A stretch of 62,124 nucleotides of DNA, filler included, from Platydemus manokwari (Eukaryota): the NCBI GenBank assembly GCA_037951405.1. It is 5 parts of 5 records of this genome, joined end to end, with 100 filler letters (N's around TTAATTAATTAA, not from the genome) between each part and the next. Parts side by side here need not be neighbours in the genome. Positions count along the whole stretch, not along the records: positions 27,617 to 50,430 come from JBBMOY011166990.1; 4 more parts are not named here. The stretch is one strand, 5' to 3'. The notes beneath the pieces were generated by a model. It worked only from the letters and a program-made list of their open reading frames with translations, made no database searches and was not told where the DNA came from. Shown here piece by piece: positions 1 through 62,124 of this stretch. How positions within the stretch are numbered: the stretch's first letter is position 1; every line of letters begins with the position of its first letter. Both the position numbers and the translations under genes were made by a program.

Positions 1-551
1 TCATGAAACAAAAGAAAGACAATTATATCAAGTAGCTGATCATGAAAAGATAAATTCAAAACATGGAAAATCAAATTTTAAATCAATAAATAAAAATGGA
101 CATTGAATGAATGTCAATTGATGAATAAATGTTTATTTTTCAGACTTTACATATTATATATAAATAAATAAATATAAAATGAGAAATATTCAGTTAAGTT
201 AAGAAGTAAATAACAATAGATATTTTTTTATTATTTTAAAAGTCTATTTTCAATAAATATATTTGGCCAACAATATAAAAGGTAAATAGAAATAACTGAA
301 TGATAATATTTAATAATATGTATAATAATTATCGATTATAATTATTTTAAAATGAAGTTTTATTATTTAAAGCATTATGTCGGTGTTGTGAATTGAGAAT
401 CGTTTTTGGAATGAAAGAGATTGATAAACATTAATAATTATTTTTGTTGTCATTTAGGAATTCTAAATTATACCGATTAAATAATATTTGTACCGAGAAC
501 AGTGAAATTCTGAAAATGACCATAAAATATTTATACAAAAATAAATATTAT

Positions 552-1096
552 TGTTAGGTATATCACAAATTAGTCAAAAGGGTCGCAAGAACCAAGGAAA
601 ACTCTAAAAAGAGTCAATACATACAAACCCGATAAACACACGTACCGTTAACCAATCAGATCCGTTCTGATTTTAATCCATATTTAGAAGTTAAGAATCG
701 ACAGGTACATGCCTACAAACGACAGCAAGCTCGAATATCCGCCAATGAGATAAGTGATATAAGGAAAATATCAATTAAATCGTTCCACAAACAAATTTAG
801 CGACTTGAAAATGAATTTCCGTGACATCAAGCAGATACACTCGATGGGCCTATAAAAGAGGCTGAATTTCATAGATTTTTGCAAGTCTTTTTGGTCGGTA
901 ACTTTTGTGCTTAGCTTATGTGCGATTTCAGTAATCAGTCTTTTGGTTACTCTTTATTCTGACTTTCGGGTGCTGATCCCATCTTGAGTGATTTTCTTTG
1001 GGAATTGCGTTAAGAATTGTTATTGTTATAATTGAGATTTCGAGTGTATGTTAATATGGCTTTGTAGATTCAAATTGTTGTTTAATAACCGCAACA
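552..1096. mobile_element. Solo LTR (545 bp)
   Basis: Begins TGTT (552) and ends AACA (1096). Identical 4-bp TTAT flanks (548-551, 1097-1100) act as TSD. Internal TATAAAA at ~851. GC is higher than in the flanks and there is no ORF. Confidence 0.75.
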
Positions 1097-3946
1097 TTAT
1101 CAACAAGATAAACATCAATAAACAACATGTTTACAAGAATACATTGAAATGATGCTTATTCCATTAATATTTTTCTACAAAAATGCTTTACATTCTGAAT
1201 CATATTAAGAAACAGAGTGAATTTTGATAAACTATATTGTATTTTGATTTATAATTTGAAAATAATTTGAAAATATTTACAAATTTTATAAGACTCACAA
1301 CCTAACTCAATGGTTAATCGATGGAAAACTAATTTTTCTGATAAGCAGACCATAGCATTGTGTAGCAATATTACGATCAATTTATTGATTGTTGTTGGGG
1401 ATAATTTTATGATCGACAACATTTCCAAGGCAACAAGGGTATTTTGGAAAATTTGATTTCCTTCAAGTACTATCGATAGTCAGATGTTTCCACCAAAACA
1501 CATGAATTTAAGAGTTATAGGACTCTTCGATGAAGTTATTAATGTTAGGTTATGGAACCTTTTACAATTTAATCAGCCAATAATTGTTTGTATCAAAGCA
1601 TAATTATTAATTAGGTGTATAAAAGTATATATTACATACATTATTATTGTATATATTATACAAAAAATATTGATAGTATCTATTGAAGTATTGAATCAAA
1701 TAATTATATTTTTTCAAAAGTTGTTCAACAAAACCAATAACTGAGATTACTTTCGATATAAATGATAAATAAATTACACCTTTAATCATGTTATTTTTCA
1801 ATACATTACTTCGAATCAAATGTAATGCGTACAAAATACGGACATTCTGGGTTTTTATTGCAAAGAATTTATAATGAATAAAAATGAAAAACATATTTTT
1901 TTTATCTATTCATCAAATCGATTGGTATAAAATGATCAAAGAAAATATTACATTGTCTATATAAATGATTGAATTAGTAATTTTAAATTTGTTGTTTAAG
2001 TAACACGATAAAATAAAGAATATTGAATAAATTTCAATAATTTTATAATCACTTTTGATCTGACTTGATTTCAAGATTAGTTTGCTCTGATCTTCTGTTC
2101 AGTAGCCTACACAATTTTACAAAAAACACGTACATTTATTAAACGTTTTAAAAAGTAGAAATGAAGTTTGAAAGATGAAAATGTTATAATTTTGAAATCT
2201 TAATTTATATTTTATATTTCGTTCTTTTAAATAACAGATTCCAACATGTATTGTCGATGTGTTGTTTTGATTAATCACGTTGATATTGTACTGTTACATG
2301 TCCTATAGTATATTGTAGATATGTACTATTAATTTACCATTTGGGTTAAGATGTGAATTTTATCATAAATATTTATATTATATGTGAGTCTTTTTGGCCT
2401 TTAAACTATTTTGATTAAAATTAATTATTAATGAATTGCACTTTTATTCTGTTGTTCTTCTGATAATATTTTAAATTATTATATTTTTTATCTCATTATA
2501 TCTTAATATTAATGGTATTAAAGTTTATTGTATTATGTCTTTTATTTCCTTAACATAGATCTTTTTATATTTCATTCAATTTGCTATAAATAAAATTAAT
2601 TTTAGTAAGATTAAGTCTCAATTATAATTATGTAATTCAGAAAATATAATTACAATGATTAAGTATTCGAGAATTGAACAATAAATTCATACAGATTTTA
2701 ATTTAACTAGCTATTTTAGAATCATTTCATGGGTGTACACGTAGCTAAAACCTACTAAACGATAACAACAAAGTCACTTGAGTTTAACGTTAAATTAAAT
2801 GTTTTCAAAACATTCTTTATTATTTTCAATCTGTACGATGAGAGTATAAAGTGTGAAGTTCGAATATACTTTGCACTTCTTTGTTTAGTAACATGGGTTG
2901 CTGTTTCCATTGAGTGACAGTGAAGCATTATATCAAGTTTTTAGATTTTTATACAGTGCTTTGAAACAAACATAATTAGGAATGTTTATTTTCATATCTA
3001 AATATTTTCATTTTTTTGTTGTTCTTTTATTAATTTTTATTATTACTTATAATTTAGGAACCACTTGATTGGATTCAATTTTGTAGAGCTCTTTTCTGTG
3101 AGATCAACATGACAATTATTCTAATATCTACTTTTGAGGCAAAAAAACACAATATTGAGCTGCGTTAACTTCAGTTAGGAATTCAAAGGAAAATTGCAAC
3201 AGTAAATTAGTTAATAATATACGACTTTTACTTTCTATCTCTGAATTTGACTCTGAATGCAAGATATAGTAACCGTTAACAGTTCCTTTTGTAATCGATA
3301 CAACTGAATTAAGTGCAACAAGAATAATTTAGGGTTTGCATATGAATATCATCGAATTTATTCCAATTTCTAAACATCTGTCATGGATACAGTTAGTGAT
3401 TATCATAACGAGACAACCCATTTGCAAAGCATAAGAAATCATGGAATATACTGAAAAATAATTCGAATGGATTTAATGAAGATCTCTCCATCAATATCAA
3501 GTATATATTTTGAATTATTGTTTCCGACTATCTTTTCTTTCCACTAAAATTCATACCATAGATGTTAACCTATTTTATAACTATTAACGAATGCTCTCAA
3601 TGCAAAACTCCCATGGATCGTTCCGAGACATAAAGTCCATTGCGAGATCATAGAGTGCCTAATATAATTGGTTTTTTATGAACAAATTAGAAAATCATCC
3701 CAAAAACTCAAATTCAGTAACATTGTGAGATTGTATGAATAACAGGAAGACATTAAATTAGAAATCCAGTAAAAGCCATCTCATAATTTTTATTAAATCC
3801 ATAACAATAATATAAAAATTATTTATTTATAATTATCTATTTATCTATCAAAACTCTACTATTGGATGAAAACATAAAATATAAAAATAATAGCAAAACA
3901 TATTTATTTCAATCAAAACCATATCAAGGTCTACTGTTATCTAATT

Positions 3947-6900
3947 TTATCTCATAAGATTCTCACTTGATTGAAAATGCTGAAACAAATATTAATCCAA
4001 TATAATGAATAATAAAAGAATCTTTGAACCTGAGAATTCCTAAATTCATTATAAACATTGAAGAGTAGATGGAGAGAATGGATGCGATTGTTGTAAACCG
4101 GTATATCAAGAACACCTTGTAAAAATTTCAATTAATTCCACAATCATTAGATAATTTATTCATGCTTAAAATTCACGCAAAACATTTCTGATCTCGGTTT
4201 CAATCATTGAATTAATATTGCAATATTTTTCCTTTATAAAGCATATTCATTATTTAAAATTCTAAGATGAATTTGTGTTATTTATAAGATAATTATGATG
4301 AGAAAAATAATTTTAAATTTCGATTGGTTTTTAGATTTTTAACTATTTAATTTCATTTTGAAAGAAAATGGTGATGTCGGCTTAAAATTTAGATTTCGGA
4401 AACAGCTTTTATTGTTAACTCACAAAACATTCAGATGCATTCAGCTGGTAAATCATATAAATGCAATGTTCTATCATTGAATGCAACATATTCTGTGATT
4501 ATTTTAAAGTATTTATAAATAATCTTTAGTCATTTTAAATAAAATGAATGATTAAAAATAATGATAATTAATTTGTTTTTTATTAGATATATTTTTGGAT
4601 TGAACTTCGTAAGTTGTTTTCAATTCATATTTAATGAAATAGTAGAAGCTAATGTAACTACCACGTGTTTGGACTCGATTAGGAGAGAATCAATAATAGA
4701 AAGATATATAAGACATAAAGATGATAGCGAATATAGATAATTTAAAAAGAATTTGAAATAAAAACATAGATAGAGAATTCTATGGCAAGAGATTTGAATG
4801 AAAAGAAAGAACTTAAAGGGAAGTGTGAGGATTTTTAAAGTGTTGATAAATATATTTTTAATATTAATTTGTTTAAAATGTTGATAAAATATACTTTGTG
4901 GGTCGAACTTCTTATTTCTTTTCAATTCATCTTTATTGAAAGAAATATATTCCTGAAAATGAAAATCAAAGGCTGTTTTCACTTCACCAATACGAAAAAA
5001 ATGACCAAGAAAATAATTTTTGTAGATAATTATCAAAAGCAGATTACTAAAGAATGAAATCGTTATACAATTTTCCATTCAAATTCGGTGTAGGAAATTT
5101 GTGCTGTAAAAGAAAATTATTGAAATCTAGCCGTTCAGAGAGAAAAAATGTATAGGAGACCATTTTATTACTTTTACATTCAACACGAATTGCTTAATGA
5201 TTCCATATCGATATATTTTGTATACAATCAGTTTATCATCGTTTATAAAATATAATTCCATAATTGATATGAATTTTTGAAATGTTATGTAATATTTAAA
5301 AAAACAAAATTTCCCACCACAAATTAGATCGATAAAATTATTCAAATTGCAATCCAAATCTGAAGTTGGTAAAGTGAGAGTTTTGAGTAATTGCTCAACT
5401 TCCGGTGGCCATGCTTGCATAAGGGTTTCCACGTCGGGCATATTTCTAAATTTTAATCTCATAAATGAACTGTAATATAATATAATTTCTGATGATATTT
5501 ATTTCAACTTTTCACAAATATTTGAGAAGATCTTCGGAAAAATAAAATTTATTACTTCTATCAAATAATTATCAGTATATTACTGCCAAATAATCACCAA
5601 TTTATAACTGTCGAATAGTCATCAGTATATTACTGTCAAATAATCAGCAATTTATTACTGTCGAATAATCATCAGTATATTCCTGTCAAATTATCCTTAG
5701 TATATTACTGTCATATAATTATTAATTTATTATTGTCGAATAATCATCAATATATTACTGTCAAATTATCATCAGTATATTTACATCAAATAATTTTCAA
5801 CCAACTAAACCATAATATATATTATTAGATGAATTATTAAAGATTTTCGAAAAGATTATTTACATATTATAAATATTAAATGAAATGAATCACTCAAAAT
5901 ATCATCATGAATAAATTACAAATATACTGATCAATCTATGGAAGTCTCACTTGCTATAATGCACTGACGGTGGTGGTTTAGCTCGATGTAGGTCAGATAT
6001 GTTTTTCACCCAATTATCAATTTGTTTTGGTTGTTTTTCGGCATTTTCCAGGCTTCGTACAACAACCTGTTTAGCGGATGTCTGTTTGGATAATGCTCTC
6101 AGTTGTAAATCGAGAACTGTTGGGTCAGATTGTTTAGCACAAGGCTCATCAAGCACTCGCAAGCCTAAATCATCTGGTTTCAAATCTGGTCGAGGCACCT
6201 ATATGATATTAATATAAGAAATAACGAAAATAATATTAACACAAACAAATATTCAAAAAAAAATAATATTTACCTTAATAAAGGCATCTATATCGCCAAC
6301 TGATGGGATATATTCAGGTATAAAAGGCTTCAATTTTGTTTCTAATTCAATCGTTTGTGGGGTATACCTTTAAAAAAATATATAAAATAATTATTTTTAA
6401 AAATTTTTTAAAAACGGCTAACTTTTGTATAAAATGAAATAATTCTTTGATATCAGGCGATACCACAAGGTTTTCATAATCTGCTGGGTTATAAGCTCTA
6501 ATAATGGTATAAAGAAAACAAATGCTAATGAATTTTACCCCGCTACAACTGGTGGAGATTCGTCTTCATCCTCATCATCCTCATCTTCATCTCCATCACT
6601 TGATTCGGTTTCTTGGGGACGTTTAATGTCCATTTTATCTTTCATTGATACGAATTCACGTTTGTCACCGAAAATATTCTTTAAAATTGTGTAACAAAAA
6701 TAAATAAAATTTAAAAACCATTCGAAGATTAATTTAATATATTTAAATAAAATTTCAATGTTTAATTTTCAATTAAGATAAGTCATGTACCTTATTATTT
6801 TCAACATCTGTCAAGGATTCGTCATCGGACATTTTGGGGCCTTATTGTGAATTTATTAATATAGCAATATCAAAATTCAATATTACCGGAATAAAAGCGA

Positions 6901-7072
6901 TTAGGACCAAGAGAATTTAATTGACTTGGAGGTCGAGGAGTAGCTATATCTTCAGGATCAGTTATATCAACTGTTTCATCATACGCTTTTATATTCTGCC
7001 TAGAATATCTAACATAAATTTTAACAGAACTTAAAATCTTACATAATTAATTTTTAAATTATTAACATCCAT
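3947..7072 (-). CDS. IFT46: Intraflagellar transport protein 46 (11 coding exons)
   Basis: Manually spliced GT-AG exons: 7072-7043, 6995-6887, 6840-6791, 6678-6539, 6497-6423, 6367-6274, 6198-5951, 5445-5318, 4115-4030, 3979-3947 (first exon least certain; ten listed, count approximate). Peptides GAYNPADYENL, YTPQTIELETKLKPFIPEYIPSVGDIDAFIKVPRPD, VLDEPCAKQSDPTVLDLQLR, MPDVETLMQAWPPE and LDIPVY..RIHSLHLLF match IFT46, as does the acidic N-terminal tract. Confidence 0.95.
5551..5795. repeat. 25-bp minisatellite (~9-10 copies) in an IFT46 intron
   Basis: Unit ~TACTGTCAAATAATCATCAGTATAT recurs at 5581, 5606, 5631, 5656, 5681, 5706, 5731, 5756, with alternating variants. Confidence 0.9.
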
Positions 7073-7087
7073 ATTAAAACACAATAA

Positions 7088-7098
7088 GCCATAGCAAT
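7088..7098. promoter_or_regulatory. Possible RFX X-box (partial) upstream of IFT46
   Basis: GCCATAGCAAT lies 16-26 bp upstream of the putative IFT46 ATG and resembles the X-box half-site (..CCATRGCAAC). IFT genes are classic RFX targets. The match is imperfect. Confidence 0.3.
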
Positions 7099-7683
7099 CT
7101 TATTTTAAACAAATCATTGAGAATATGATACAATTTCAAATTTGAAGAAATTTATTATAAAATTTGATTTTAAAGACTTAATCCAAATAATAAAATATTA
7201 TTTATAACTTACTTCGATTTAAAATATTTTTTTAAATTAATTTTATTTATTTCATAATAATAAATGAATTATTTCAGCATATTAATTTAAGCCTATCACT
7301 TGAATTTTACTAATGATTATTTAAGTATTAAATTAGTTAAAATTTAAGTTCTTAATATTTTATTTAAATGGCAAAAAGGAATTATTTGAAGTTCCAATCG
7401 TTGTAATTTTGAAATCAAATAACAGAATAAAACTTTTAAAGATGAAAAACTGTTTATTAAACCTTGGGTTAAATAATGTATTAATTATTTCGATATTATA
7501 TTAAAAACATAAACTCTATTAGTTGTGTTTGAATATTACATAGACTTGACAACAAGCTTAAGGATAATATTTATAATTTTGTTTCTTTCAAGTTCGAATT
7601 TTTCATAATTAAATGCAATCGATTTAATTGAATTATATAAATTATATTAATTTATTTTTGATTTTAAACCATATATTTTATAG

Positions 7684-8458
7684 ATGACTTTAAGACCACA
7701 ACCTGTAACATCTAAATTTCGACGCTATTATCATAATGACATCGTTCCCTTTTATCGTAGTTCTAATTTATCTCATTCAAATTCTTCTGGTGGATCAACA
7801 GCGAGCTTGACATCCATTCTGCATCATGATAGTTTTTACGATGCAGATTACGATTTACAATATGATTCTAATGATGATTTACCTTATAATTGCAATAATC
7901 TTAACATTTCAAAATTCCCAGAAGAATCTTTATATCGACTGAATACTTCCAAACCAAATAATTTTATGGATAAACAAGTTTTAAACTACAAGTATGATGT
8001 ATTATATTGAAAATATATTAATTGAGAAGATAATTATAGGAAACAAAATGGTATAATTAGAGAAATTATTCACTCGACTAATAAAAATGAATCAAAATTT
8101 ATCAACTTTGAAGATGATAGATTCAAACCATCAGAAAAATCTTGTAAACGAATAATTGCAAGGAAACCTGATTATCCTGGTTCAAGGATTACTCATATCA
8201 ATTATAATAATATATCATTTGAGAACAAATTAAAGAAAACACCTAAATCAACTAATAACAATTACAAAAGTGCAAATTTCAAGTCAAGAGAAAGAAAATT
8301 TTCAAACGTTGTTATAATTAAATTATTAAATAAAAATAAAAACATTATTATTAAATAACATAGATATCTCAGGAAAATATACCCGGTGTGAATCCAGTCC
8401 AGAGGACAATATCGAGGAAAAAGAATGACAATTCTGGGCATGGAGATAATGATCCCAG
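7684..8458 (+). CDS. Uncharacterised multi-exon protein, partial (low-complexity S/N/D/K-rich N-terminus)
   Basis: In-frame spliceable exons 7684-7991, 8040-8307 and 8364-8458 with short GT-AG introns. No domain recognised. It runs toward the contig end at 8659. Confidence 0.65.
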
Positions 8459-8659
8459 GTAATATTTTATTATTTTTAATGGTAATTTTACTATAAGAGT
8501 TATAATAATTACTTAACAATTCCAACAGGTAGTTGAACGATAAACTTGTTAAGAAATTCATTTTTATTATTTTATTATGATCTCGATTTCATCGTTTAGT
8601 AATTTTTTTAACCACGTGTATGTGGGCACTTGCTGTAATTGGATTTTGATTTCATATCG

Positions 8660-8759
8660 NNNNNNNNNNNNNNNNNNNNNNNNNNNNNNNNNNNNNNNNN
8701 NNNTTAATTAATTAANNNNNNNNNNNNNNNNNNNNNNNNNNNNNNNNNNNNNNNNNNNN
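8660..8759. other. Artificial contig linker N44-TTAATTAATTAA-N44
   Basis: 100-bp block with a central 12-mer that gives stops in all six frames. The same block occurs at four places. Confidence 0.95.
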
Positions 8760-8944
8760 TTTTGTTATCATTTTATTAACCACGCTATTTTCTTTTTCCA
8801 AGATTCTATTGATTTTGAATATATTAATTCTTCGAAATGAAAAGACAGCGCAGAAATATTCATATAAAATCAAAATTTTTAATTTTTGGGATATATTTAA
8901 TTTTAATTAAATTTAATAACATTCGTTATATTTTCAAAGCTTAC

Positions 8945-11900
8945 CAGTTAAAATCATAATGGAAATATTTTATTGATTCTTCCTTGATTTTCGTCCACAA
9001 CCCAACCGGATTTTCCATCATCCAACCTTCAGAATCTAATCATCGAAAACAATTTAAACCTTGATTTAAAAAAATATTTCTAACTGCCTTCTTTAACGAT
9101 TTTCCCCTTGTTCCTTTTGTTCTTTTTCGAGGATTTGTTCATTTTTGTTACCTGCGATTATGAAATTGATTGGCTCAAAAATGATTTTTATTATATTACC
9201 TCATCGGAACTGGTGCATGCAACTGGATTTGGACAAGACGATAAGAAGCAATTGAGAAAGTGGGCAATGGAAGAAGACATATTCATTGGATCAACTTCTT
9301 GGATGTATAATTTAAATATATGCTTCGTACTTCTGATAACGGTTTCGGACACAGCAAGAGTCTGTGATTGAAAAGAATAAATCAGTGAATTAAATCCTTG
9401 TAATTTAAGGCAGTGTTAATTTTCAGTTGTCAATTTTAGCCATTGTTATATGATTTGTATTTCCTCGTTCATATTTAATTTTATTTCCAAGATATACCAT
9501 AATATATACAAATAATCCAAACTACCACTTAATTAAAATGTATTAATTTTAGCCGCTGGAATTTTGAAATTTAATCAATGAATGAAATCATAAAATAAAT
9601 TGAAGGAAAAAAATAAAAATCAATTTTAAATTTAAATTTTCAAGTTACCCCCTAAATGTTAATATTATGTTGATATTCCGTTTGTTCGGACTAACATAAA
9701 AATAGTTGATTAGGTGGAAAGCATAAATCAAATCGGTTAAATATTTATGTTCCAGTTACAGCCCATCAGTAGATATCATATGAAAGACTATATTCAAAGT
9801 ACTACTTAATTCAAGTGCAATTGTTGCTTTTCTCGGTATATAAGAAGTTTATAATCAACAAACGTAAGTGATTCAAAATATATCCACGTGATAAATGATA
9901 AACATGAAGTTTGACATTCCCATAAATTGTTTTAAACAGATAGTGTAATGTTTAATAAAATTGTTTATTTTTATTTCTGGAAATTTGGAGACCCGTGTTA
10001 AAATGTCACCAATTATCCTTACAATTATTATGCAAGATGACACGGACAAATCATTGACTTCTATTTGATATTAAAAATACAATCACGTAATAGACGTTAA
10101 ACAAATACAATTACAACGGAATAGCATTGCATTTTGATTGTATAAAACAAGCATATTGATAAAAGAAAAACAATCAGATTGATTTAACGAATTACGACTA
10201 AAGGTGACTGTTACAATAACCTCCAGCCAAATTTTAATAATTCTAAGAGATTTAGTTTGTTCAATAAAATATCAAAGCATCTACTTTGTAATCGATGCGT
10301 GGAATTTTGAAAAATAAACATTTTGATAATTTTTTTAAGTTTAAATGATAATTTCGGCGGTTGCCGCGATTTGAAGATTGAATGGCATTTGTTAAAACTC
10401 ATTAATATTTACTATTCACTCATGGTGGACTCTAACCCGAAACCATTCAAAATTAATTACCACCATCCGATAAATTTTATTGAATTATATTTACATTTAT
10501 AACAAAAATAAATCGTAAATAAAAGCAATAAATAAACGTAAAGCATTGATTATGTTACGAGAATAAATTAAATCATGAGTTTTGGTATATTTCTGCTTTG
10601 TCTGGAATTTAAAAAGCACATAGCGTTGTGAAAAACCTATTACAGTCAGCAATAAATCAATTGTTTTAGATTAAATGCCTTATATAAGAAGTAACTACTT
10701 GAATAACAAAATATAACACAATAACTTATAATAATAATAATGTTAACATTATAATAATTAGGAATAATGTTTATAATAATGATAATTATGATCAAAATAA
10801 TAATAATAATGATAATAGTAATAATAATAATTAGGAATAATGTTAATAATAATAATTTTTATTATGATAATAATAATATATGAATTTAGTCAGCTTACTT
10901 TAAGCCAGCTGAGACTTGGTGTTTTGGGAATCGTTTCTATCAATCTATTCAAATATCTAGTATTGATACCCCTAAAAAAATTGATTATAATGGATACTAC
11001 TCGTTCAATCGATGTTTACTTTTGATGCATGGCTTCAACTAAACTTCGACCATCCTGAGGTGTGATTATTTCATCTAAACAATCTTTAATGAGTTGAGGA
11101 ATTTGAATTTTCACTAAAAATTCCGAAGCATCCTTTAGCAGTTGTCGATCTCGTTCCAAATTTGCTTTCTGAATTCCATTTTATAAGTTTTTTTTAAGTA
11201 TAAAAACAATAATAGAAATCGGACTTCTGATTCAGGAACTGTTACACCGAGCTGGAATGCATCAGGATTAAATTTTATGATCACTTTTGAATCACTCAAT
11301 GATCCCACAGCCTCAGCAGATTTACCAATAATCTGCTTAATTAGCACCTCGTCTATATAGGAAAAATAGTATAGCTTGTCAAGTGAGAACAGATTTACAA
11401 ACCATATCCAGATTCACATGTGTCGTCCACAATTTTTTTAACGTCATCCAATGAATTTTCCTCAATGAAATCCAGTTTGCTTTCGTGATTCTCGTTATTC
11501 ATTTCCTGAGAAACACAGTTCTATGATGATTTGATAAAAGAGAATAAAAAAAATCACTTTTTTCTTTGTCTTTGCATCATCAATATTGCTTTTAATATGC
11601 CGCAAGAATTGTATGTAACGATAATCACAAAATGCTTCCAGCAACTCTTGTCTTAATACTGATAACTGATGATGATGAGCAAATGGATAACCAAGATTGG
11701 CCATTGAATGACTCAAATTTTCTTTGGTTAAGGTTTTCAAGCCAACGGTTTTCAGTGGATCTTCAACTCCACCAAGATAATGAACATCTGGAGGTGAAGT
11801 AAACAATAGGTCGAGTATATAATAACGTTTGTCATTTCCAATGATGCCTTTGCATTCTATCGATGACTTTAACATAACCTCCGACCCATCTTTACTTACA

Positions 11901-14900
11901 ACTCTGAATGCAAAAGATTGAAAAATAACTCTTGAATAGAATAACCAAAAATTAGCAATGATCATATCAATTCAATTTATTAAAAAATACTCCTTTTTAA
12001 AATTTATTTTAGACAATCAAATTTTTGGAGAAATAACTGAAGTGATCATAAAAACGGCTTCATTGATCGAAAGGTGAATAAATGCCATGGTATTCAATAA
12101 TTATAAATACATATAGAAAAAAAATATTTATTATAATTTCCCGTATTTCACTGACTAGATCTTGATTGCAAGGAGAATAAAGGTTACGAACATGATAACT
12201 TGGAACCAAATGAATTTAAACCAACTGGTATGTGATAGAATGAATAAATCAGCCACTGAATGAATTATGGAATAATGAAATCGAGTAGAAAAGGAGTAAA
12301 AAGATTAAGAAATCGATGAATCTTTTAATTACTTGTTACGATTGGCAAATGTTTAATCACCAGATTCCTAAATGCCCATATAAAAACTAAAGAAGACTTC
12401 TCTTCAGGTCGATTCATAATCGGCAAATAAAATATTTCCATCAGATTAAAAAAAATCAATATCAGCTCAAACAAGCATTTTTTAAAAAAGAATTTTACAT
12501 AAGAAAATCAATTAATGAAATATTTTAATAATTTTTATCTAACTTGTGCGGCATAATCTTGAGTTCATCAGAAGGTTTCTCCAACAATTCCAAATATCGC
12601 TCCTCGAGCACAACCGTTTTACCGAAATCATATGAACCATAAACAACAGATTCATCGTGTTCTTTTTCTAGAATTCCCGGAATAAGTGTTTGAGCGGTGA
12701 CTCTATAACCACAAAAATCAATAACAGCTGTGCCTAGAGTGCATAATCCAGGTATGTCGAGTGAAGAATACGCCCGAACACCATTCAAATCATTCATGTT
12801 TGCAGCATAAGCCGCTGCATCACCACCGAAATCTTTGTAATGATCTTTAATGTCAAATCCCAAAGCAAAAAAGATATTATTCCAAATGAACATTTGCTGC
12901 TTCTTGCATTCGCCAGGATTAATGGCCATGATGTTACCACGCAACACATTCATGGCAGCCCTTGTAGCAGCAGTCACAAAATCACTATTGGTTTTGAAAA
13001 TGGATTTCTCACGATTTACTCGATCAACAAGCTTTTCTCGGGGCAATTCACGTGTGTTTTGCATTTCATCATTCCAATCTCGTGTTTGACCGGGAAGATG
13101 TTCTTCGTAGGCCATTTTTGAGCAAAAAGCTAGTGACAATGATATACAAATCTTATTAACAAAAGAGATCCAAACCTTCTTCTTTCCTAATCGAATCAAG
13201 GCTATGTTCAAGAACTGGACTAAGCCAAGAATAAACTTGATAAGGAGTTGGAATTCTTTCGAAAGCGTGTCGTGAAGATCGCCTTTTCAATAAAGAATCA
13301 TAATTCCTTTTAAAAAGTGCACTAGCTTGTTTCAATAAATCGATGATAGAATGTGAAAGATAAGGATGTGTAGCAGGTTTTGGATTGAATACATGGTCCG
13401 TTGACCTATAAGTGTGTTTGAATGCTAATAGTTATTCGAACTTTCAAAAAACACAAACTGATTAACGTAGAATCCTTTCGAGCAACCAGTAATATGAATT
13501 CTCTTATCCTCTAATGTATGTATGTACAAATAGACCAAATCACCATGAAGCATTCTGTAACTTGGTGGTGGATTCCAATTACTATAATTCAATGATACCA
13601 AGCAGCTATTGGGTTTTATTTCATTCTCAATGGGGTGTAAAAACGTTAAAGCGGGTCCATTCAAATGAGAATTTGTAACACCATTGATAGTATTACACAT
13701 GGTAGGTAAAATATGTTCCGGTGGTTGTGAATCTAATGAGTCGCCAGCATGAGGACTTTTTGCATCTAGAAACGTTGAAATGAATTTTGACGATATAAAA
13801 TAACGTTCATAGATAAATAGATTGAAATTTTATCTCTAATAATATGGAAATTAAATAATTAACACCATGTGAAACTCAAGATAAGTTGGAAATATCCATT
13901 TCAGAATTGATGTTTATTTCTAGTTTTTCTCTTATTATCATTAACACTATAATTACCGACATGTTTTGTATATTCACAAAATAATTGACAACAAAAACAA
14001 AGCAGTTTTAAGGACATTCATTATAAATTAGGACCATAATCTTAATACAAAACAACTTTTACAATTAAAGTATGGGCATTCCGTCATATTGTTTTACAAC
14101 TCCAGAAAACAAATCGAAACTCTTTGATTGTTTATTGGTCGGAAAGATTAATGGTAATATCAAAATCGATATATAATAAAACCTTTTAAACCCTCTTCAC
14201 TAATAAGTGGCATTATATATTTCGAGCAAAGCATTATTTTTAATAAAATTATTTACAATAAGGAATATATTAGAAACTCTTAAATAATAACGAAAAAGTA
14301 AATATTCGAGCTTCAAACACACCACAACAGAATTTATGTTTTAATTCAACAAATGGTGATGACTTCAAATGATTGTGATAAAAAAATAGTCACTACAAAT
14401 GTTTAGAATATTTTGATATCATTATGGAGACTTTATATTTATCGATAGAATGAATATCCTATTGATATCGAAAATTATGCAATCAAGACTCAATTACATA
14501 ACTTCAATTGATTGACGAAAAATTAAAATTTTATGTGATAATTATTTCTATTTTATTGCTGAAAAACTTGTTGGTAGAGATTTTAATAATTGCTCCTGAG
14601 AAAACTTGGATTTATATTACAAAAAATTGCGGCACATTTATGTTATGAAAACAGTCATGCCACACCGCATAATTGACACATTGTGATCCAATCATTTTAC
14701 AGAGATTTCCATGACAACATTATAGAAAATAAGTCATTCTTTGAAATAATATTTTTTCAAAAATAATGGAATCCGCTTAAATAATTATTTTCAGCTAATT
14801 TTTATATGCCTCATAAATAATAACTCATAATAAAACCATATAGTGGAGCAAGCTAAATATTAAATAATATCGATTGGAAAAATCTGATAAATTGGATTCT

Positions 14901-15973
14901 TAGGATAATTTTACTATCGTTTTTTGTTCAATTAAATAACTTTGCGACCTATTGACATTGATTTCGTAACTCTATGGGGTAATATATGAGCTTGTTTAAT
15001 GATGCTATTGTAATTTTTTCCCATATTGAGACTGAAATCTGTTAATCATTGATATCGAGTAATTTTAGATATGAAAAACGATTAACAAAACATTCACAAT
15101 AACAATTAATGACATTTTTTGGGAATCATAAAACAAATTATCATTGCGTCATCACAATTGCATAATTATTAAATAAGAACTAACTGTACAAATTTAATTT
15201 TAAAATAATTCCAGTGCTAACATAAATGACCTACAATATATTTATTATTAAAATGGCCCTTCTATGTTCAGCAAACATAAATTGTCATTAAAATACAAAA
15301 TCAATAATAAAAAAACATGTTGATTATCAACTTATTTAACTGAAAACTAATTTAATTCAAATTTAGAATAAATTATTGCTTAATCATCATACAATAAAAA
15401 TATATAAATGAAACTGTAATGGTTGAGATTGAAATCTACAACTTACCAGAAAGAATTCCATCGGTAATAATATTCACAAACGACAGAGACATTTGATCTC
15501 GGCCTAGATAGGCATCAGCTAATTCAACAGATCTTAACAAATCATGAACATGTTTTATGTGGAATTTAGCTTCTCGAACATTGTATAATTCTGATCAAAT
15601 TAATTAATACTTTTAAAATCAATTCTTCTGCTAAATACCTTCGACAACGTACACTTCAACATTGTCTTCTAAATCGGGAATCAGTTTCAGTTCAGCAAAA
15701 TTGTCAAGTGTTTTATTATTGAGCTTCAAAGAAAAGCACGTTCGATGACATGTTTCTTCTCTATCAGTCAGAATGAAATGTATTTCCTGAACCAATTCCA
15801 AAGAATCAACCTAGAATCATAAGCAATAATAGATGTGTTTAACGCAACGAATTTACTTGTAAATCGAAAGATTCACCATTAGGAAGATTGATTTTTATGA
15901 CTGAAAGAACCTTTTCTTCGCAATTATTTTCAACAATTTCATCTTTTGACGTATTGCTGTTGTTTTGAGACAT
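8945..15973 (-). CDS. CLUH: Clustered mitochondria protein (clueless/CLU), 3'-truncated at contig end
   Basis: Spliced exons 15973-15857, 15810-15639, 15590-15447, 13765-13459, 13405-13176, 13129-12544, 11903-11558, 11505-11403, 11352-11225, 11168-11020, 10971-10899, 9361-9200, 9151-9085, 9035-8945. Motifs [83 protein letters not shown] and MHQKGINTRYL. The TPR C-terminus is absent from the window. Confidence 0.95.
10731..10880. repeat. Degenerate (AAT)n microsatellite in a CLUH intron
   Basis: Runs of ATAATAATA with interruptions. Confidence 0.8.
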
Positions 15974-17220
15974 CTAAAAATTAACAATTTAAAATTTTGT
16001 CACGCGTGCAATTTAAATGGCGGCTCAATTCAAGTTTATTAATTTAAAATTTTGCTTTATTTAAAGACAAATTAAAAGATTTATTATCTCAACATAACTT
16101 AATTGTATTTACTTAAAAAAATAATTTTATTCAATATAGTTTAGATAATAAGAATAGTATTTTACTAAAATTAAGTTAATGAATCAAATTTTAGCTTGAT
16201 TTATATTATTATTTGTTTTCAAGCATTCGATTATTTTTGAAAATAACTATTCGAAATTATTCAAAATTATGTAATAAATTTTAATTATTAAAGTTGAAAT
16301 TTAATCACGGTTTAAATAATTTAAATGAAGATTGAAACATTAATTTGTATTTTTAATCAAAAATTCAAGATATTATGAAAATTCAATGTGTATACACTAT
16401 GGATAGTATAGCTCCATGTCTATATAACAAGAAAAATAATTTTTATTGATACTTACAAAATCTGATTTAATTTGTGTGAAACTGTTGTTTAATTTTCCCC
16501 GGGTACATTGGTGTCTGAATTCGATGATATTTTGTTCGTAGTTACCTTTGTCAAGGTAAAAGAATTTGGAATATCTCTGAAAAATTTCAATTTCAAAAGC
16601 AAAATTGAAATTCTTTTGAAATCAAGCCATAATAAATAGTGAATAAACTGCGAGTCATCTAATGTGTAGCAACATCAGATAACTGTCGATGAGCCATGTG
16701 ATATTTTTATTAATGATGAAAACGTTCAGAACGTTAAAGAATTCGATGTGTCTATAATAATGGAAATCAGTAATGAATATAAAGAATAAAAATCAACAAT
16801 TTCAGGAGTATAAGTAAATTCAGAAAACAAATTCCACGTATCAGTTGTTACAAAAGCTAATCTTGAGTTTGATGATAATTAGAAATACATTTTTGGAAGA
16901 TTTGATTAGAATTGATTAAGATTTACTATGGAAGATATTGAAGTGATAAATTTTGAAACAATCGATAGTTGTTTAACAGAGAAAATGAGTTAGTTTGAAT
17001 TTTTAGATATATGTTGCAAACGGTTTGAAGTGATTGGAAATGGAGAGTGTTTACCAATTTATGGAACAAAAAATAGAGGAAAATAGGTATTGCAGATTTT
17101 TAAGGAATTGACGACAACTTTTATTTAAAGAAAAATAAATTTAATTTAGTAATTTTAAAGTTCTCAGGTATTATGTCATTGTTCAGCTGTTTGATAATGT
17201 AAGTGAAACAAGTTATACAT

Positions 17221-18210
17221 CGTTAAGAAATTTTCACAAAATCAGAACAAATGTAGGTCCTAGTACCAACTTAATAAGGCAGTGGGAGGTTGGACTCTCC
17301 TTAACAAGTGATCATGAATCCGAGCAGAAAAACACAAATTAATTAAAATTAGTGCGAATTCAGGATACAAAAATAACATTTATCGGTTTACTGCACATTA
17401 CTTCAAGCAGGCCGGCATAAACACGGATGCGATTCGATTAAGACTGTTTTTTGTAGGATTTCGTGATCAGACAAGACACCTTGATTGCTTACATGAACAA
17501 GAAAAAAGGTTATCGAGCAGTAATTTTTCAAGAAAATCAAGCCGTTAACTGAGAAACAAATTTTCAGAAGAATATTTCAAGAATTTAAGCGTAAAATTAT
17601 TTGTGACAGTTGGTAATTTTTGTTCGTGTCGTAATAGCAGTTACGAGAACAGTAATACGGTCAGAAGTAGACCCTCGACTAGTATTTTTAATTTTGTATC
17701 AGGCCTTGATCCTCTTTTTAGTGACAAACTTATTTAAGGGCTCGGTCCTTAGAATTTAATTTTGTACTATGAGAGACCTTGTAAAATGTAAACATGAATC
17801 TTAGTGATCAACTTTTTTGTTTTTTATAATCAGGTAATAAATTTACTGGTATTATTTTGTTCTACATCAGCTAGATCCATTATTATTATTATTATTGATG
17901 CGTTTTGGGGTCACTCTCTTTTCTTGTTATTTTATTTGTTTGTTTTAATTGATTGAATCGATTCTACGACTTAATCAGTGCTCTGAGTCCGTTTTTGACC
18001 CTCAGGTAGCAGTGAAACCGTTTAATTATTGTTGTTCTTTCGCCTCGATGATCTCTTCTTATATGACGATAAGTGGATCGGCGTAGTAATCGATTTTGAT
18101 ATTTTAACTTTAACTTAATCCTACTAATTTTTTAATACTATTCACTTTTTCTCGGTCCTCGCTCGTATTTTAAATCAGTCTCTTTAAATTAATCAAAATT
18201 ATTCCCAATA
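17221..18210. mobile_element. Probable older, diverged solo LTR related to 552-1096
   Basis: Start CGTTAAGAAATTTTCACAAAATCAG...AGGTCCTAGTACCAA resembles TGTTAGGTATATCACAAATTAG...GGGTCGCAAGAACCAA. Internal TTGGTAATTTTTGT resembles TCGGTAACTTTTGT. It ends CCCAATA, a possible decayed AACA. There is no clean TSD and boundaries are approximate. Confidence 0.35.
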
Positions 18211-18394
18211 ACTGTAAAAGGGTGATGTATGACAATGACGATTGTGCTCAAATTGTGCTTTAAGAAATTTGTATTGTTACTACAGATATACAACTAGGTG
18301 ATTATAAATTACTACTGATACGGTACTACTATACGACTATGGTTATGAATTACTACAATATACACTTATGATTATAAATTACTACAGTATACAA

Positions 18395-18494
18395 NNNNNN
18401 NNNNNNNNNNNNNNNNNNNNNNNNNNNNNNNNNNNNNNTTAATTAATTAANNNNNNNNNNNNNNNNNNNNNNNNNNNNNNNNNNNNNNNNNNNN
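18395..18494. other. Artificial contig linker
   Basis: N44-TTAATTAATTAA-N44. Confidence 0.95.
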
Positions 18495-20083
18495 ATTAAT
18501 TTAAGAAAGTAATAATTTGATTAAGTTAAATTAAGATTGCCGTTCTTTTATTTAGAAATTTTATAAGAATTTTATTTTATTTATTTTATTGGGTACGTTT
18601 TGTGCCACTTATTTTATTAATTTTAAATTTTTTACTCAAATTTTTTGATGGAGTTGACCAAGACATTTTATAAGATTTGTTAATTCATGAAATATTAGAA
18701 TATTAATAATTTTTCTTAATTATGCATAAATAATAATTATTATTATAATAATGATAATAATAATGGTAATAATAATAATTAAAAGCTTCATCTGAAATTT
18801 CAAGATGAAATTTCTAAAACACTTTTATAAATCAACACACAATACAATGTTTTTTGATGTTTGTCAGATCATGGCCTTTAATAGATAATTTCAAATTGTT
18901 ACTTGTCCTCAAATCCAACATGAATATTAAGATCACAATAGCAGTATCAATATAATAACAAATAGTAATTGATAGTTCACATGCTAAATCTTGTCGCAAC
19001 AGGAATCAACCGTTTATTAGAATTGTTTGAATTCATTTTCGAATTCTGATTTATTTGTTTCCTTCTCCCATAGATACTACAATGTTGCTTATATATGCAC
19101 AAATTTGTGTACAAAAACTAGATTCCTCAAATTCATCAATAGCAGTTTTATTTGGGATTATCTTAACTAATATTGGGGAATGTAACTTTCTTGGCATTAT
19201 GTTTCGATACTTTCATATACTTACGTACCTAGAGAATCAATCAGTGTAGTATGACTAATTCAATATGGGGTAATATATGGCTACAACACATGCACGGGAA
19301 TTAACCAATCCGAGTTCTCATAAATCGATAGCTTCAATTGGATTGTTGTTAACGAGAATATCTGATAGAAGTTGAGCTGGCACAATACAAAAACCTTTAG
19401 TACTAATATTGAAGACAATCTGGAATATTCCCAGGTAAAGCCGAATAATGCAAAGTGAATTTCTTCATGTGAGGTTAATGACGACAAGCGCTGTGATTGA
19501 TCATAAGATTTATTCACAATTCCTGGGATATCTCAACAATACGTTAACATAACATTTTCTTGTAAGCCTATGGGTATTACTATTATTTTTATCAATCACT
19601 TGAGATATCATATTTTGTAGCAACATTGTCGGTTACCAAAATGAGAGGACATGAAATTAAGAAATATTTAACAAATACATATCGTTAGCAAATTTATTGA
19701 TTCACAATGTGTAACAATAGAAACATTATCCCGAATATCTTATCAACATTAATAAATTCTTTCATTATCAATGAAATTTTTAATAAAATTGTTTATGAAA
19801 ATGCCATAGACATAATCTTAACTTATAGATACATAACCAATTAAATACATCACAAATAATTATGTAAATATATAAAAGCTATGACTGAAAATAAATAAAT
19901 AAATAATCAACAGATTTTACGTTTTAAATGAATAACTGATACATCATGAACATTACAGATTGCTATATATGGGAATAACAGTATTAATTTATTACAATTT
20001 ATGGAGGGTGTTTAAGGGATAAAGCCTTACAAATTGTGTATGGAGAATTACAAAAAATGTAATTATCTATTTTGCCAGACGAA

Positions 20084-20219
20084 NNNNNNNNNNNNNNNNN
20101 NNNNNNNNNNNNNNNNNNNNNNNNNNNNNNNNNNNNNNNNNNNNNNNNNNNNNNNNNNNNNNNNNNNNNNNNNNNNNNNNNNNNNNNNNNNNNNNNNNNN
20201 NNNNNNNNNNNNNNNNNNN
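20084..20219. other. Scaffold N gap (136 N, no linker)
   Basis: Run of N only. Confidence 0.95.
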
Positions 20220-23200
20220 CATGTAATTAATATAAATCAAAAATTGAGATCACAATAATTATTAGATAATACGTGAATATATATTCCAATAATAACAAAT
20301 ATGTCGAAGGCTTACAACAAAAATTACAGGAAAAGAAATCTAGTTGAAAAGATTCCAACAATTCTCGAGCAAAAGATAATTATTTTTCCATGAATGTAAC
20401 GAATTATTTCGTAACCAATTAATTCTTTGAATTTAAACAAAAACAATTATTAAAATAACCAAATTCTAAAGCTTACCTTGAAAATTGAATTCGGTAACCA
20501 TTGGTAATTGCAGATTATTTTAGAATCGAGAAATCTTTCATCAATATGCTGTCACAATAGATTTGCAAATGAAACCGAACAAGAATATAATTGTTATTTG
20601 ATCGGTGAATTGATACGGATTGATTCGATTCATTCAAATCACAATCGTTATCGTTTTATTGAATCTATAACTGTGATATTCATTTATAAATATATCCATT
20701 TTCTGAACTTTAACCAATAAATTATGTTTCGATTTTGGAAAATTCAATGATGAATATCATTCTAATTTTCCATATCAATCTGCAGACAAATCCCCCAGCT
20801 ATTTTCAATTAATCTTACGATATATGATAACAATTAAATTTTCAGGAACGTAATTCAATTGATTCACGTTTTTCTACCAAAATTTGGTTCATATGTTGAT
20901 TTGTGTTGTATTTGCCTATTGTATCTCGTTGAGAGAACAAGAATATTCCATATTTCGAATCTGATTTATAATTTCATATTAAACTGTAGATTTGTAGAGA
21001 AATATATAAATAAACGATTTAATTGAAAATATTGAATCTTTTAAAATCGATATTAGAATACTATTTAGAGTTATTGTTTTTAATAATACTTGATATTTCT
21101 AATTCTTCAATATAAAAGTAGAAAAACTTAATTTTTATGACAATTCTTTACACGAGAAACATTGTATTTGTATCTATTTCAGTACCATTGTTTATTAAAA
21201 CAATGATTTACCGGATTGAAAACCTTCAGTCTCTAGCATAGATTTATTTCAACAAACCAATGAATTTAAACAAATCCATTTAATAAATAAAACAAGTCAT
21301 CATTCTGTGTGTTAATGAATAATTCATTCAAAAATATTCTCCATCTTGTTTTAGTTAAGAAATAAAGCTGATTAAACAACGATAAAAGAATAAAAATAAG
21401 ATAAAAATAAAAATATGAGACAATTAAGTGATGATATTTAGTAAAGTGAGAGCTTAATTTAGCTTTTTATAAAGTACAACTGCAATAATCTATAATCGTT
21501 AATAAATTTCGAAACGAGGATTATGTCCAGTTTCAACTATCAACTCAGTCACTCGTTTTGGTTTTATTAACAAATATCGTAACAAGTGGCGTGATTACTG
21601 CTACTTCTACTCTAACAATACAACAATTACAGTAACATGTTGTCGTGTAAAATAATAAAATGTTAAACATAATTTCTTTATTTTGATCTCTGAAAAGACT
21701 GAGATTTTGAAGATATGATTATTATTTAGCCAATAATTTTCTGTATCGTATTACTGTGTTACACAGACTCTTTAAAACGTTCTTTTTTATTTATTCAATC
21801 TACAATACGAATCATTATGGTGTGTAAATGTATGAAATTAAGCTTATTGTTACTCTTGCTTATTCATCTCGAGAACCATTCACGTCATCTATTATTAAAT
21901 AAGTTTATAAGTTTATTCCAATTAATATTATTCTGGAGGACTGGTAAATTGCAGGACTTTTGAATGGACTTCAATACATTATGTGTAAGGTATTGTATGA
22001 CTATTGCTGGTAAAGTATCATTTGATAAAATTAATAGACATTTCCATTTAAAACTTTAAGAACTCACGATACGCTGTGTTAGATGATGTTGAATGGAAGA
22101 TGAAAAGTAAAAAATAAAAAAGGATATTTCCAAAATGATTCTAAAAATATTGTTTGCGAAACGAAATTCTTTTATCATATCAATATTATCTACAGAGAAG
22201 TGCAATTTAGTAAATAGTTTTATTAATTTTAACTATTTTAATTTTTGAGTACAGTTTTCAGTAGAATAAAAAGTAGCTAAGATAGAAATTTCAGAACAAC
22301 TGATTGAGAAGAAAATAGCTATCACATAATAGCAGTAGTACAAACACTACAAGTCTTCTTATATTGACTAACTGGCATTGTCGAACTATTAAATGAAAAA
22401 ATAATGACATAATTTTTCATAAAAATGGGGTCTCAACCCTCAATAATTCAAAACCAAATATTTATCGGATTATTTATCCGAGGAAGATCCTTATTGAAAA
22501 TCAATGACTTCGGGACAAAGGTAGAAATTATTATTAAAGATTATGTACAAAGAAAACTCAGCGGATGAATGTCCCGAATAAATATAAACAACTAGTAAAA
22601 TAGACGTGCTTGACATTCCAGGAAAAATTTCAAAAATACAACTGTTTTTTCTTTAGTAAGATTTTGGTGTTTATTTAGAGTGTATTAATAGCATTGTATA
22701 ACTAACACAGTTACTGTTGTAAGCCGCTAGTCATTGACAAAACAAACTGAAAGGTCACACACAAAATTAAATTTTAGGTATAATTATTGAAACAAATTAA
22801 AGAACATCAACATCACAGTTTTAAGAGCTTCATTACAGTGTTGTAGCTATGTACATGTGTATGTGTGTGCGTTGTGTATATCGGCAATGTATTTGATACT
22901 ACCATTCATTATCGTCGAATATTTGCTGTTTAATTAACTTTAAACCAAGAATACATTTCAGTGAAAATCCTCCCAAAAATCGCACCGGTAGAATACCCAA
23001 TCAAGAACTGTAAGATAAAAATGGATTCCAATATATCTCCACAGTTTTTTTATTATTATAAATTTTTAGGTCGAGTTTTAGAAATATATTTTAGAAATAT
23101 AGTAGAAGTCATGGTAATTAAGGATTAATCCGAAAAATACCTATCACCATGACGTCCAATTAAACTACTCGTTTTCAGATTCATTTTATTTATAAATGTC

Positions 23201-26200
23201 TGAATGATGAACTGTAAGTGTCTTTCATATTTACAAGGCAAACCGATGGAGTTTTCTTATTTAATATCAAGACTGATAGAACAAAAGTCCAACAATCTAT
23301 TTCATTCATTCTAAATTTGAAGTGTGTTTCTGCAAAAATGAAAAATAATCCTTTCAAATAGAATTTCGTTGAAAATCCTTTCTTCAAACAAACCGAAAAT
23401 TATTTCATGTTTTCCTTTCAGATGGTTGAGAGAATTTCTATAATTAAATTGCACACACACACACAGCATTTATATACAAAATTCAATATTTTATATTTGT
23501 ATTTAAAAAACCGCTGAGAAATTAATTTGAAAACGAATCGAACTGTCTGGCTTCCGGGAATAAGATTGGAAAAAAAGTTATTCAACTAAATTAACAAGTT
23601 TCTCACAGATGAACACTCGATCTATAAAAGACAAAACATGAGTTTTTTAGATTTAAATCTCAATCTTATAAATATCTGGCTTAAATTTCGAGAATGTCCT
23701 TAATATGTGAGAGTTGCCTGATTTGGGTCTGTGAGTCTCTGTGTGATCAAGATATTAAAATAATCTCCACAGATTTATTCATTGTGCTAAATATTTCCAA
23801 ACTAAACTCGTCGATTCAAAGGTAAACAGCTGTGAATGAATTTTACTTGGATGGGATGAGGAAACAAGCGAGTGTGGGGATGAATTAAACCATTTATTGG
23901 GTTCAATTTTATGATGAATGTTTTGGAAATCAAGTATCACATAAACGGAATATCAATTAGTAGAACATATTCACTATTTCTAGGATAATTATCAATAAGA
24001 AAAAGTGGAGATAATGGGTCACAATTATTTTAAACGTTTTAAAAATTGAGCTTATAATTTTCTCATCACTCAAATTTATGGACTATTAAATATTGTTATC
24101 ATTTTACCAATATCATTACTTAACAATACCCATACACTGCATTTTTATCAAACATATTGACGAATCTTATATTAAATCGAGAATGTATGCTTCCACTATC
24201 TTCCCAAAAAGATCCATTAAAATACAATAAAGACCTATGTATTATTAGTAATTATCATTTTAATACAGCTTTGTAAGTAGCTAATCAAAATAACGACCCA
24301 TCAAATTTAATAACTGATAAAGAATTCCTTGGTTCTGCTCTCATCAATTCTATAAATGTCCTAAATCTTGTCATTTCCTTTATCAAACAATAACGTAAAA
24401 TCAGCGAAAATCAAACCCAAAAAAGCCAAAATAACTGATTTATCATTCGTTTTCGATTTCAGTCTTGAAAACGTAAAAGAGATTTGAAATATAAAGTACA
24501 AAATAATATTGGTAACCCGGTTTAGCGACTGGATTAATTTTATCACAGACAATTTCTTTGTACCAACAAATAATATAAAACTATCGAACCGATGGTGGCT
24601 TTTCTCAAGATTATCTGTTGTGTAAATTATCTTCATTTTTCCAATCGATTCGAAAAGATTGTTGAGCTTTTGTAATAATTGTAAAAAAAATCTATATATG
24701 GCAACTCTTTTGAAAATATTTTATTTCGAGAATAAAGTTTGATTTTTTGGTTGATTAATTATCTGGTTTTTCGAATCAAAAGAGAATATTTTCATTGCCA
24801 CAAAACAGAAAACGATGATTCTTATGACAGGATTAAATGACAGAGATAGAATGGACGACATTTGTAATTAAAGAGTATAAATTCCAAATGTTATCTTTTC
24901 AGAAATTGAATGAGAGAAAAATTTCGGAGGATAAATAATTGTGACGAATTATTGTAATGAAATAATGTGGCAGCTTTTATTATTTATACAATGGTGCAAC
25001 ATAATTGGTACCAATAATAAATTTATTGAAATAATATGCGCAATTATTCAAAGTCACTACTATTTTAAAATAAAATTAACTGGAAAGTGACACACAAAAT
25101 TATATTTCATTACAATGATTTAAACAAATTAATGTTTCTCAATCTTTTATATATTACTACTTGAACATGTATGTAGAGTTTTCTAAATTAAGATTTCTAT
25201 ATCTTCCCAATACTTTATATTTTCTTTATAACTTCTCTTAATCTTCGCTATGTTTAATTTATATTTTCTTTATATTTTCTTTACATATTTTCTATATCCT
25301 TTCTACGACTTCCTTTTTTTTCTTATACTTTCATGTCAAAGACTTTCACAGAATCCAATACAAACGCCTAGTTGCTATGTCAACCGCTATAATTTAATAA
25401 AGAACGCATGGAAAACGAAGCGGAAGTTAAATTTAACTACAATTATCTAAAATTACTATTTTATAAAATCTGATTTTAAAATCCTCCTAATTATAATAAT
25501 ATTAAAAACTTCTGTTTAATAATAATATTAATAATACAAAAGATAATATTAATAATCGAATAATGAAGATTTTAAACAAAACACATACTATGATTAACAT
25601 TCAGGTTCAATTTTATCACACAATGATTATTCATGATATAATATTTTTAATAATAATAATTTTTATAAATAATAACAATGTGACTATTAATAAATCACAA
25701 TGGGAATAATAATAATTTCTATATTTGATATTAATTACTAAAATAATAATAGTGTATAGTGAACTGTTTAATTTAATGGTTGGCCTAAGATCATGCATGA
25801 CAAGAAAGAAATAAACCTCTTTCCAATAAAAATATTAAATCAAATATAAAGATGAGAGCTTTGTATGGGAATTCAATGTCAATTGATAGAAATAAATATA
25901 CATAGATTAAGCACGAAAGAAGTTATAATGACAACATAATATGATAATTAAAGACGTTTAATACACTACAAAAATCTAAATTTGTTTTAAAATTATACTG
26001 GAAAATGTGGTAATTTTTGAAATAATTATTTTTGAAAAATTATAATTTAATGCAAATGTACGAGTGGTGTCCATGTGAAAGAGGTGATTGATAACTGACA
26101 TTTAAATGGTACCTGTTAGTTTCCAAAATTTCTTGATATTCAAATCAAAAGTCATGTTTACAACAGAATAAAAAATCTATTCGTCAATAAATCAATTTTC

Positions 26201-27516
26201 AATTAAATTTTAAATATTAAATTTATTTCCATCTGATTTATTTTCATTTGCAATTTAAATAAAAATGCCCACAATTTTATATTACATCTTGTTGTGTTGA
26301 AAAGATTTAAATTTTACTTTTAATAATTTAAATAATTTTAGTAATTTAAAAATTGAGAGTTTAACAGTATTTTTTAAACAATATCCTTTTCAAAATATTA
26401 ATATTTATTTTTAATATATATTTTTAAAAATATCTTTTAACTAAAATTTTTATAATTTTGATTTTATGTAAATTTTAATAATCTATCATATGTTTAAATA
26501 AAGCTCACAGTAACATTATCAATGACAAACTAATGATAATTATGGGATGATATTTAGTAAAACTTGAATACGTAAAAAATTAAAAAATGAAATTGGTATT
26601 TAAGTTGTTTGTAAAAAAGATGTGATTTCGATTTCCAAATATAATTTAATTTTATTTTATTTTATTCTGTCCATAAAATAAATGATACACTCTATGAGTG
26701 ACATAAGAGAATGGGGATTGGGTATGAACATTTGGTTAGTAGCTGTTGAAATGATAGTCAGCTTATAAATCCGTACGATTAATATGGAATTCATTCGTAT
26801 ATATTTTTAGATGAAAACATATGATATTGAGCAAATAAAATATGGATCAATCTTTTACTGAACAATTCATAGGACGGTGGTCATTTATATTTTTGCAGTC
26901 ACATTCCCCTGTTATTTAGATCTGGTGATAATCCAGTTAAAAATAAGCACAGAAAAAATAACCACAAGGATAATAAATAAAACACCAAACGTAGATATAT
27001 ACAAACATCAACAATAATAAAATTATAATAGCATAATAAATAATATTGGAAACAAAATCTTCACATACACTTTCAATTTTTTCTTGTTATTGAATTATGT
27101 ATAAATTCTGTATAATTATAGTATTATTCATTCGTTTTATTTTATCAACTTATTTTATAAATACTTTCGACTCCGTACTCTCTTGGAGTCTGAGCGAATT
27201 TCTGATAGTCTCTCATTTTTATTTTTACCGATACTATGTTCTTCTATAGATTATTGAGCATCGATAGTTACAAAATTAGTTTCAAAATCTTGGTCGGCAT
27301 GTTATGTTCTGATATTTTATTATATTCCCATTGAAAAACAATTAAGAAATTCAACCCCTAAAGTATATTTGACAACAGAATTATAGTATATTTTTGTATG
27401 TCATTTTAAATGTTATTCTAGTATTTAAAATTTTTTATTAAAGCTTTATTGATTGTGAGGATTTATTAAAATAATTAAAAATATTTTTATAATGTTATTA
27501 AAAAAAATGTTATAAT

Positions 27517-27616
27517 NNNNNNNNNNNNNNNNNNNNNNNNNNNNNNNNNNNNNNNNNNNNTTAATTAATTAANNNNNNNNNNNNNNNNNNNNNNNNNNNN
27601 NNNNNNNNNNNNNNNN
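27517..27616. other. Artificial contig linker
   Basis: N44-TTAATTAATTAA-N44. Confidence 0.95.
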
Positions 27617-28774
27617 GTTTGTTTTAAATAAATGACTACCTTAAACTAAAAATCATAGATCATTCGATAAATTCTTTATTGATTTCATCAACAATATTTT
27701 TACAATTACCACAAAAATTGTTATCTATTAAATTTTCAAAATAAATGTTGCATTATCGATTTGTTACAAATTGGAAAAGCTGTCTACTGATTCTATAACC
27801 TTTGTATCAATATTCAAAAAGTTGAAAATATCAACAATAAATCCAGCATGCGTAAACAAATATTTACCAGGCAATTCACAGTGTGGCTCTTTTATTGTAT
27901 GTGCATTGGAATGATATCTTGAATATTAAAACAAATCTGTGGACATCCAGAATTTTTGTTAAAAATACTTTTTGATAATATTTTTGTAGCCGATTGTAAT
28001 TATAAATGTAAAAGCGGATCCATTGTGTATTATAAGTAATGTAAAATGACCGAAAAATCGAATAGTGGACTGCCTGATACTAAAACAGCTTGATACTAAA
28101 TATCTATGGCTCTATTTAGGATTTGAATAAATGAAAATTTTCCACTTTTTATTTGATATCGATATAGTTAAATTTTTGCGCATTGGTTGGCTTGCATCTT
28201 TTGTTTGATGAAAGAGTTTCAGCGAAGAAAACCCTTTATTAAAGTTATCAATTTAATATTCAAACGTATTTTCTCAGCTGAAATTTATTAAATTATAGTG
28301 ACTAATTGGAGCAGATACCTGTGACTAAGGTTAGTCGATTACATAATTCTTGTTTTAATTGTACCCGCATACCATTATTAATTATTTTGAGAAATTTAGG
28401 TTTTATTATTAATCTTGGCAACAATACTAGATAAATAATGTTGATAATACAATGAAATCGTTTGAAATTATCCTTTCCAGTGTTTGTTCTAAGCATGAGT
28501 AATCTATTCGAAAAATCTGAGAATAAAAATAAACCTGATAAAATTTTTAATCGATTATTAGATTATTTACTCAGCATTGTTTGCACAAAACAATCAAGAT
28601 AATGCTGACTAATTGGTTCATTAATATATTTATTTTATTTTATTCGATATCATTGTTTGATGTTGTTCGTCACTACTATCGAGTAGTAAATTGTGACCTG
28701 TAATATTATTTTTATCTTAACAAATTGGTTCGCTCATTCCAAGATAATTCTCGATTTTACAATTCACATTTTCA

Positions 28775-29788
28775 ATGATCTTATACAAACCTACAAAAAG
28801 AAAGCTTTTGATTTTAATTTATTATCTCATTCCAATAGTGGGGATATTTGAAATTATTACAATTTATCGTTTCAATTTCTTAAAACCCCCAAATTCATTC
28901 ACGGATTTTGATTATCCCTCAACGGTAAATTTCCATCGACTTCTTCAACTCAACGATACATCAAAATTTCCCAAACTGATCAAATATCGACCGAAACTTC
29001 TCCATACTGTTGAGTGGGAAGATTTTGAAAACATTAAATTGATGATTTTTGTCAAATCTGCGATGGATAATTTCGAGAAACGTACAGAAATTCGTCGAAG
29101 TTGGTCATCGTTCAATTGTCGAATGATATTCAATTTTCATGTATATTTCGTAATGGGAGAAAATAATAAAGTCAATAATAGAGAAAAAGAAATCCAAAAT
29201 CAAGTTCAAAACGAAAAGATGGAATACCATGATATTTTGCAGTTCAATTTCCATGACCATTATTATAATAATACATATAAATTAATAGCGATATTAGATT
29301 ATTTTGTTACCTATCATGACAATATTTCGTATATTTTAATTGTTGATGATGATTATTTTATCAATCCACTAGAATTGATGAACACTATTGAATCAGAAAT
29401 TACCTCAGAAGAATTTCCATCATTCGTCGGTGGTTATGTATGGTATCAAAATAAACCCATACGATTCAAAGCCAACAAGTGGTACGCTTCATATGATACA
29501 TATCCATACGAGTTCTACCCGCCATATGTAACTGGCGGTTTTGTTTTAATGTCCAATGTAATGGCGAGAAAATGCAACAAATTACTCCAGTATTTACAAT
29601 ATCTACCGTTTGAAGATGTTTTAATTGGAATTTTATTATTTAAAATTAAAACGTACCCGACTCATATGAAAAATGTATTTGTATCAGAGATGAAGAATTT
29701 TCCTAACTCATTAATTGCTGCACATGGTTGTCCTCAGAGTTGTCTTAAATATTGGTGGATTCATCATTATTATAGAAATTGTCAATGA
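28775..29788 (+). CDS. GT31-family beta-1,3-galactosyl/GlcNAc-transferase (Galactosyl_T, brainiac-like), single exon, 337 aa
   Basis: N-terminal type II TM helix. GT31 motifs FVKSAMDNFEKRTEIRRSW, EYHDILQFNFHDHYYNNTYK, VDDD (DxD), YPPYVTGGFVLMS and FEDVLIG. Confidence 0.92.
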   Translation: MILYKPTKRKLLILIYYLIPIVGIFEIITIYRFNFLKPPNSFTDFDYPSTVNFHRLLQLNDTSKFPKLIKYRPKLLHTVEWEDFENIKLMIFVKSAMDNFEKRTEIRRSWSSFNCRMIFNFHVYFVMGENNKVNNREKEIQNQVQNEKMEYHDILQFNFHDHYYNNTYKLIAILDYFVTYHDNISYILIVDDDYFINPLELMNTIESEITSEEFPSFVGGYVWYQNKPIRFKANKWYASYDTYPYEFYPPYVTGGFVLMSNVMARKCNKLLQYLQYLPFEDVLIGILLFKIKTYPTHMKNVFVSEMKNFPNSLIAAHGCPQSCLKYWWIHHYYRNCQ

Positions 29789-31369
29789 ATATTTAAGATC
29801 TAAGATTCCAAACATTTATATATTAAAATTTTTAATTAAAATTTTATTTTTAGAAAATTACTTATGTTTCGAATAGATTATTATTATTATTTTTATTATG
29901 TTTTTAATTGATGACTTTCAGTAGTTGTGTTATTTATTATTAGCATTATTTAGTTTATTAATCATATTGGAGATCAAATTAAAGTAACATATTATCATTT
30001 AAATTTATTATCGGTGTATAGTTCAGCTATGATTTATATATTTATTTATTAAAATTCATTTATAAAATTTAATTTATAAAAATATTTTTTCTCGTTGTTT
30101 ATATATTTGAGAGTTGAATATTCCAATATTTTAATTTGAGCGATTGCTTTTAACTCCAATGAATGATAATGTGCTTATTTAACTTTATAGCAACGATTCG
30201 TAATCGAGTTTTTGAATTTTGTATAATAAGATTTTGTTTTATTTTCATTTTGTTACCTAATATCTTAAAAGACATACATCATTTATAGAATTTTCATTAT
30301 ATATTGATCATGTTTTGATTTATTATTCTTTTACTCACTTATGTCAATTAAATATTTGTATATCATTGAGTATCATATGACAATCTTGGTTTTGATAGGG
30401 ATTAAATTTATTTTATTTTAAATTTAAATTTTAAATTTATTTTATTTAAACGCATTTTGAGAATAGCCCTCTGCACACACATGATTACAAACCTGTGTCT
30501 GTTGCAAATCTTCACCATTAATTTGAGTTGAATTTTACTTATCGAAAAATATTAAATTTGCAGAAGATCGATAAATTAAAACACAGAAATTTTTATGTAA
30601 TCAATATTACTGTGAAGATTAAATGTAGATATTAAAAAAACTATATGTTTGTTTTGAGGTGTATCTATGTGTTCTACGATTTCTTTTTCTTTCGATAAAA
30701 TTTAATATTTTTACTGACAATAAATAGTTCATTAAACAAAAATCACTGAAATCCAAAAATTAAAACCGAAATTAATTCAGTTTTATCTGAAAATAGTAAC
30801 ACATGATGCTAAGCATATAATATTACTAAAAATAGCCACATGACGCATAAAATACACACATGAAATAAATTGAAATACCATATAAACGAGTGAAACCGGT
30901 AACAATGCACATAAAAAGTTTCGTACAAAATTTTAACTCTACAAGTTTTTAATCACACAAAATTATTTGAACGAATTTTATTATTATTTCGTTATTTGTT
31001 TGTATTGACAAGTTGACATTTATTATTTCACAAGCTAATTATTTTGAAGAAATAGTTTAAATATATTAATGAGTAAATTTTTCATTGTAATTGTACTTAA
31101 GATTAAACCCGCGGCTGTTTCCAATATTTTGTTCTTTTAAAATCTCATAGGAAGCTTACACCTGATTTCCCACTTTCATTTTTCTATAAAGAGGCTTGTC
31201 CTGCCAACTAGGTTACACGCTCCTTAGTGTTTTCTTGAAATTACTGTATATCCACAATATATTTATGTATCAGCTGCTTGTTGATACAAAATTATCTTTA
31301 TTAATTAAATGTATTTATCATGTTATCTCATTTTCTATTCATTGTTATATAATTAGTATTTATATTTTA

Positions 31370-33250
31370 GGGAATGGTTGCGCTATCTCAATGCTTATTT
31401 TCAATATTGCCATAAACCCGGTATTAATCCAAATGGAACACTCAAAAAATTGTGGAATCATGCTAGCAAAGAATCACATCACTGGCCTATGCCGATGATA
31501 TTGCAATTATCTCCAAAAGTAGCGAAGAATGTCAAATGTTAATTAACCAGTCTCTGCCAATCGTGGACTAATTGAGCATAAACTTCAAACCAAACCAGTG
31601 TTGTCACATGTGGACCATGAAATCGAAACAACAGTCCAGTGGCCTTCAAATCAATAGCCAGCAAATACCGCAAATGCAATTAGAAGAACATTACAGATAT
31701 TTAGGGGTTAACTTTACCCTAAATCTGTATAATTCAATAGACAGTCTTGAAGTGGAACTAAAAGAAAGTCGCTGACTGTATTCTGCTACAACGGCAAAAA
31801 CCCCATGCCTACAGTATGTTTGTTCATAGCAAATTGATCTTTTTTGCCAGGACTTACTATGTTACATATACCAAGTTGGAGAGGTTGGACATCCAATTGC
31901 GGAAAATATTGAAAAAGATAATCAGTGTACCAAAATGTTGCTCAACGTACTTCTTATACTCGACGAAATCAAACAGTGGTAGTGGATTGCAAAGCATAGT
32001 AGCAGAATTCACAATCCAATCAATATCAAATGGGCTAGCAATCTTAAACAGTAAACAAAAATTTATTAGGGAAATTGCAAAGGAGTCCCTACAAAAGGCT
32101 TCTGCTCAAAACTTCGTGGAATCATTAAACTGGTTAAATTCCAACCCAAGGACCAGAGAAAAGAAGCACTCGTGGTAGGACAAGATTAGTGAGTCCATCA
32201 GATATACACAAATCAAAATGTTTACCACAGTCAACTTCCAAATCATCGACGGATAAGTTGGTATCAGAATCTATTAATGCATCAGCACAAAAGAAGAATC
32301 ACTGGGCCAAAATAACCTGAAAAACTGCCAAAACTACTCCGACAATATTTCAGCAGAAGTTATCAACTTCACTGGGCCAAGCAAATTTGATGTGGCAGAT
32401 ATACAAAGATATTTCCGGAAATAACTACAACGAAGGACTTTCAATAGCAGAGTTTTCCTTTGTACACCAAGCACGGTCTGACGCACTGGCAACTCTCAAC
32501 AAGAAGTTCATGCTGGGCCAACAGTCCCGAAAATACTTATATGAAGTAGAATCCCAGGCACATGCTTTCACTAAATGTAATGTGTCTCATTCATATATTC
32601 TCAATCGACATACTCGAATAATTGAAATTTTGGCTAAATACATCAATAACTTTACTGAAAAATCCTGTCAACTTACCGGATCAAAGCTGAGCGTGGATTT
32701 GCAGGTAATTAATAACAGGACGAGCTGTATCAATCTAGTTGACGTCAAATGCCTCATGGATGAACCGCGACTAATGAACAATGTGGATGAAGTCAAATTA
32801 CAAAAATACGAAGATCTGTGGAAAGAGGTGAAGAAAGCCAAACCAGATTGGAATGTGAAACTTCATATCTATGTGATTGGAGTACTGGGGATATGGGCAT
32901 CAAAAAATGAAACCGTACTACGCAAACTAGGTTCCAAAAGAGATACTACTGAAAAGGTAAGATATGATTGCAGCAGGTCCAACATCAACTCTGCATACCA
33001 ATAGTGGCAATTTCACCAAGGGAAAGCCACTATCTATTCAAAGTATAGGATCGAATTGGATCAGAACGATAACATCTCTGACGACGAATTTGCAGATTTT
33101 GCGAATGAAGAGACATCCAAAGAACTTGGATGGACAATGACGAGAAAAGGAAAGCGTGCCGAGGATTAAAAAGCGAAGCTGTGATAATATTCCCTGCCAC
33201 TTAGTGGTGAAGGTGTCAGACATGTCATTAAAAAATTGTTGTAAAAATAA
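31370..33250 (+). mobile_element. Decayed, 5'-truncated non-LTR retrotransposon with C-terminal restriction-like endonuclease (R2/R4/NeSL-type group)
   Basis: Frameshifted RT motifs GCAISMLIFNIAINP, LAYADD (YADD 31488-31499), INFKPNQC, YRYLGV, GSGL. Then the remnant zinc-knuckle ESQAHAFTKC..RH and RLE motifs (P>V)DL..., LVDVKC, KLQKY, VIGVLGIW. Multiple stops. AATAAA near 33246. Confidence 0.88.
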
Positions 33251-36200
33251 ATCTTCTTACTATTGATTTTATTATCCGGGAATTATTTAACAACAACCAC
33301 CCATATCTGTTGAATTTCAGATAATTAAGTAAAAGATCATATAACCTTCTGACTCAATTTTATTTAAATTTTTCAAATCTTTAACAAAATAAACATTATC
33401 GAGTTAAGTAAGAGTTCATCGGAGTACATAGAGTACTTTCAAAAGGTAATAACAAAATGGCAAAAGGGAGGTAATAATAAAACCCACATAATTGCATAAA
33501 GCAATGTAAAAGGAGACAGCATCAACTCCAGGAATGCAAAGACATGGAAAAGCAAACATAGAAACAATTTTTAGATAACGCAAATGTACATACATATACA
33601 TACATAGAAATGTCAAATGTTGGAAAGTGAATCGAATCAAATTCAGAACCAATATATCAATACAGACTTATAAAAATAATAGTTCGACCATTGTGTGGTT
33701 GAGAAAACCATAACATGGGCATGCTCATACTCTAATCAGTTAGCAATTAAACAGATGGTGTATCAGAATATGAAAAATTTCAGGGAAAAATTTGATAAAG
33801 TTGAATGGATATATAAAGACTTAATCAATTTATAATTTCAAATGTTAAAAATTATCATTTTAGATTTTCAAGGATTAAAATTACGATACAGAGTTTGAAA
33901 AATGATGGATTGTTTGAATTGTCATCCGAAACAAAGTACCGAAATTCAACTACTACATAAGCTGACGTGAAACGACCACAAATCACAAATTTGAAAATTA
34001 GTGAAAACTTCATAAATTTGAATTTAAGTGCATTTCAAAGTTACGAGAATAAGAGATCAATACAATTTATCGGAGTTTAAAGCCTGATAACGAAAGAAAA
34101 AAATAATCATTTCAACCTTTGGTAAAACATATTCTTTGGTTTACTAGGTTTCTAAATTTAATTTAACTTAAATCAAAACAATTTGAAAATTATGTGGAAA
34201 TTAATGAGAGTTTAATGATTATTGAAGCCTTATTAAAAGATGAGCTGAGTTATAATTTACTTTCACTAATAATATTCAATTAGTACATCTCACTCCAAAG
34301 ATACATGTATGTTATAAACAGATTATGAAGTTATTATAAATCAGAAATAGGATCAATGAATTGATTCAAATAAGTCATGATTATTATTATACTGAATACG
34401 ATTCAATAAATAATTATTAATTTAATTGAGTATTTTGTGGTTGTCATTAGCTTTTCATTGTTCTAAAGAGCTTCAGTAACCTGTATGAGGGCCAAGTTAC
34501 TGAAAAATTGCTGAAATATCTGAAGGTTGGAGCTATATAAATTATTGATTGTTGCAACAATAATTATTTGTTCCGTTGCAGCAAGTTTGGCTGGTACTAA
34601 ACGTACACAACAATATGTTAATAAAATTATTATTATTCAATGTGCGTGGAGATATAATGAATATATTGGGATTCCCACCCAATGCTTACCATATGATGTA
34701 TATATATACTTATATATATGATGTACATAAATGTATATACATAAGTAGCATACATAACAGAATGCCTTTGACCATGGACTCACCAATTTAGCTGAAAACA
34801 GAACTCAATTTATCCGAAACCAATCATCAATCCAGTCTAGCCTGAGTCGAGCTACAATGATGATTTGACAACTATATTACTCTTGATTTCTGACAATTGA
34901 TAACTGCTGATATTTACAATTATATTACTCTTGTTATATTGGTAAATGAATGATTTTTATAAGACTTTTGTGTATCGTTGTTTTTAATAATCGTTCGAGT
35001 CAATTATTAAGAGGATCATTCATAGAAAGAGGACATCTCATTCAATATCTGAGTAAGAGATATTTTATTTCGTATTATCACCTTTATTTAAGTAATGGTC
35101 ACGTTCTGTAAATTATTTAATATCTATTTTCATTATTAACCACCGTTGATAAATTATATGAATAACATTTTTGCCACCAAACTCTCTTCTCCATTATGCA
35201 TATCTTTCCTCCGTCCGCTTCGGTCTCTGCTGGCTACTTCCTCAGGCAACGTGTCGGCTATTTGCATCAATTTTTTTGTTCAAATTCTTCAACTGTGTTA
35301 CGTTTTATTTCTTAAAATATATTTATTTAAATCGATTGTGCTTATTTGAGTTCGAGTCGATAACCTTAACCAGTAGTTAATTAACTCATAAAGATTAACT
35401 CGCGTGATAATTTAAACGTAATAATTTAAATTGCATTATTGTGTGTCAGTCAATTTGGTTGAGGAGATTGATTGACAAATTTAATATTATAGCGTTCGAG
35501 ATCAGTGTTGGATATCATAAAGAAGGACTAAGTCATCAGCTGATTTAAACCTTTAGATAATACTAATGTTTAACTTACCAATAGCTAGGTCTTCATACTC
35601 GTTATCGAAGCCCCTTAAGAGCCAGTTAAAATACAGAACCAAAAAATTTACTTAATAAATATGATAATAAATTGGTTAACATTAATAAAATTTGTTTAGG
35701 AAAACGAAAGTTAAACAAGATTCAAAAGAAAACAAAAATTGTCAAAAATACGCAACACACTACGCAAGTAGATTGCGCAAAATATTCACAAAGGGGATAT
35801 CGGAAAACCAAATTAATGAATAAATAATATTTGCGATAACGATAATGTAATTAATTATAATATAAAATTTATTCACTCTCAAAAATCTTCTTCGTCAGTA
35901 GTGCTTGTAATAATCTTTGGCTCCGAATCGGAACTCAAAAATTTTTTTGGGGCGAATATTATTAAATGTTCTGTCTTTATACACTATTTTTCTTGTGCTT
36001 ATTTTGTTCTGTCTCTTTATTTTAATTTTTTATTTATTCTATAGTAATTTTTCGTTCATTCCATTTCAGTAACTGGTTATTATTTTTATTTGCTAATAAA
36101 CTATGCAACGATTTTATAACTTAACATTTTCATGTCTAGCTTCTATTTTATTCGCTTTTTGAAACATAAAGAAGTAATTTTTCTTAAAACAAAATGGCAT

Positions 36201-37424
36201 AGTAAAATTACATCATAATGTTTATATTTTAAAATGATAAAGGGTATAAATTGAAATAATGTCTGTGAGGATTATTTTAAATAAATATAAAACACATAAA
36301 TAGCTAAGTGACATCTGATAAACACAAAACATATTATTACGAACACGATAAAGATGCAGTGACAGGTTTTGATCTTATATGTTGATTTAAAAGAAACAAA
36401 ATCTTGAGAATCCATGAATAATTAATAAAATATAATAAATTGACAAGGACAATATATAAGTAGATTAATGGTGATTTTCGTTAAAATATTTAATTACTAT
36501 TTTTTATTGTCGCTGTTAGTAAATCATGGTAAATTATATTTTCTGCTTATCCCAGTTCACTAGTTCTATGATTTCAAATACATTTATGTATTGTATGACG
36601 ATGAACCATAGGTATATAATAGTTTGAATTAATCAAACTTCACCAAACTATATGTTGAGCAGCTGCTAACGGGAAAGCTTATAATTTCTATTTTGAAACT
36701 TCATTAATTTGTGTACAGTAATGGTGGCCAATCAATATTATTCTAGACTGTGCATCAATTGATCCAATATGATTTTATGGTTTAAAGAGAATTATGAATT
36801 AATGTTTGTGAGTTATATAATTACAAACTATAAAGTGATAATTAATTAATTATAAAAATTAGCTATCTAACTTTATAAATAGTATAAATTGTGATTGACA
36901 GTTTCAATCAGAAAACATTTTAGCGTTTCAGGCGCTTAGTTCTATTAAAAAGTCCTACACGTCTTGATAAATTACAATTCTCATCTTTCATCAATTTATC
37001 GATTACGCAACATCTTGTGCATCTGCGTTAATACATTTATCTTGACACTTTTATTTTCTGTTTAATTAAATCTTCAAATTATTGTCAATATAAGTAGTGT
37101 TGATTTTGTTTAAATTCATCAGAAAAATGAATATGTAATTTGAACATTTTGAAATTATAACAATATTATTAATCGAAATTCATTAATATAATATTATTAC
37201 TGACCGTTACTTTTATTTTATCATATTTATTAAGGTTCAATTTCATACATTTTCAAAATATTAGTTGAAGTTGAAATAAAAATTAATTAAAAATCATTAT
37301 TTAATTAAAAATTGTTAGATAACTGTGATTAAGATTAAAATAATAATTTTATACTATAATTATAATACAAATAAGAAATAATTATTTTAAAAACTTTATG
37401 AATTACAAAATTTTATTGAAACGT

Positions 37425-38318
<894 letters not shown>

Positions 38319-39676
38319 TTAAGAAGGATTCAAAAAATTTTATAATTAACTATATTAAAACAAAGTTTAAAATTTCGAAATTAAGCTATAGGTAGTCTTC
38401 ATTGAAATTTATAGATATTAATAATTATTTTAAATTATTTAATTAAATTTTGGGAAAAGAAATGTTAAAGTAATTAAAAATAATTAGTTATTGAATAAAT
38501 TTTAACATTAAATATTTTAAATAACAACGAATTGCATACAGAGGAAAAAAATTAGCTTCTACTGGAAGAAATAACCGGTAGGAAAAGAATTTATCGAACT
38601 AAGTAAGATTCCAAATAATAATAATCATCATTGGAAATGGTTCATCTATATTGTAAAATCTATAATATTTTTTTCTAAATCTATATTTCAGCACAAAAGA
38701 GATTTGCTATCAGAGCCTTTACTCGTTGACACTTGTTTTTAATGTGTGTGTTTAGGTAAAATTTTAATTTCGAGTAATTGAGAAATTAATCAATTTTAAT
38801 TAAATTGAAATTTTTCTTAAAAGAGAGGGATTTAATTTAGATTTCTGTATTACAACATTCGATTTTGTGTATTTATAGTATATTTAAATAAAAAATGCTG
38901 GAACAATCTTTGCTTTTGATTATTGCTTCATTTTGATTATAATATTATAATTCACTCAATTAGCCAATGGACATCACACTTCAACTCACGCTAGGATTGA
39001 ATAATAAAACCATGACCCAAATAGTTACTAAGTATGGGCATAACAGATAAGCAAGATTCAGCAATCTGTATAAGTAATAGTAATTTTTAATTTAAATATT
39101 TAAGTATAGGTTTTGAAAAATTTGTTAATTAGAGACCTAATCATGCAAAAGATAAAAGATTTTGCACCTTGGAACCCTTATTTTAGCATTTTAACCATTT
39201 GCTTACATACACAAACACACATACATAGCAATCAACCAATCGAAGACGACTTAAATGGAAAATTTTAATTCGAAAAAGGGACAGTCACACTGTAGCACGC
39301 AAATAGAGATTGACCAAAACCGAATATATAAAATCAATAGATTCAATTGGAATTTGAGAAATAAAAGATCAAATGAAAACGTGATACAGGCGTGATACAA
39401 AAATCACACACAAATGTAAAGTATAAATACTAATGTAAACACGCCCAGCTTTCAATTGGAAGCCAAGCTTTACGTTGTTGCTTTATATATTAATTATGGT
39501 ACTTGGAAGAAAAGTTGTGTTGATTTTTTATGCTAATTTTTCGTTGAATTTAGAGTTATTCGTGTTTATTCTGAGTAGAACGTATCTGTGGGGTACAAAT
39601 TGCAACATTCTATTTTTTAAACCCAAAAATTGAAAATTCTTTCAAAAATTCAAACACAATTTATATTTTAGTAAAT

Positions 39677-40214
39677 TGATAGAAAATAAAACTGCTCAAT
39701 TTAATATCATCAAATAATTGAAATGATTCACATTTTTGGTAGAAAAATCGAAGAGATAAGAAATTGTATAGATAGTACAAAAATGTTTGTGCAGTACATT
39801 ACATTAGCAAAGAACGAAATGACTTTATAAAATTCGGAACGATGATTTCTTTCTTGTATAACAAATTCTGTTAGGAATCATTAATTTCCATTAATTAAGA
39901 TAACATGTTCTGAAGTTGCGATTTTGATTCATTAGTGATTTGTGAATTGAATATTTGATTTGTGGAAAGTAAAGCTTACATTTTTACAAAAGGTAAACCA
40001 CATTAGTTATTATAACTTAGAAAATCACGCTCTAAATGATATATCGTAAACACATTTATTAAAATATACGTTCTCAATAAAGTATTCACTTCAATTTTTT
40101 ATAAACTAACTGGTTGAGCTAAACTGTACATTGTATAGTTGTCGTATAACTTAGTAAAGATTTTTGAATTAATTTGTATTTGTTCTTATTGTAAGAAACT
40201 AAGAAAACTAATCA
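39677..40214 (-). repeat. 3' LTR (complete, TG...CA)
   Basis: On the + strand it starts TGATAG and ends CTAATCA, which are imperfect inverted termini. It abuts the PPT. Confidence 0.85.
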
Positions 40215-40215
40215 A

Positions 40216-40222
40216 CCCCCTT
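40216..40222 (-). other. Polypurine tract (AAGGGGG) preceding 3' LTR
   Basis: The minus strand reads AAGGGGG-T-TGATTAG, so the purine run is 1 nt from the LTR TG. Confidence 0.65.
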
Positions 40223-40978
40223 GTTAGCAATGATATGATGTTCATAAATTTCAAACTAGTATTATTATTGAGTTAAAAATCATGAAACCTACAATTAAAA
40301 CCACTCATTTCTGGAATCATGAATTGCTGGTTGTTTTGTTTTCAGTTTCTGTTAAAATTTTTTTTTGAATTTTTCTGAGAATTTTCTGGATTTTTCAACA
40401 TATTTTAGCAGACCAATTGGACATCAGTATGTCAAATGCATACTTGTGACGTTTAAATTTCACTTTATTCGATATTTTTCTTCTAACTGGAGGTAGAGTG
40501 CCTAATGCACAAGTCTGACCGAGTTTCTTCTTGATATTCAAGTGCCATTTTCTCGTTTTTTGTCATTATTTATTTAATTTTCTTTCCGATTAAAGGAAAT
40601 TGTTCATTGATTTTCATTTTATATTATTTATATTATTGTTGATTATTGTTTCTATTTTACAAAACATTTAATAAAAGTTAATTAAAATAAAATCAAAATG
40701 AGAAAATTTTGTTCTCTAAGTTTATTAGTTAGGATCTTGGTTTTTGAAGAATTGGTTCTCATTTAATTCGAATCTCATGATTGATCAAATTTGTTAATTC
40801 TAAGTCAAATTTAGAAGCCATAAAATTTGAGCCACTTTATTTGCCCACTTTTCAATAAAATATTATTACCATTAACTCTTCAATGCTAATTCGATTTTGT
40901 CGCGATTGTGGTATTTTTTTTATCTATACCCATGACATTAATTGATTTTATTACTGCTAAGAATATGATATTGGTAGT

Positions 40979-41036
40979 GTCCTATTTTGGCTTTCTATGT
41001 GCCTCATCAGTGCCTCGGACCAAAGACAGATAGGAC
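40979..41036 (-). ncRNA. Type III hammerhead ribozyme, G12A core variant (probably inactive copy)
   Basis: Minus strand reads GUCCUA-UC-UGUCUU-UGGUCC-GAGGCA-CUGAUGA-GGC-ACAUAGAAA-GCC-AAAA-UAGGAC. Stem III is GUCCUAU/AUAGGAC with an AUC cleavage triplet. Stem I is 6 bp and the CUGAUGA core is exact. Stem II is GGC/GCC. AAAA replaces GAAA. Confidence 0.85.
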
Positions 41037-42560
41037 TAAAAGAAATATAGATAATAGCTTTTCGTTTATAAACTAATTTTGATACCAATTCATCAAGTAA
41101 TCCAAAATCCAGGATTACTATATTGTATCGCAGAAACCGACATGATTTTAAAGCGCTGACAGGCAATAAAATTTGAAGCATTGTTGGCAGCAGGATAAAT
41201 CCAGTTGGAGTATGGAAATTCGCAATGGTTAACAGATTGATTCATGAGTATGATAGGTGATCGTGGCTCAACCTAATATTAATGAAAAATAATAATTAAA
41301 ATATTAATAATTAATTATAATTAATTATAATTATTTGTTGGAGTATTAATGAATAACAAATTTCTGACTCCAGATAATGTATATTAGTCAATATACAACT
41401 ACAACACTGACGAAGACCTCAATAATCAATATAAGCACAATGATTTTATCAAATCTGGCTTCCAACTGGCAGTTGTCTATCTTTACATTGCTTTTTATAC
41501 GGTTATCGTGCTTGTACGTTCGAATATGAGGTTTCAATAGTCGTTATTTCTATAGCAATATCAACATAATGATTTTACACACTTCCCTTATCCGATAGCC
41601 AGATTCAGAGACTAAATTAATAATAAATTAGAACGCAGCTTTATTTATAATTACAGCGGAGTTACAACAAAAATTGTAATGCACAGTTCATTGTTCTCCT
41701 TTTATATCGGTACTTAATCAAGTTTGTTACACAGATGTAGAGAAATTTAGATTCAATTATAATAACTAAGTCTACGCTTAATACTTATTATGCTACGGAA
41801 TTTTATTAGAATAAGATCACTTTGTACTTCCCCTAAAATTATTTTTTTTTAAATTACAGTTACAGCAAAATATTACTATCAATATTAAAGTTATTACTGA
41901 AGTTAGCTTAGAACCGAGCTGGATCATACATATGGTAATCTGGATCCACATGTAGATTGCTGTCGAGTAGTAAGTGACTTCGGACTCATCTTTATATACC
42001 TCGCTTATCGAAAGTCCAATAATGTTCCAAGAATTTCGGTGTATGGTATAGTTTATTTACGTCGTATAGGTTCCTTTTGATGAATGATTCTCGATTGGTT
42101 GCATGTCCCTTATCACATCCTATGGCCGTCTTCCAAAGTTGCTTTGTAATACTTTTCAAATAGAATATACTAGTAGACTGAATCATTACTTTTTTGCATA
42201 GCCAATACTTTCACAACCCTGATCCCAATATTTCATCTTGAATGCGCTTAGCTTAGCAAAGTCTCATGGAATATCAATGAATAAATTATTATAGAATAGA
42301 ATATCAATTAATTTAATTTGGTTAACAAAAATAAATTCTTCTACAACTTATACATCTAATCAATTTTATTTCATATGAAATTCTCAACACCGCAGGTGGA
42401 CAATAAAATGTTACGTTTTATTTTACAAATAAAACATAAAACTTAACTTAAAATTACATTTCAATTAAATCATAATATTAACTTGATGAGAAATTAATAA
42501 ATTTATTTTTGATCAATAGCTTATTATATATAAAGAGCTACAACTAACAAGCTTTACATA

Positions 42561-43274
42561 ATGAGCCAGGCTCGTTCTAAATTTCTTAGACCGGATAAAA
42601 ATAAATTAATAAATAAAATCAATCAAATAAAAAAGGAAAATCAGAAATTAGAAGACAACGAATGCTCAAAATTCCTCACTCTACCGAAAGAAAATTCAAA
42701 ACAAAATGCCACATATTCTAATAGTAATACTTCGACAAATAAATGTGCTTGGTGTCAGAAAGTTCAAAACAAACCAAAATCGACCGATAATGGTGATGAA
42801 ACATCGATAAAATCCAAGTTTCAATCAAAAGACTTTGCATGTCAATTTCCTGGTCGAAAAGTTAAAGCAGATATTTACACTCGTTACCAATCTAGAAATA
42901 AATCAAATCAGGACATCAAGCATGCTTATCTGAAAAAAACATGCTGTCGATGTAATGAAAAACGGCCAGAATCGTGTGCAAAAATACAACAAATTTATTC
43001 AGATCGAGTGTCTATAAATAACAACAATGATCTTTTGCTGAAAAGAACCAATAACAACGATCGTAAGCATAATGAAAAAATTCTAGATAGAAATGAAGTA
43101 AAAGTAGATCATCCACATTATCATCATTGCTGTTTTTGTGAAAACTGTTCACATCATGAACCGAAGAAATATCGAACTCCAAAAAAGAAAAAAAGCCAAC
43201 ATTCTACTAACGATACTAGTTCACCATCTTCGTGTTCTTCTCTAAGAACTGAATTATCGTCGTTATCTATATAA
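42561..43274 (+). CDS. Hypothetical 237-aa K/N/S-rich protein with Cys/His clusters, antisense inside the LTR element
   Basis: Uninterrupted 714-nt ORF in very AT-rich DNA. TATATATAAA ~30 bp upstream and AATAAA at ~43425. Motifs CAWC, CCRC and HHCCFCENCSHH. No family recognised. Confidence 0.65.
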   Translation: MSQARSKFLRPDKNKLINKINQIKKENQKLEDNECSKFLTLPKENSKQNATYSNSNTSTNKCAWCQKVQNKPKSTDNGDETSIKSKFQSKDFACQFPGRKVKADIYTRYQSRNKSNQDIKHAYLKKTCCRCNEKRPESCAKIQQIYSDRVSINNNNDLLLKRTNNNDRKHNEKILDRNEVKVDHPHYHHCCFCENCSHHEPKKYRTPKKKKSQHSTNDTSSPSSCSSLRTELSSLSI

Positions 43275-44264
43275 ATTTTAGAATATCCGTATATTAGGCG
43301 GTTTTTAATCACATAAGTGGGTTTATTTACTTTTTTAAAAATCTTTATGGAGTTTTAAAAATCGCTACGAATTAAAAATTTAAAATATGAATAAGAAATA
43401 TCTTCATATAATTTCATAAATAACAATAAATACTGACTCCCAATTAAAACCCATTGTATTTAGATTTTGTTGAATAATTTTTTGCAAATATAAAATTGAT
43501 TTATAAAAGAGCTTAATTTCCACTCAAACTAAAGTTTAGCACAATCGTAAGATTGAAAAAATCAGAAGAAATTAAATCCTTATCTAGGTAGAAATGATCA
43601 ATTTGTTTCGGTAAAAAAATGAGAAAAGTATGTATTTTCAATTGAATTAGATTATATTTACTGTTACATTATAAATATTGCTCAATGTGTTCAATTTTGT
43701 TGGACTCTGTTTAAGAAATAGACTTTTATTAAATCTTTTTTATACTCACAACTTTATTGTTTACTCAAAATAGACATAATTCTTTGGAAATGCACGGGAT
43801 ACAAATATTCATATTGCTCTTCGAATTTTAAATTTCATAGGTCTGGTTATAAATATTTATTGTTTTATATTACCTCTATAATTAGCAAAAGTTATTTTAA
43901 ATGTATACTTTAAAATAATTAATTCTATTATTAAATATTAGAATTCCTATTTATTATAATAACCATTTTTCGAAATTTCTTTCTATTATAATGAAGTTAT
44001 AACACTTAAAAGGATTTTAACTGAAACAATTATTTCAAATATAATGGATATGATAAATAGAAAACTAAACAATAATAAAAATTTACACATTACAATTCAG
44101 TCAGTAAGCCACAGCATATACCAAAAGCGCGCACCGGTGTTTTGTAAGTAAAATCAGAGAATAAGTCAAAATTACATGATAATATATCATTAGAAATCAA
44201 GAAACAATTAATTTATAATAATTTGGGGATAATCTACGTTATTTCAAATGCTATTTCTAGTTCT

Positions 44265-44560
44265 GGATGCCGTTTTCAACTCAGAATCTTCCTTAAGTTC
44301 GACCTGAAAGTATGCTTGGCCTAAATCTATTGCGGAGAAGACTGTTGCGCCACGCATCTATATTAGGTACTGGAAAAGAAAACTTTTCGGTCTGTTCGTT
44401 TAATTTTCTGAAGTCTAAACACATCCTGATCGATCCATCTTTCTTTGTAATAACTAAGGAGAGTTCCAAGGGATTTTGCAAGGCATTATGACATTACTTT
44501 CGAGAAGATTTTCTATCAACTCTTGAATTTTTCTTCCTGAATGGTTCTTGGTAATTGGTT
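44265..44560 (-). pseudogene. Ty3/Gypsy reverse transcriptase N-terminal fragment
   Basis: WNSP / LVITKKDGSIRMCLDFRKLNEQTEKFSFPVPNID / FSAIDLGQAYFQVELKEDSELKTA across frameshifts. It stops before YxDD. Confidence 0.9.
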
Positions 44561-44689
44561 CCCTTCTTGGATTCTGTGTACCACTGTCTACCATCTGCTT
44601 TTTGACACATCTGTGAGTGCTTCCTCTTCCTTTTGCCGTTTTCCTTCTTTACTTCTATTCTATCTCTAACTGATATATGTCCTATTGAC

Positions 44690-45720
44690 TCATTGCCACT
44701 GGCGAGATAGCCACATGAGGTTGATTTCAGTTATTTTGTCTTCCATGGAGAGTGTGCTAACACAATCACTTGCTTCACTTTCGATTTGAATATCGGCTTC
44801 ATCTTCTTCGTCATGAATGCCTAGTATTCTCCTCGAACTATTGTAACTGCGCTTTCTGACTAAATGGCATTTTCTGAACGGATGCCCATCTTTTCCGCAT
44901 ATTAAACATTTATTCCGCAGTGGACATTCAAATTTCCAGTGACCAAGCTCACCACAACAAAAGCTAGCTCCCAGTTCTAAATAATCACCACATGATGTGG
45001 GTTTTCCTCTACAATCGTTGTAGAATTTAGAAGCAATAGCCTCCATTGAACTTGTTGGTCTCGTATTGTTTGGAGATTCCATGTGATTAACAGGTGTCTG
45101 GTAATATTTTTTACACCAAAATATCTTTCTTGCAGGATTGGGCTTAGATTTTTGAACGAAGTCTCCTTCTGAAAAGTTTTTCTCGGATTACTTTCATATA
45201 CCCACTGGGAATATATCTTCTTGATATATCTGCTTCGTCTGACTTAGCTTCTTCAAATTGACTACTAATTCTCATCTTCTATCGTCGGACATTGTAGGGT
45301 TGAGAGTGAAAGACTCTTTCAGTTTCTTGCTATTTAAACCTTGCAGAATAGTCTTGAAATTTCTTCAAGAGAGTTTTTCTTGTTGAATATCTCCTTCATA
45401 AATTTCTTCACCCGAAGTTCATAACTTCGATACTTCCCACCTGGTCTTTACCGCATTGCTGTCAGATTCTGAACGTTTTCATACACTGCCTTGGCATGTG
45501 AGAAAGCTTCTAAAAACCATTTCTCAATTTCTTCATTTGTAATAGTTTCTTCAATACTGCTTTATTCTTACCACAATTTGGCATCGCCTCTTAACAGCAT
45601 GTCAAATGCAAATGATAATTCCATTTGGTTAAATGCTGCAAAATCCTTGGTTAATTGAAACCATTTTCAACGTCTTGAATTGATGAATCGAAGAACGACG
45701 GCTTCGGAATCAATAATCCC
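44690..45720 (-). pseudogene. Retrotransposon gag remnant with two CCHC zinc knuckles
   Basis: KPSFF..DV..WF, LLRGDAKLW*, LTAMR*RPG (capsid-like). Knuckles xFCCGELGHWKFEC and CLICGKDGHPFRKC. In-frame stops and frameshifts. Confidence 0.88.
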
Positions 45721-45907
45721 TGAGTTTTTTGCAGCAGAATTTCAATTCACTCAACAATATTATGAAATAATATCAATTTTAATTGAAAATAAATCAATTG
45801 GTAAATTATACCACATTGATAAAGAAAATAATTATCTCTTAATAAAAATTATTAAACATAGATCAGAAAATATCACATCGAATAAAAATCAGTTTTAAGA
45901 TTCGCAA

Positions 45908-46428
45908 ATAGAAAATAAAACTGCTCAATTTAATATCATCAAATAATTGAAATGATTCACATTTTTGGTAGAAAAATCGAAGAGATAAGAAATTGTATAG
46001 ATAGTACAAAAATGTTTGTGCAGTACATTACATTAGCAAAGAACGAAATGACTTTATAAAATTCGGAACGATGATTTCTTTCTTGTATAACAAATTCTGT
46101 TAGGAATCATTAATTTCCATTAATTAAGATAACATGTTCTGAAGTTGCGATTTTGATTCATTAGTGATTTGTGAATTGAATATTTGATTTGTGGAAAGTA
46201 AAGCTTACATTTTTACAAAAGGTAAACCACATTAGTTATTATAACTTAGAAAATCACGCTCTAAATGATATATCGTAAACACATTTATTAAAATATACGT
46301 TCTCAATAAAGTATTCACTTCAATTTTTTATAAACTAACTGGTTGAGCTAAACTGTACATTGTATAGTTGTCGTATAACTTAGTAAAGATTTTTGAATTA
46401 ATTTGTATTTGTTCTTATTGTAAGAAAC
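45908..46428 (-). repeat. 5' LTR copy (lacks 15 outer and 2 inner terminal nt relative to the 3' LTR)
   Basis: Matches 39679-40199 at a constant offset of 6229 with no indels. Confidence 0.85.
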
Positions 46429-49379
46429 ATATTAAATAACAAATAAATAATCCAATGTTTATAATGATTGCTATAATATAAGGTTTACAGAGTTACGACT
46501 GGCTAACCATGGCAATGTACAAGTTGGTATTGCAGAAAATGGGAATTGTAAATAATTTCGTGGTTCTTATCTAATCAACCAATCCAAATCTTAATGGGTT
46601 TTCAAATGGGTTTTATTTACATATACTTGATTCTTTCGATATGCATTTTATTATTTCGGATTTAATTTATATATTTATTTTGTTGTATTTAATTTCTTTA
46701 CATAATATTCCAAGAGTTGTATAAACATAAGATGTTCCCTTCACATCATATGTCAGAATACTTTTATACATAGACAGGCAACAATTGTCATATTTTTTAA
46801 TAAATTTAAAATTAAATTGCTTATAGTCCGGAAACCTTTAGTCAAAATTATCAAGTTATAATTAGTAGTTCACGAGACTCGTATTAATCGCATATCAATT
46901 ATTGAATCGCTAGAAAACCAACAAATTTGATAAATTCCTAAAGCAATCAATTCAAGTTCGGATGTCTAAACTAAGACGACGTTGGACAGCAATTATACGT
47001 CCAGTATATTACTGGAAGAAAGAAGACTTTGTTCTTTTCTAGCTGACAATTTACAGAAATTGTCGCAAATCCGTTAGTAGTAAGCAAATAATGTAGTCAA
47101 GTCTATATTCAGTTATGTATATTCACAAATTTCCTATTTATCGAGCTCTGCTCAATCTTGAATTTGATTTTGCATCAATATTACAAAGACGTCATAAATC
47201 AGACTTCTGAGAAGTTGTAAATTGGGTTTCGTTAAAAATCCATCGCGAATTATTTTTTATTTATTGCATTTATATTAGTGTGATTTGGCATGTAAAATAT
47301 GTTTTATAAAATCAAAACTAGTTTTAATATTGAACAGTGTCGATCATAGGTAGTATCGTTATAAAATTATCATTATAAAAGTGTCACTCACATCATTGAC
47401 AATAATTACTTTTAATCGAGGGACGTTGGGAACAATAATGCAACAATTATCAAATAAATACAAGGAGACTGATAGAATTAAAACATCACTTCTACCACTG
47501 CAATAATTTATATTATCAGTAGAGTGTTAGGTGAATGAAAATAATATGTGCTTAATAAAACCAGATTTAATTGATGAGCTTACAGAGATTGACAGTAAGA
47601 CAGAATTAGTGTCATTGAATGATCTAAAATTAGTTAAAGTTATAAGTTATTAGTTAAATTCGTCAAAAGACCTTAAAGCATTATTGGTAAACATACAAGG
47701 CCAACAAGACAACAATCAATATATGACATTAACCAATAATTGTCAATAAAAAAGACTATATACTCTCTAAGGAAATTAGGAAAAATGAACAAGAAGTAAA
47801 AGCAAAATCACTATTCAGTAGAATTTATTCTATAGAAACTTCACCAGAATTTTCTACAGTTAATTCCAAAAAATCACCTTCAAATCAACTTGAAGCAATG
47901 AGTAAAAAATCCATTCAATTTAGTAGAAATGTTAACAAAGTTTGCAGCAAATATTTGACAACTTTAATAAAATCAATTCTCCTTCGACCTTATTTTCCAA
48001 CAAGAGTTAAGTGACATTAATTCCCAACATTGGCTGCTCAAAATCTTTAGTGCATTATGTCTTCGCACAGAAAATCATCTGCATTGCACATTTGTTATTT
48101 TTATTTATTATTGTACCGTTGTGACCCATAAATATTATCCAATTAATTAATATTTAGTATCCTCATCTATATTCTTAGCACGCAACCTATGATTTATTCA
48201 ATTCTAAAGATCAGATATTGATGGAATAACTTAATTCCTATCTCAGTTTTTATCAACTATACAGACTAAACATTCAAATGATCAACAAGTAATTGGAGTT
48301 AATTTTGATAACAAATAATCAATAAACCGGAACAAATTCCATCATTATTTAAATAAATAGCATGTACTTTAATTTAAAAGAAGAATTAATACTAAATTTA
48401 GTAATCTATAGAATTTGGAAACCAGGCATAGTAAAGTAGTAGACCAATGAGACTAATTACATTTAGTTTTGATCTAACAAATCCTGGACAATGCTAGTTT
48501 CGAATTTACGCTGTTGAAAAAATTATTAATAACTGTCTCAACATAACTACTTATATTAGTCAAAAAGTTATAAGTTTTTATAATTTTTTTTATTAGTCTC
48601 AGTCAATTACTCGGAGTTTAATGGACTGATTATCATCTTAATGTTTGAGATCTCACCAGAATTTTTCTCAAAATAATAAAATCTTCTTGGGGGCCAAACA
48701 GATGAAATTTTCTGAAAATATTTTCAATTATAATAAACTTTAACAATAAATATTTTAAATTGATATGCATATTCATCATAAACACGAAGATATTTTAAAA
48801 TTTATAGGTTAATAGTTTTATGAATGTTGAATCTTCATGATACCCTGTTTCTCTAATATTTAAACATGTATTTATTAGTAAGTTAAAAATTATGTCACTC
48901 AATAATTCTTAATATGACTAGAATTTATTAGTTATTCTTACTGACAGGGGTAATAACTTTTAAATTTAAAAAATTACAAAAGTTCCTGAAAATGTACGAT
49001 TACATTGCAACCACTCATTTAATCAAAATGTTCCTGTGACTGTCAAAATAATTAAAAGATATTTTCTTACAACATTTTTAGTATAATTGATATTTAGTAA
49101 CTATATTTTATAGAAGTATGTTTATTATAATTTGCAATAATCTTTAAAAATTATGAAAAAACTGAAAAGTAAACTATACTTTAATTTATGTTAATTATTA
49201 AATAATATTTTTGATAAATTACAGTTTAAACGTATAGTAGAAAAAATTAAGTGGAAATACATTCAATATTTAATCTCCCATAAATTTATTGAATAATATT
49301 AAAAAATGCTTTATAACTGGTTCCGTTGTTTTATTATATTAAAGTTAACTACGTACAAATATTGTATTCGTTATATTAC

Positions 49380-50162
49380 ATGGCAAATAACATGAAATTA
49401 ACTAAAGAAGAAGAAATTTTATTACAAGATTTCAGTCGAAGCGTTTCTACAAAATCTAGTGCTTTATTTTATGGAAATGCTTTTATTGTTTCGGTGCTGC
49501 CAATTTGTAGGATATTTATTCAATATCTAATGTTGATTAAAAATTTCTTTAGGGTTATTTTGGCGTATTCATGATATGGATATAATGTCTAATGCTCTTC
49601 CTTTTATTATTGGAAGTCTTATAAGCGCTTATTTGGTTGCTATGGCTTATAAAAATACTAAATTTATTTTGAAGCACAAGTAACCCTCCTAAATTCGAGT
49701 TCTTTAGTTCTAATTATCATTATAGAATAGCCGTTAAAAGAGAAGATGCAATTAATAGAGAAATGAATAAAAAATTTGGGGATGACAAGAAACTCACCAG
49801 GAAAGAAAAGGATGAAAGGTAATATTTTATAAACTGATTTTGAAACGTTTTAATTACTTGAAATTTTTAACCTAATTTTTATATTTGATTAAATGTTTAT
49901 TATTAAGAATTTTATGGAAAAAGAACGAAGTAGCTGATTTCGAATCCACTACTTTCTCGATTTTGTTGAACAACGCTTTATTCATTTTGATTATTTTGAT
50001 ATCATCGTTTGTTGTTTTAAGGAATCAAGCCTTGTTATTGTAAGTTATTATTAAGTAATTGCTCAATATTAACTATATTATTTTAGAAATTATGCGTTGT
50101 CTATGGGCTCAGCTGCTGCTCTAGTGGCACTCTTTTCTACAGGATCAGTCAACAAGCAATAA
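49380..50162 (+). CDS. SSR3: Translocon-associated protein subunit gamma (TRAP-gamma)
   Basis: Exons 49380-49506, 49553-49679, 49726-49818, 49908-50039, 50087-50162. Peptides [75 protein letters not shown] and ALFSTG. Confidence 0.97.
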
Positions 50163-50430
50163 ATATTTAGTTGATTTATGTTTTATATGGAATAAATTTT
50201 TAACATCGATCATATACATATAGACCGCTACTGTACTATTAAGATTGAATGATTAACAAAAATTTTAAATCAATAATAATGTTTTTGCAGCTCGTTATTT
50301 CTGTTGATTTTTAGGGATATTAATGTACTAGATTGCTTATAAATGTATTTTCAATTTGGAAACTGTATATTTTTGAATAATAGTTAGGGTTATAAATTAA
50401 AAAAAAAAAATTTCTATTGTTTAAAATTTC

Positions 50431-50530
50431 NNNNNNNNNNNNNNNNNNNNNNNNNNNNNNNNNNNNNNNNNNNNTTAATTAATTAANNNNNNNNNNNNNN
50501 NNNNNNNNNNNNNNNNNNNNNNNNNNNNNN
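50431..50530. other. Artificial contig linker
   Basis: N44-TTAATTAATTAA-N44. Confidence 0.95.
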
Positions 50531-53500
50531 TATACTACAAAATGGCACTATATAATCACAAAGAAATCCTGAACAAAACACACTAACATTGAAGAGCTAA
50601 CAGGAACAAATTAGCCAATGCAAAACTCTGGTTATAATTCTTAATAATCTTATCAGAATATTAAAATTCTACTGCGAATTAAAAATTAATGTATAAAATA
50701 ATTTGCATTCGAAATTGTTAACAAGTAAAATTCTTGAAAATAACTAATCAATAAACCCTTGAGTTAGTCATACCATTAAACTATATATTATCATTTTTTG
50801 AAATAGGTAAAGTTTCAATTAGCGTTCGTACAATCAACGAATCATCCGCATGTCTTACCAAAATTTATGAAATTACCAGAATTTCTTGGGAAGAGCATAA
50901 CACGAGTAAGCTGGTACTTATTAAATTCTAAAAGAATTATGGGGAACTAACCAAGTCATTTTGACCGAACCAAAGCATAAAATAAATAAAAATAATAATA
51001 ATTTATTTTTCAAAAAATACAAAAATATCCCTAAACACTTTAAAATTTGTTTTACTGCACCTAAACTAATCGACACTTAGGCCATTAGGAAAAATCGCAT
51101 TGGAATCTAAAAATAGAACCAACGGTGTAACTAAAATAGAAATAACAACATTAGTTGCTAAAAGTAGATACTAAAACTAAAAATAGCAACCTATGCTGTA
51201 CATATGCTAAAATTAGCAACAAGTGCTACTAAGCATAGAATGTTACCCAAAATAACAACAAGATGCATGACGCATGATAATACACAACATAGTATAAATA
51301 TTGACAGAAACAAGCAATCATCGGACTTCGCACTAGTTAATCACAGTTATAAATTGTATGAAATTTTGACGAAGCTCAATTCCGAAGCTATTATATAATT
51401 ATATGCCTATTTCGATTCGCAGATATTGAAGAATTTCATTGTGCATCCTACGAGTAATTTTATTATCGGTTTAAATAACATTCGACCAACTGCTAGTTTT
51501 AGCCTTGTGGTCTACTAAAACCTTATTAGCTCTGCTTAAAAGTTCCCCACCTTCATTTTTGTCACCTAAGCGGTACGCCCTTTACTGTTTCTTGACTACA
51601 CTCTTTGCTCCCACAATAGTGTTGAATATAATTAACAAAATACTTGTAAATGATTTATTAGTCACAATAATACAACTTTACCTCCAAAGACAGTCTGACA
51701 CAAATTCTAACATAAACATAACATTGGCAGCTAACATACTGGCAATTTACCATCTCGGTCTCATTATTTATATTCGTGTTTTGTGTGTTTCGCTTTTAAT
51801 TGATTATTTTGTTTACTGCATTTTCGTTGGATCCGACGACCATAAGATGTGGGGATTAGTCAATCCCTATGCGTGTCTCCTCGTGTAGTTATGTTTCTCG
51901 TAAAATTATGATTTTTCTGTTTAAGTCATCTGTGATTCGTTGGTTGTCAAGCTTGTATGATTATGTAGGTATGCCAATGTTTAAATTGCCAAAACAAGGG
52001 TTTCAAGGTGCAAAATCGTTTTCCTTTTTCAAGATTTTGTCTTCATTCAACAATAGCGAACACCGCCTTTTGTAATTTAAACTTATTGTACTCAGATTAT
52101 TAATTTGATTATCAATACATTTTATTTTGTGCTGTTTTTGGATTTGTTCACTATATTCTATTTTATTATCATATCCATTTAAATATTATTTTTATTATAT
52201 TCAATGAGCGATCAAGCAACAACAACCTCTTATCTGTTTGGAGTCCAGATAAGTTGAAGATTTTTGAGTAAACATAATTTTTGATTAAAATCCTTCTGAT
52301 AATCATTATAATATTAGTTGCATCGTTTACAAAATGTACATTCTGCAATTTGAATTTATAATTACTATAAAACCACCCCAACAATCTTTAACAGAATTTA
52401 TAAATATATGTTAAATAAAATAAATTAAAGTAAAAAAATTTTCTAAAGTTTAATCAATTTACAATTTCAAATATCAGAAATTGTTAAGAGAATTAATAGA
52501 ATTTGAATTTTATAATCTAAAGTTTAAATTAATGATACAAAGTACCGAAATGATAAAAAAATTCGAATGTTCGTTCAGTTTAAAGTACCAAATATCAACT
52601 ACTATATAAGTTAACGAAAAGCTATCACAATTCAGTCTGACAAAGTTAACCAATTCTTAATTTTCGGAATCAATGACTTGCAAAATATCACTTTATAACG
52701 GTGCTATTTTGATTTAACGAATAATTTTAACATTACATAAATGTTGACTAAATTGAGAAAACTAATCGTCATAAAATTTTTGATAAAATATTTTTTGTTA
52801 AATTATCTTAATTAAAGCGTCAAAAGCTTCTGCTGCTTTTGGGCTCCTAATAATTCATATTTAAAAATTTATAAGCAAAAATTATTAGGATTGTAGCTAA
52901 GTTCTTGCGATCCCAGAAACGTAACTGTACTAATTGTTTTAATGTGAGTCAATTTGTAAAAAAATGTGATATTTGCATAAATTATTGTGTGATTTTGAAT
53001 AAATTATTTTAAACTTAGATCTCGAAACAGAACTTAAACCTATTATTGGGAACTCACATTGTTGAAGTTATTAACAACATCAAAACAACACAAATCAAAC
53101 ATGTTTACATAACTAACGTGTGAATTTTTTATTATATATCAGTGTGTGCTGTTAATAATAAAATTGTAATATCAATCTTCATGAAAAAATAAATATTACA
53201 TCGCATTCTTTATTCATGACTTGGAGACTGATAATTGATTTTGAGAATTTATATTTAACCAACCTTGAATATAAATTAACTGAACTTACGATGTATAAAT
53301 GTCACGAGCTTTGATAGCTAACGAATGATGTTTTACAAAAATTCAACTTGTATTCCAAGCTGTGAGAGTTATGGAAATCAAGAAAGATACTGTGACCCAA
53401 AATTTTTAATATTCAAAATTAATCGGTATCACAATTGCTTCTTATTTCCAGTTAATAACAGAAATATGAAACCTAAAAGGCATTAATAACAATATAAACA

Positions 53501-54048
53501 GAAAATTAATCTTTAATGAATAATTCAAATAAATAAAATTTGATCAATATTTGATAAGGTTTGCTAGAAGTCTTACAGATGCCCGTAAATCTCTGTTATC
53601 GACATGGTTCTGTTGACTATTCATGTTGGCTATTCATCAATATAGAAAATCGAGACATTTATACGCAGATAATGAAAAATAAATTGAAATACAATTTACT
53701 CATATAATTTTCCTCTAAAATTAAATTTCTTCAAAAAAATTAAATATTGGCATGCAATTTTAAAAAATGTACTTAAAATTATAAAATAAAAAGATACTCA
53801 AAAATGAATTACAATATAATTGACTTTAGCAAAAATATCAAATATATAAAACTAAAATATCTTTTTGTTACTGTTTGTTTTATTATTTCTAATTAACATA
53901 CATTTGATAAGATCTTCCTACCGCATTTCTTAATATTATTAGAGTTTCTTGAAAAATTATAATTGTAAATTTGTTAATTAAATTTGTAATTAGTTAATTT
54001 TTATTGATATTTGATTCGTAAAATTAATTTTTTAGAGATATATATGTT

Positions 54049-55218
54049 ATGAAATTACATCAACTAGTAAAAGAATGGCTTTCGGAATTCAAATCAAATA
54101 ATGATGATTATTCTGAATTTTATTCCAAATACTTTGGTAACAAAAAGTTTTACACCAAATTAGCTTCTGCCATTGAAAATAAATCAGAAATTGAATCAAT
54201 ATGTCATCAGATTTATAACTTCGCTCATATGAAAAATCCAATGCTTAATAACATGGTTTTAGATTTTCTACCAATTATTCTAGAAACTTATATTATTTTA
54301 TCTTTCACAACTCAAAAGAATAATCGAGATTCCGATAACAGTTTATTGTTAATACGAACGTGTTTGTTGAGTGTGTACAATTTATTAAAGTCCAAAGTAA
54401 CTGACGATCCCGATAAGGATTCTAAACCCTCGTTTTTCATTCCAACGTTCACAGATGGATCAATTTTCCATTCACAAGTCGGTCGTCCAGATTTGGATTT
54501 TCTTAATTATAGCCTCACAGTTTCACAACCAAAGACAACGATAATTAATGATCGCCAATTGGTCCAAGGCCTCGTCCAAATTTACAATCAATTCATTTCC
54601 AATTATTCCGAAGTTTCTCTCAATGATTTCTGCAGTTTTTCTTCCCGGATCGCTGCATTGAATATGCAACCGCGAGTCGACGTAACCAGCGAAACGTTGA
54701 ACGAATTACTCGCGGGGATTTATTTTATCATCTTCAAAAAACAACACACTACTTATGCGACTCAAACGATGAAGGCCATTGAAGCGCGAGCCAACTACGA
54801 GATTATGCCGAGCGTAATTCTGACGGCGAACGCGATTCAGAACTCGCTCAATTCCAATTGGCACGGACAGCCTTTCGATGGGCCAATCGGCCTGAAAACC
54901 GTCATCAAGCCGCGTTCTGAAACGATAACGCTGGAGAATGTCATCACGAACGCCAATTTCAAACCGGAAAAGGTTGCCGAAGATCTCGAACATTTGCTTG
55001 ACATCAATCACAATAGCGTCAAAATCACAAAGTCCGATCCAGGTCACCATGGAAACCGGTCCGATCGCGTCGATATTAGCGACGTCAACGTCCAATTCAA
55101 ACTGACCATCAACACCAACCAGAAAGCCGGCGGGAAATCGACGAAAAACTCTGTCAAATACGAGAAATCACTCCAGAATGGCGAGAATCGCGTGTACGAG
55201 AATGAAGCACAATTTTGA
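54049..55218 (+). CDS. FAM126: Hyccin / FAM126 family (PI4KA complex subunit), single exon, 389 aa
   Basis: ICHQIYNF, FLPII..YI, IRTCLLSVYN, SFFIPTF...SIFH, PRVDV...L.ELLAGIYF, IEARANYEIMPSVILTANAIQNSL and ITNANF..K..ED parallel the conserved hyccin blocks. Confidence 0.85.
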   Translation: MKLHQLVKEWLSEFKSNNDDYSEFYSKYFGNKKFYTKLASAIENKSEIESICHQIYNFAHMKNPMLNNMVLDFLPIILETYIILSFTTQKNNRDSDNSLLLIRTCLLSVYNLLKSKVTDDPDKDSKPSFFIPTFTDGSIFHSQVGRPDLDFLNYSLTVSQPKTTIINDRQLVQGLVQIYNQFISNYSEVSLNDFCSFSSRIAALNMQPRVDVTSETLNELLAGIYFIIFKKQHTTYATQTMKAIEARANYEIMPSVILTANAIQNSLNSNWHGQPFDGPIGLKTVIKPRSETITLENVITNANFKPEKVAEDLEHLLDINHNSVKITKSDPGHHGNRSDRVDISDVNVQFKLTINTNQKAGGKSTKNSVKYEKSLQNGENRVYENEAQF

Positions 55219-55378
55219 AATTTATGATGAAATCGTATTTTTTCTTTTATCGATTGAAGAGAAGTTTTCTATTTTGTCCTTGCGTTTTGTCCCTCACGGC
55301 GAATATCTTGCTCACTAACCAATCCCTTTTCATTATCAGGGTATCGCCAAGTTGATCGATTGAATTGATGATTCACTC

Positions 55379-55407
55379 GTGTGTGTGTGTGTGCGTGTGT
55401 GTGTGTG
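55379..55407. repeat. (GT)n microsatellite
   Basis: GTGTGT run with one GC interruption. Confidence 0.9.
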
Positions 55408-56010
55408 GAATCATGATTGATTGTGTGTGAATGCGAATGTAGCGAACGTTTATCTTGCTGTTTTCATCGAATAATGTTGCTAATTGATTGCATTTATCGA
55501 TCATCATCATTCATTTATGACAAGAGGGGGGTCAAGGGGGTACCCACAAATCATTTTATTATATATATTCGCACCATTATAATCGATTATCAATATTAAA
55601 TGATGGCAATAGATGGGGTGGGAATGGGTAGGTGGGTGGGGGGTGAAAATAACCCCTGATTTCAATCCAGTAGGGGTTGTTTTAATTAACACGATGTGGG
55701 TATCTGGTTTTGATTAAGTTCGATCTTTGATACGCGCGAAATTAATCTTGATCCACTAACGGTGAGGTGAGAAACGTGTTGTTATTCATAAAAAATATGA
55801 CATATTTTGTTGTTTGTTTGAGCTTTTTATCAGTTTATCATTGACAATAGTTTTGATTTTATTAATATTTGTTTGATCTTCATATCAAGCGATTTTTCCA
55901 ATTTTACTTTATCGATAAGTTTGCACAGATTTTACAATGCATTGAACTATTTATCATCTTTTAGGTTGATAATAACTAATAATAATAATTCACTTTCTAA
56001 TGATATTACA

Positions 56011-56372
56011 GATAGTATTGACATTTTGTTACCCCCTCCTTTTTAATACCATTTTGACCCATTAATTATATGACCATGTTTACTCATACACTTACAAACC
56101 GTATCGATAGGGTGTTACCTCCTTCCTATTGAATTTAATACCATTCTGACCCATTAATTACATGGCTATGTTTATAGATTTACTTACAGATAGTATCGAC
56201 ACGTTGTGACCTCCTTCCTATTGAATTTAATACCATTTTAACCCATTGATTACATGGCTATGTTTATGGATTTACTTACAGATAGTATCGACACGTTGTG
56301 ACCTCCTTCATTTTGAATTTAATACCATTATTTCCCATTAACTACATGGCTATGTTTACTTATACATTTACA
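56011..56372. repeat. Tandem repeat, ~92-bp unit x4
   Basis: Units start at 56011, 56097, 56189 and 56281 (86, 92, 92, 92 bp). Core GATAGTATCGACACGTTGTGACCTCCTTCC...TAATACCATT...CCCATT...TACATGGCTATGTTTA...CTTACA. Confidence 0.92.
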
Positions 56373-59300
56373 ATATATGAATTTATTCAAAAGCACTGAG
56401 TTATGAACGTTTATAGAGATTAATTCCAAGTATTTTTGTGAAGGTAAATGTTATCATCATGACTTGTGGTTGTTTTTAATAATTGTATGACTGACTAGGA
56501 ATATATAATTTCAAAGAATCTATCTGCTTTCACATATAGGAATTTTAAAATATAAATTCCTTTGAGGAATTTTTGCTTAAAATCAAATTTTTTAATCATA
56601 GACTTTTTGAGTTTTATTTTCAGACATCAATTTGGTTTGTTTCCACTGCCTTGATTAATGATTTTCTGCTTTGAACATTTTTATTCCAAATTAATTTTCT
56701 TGCAAACATTTCGCATTGTATGTCACTCCATGATAATTATAAAATAATGATATTATCTCTACTGAATTCTACTTTAATAATTATTTATTATAAATTGAAG
56801 ATAAATCATCATCGATATTAATAAGAGAAATTTAATTTTCTGTTTTGATTCGAATAATAATCAATAATTTCTAAAAATAAAATACTCTTCGCACCTCAGC
56901 ATTTTTTTTTATCACCGAGAATAAGTTATAGAGCTATCATTTCTCACCGAAAAAGGAAATGTAATTAAAAGAAATACCTCACTGAAAATTCAGCTAGTCT
57001 AATGGGTATAACTTTAATGGGAAATTCAGCAAGAGGAATTATCACTGATATTCACAAAGTGCTTGTGTTATTGATTTATTAATTTTATCGAATCACATTT
57101 TCTATTTTTTTTTTCTTTTTTCCAATTAATTAAAAGAGAAACATTAGAACATTCTCAATTGAAAATGATCTCTGTTAATCTGGTATCGATTTTCGCTTTA
57201 GGAGAATCACCATATTTCATTGATTGGCTTAATTTTTCCAATGACAAATCAGTGAAGTAAATCGAAATATTGGTTTCTGTCTAGCATAATTAGTATGGTT
57301 ATCTTTGATCGTCTTAACAGACCGGTGAGAGAAAATGATATTTGAAAGTAAAATTATAAATCATAAAATATTTGTCTAACAATATCACTGATAAATTAAT
57401 GGTGCTGAAAAAAGATGAAAAATAATTTGGCTAATGTGAAAACATTAATAATACGCACATAAAAATCTGTTTCTATGTGCACATGGAGAGCATTTCTAAA
57501 ACTATTTATTGTGAAATTTACGTTGCAGTAGTATATTTTAATATAATTGATTTTATAATTTTCAATTTGATCCAAAAATTTTTTATTCCAAAATCCAAAA
57601 TTATTCTTTTGGGGGCGGATGATGCAATTTTCATCAAGTTTCGACAAACTGAGCTGTATTCAATGACATTTAATTTTCCATCATTCAGTAAATTCGATAA
57701 TTGGAGTTTCTTTTGGCATTGATTTACACTGGCTTTACACTTTCTATGTCTCGTTTGATCTTTTGGAAATAATTATTATAATAATTTATTAAATATAAAT
57801 CGATACAGAACAACAATGAATAATGAAATACTAATGAGTCCAGAAATAGATTGTTTATAAACATTGTTGAGTGACATTTGTGTAGAAAAATTATCGAAAA
57901 TTCATGAAATCTGTACCCGTTTATGAGCTAACTATCAGTACGTTGGCTTTAAATAAAGCTAATGACTGTCAGACATGAATAAATGTATGTGAGTGAATTT
58001 AGCAGTGATATTTAGAATTTACGATTCCATGTTTGTAGCGCACTTGATTACTGTATAAAAATATTCTATAATCTCACCCAATAATCAAGATGATCTGAAA
58101 AATTTAATCAAATTTTTATGGTATTTATAACGATTTGAAAAACTAAATTTTAAAATGTTTCACTGTTAGTTAATGAATACCGATATCAACAGAGCTGATA
58201 GTGAATAAAGTAAATTGTTTATAATCTATAATAAGAAGAAAACGGGTTTATCCTCAAGTCTTCAAGTAGGATGATCCCTCAATCAGATATTTTCATTCAA
58301 AAAGATCTAATGACTTATTGTAAAATTGAATTGATAAGTGCAGCCCTAACACAGTTGAACTCTTAAATAAACGACCTGCATCATGCAATGAATGTAGAAT
58401 GATAAATAAAACAATCTCTGAAGGAAGTACCAGAATTTTAATTTATTATAAAAATGAATGCAATCAACTAAAAATCTATTCCAATAAGGCGAAGGAAAAA
58501 TATTTGGCAAATATTTTTTTAAAACTGTAAAGATCAAAGGAACCACTTGATATCAATATTAAAACAAAAAGAATATCTTTCATAATATCTGAATTATTCT
58601 GTCAAAATGAGAGTATTGTCAAGATACACAAAATTCTTGAATAGAACTAACTAAATTGCCAAAATCAGCAACACTGATAATTTCTAATCAATAGTAATTC
58701 TCTCTGGAATAAATTTTCCGGATTATAACGATTTTACGAATTTTATTTTTTATAAATTTGAATGACCTAAAGTGCTTATACAACTACTATGTCAGCCCTT
58801 TGGCTCTTTAACAAATGCGGTTAGAAACATCGGTACCGTATTTCGATAACAATCAAGTCAAGACGATCTGCAATTGTGATTGAAAACAACTAAACAGATA
58901 ATAAAGTTTGGAATTTATTTTCAAAACTAAAATCTGTTGATTTTCTGCTTTATGATTTGATGATTATTGTTGCAAGAATAGAAATGTCAAATAGCGGTGA
59001 GTAAATCTCAAAAAATCTCACAAATCACTGTTTTGAATTCTCATAAAAATTGGTTTGTTTGTTCAACAAATTCAATGAATTATTTGGTTAGATTTTCTCG
59101 ATCACAGTTTTGATAATTTAAACCACTTAACTTTGAAAAAATTGAAAATCACAAAGTAATAAATATTATTTAGTATGGAAATGTTTAGATCTTATTTTTA
59201 TTATCTATATATATATATATAATTGCTAAATACTAATATTTATTCGAAACTATAAATACTTACCTTAAATTTAATAAAACAATGACAAATATTTTAGTAA

Positions 59301-60764
59301 TATAAAGTGAAATGAATTAATTGTAATTTAAATTAAATTACGAATGGATTTTCGATTAGGGTGATATTAATCAATTTCTAAGTCAATATTTAACAATATT
59401 TTATAATTGATAAAAATAATAATAAATGATATTAGATATAAGGTTTAAAAAATGAAATAAAACTCCATTCAGAGTAGTGAGAGAATTTTGTATGAACCAG
59501 TATTTGGGACTGCTTTTACCAATTCGATTTTTGGCTTCACTCGATCTCATCGATGTTTCGGTATAAAGATACATAGGACTGAAAAAACGTGTTCGAAAAT
59601 AGCAATTCATTTATATAGTTGTTGAAATTAGCCTTGAATAAATTGAAGAATTCTGACATCTAATAAATTTTAAAGTAATATTGCTGTCACACTAGAGGTC
59701 GCTATTCTGACTAAACTGCTGGTAAAACAATCACGAGGTGATTGGAAATTGAGATTTTGATTGATGATTGTTGCTGAATAAGATAATATCTCTGATTTTA
59801 ATTAAATATAATGAATATATTACATTCAAATTAAACCCATATTACGTGTTGGTATAAAAAGTTTGTATTTTTTTTTACAAAATCTCAGCGTTTATCATAA
59901 GCGAAATGATTTGACATTTCTATACGCCCTTGGCTACACTTTTTAATAACAATTATTGATACGAATTTATTGTATTGTTTAGCAGAACTTTGCTCGATAA
60001 ATTTAATCTGATTTCGGAATGAAGTGCAATCGATATTAATACACGAATTCTCAACACATAAGTTTGTACCTAGTCAAACTTAATGGGCTTCTGTTTTCCC
60101 ACCTAACTCCTTGTTCTAAAAAAGACAGATTTATTATCCTTCTGCCAATATATATCAGTTACTGACAGGTACTTAAAGATCCATAACGAGTATATATAAA
60201 AATTTATTAGGGTTCAAACCAAAATGATCAGTTGTGTATATTAAACGAGCACTACGTCCTTTTACTTCTCCTTGCCTACCAGCACAGAAACTCGTAACTG
60301 ATACTGCTACCGCTATTACCAGATACTAACAGCCACACTTGATGTGTATTAAAAAATTTAATCATATGTACATATATTCTGAAAACTATATTAGTTGCAA
60401 GGGAACACATAAAGGTACTGATTTTGTTATTCTCAGTGAATGTAAAAGTTTCCAATTAAACCACTCTTTATATATCGATTTCAACGCCACCTTATGTTGG
60501 AAACACAATCACCTTTGTCTTGAATATCAGGTTTTTCTTTAATCAATTTCATGAAAATAATTTCACACATGTCGTAGGAATATTAATTAATTTTTAATTA
60601 TTGCTATATGTGTTTGAAGTATGCACCGCCTTTCCTGTTCTCCATAATTTTTAAGATGTATGTGGTAATTTTTGTTTACATATTTCTCGGGTCTTCGATT
60701 CTAAAATGAAGTGCTAATTCTGGATTAGCGTGAATTTTTTCATTTTCACTTGGAATGTCTAGAT

Positions 60765-61284
60765 CAGTGATTCCCAAACTTTTCGGGTGTACCGTCCCTT
60801 TTCAGAATTAATATTACTTAGCGCCCACAAATCAACTCACATCAATTTTTTTAAACTTTTAGTAGCAATTTATAAAAAAATCTTAATGTTACTTAATATC
60901 TTTTCTTACTTAATTTTAACTTCTCATAATATCACAACAAACTAACTTTTCTTTTAGTTTTATTTCAGTTAATAATTATGGGGAATCCTAGAAATACTAC
61001 CGCTCTACAACCAGACTTCAGCGTTGTAAGCGACAAAGCACACAAGCAGTAGCATTGAATGCGCGATTACACATACTTCAATAAAAAATAGTGAGAACGT
61101 ACACTACGTTGTTTAAAGACAAATTAAGCGTTTTGAGCAAATGAGATACATAAAAAATTTTAATAATCATTTTCTTACATTCTTATAGTATTATCGCCCC
61201 CAAATGAGCTTGTATTCACCACCGAATCTCTGGATCCTTGCAGCTTTCGCAAGGGGGATATAGCACCCACTTTGGGAATCACTG
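60765..61284. mobile_element. hAT (Charlie-type) MITE, 520 bp
   Basis: Perfect 14-bp TIR CAGTGATTCCCAAA / TTTGGGAATCACTG. 8-bp TSD GTCTAGAT / GTATAGAT (7/8) fits the NTCTAGAN Charlie target. No ORF. Confidence 0.92.
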
Positions 61285-61302
61285 GTATAGATTAATAAGT
61301 CG

Positions 61303-61362
61303 TTTAATTTTAATTTTAACTTTAATTTTAATTTTAATTTTAATTTTAATTTTTAACTTTAA
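61303..61362. repeat. (TTTTAA)n simple repeat
   Basis: About 9 hexamer units. Confidence 0.85.
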
Positions 61363-62050
61363 AAATAAAATTTCTAATAACTGTAATATTAACGCATCAA
61401 AATAAAAAGCCCCAACTCATAATTTTCATCAACAAATACATTTTGTGTTTACCTCCAAAATTGGCGTCCTGCGATTGGATTGATTTGCAAATTAACTAGA
61501 TTCATAGCTTACTGATATTTGAAAATGGAATATTTTGTACCAAAAATGTTTTATTTTCCATTAAAATTGTGGCAGAATTCAGATGTTTTCCATTAATGAA
61601 TTCAATTTCGATGAAAATATTTTTTTTGGCATCATTTGTGAAATGTTATTGATAATTATCAGTGGCAATTCACGCTAAAGTGTTTATTAAAATCTTAAAC
61701 GTATTGGCTAGAAATAATATAAAATATTATTTCTGGGTTCGATGGGATAGAGCCCAGGATTAAGAAACAAGTTATTTTCATTTTTGAGATTTCGAATCCA
61801 TCTTAGAGAACTTATAATAATCGATAATACCAAACCACACTGATTCCTTTATTGACTAAATAGCTGAGCATATGTTTTAGCAAAAATGTTATTTTTGGTG
61901 AAAAATATTGAATCTAACTTATGAACGTAATTATGAGATAGTTTTCATACACAAATAGCTTACAAAATCAGGCCTATTGCTTAGCGATCTTGTATGAATC
62001 ATTTAATTTTCTCATGATTGCTTCGTTATTATTACTGATTTCATATTGAC

Positions 62051-62067
62051 ATTATTATTATTATTGA

Positions 62068-62124
<57 letters not shown>
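62051..62124. repeat. (TTA)n microsatellite at window end
   Basis: Long ATT/TTA run. Confidence 0.9.

What the first reader, a model, noticed from the sequence alone, without database searches (positions are those of the whole stretch)
39677..46428. Composite non-autonomous LTR element: apparently identical LTRs, ruined gag-pol, ribozyme and cargo ORF
Seen: 521-bp direct repeats with no visible difference bracket a gag with stops, an RT fragment ending before YxDD, and ~4 kb with no recognisable RNase H or integrase. That 4 kb holds an antisense ORF and the hammerhead. Established: LTRs are identical at insertion, so identical LTRs imply a recent insertion. Inference: the coding decay predates the last jump, so the element was mobilised in trans by a helper. 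It would be a LARD/retrozyme-like parasite propagating non-retroviral cargo, and is the best candidate for an undescribed system in this window. It sits ~1.4 kb upstream of the PSMA7 start.
Basis: partly seen in the sequence, partly recalled or inferred. Interest (0 to 1): 0.8.

Follow-up and report, generated by a model that had tools for sequence, protein, structure and literature searches.

The report
Broken retrotransposon enclosing a conserved gene
Two identical 521-bp repeats bracket the broken front end of a Ty3/gypsy-type retrotransposon and about 4 kb of ordinary-looking DNA holding a real, conserved small gene; the claimed ribozyme is absent, and this single copy cannot show whether the block ever moved as one unit.

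Summary
The repeats are real: 39679-40199 and 45908-46428 are identical over 521 bp and end abruptly. The retroelement reads on the minus strand. A gag remnant with a zinc knuckle and the first third of a Ty3-like reverse transcriptase lie at 44247-45650, broken by stops and frameshifts. No YxDD, RNase H or integrase lies anywhere between the repeats. No hammerhead exists. The "antisense ORF" (42561-43274, +) is a genuine gene. It has a full-length relative at 54% identity, saturated synonymous sites and a twofold excess of third-position changes. It has only that one relative among 1.84 billion representative proteins. My best reading (0.5) is a defective, chimeric LTR element that was already broken when inserted and carries host-like DNA. 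However, the textbook hallmarks (TG..CA on both copies, a 4-6 bp target duplication, a tRNA primer site) are not met. No second copy could be found. The "trans-mobilised cargo carrier" idea is therefore plausible but unproven, and "retrozyme-like" is rejected. Modest interest.

The parts
45908..46428 (-). Repeat copy B. It is the 5' LTR in element (minus-strand) sense, followed by the leader and gag remnant.
   Evidence: It is 100% identical over 521 bp to 39679-40199. No similarity continues beyond either end. It has no terminal inverted repeat, and TATAAA and AATAAA motifs are present in element sense.
39679..40199 (-). Repeat copy A. It is the 3' LTR in element sense.
   Evidence: Same calls as copy B. 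Taken alone it has no perfect flanking duplication of 4 or more bases at any of 16 boundary offsets.
45651..45907 (-). Leader between the 5' LTR and the gag remnant. It has no canonical primer-binding site.
   Evidence: The first TGG lies 95 nt after the LTR. Self-priming-type complementarity to the LTR is no better than shuffles (8 nt, 61% of shuffles reach it). No tRNA gene in the piece is available for comparison.
44649..45650 (-). gag remnant (broken gene). It carries a nucleocapsid-type CCHC zinc knuckle. It has at least three in-frame stops and at least one frameshift (by eye; lower bounds).
   Evidence: zf-CCHC E=0.0022, 18.5 bits against a cut-off of 20.8. Retroviral nucleocapsid chains E=0.016. 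GC is 0.36-0.42 against about 0.25 around it. No relatives of 91-289 aa were found.
44247..44648 (-). pol remnant (broken gene): the RT lead-in and the first third of the RT domain. It has at least two frameshifts inside the RT. Most of the protease is missing, as is everything from before YxDD onward (rest of RT, RNase H, integrase).
   Evidence: Ty3 RT 4ol8 residues 104-138 E=1.4e-5 and Ty3 Gag-Pol 7q5b. Ty3 RT 58-102 and MLV RT 50-74, weak but collinear. RVT_1 positions 65-97/205 E=4e-4. The three matches lie in different frames. All three minus frames carry 19-31 stops across 44247-45650.
40200..44246 (.). About 4 kb of AT-rich, host-like DNA occupying the place where the rest of pol should be.
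   Evidence: No retroelement family was found in any piece of at least 28 aa on either strand, and no YxDD. GC falls from 0.37-0.42 to 0.16-0.26 exactly where RT similarity ends. There are no terminal inverted repeats or tandem arrays beyond AT-rich chance matches.
42561..43274 (+). ORF237: an intact 237-codon gene antisense to the element. It is cysteine/histidine-rich, of unknown function, and conserved.
   Evidence: Relative P0001 is 232 aa, 54% identical, E=7e-68, aligned from Met to the last residue. pN is 0.265 and pS 0.79; differences by codon position are 65/64/124 of 231. The open frame is 246 codons against a shuffle maximum of 137-161. P0001 was the only credible hit among 1.84e9 representatives; the second, P0002 (E=1e-6), is a translated tandem repeat. 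No Pfam family. The AlphaFold model is uninformative, pLDDT 33.5.
43275..43354 (+). Conserved block directly after the ORF237 stop, probably the 3' UTR.
   Evidence: It is about 80% identical to L001 751-831, higher than the coding part. No stable shared fold, -1.5 kcal/mol.
40216..40222 (-). Purine run (AAGGGGG in element sense) 17-23 nt before the 3' LTR. It is a possible displaced polypurine tract.
   Evidence: Only three G5/C5 runs occur in 22.8 kb on both strands, so the chance of one on the right strand within 30 nt is about 0.002. The 15 nt that actually abut the LTR are only 33% purine.
39669..39676 (.). Left outer flank 8-mer, just outside a TG that precedes copy A.
   Evidence: It matches 46430-46437 at 7 of 8 positions. 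The chance is 0.0015 at a fixed offset and 0.017 over 16 offsets.
46430..46437 (.). Right outer flank 8-mer, just outside the A that completes a CA after copy B.
   Evidence: See the left outer flank 8-mer.
41004..41010 (-). Bare CTGATGA heptamer, probably what was read as a hammerhead. It is not a ribozyme.
   Evidence: No helix II can form between it and the next GAAA (sequence). No Rfam hammerhead at E<=10.

Best explanation
The block 39679-46428 is one defective, chimeric LTR retrotransposon copy of Ty3/gypsy type lying on the minus strand. Its order is 5' LTR, leader, broken gag, the first third of RT, then about 4 kb of host-like DNA in place of the rest of pol, then the 3' LTR. The foreign segment carries a complete gene (ORF237) with its own flanks, pointing the other way. 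That gene looks like a normal, selected, lineage-restricted host gene, not a retroelement gene. The chimera would have formed earlier, by a deletion and read-through or by template switching during reverse transcription, as described for gene-capturing LTR elements. This copy would then have been inserted recently using proteins supplied by another element. Shown: the repeats, the domain remnants and their order, the absence of the rest of pol, the absence of a ribozyme, and the reality and conservation of ORF237. Inferred: that the two repeats belong to one insertion, that the copy was already broken when inserted, and that the 4 kb travelled with it.
For: The repeats are identical over 521 bp, so the 95% upper bound on their divergence is 0.58%. 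gag, the RT lead-in and the RT N-terminus are collinear in one orientation, starting about 260 nt inside copy B. The total length of 6.75 kb is typical of such elements. The remnant carries at least seven disabling lesions in 1.4 kb, whereas 1042 bp of LTR carry none. Decay in place would be expected to leave many LTR differences (inference). RT similarity and raised GC end together, which fits replacement of the rest of pol better than decay. A rare G-run lies 17-23 nt upstream of the 3' LTR on the correct strand, p about 0.002. The outer ends read TG..CA if 2+1 flank bases are included, and the next 8 nt match 7/8. Copy A alone has no duplication of its own, which argues against an independent solo LTR. 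Capture of host DNA by LTR elements through read-through or template switching is documented (PMC13317346).
Against: Strictly, the 521-bp repeat has no TG..CA. The flank bases that would supply TG and CA at the outer ends are not matched at the inner ends (3 of 3 edge positions differ). Normal reverse transcription should not produce this. There is no perfect 4-6 bp target duplication, and a mismatch in an 8-mer is odd for a copy with untouched LTRs. No TGG lies within 94 nt of the 5' LTR. The purine run does not abut the LTR. Only one copy is known: the LTR, the gag piece and the ORFs have no match in the collections I could reach. A 4-kb captured segment holding a whole gene with 2.3 kb upstream and 1 kb downstream is much larger than typical captured fragments.
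Confidence: 0.5

Rival explanations
1. This is a pseudo-element. ORF237 and its surroundings are native host DNA in the 11-kb gap between the proteasome alpha and TRAP-gamma genes. A 3'-truncated copy (LTR-gag-RT start) lies on one side, and a second LTR of the same young family lies on the other. The two repeats do not belong to one insertion, and nothing was carried as cargo.
For: ORF237 behaves like an ordinary host gene. It is under purifying selection, it has a conserved block after the stop, it has one relative that is single-copy in its own assembly, and it has no retroelement domain. The 4 kb has the composition of the flanks. There is no perfect target duplication around the pair and no canonical primer site. 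The gap between two divergent housekeeping genes is a natural place for a small gene.
Against: It needs several recent events: two insertions 6 kb apart in the same orientation, loss of one element down to an LTR, and a deletion in the other. All must have happened without a single LTR difference. Copy A has no duplication of its own. A G-run sits just inside copy A where a polypurine tract belongs. The outer TG..CA plus the 7/8 flank match would be coincidence, about 3e-5 before correction for choices.
Confidence: 0.2
2. The identity of the repeats does not measure age. This is an older insertion whose LTRs were homogenised by intra-element gene conversion, or made identical by assembly or polishing. 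The stops and frameshifts arose in place, so no helper-dependent movement of a defective copy need be assumed.
For: Intra-element LTR gene conversion is documented (Cossu et al. 2017, cited in PMC6696364). An old insertion would explain the imperfect flank match, the missing primer site and the displaced purine run.
Against: Identity ends exactly and abruptly on all four sides, with no residual similarity beyond. All three candidate terminal bases differ at the inner edges, which is unlikely for a moderately diverged pair. This reading does not explain how 4 kb with a selected gene came to lie between the LTRs. There are no N runs or other assembly marks in 39-47 kb.
Confidence: 0.15
3. ORF237 is an accessory gene of the retroelement family itself, kept on the antisense strand, and not host DNA.
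For: The ORF is intact inside an otherwise ruined element and is conserved across species.
Against: It has only one relative in 1.84e9 representatives. That relative is a single sequence on a single contig, unlike a multi-copy element gene. The relative's contig shows no retroelement domain and no similarity to the gag-RT remnant. The DNA around the ORF has host composition.
Confidence: 0.05
4. One reading: a retrozyme-like parasite whose internal hammerhead ribozyme processes its RNA.
For: Only two bare CTGANGA heptamers lie inside the element.
Against: No hammerhead family was found at E<=1 over the piece or at E<=10 locally. There is no helix II/GAAA arrangement on either strand. Retrozymes carry the ribozyme in each LTR, are 1-1.5 kb long, and have a 4-bp duplication, a tRNA-Met primer site and a polypurine tract (PMC4918200). 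None of these is seen here.
Confidence: 0.02

Closest known systems
[quoted passage not shown]
   Same: Host-derived sequence sits between LTRs of a non-autonomous element that keeps gag-side sequences. Formation by read-through or template switching is the accepted route (PMC13317346).
   Different: Those are plant families known from several copies, and they usually carry gene fragments. Here there is one copy in an animal-type genome. It holds a whole gene with long flanks, antisense to the element, and no parental copy has been shown.
Non-autonomous LTR derivatives: LARD (over 4 kb) and TR-GAG
   Same: It has paired LTRs, is over 4 kb, has no working pol, and keeps gag-side remains. It would depend on another element's proteins (definitions in PMC6696364).
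   Different: LARD and TR-GAG are multi-copy families with a conserved interior and proper primer site, polypurine tract and duplication. Here the copy number is unknown, gag is broken, and the hallmarks are not met.
Retrozymes
   Same: The only shared idea is a non-autonomous LTR element that relies on Ty3/gypsy proteins.
   Different: There is no hammerhead in the LTRs or anywhere else. The element is five times too long, the interior is partly coding, and there is no 4-bp duplication.
Ty3/gypsy (Metaviridae) LTR retrotransposons
   Same: The RT start matches Ty3 RT best among solved structures. It is preceded by a zinc-knuckle gag in the same orientation.
   Different: There is no RNase H or integrase, so the defining domain order cannot be checked. 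BEL/Pao or a retrovirus-like lineage is not excluded by 130 residues of RT.
Pairs of same-family LTRs around host DNA (a known false-positive class of structural LTR finders)
   Same: Direct repeats occur without a clean duplication, without canonical termini and without a primer site, and they enclose a host-like gene.
   Different: The repeats are perfectly identical. One is followed by gag-RT in the right orientation, the other is preceded by a rare G-run, and the total length is element-like.

Membership tests
LTR retrotransposon (structural definition) | Two direct long terminal repeats bracketing an internal region | tested here: met
   The repeats are 521 bp, 100% identical and 6229 bp apart start to start.
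LTR retrotransposon (structural definition) | Each LTR starts with TG and ends with CA | tested here: not met
   In element sense the strict repeat starts with GT and ends with AT. TG and CA appear only at the outer ends if flank bases are borrowed, and the inner ends differ.
LTR retrotransposon (structural definition) | Target-site duplication of 4-6 bp flanking the element | tested here: not met
   There is no perfect repeat of 4 or more bases at any of 16 boundary offsets. There is only a 7/8 match of 8-mers, p 0.017 over offsets.
LTR retrotransposon (structural definition) | Primer-binding site complementary to a tRNA 3' end next to the 5' LTR | tested here: not met
   The first TGG is 95 nt downstream, and there is no self-priming complementarity. 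Complementarity to the host's tRNAs could not be tested, because the piece holds no tRNA gene.
LTR retrotransposon (structural definition) | Polypurine tract abutting the 3' LTR | tested here: inconclusive
   A rare AAGGGGG run lies 17-23 nt upstream. The abutting 15 nt are 33% purine.
LTR retrotransposon (structural definition) | gag then pol in the sense of the LTRs | tested here: met
   The zinc-knuckle gag remnant is followed by the RT start on the minus strand. Both are broken and pol is truncated.
Ty3/gypsy (Metaviridae) | pol order protease-RT-RNase H-integrase | not testable with these tools
   RNase H and integrase are absent from the copy, and no relatives were retrieved.
Ty3/gypsy (Metaviridae) | RT closest to Ty3/gypsy RTs | tested here: inconclusive
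   The best solved-structure match is Ty3 RT at E=1.4e-5 over 35 residues. That is too short for phylogenetic placement.
Retrozyme | Hammerhead ribozyme in each LTR | tested here: not met
   There is no Rfam hammerhead at E<=1 and no core motif arrangement.
Retrozyme | Small (about 1-1.5 kb) with a non-coding interior, a 4-bp duplication, and a primer site and polypurine tract shared with Ty3/gypsy | tested here: not met
   The block is 6.75 kb with coding remnants and an intact gene. It has no such duplication or primer site. The definition comes from PMC4918200.
Hammerhead ribozyme | CUGANGA and GAAA cores joined by helix II, with helices I and III around a UH cleavage site | tested here: not met
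   0 candidates on both strands of 27617-50430. cmscan was negative.
LARD / TR-GAG non-autonomous families | Multi-copy family with a conserved interior, mobilised by a related autonomous element | not testable with these tools
   The rest of this genome is not available. The LTR 22-mer, the gag piece and the ORFs found nothing in the reachable collections.
Gene-capturing LTR element (Bs1-like) | Internal segment derived from a host gene | tested here: inconclusive
   ORF237 has a non-retroelement, selected relative. Whether this copy is captured or native cannot be told.
Gene-capturing LTR element (Bs1-like) | A parental copy of the captured gene elsewhere in the genome | not testable with these tools
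   Only this 22.8-kb piece is available.

The most novel reading that the evidence does not exclude
An animal Ty3/gypsy-type element has taken up a complete, functional, lineage-restricted host gene with its own flanks in antisense orientation. It has been copied to a new site by borrowed proteins, making it a retrotransposon acting as a vehicle for whole-gene duplication outside plants.
Probability: 0.3. Interest if true: 0.55.

Novelty: new member of a known kind. Interest (0 to 1): 0.3.

Why it matters
If the block did move as one unit, it would be a clean animal example of an LTR element duplicating an intact gene together with its regulatory surroundings. That process is documented mainly in plants, and mostly for fragments. 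If it did not, the locus is a useful caution. Identical repeats plus gag-RT remains can bracket native host DNA and imitate a cargo-carrying element. Either way the work removes a false ribozyme call. It also shows that the 'antisense ORF' is a real, selected orphan gene that annotation of this genome should keep.

Tried and rejected
Hammerhead: rejected after an Rfam scan of the whole piece, a local scan at E<=10 and a motif scan.

tRNA genes for a primer-site comparison: none in the piece.

Longer, diverged LTRs with a converted core: rejected, because the flanks of the two copies score no better than shuffles.

Self-priming (Tf1-type) primer site: no signal.

Split direct repeats of the Ngaro/PAT type and a nested DNA transposon with inverted ends around ORF237: only AT-rich chance matches.

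Remains of RNase H or integrase inside or beside the block: none in 97 + 35 pieces.

Weak Pfam hits (DNA methylase 0.042, Sleeping Beauty HTH 0.04 and others): at the level expected from about 100 queries, so dismissed.

Relatives of the gag piece: none by word search or by metagenome scan. LTR 22-mer in metagenomes: none.

Exact look-ups of ORF237, the gag ORF and the galactosyltransferase ORF: not on record, so this genome is not in the collection.

Synteny through proteasome relatives: the best hits are only about 72% identical and sit on contigs of about 1 kb, or come from distant phyla. No usable neighbourhood resulted.

Structure of ORF237: pLDDT 33.5, so no fold search was run. P0002 is a translated tandem repeat, not a relative. 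The run accession of the relative's sample is in no paper held.

Segment ends coincide with stops.

Full report
**The observation**

The piece 27617-50430 holds one long repeat only. Positions 39679-40199 and 45908-46428 are identical over exactly 521 bp, in direct orientation, 6229 bp apart. Identity stops abruptly on all four sides. Local alignments of 40, 100 and 200 nt of flank score no better than shuffles. There are no N runs inside 39-47 kb.

**The retroelement remains**

These read on the minus strand, so "antisense" in the finding means the plus strand. About 260 nt inside copy B a GC-richer block begins, at 0.36-0.42 GC against about 0.25 around it.
- It holds a gag-like remnant with a CCHC zinc knuckle. 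Pfam zf-CCHC gives E=0.0022, just under the curated cut-off, and retroviral nucleocapsid chains give E=0.016.
- It then holds the lead-in and first third of a reverse transcriptase. One match is to the Ty3 RT structure 4ol8, residues 104-138, at E=1.4e-5. A weak but collinear match covers Ty3 RT 58-102 and MLV RT 50-74. A third match is to RVT_1 profile positions 65-97 of 205 at E=4e-4.
- Both genes are broken. By eye, gag has at least three in-frame stops and at least one frameshift.
- The three RT matches lie in different frames, so the RT has at least two frameshifts.
- Most of the protease is missing, and everything from before YxDD onward is missing.
- These are lower bounds, because no intact relative was available to align. 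Each of the three minus frames carries 19-31 stops over the 1.4 kb.
- I did not read either gene through its breaks and built no joined or mended version.

**What is missing**

No [YF]xDD motif exists in any of the six frames between the repeats. None of the 97 stop-to-stop pieces of at least 28 aa, on both strands, matches an RNase H, integrase or further RT family. The flanks show none either. RT similarity and the raised GC end together near 44.2 kb. The gag-RT part is still recognisable, so a pol tail of the same age should be recognisable too. The rest of pol has therefore been replaced or deleted, not merely eroded (inference).

**The hammerhead**

There is none. Rfam cmscan with permissive filters gave no hammerhead family at E<=1 over the whole piece and none at E<=10 over 40800-41700. 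A scan for the CTGANGA core followed by a helix II and GAAA found nothing on either strand. Two bare heptamers occur inside the element. The one at 41004-41010 (-) is followed by GAAA after eight bases that cannot pair, and this is probably what was seen.

**The antisense ORF**

The ORF at 42561-43274 (+) is a real gene.
- Its open frame of 246 codons far exceeds anything in shuffles of the region or of its own composition (maxima 137 and 161).
- It has a full-length relative, P0001. This is 232 aa, 54% identical, E=7e-68, and aligned from the first Met to the last residue. It lies on a 1.1-kb Logan contig.
- Synonymous sites are saturated (pS 0.79) while pN is 0.265. Third codon positions differ twice as often as first or second (124 against 65 and 64 of 231). 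This is the signature of purifying selection over a long time.
- About 70-80 nt after the stop are more conserved than the coding part, without a shared stable fold.
- A profile search of 1.84 billion representative proteins found only P0001 and a spurious translated tandem repeat.
- No Pfam family matches it, and the structure model is uninformative.
- The relative is one sequence on one contig. Its contig shows no retroelement domain and no similarity to the gag-RT remnant.
- ORF237 therefore looks like a lineage-restricted host gene, not an element gene (inference).

**Surroundings**

A proteasome alpha-subunit gene runs on the minus strand from 38318. TRAP-gamma exons run on the plus strand from 49317. 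The block thus lies in an 11-kb gap between two divergent housekeeping genes, 1.36 kb from the first. The proteasome protein's best relatives are only about 72% identical, and they are lophotrochozoan and flatworm sequences. The source species is therefore not in the protein collection, and I could not name it.

**One insertion or not**

In favour of a single insertion:
- The order LTR, leader, gag, RT start ... LTR is correct, and the 6.75-kb length is typical.
- A G5 run, one of only three in 22.8 kb, lies 17-23 nt before the 3' LTR on the correct strand.
- With 2 + 1 flank bases the outer ends read TG..CA, and the next eight bases outside match 7/8. The fixed-offset chance is 0.0015, times 0.056 for TG and 0.36 for A, before allowing for my choices.
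- Copy A has no duplication of its own.

Against a single insertion:
- The strict repeat lacks TG..CA, and the inner ends do not carry the bases that the outer ends would need.
- There is no perfect 4-6 bp duplication.
- The first TGG is 95 nt after the 5' LTR, and there is no self-priming signal.
- The purine run does not abut the LTR.

Standard reverse transcription makes the inner and outer LTR edges alike. Neither way of drawing the boundaries gives a textbook fresh insertion. I leave this as unexplained.

**Age and helper dependence**

Zero differences in 521 bp bound the divergence of the two copies at 0.58% (95%). The 1.4-kb remnant carries at least seven disabling lesions, several of them indels. 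Decay in place at that level would be expected to leave many differences in 1042 bp of LTR (inference). Three possibilities remain: the copy was already defective when inserted, the LTRs were homogenised (intra-element gene conversion is documented), or the identity is an assembly product.

**Best reading and rivals**
- Best reading (0.5): one chimeric, defective Ty3/gypsy-type copy that arrived broken and carries host-like DNA. It would have formed earlier by read-through or template switching, as in known gene-capturing LTR elements.
- Native host DNA bracketed by a truncated copy and a second LTR (0.2).
- An older element with homogenised or mis-assembled LTRs (0.15).
- ORF237 as an element accessory gene (0.05).
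- The ribozyme version (0.02).

**Comparison with known kinds**

It works like a gene-capturing non-autonomous LTR element (Bs1-like; LARD or TR-GAG by size and content). Membership in any such family needs more copies, which I could not obtain. It is not a retrozyme, because the defining ribozyme, size, duplication and primer site are all absent. Ty3/gypsy affinity rests on about 130 residues of RT and a zinc knuckle. The defining domain order cannot be checked.

**Verdict**

This is a real feature that was mostly correctly observed, apart from the ribozyme. It is of a known kind and of modest interest. The attractive part, whole-gene cargo moved in trans, is plausible but untested. It can be tested by descriptive data alone: copy search, synteny, long reads and presence/absence alleles.

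My scripts printed stop-to-stop segment coordinates, and a notebook entry repeats a few of them, to make references for piecewise queries. Those bounds coincide with stops.

Noticed in passing
window 43275-43354: The 70-80 nt right after the ORF237 stop are about 80% identical to the relative's contig, although synonymous sites of the ORF are saturated. This is probably a constrained 3' UTR element. No stable shared secondary structure was found.
   Followed up: partly
window 31100-33600: A GC-richer block (0.35-0.39) carries unusually long open frames on the plus strand (about 31762-32175 and 32321-33001). None of 48 pieces matches a Pfam family. It may be another mobile element or orphan genes.
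   Followed up: partly
window 28775-29788: A single 337-codon ORF encodes a galactosyltransferase-family protein (Galactosyl_T, E=1.9e-40). This exact protein is not on record in the public gene-position collection.
   Followed up: partly
window 37539-38318 (-) and 49317-50040 (+): A proteasome alpha-subunit gene (Proteasome E=5e-54, N-terminal signature E=1e-15) and a TRAP-gamma gene (four exon-like pieces, best E=8e-15) are transcribed divergently, 11 kb apart. The element block lies between them.
   Followed up: partly
window 41275-41355: An AT-only palindromic/tandem stretch (periods 10-25, arms of 19-37 nt) lies inside the 4-kb segment. It looks like simple low-complexity sequence.
   Followed up: no
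window 34669-34767 (-): A TA-rich hairpin gives weak microRNA-family matches (mir-568, mir-280, mir-297; E 0.2-0.6). All are far below the gathering scores and are most likely chance.
   Followed up: no
window 39669-39678 and 46429-46437, against 40200 and 45906-45907: The outer flanks of the repeat pair supply TG..CA and a 7/8 matching 8-mer. The inner edges of the two copies differ from these at all three edge positions. No standard model of LTR formation explains this.
   Followed up: partly
P0002 (hit): The only other hit of the ORF237 profile is a 387-aa translation of a tandem repeat of about 56 residues. It is not a relative.
   Followed up: yes
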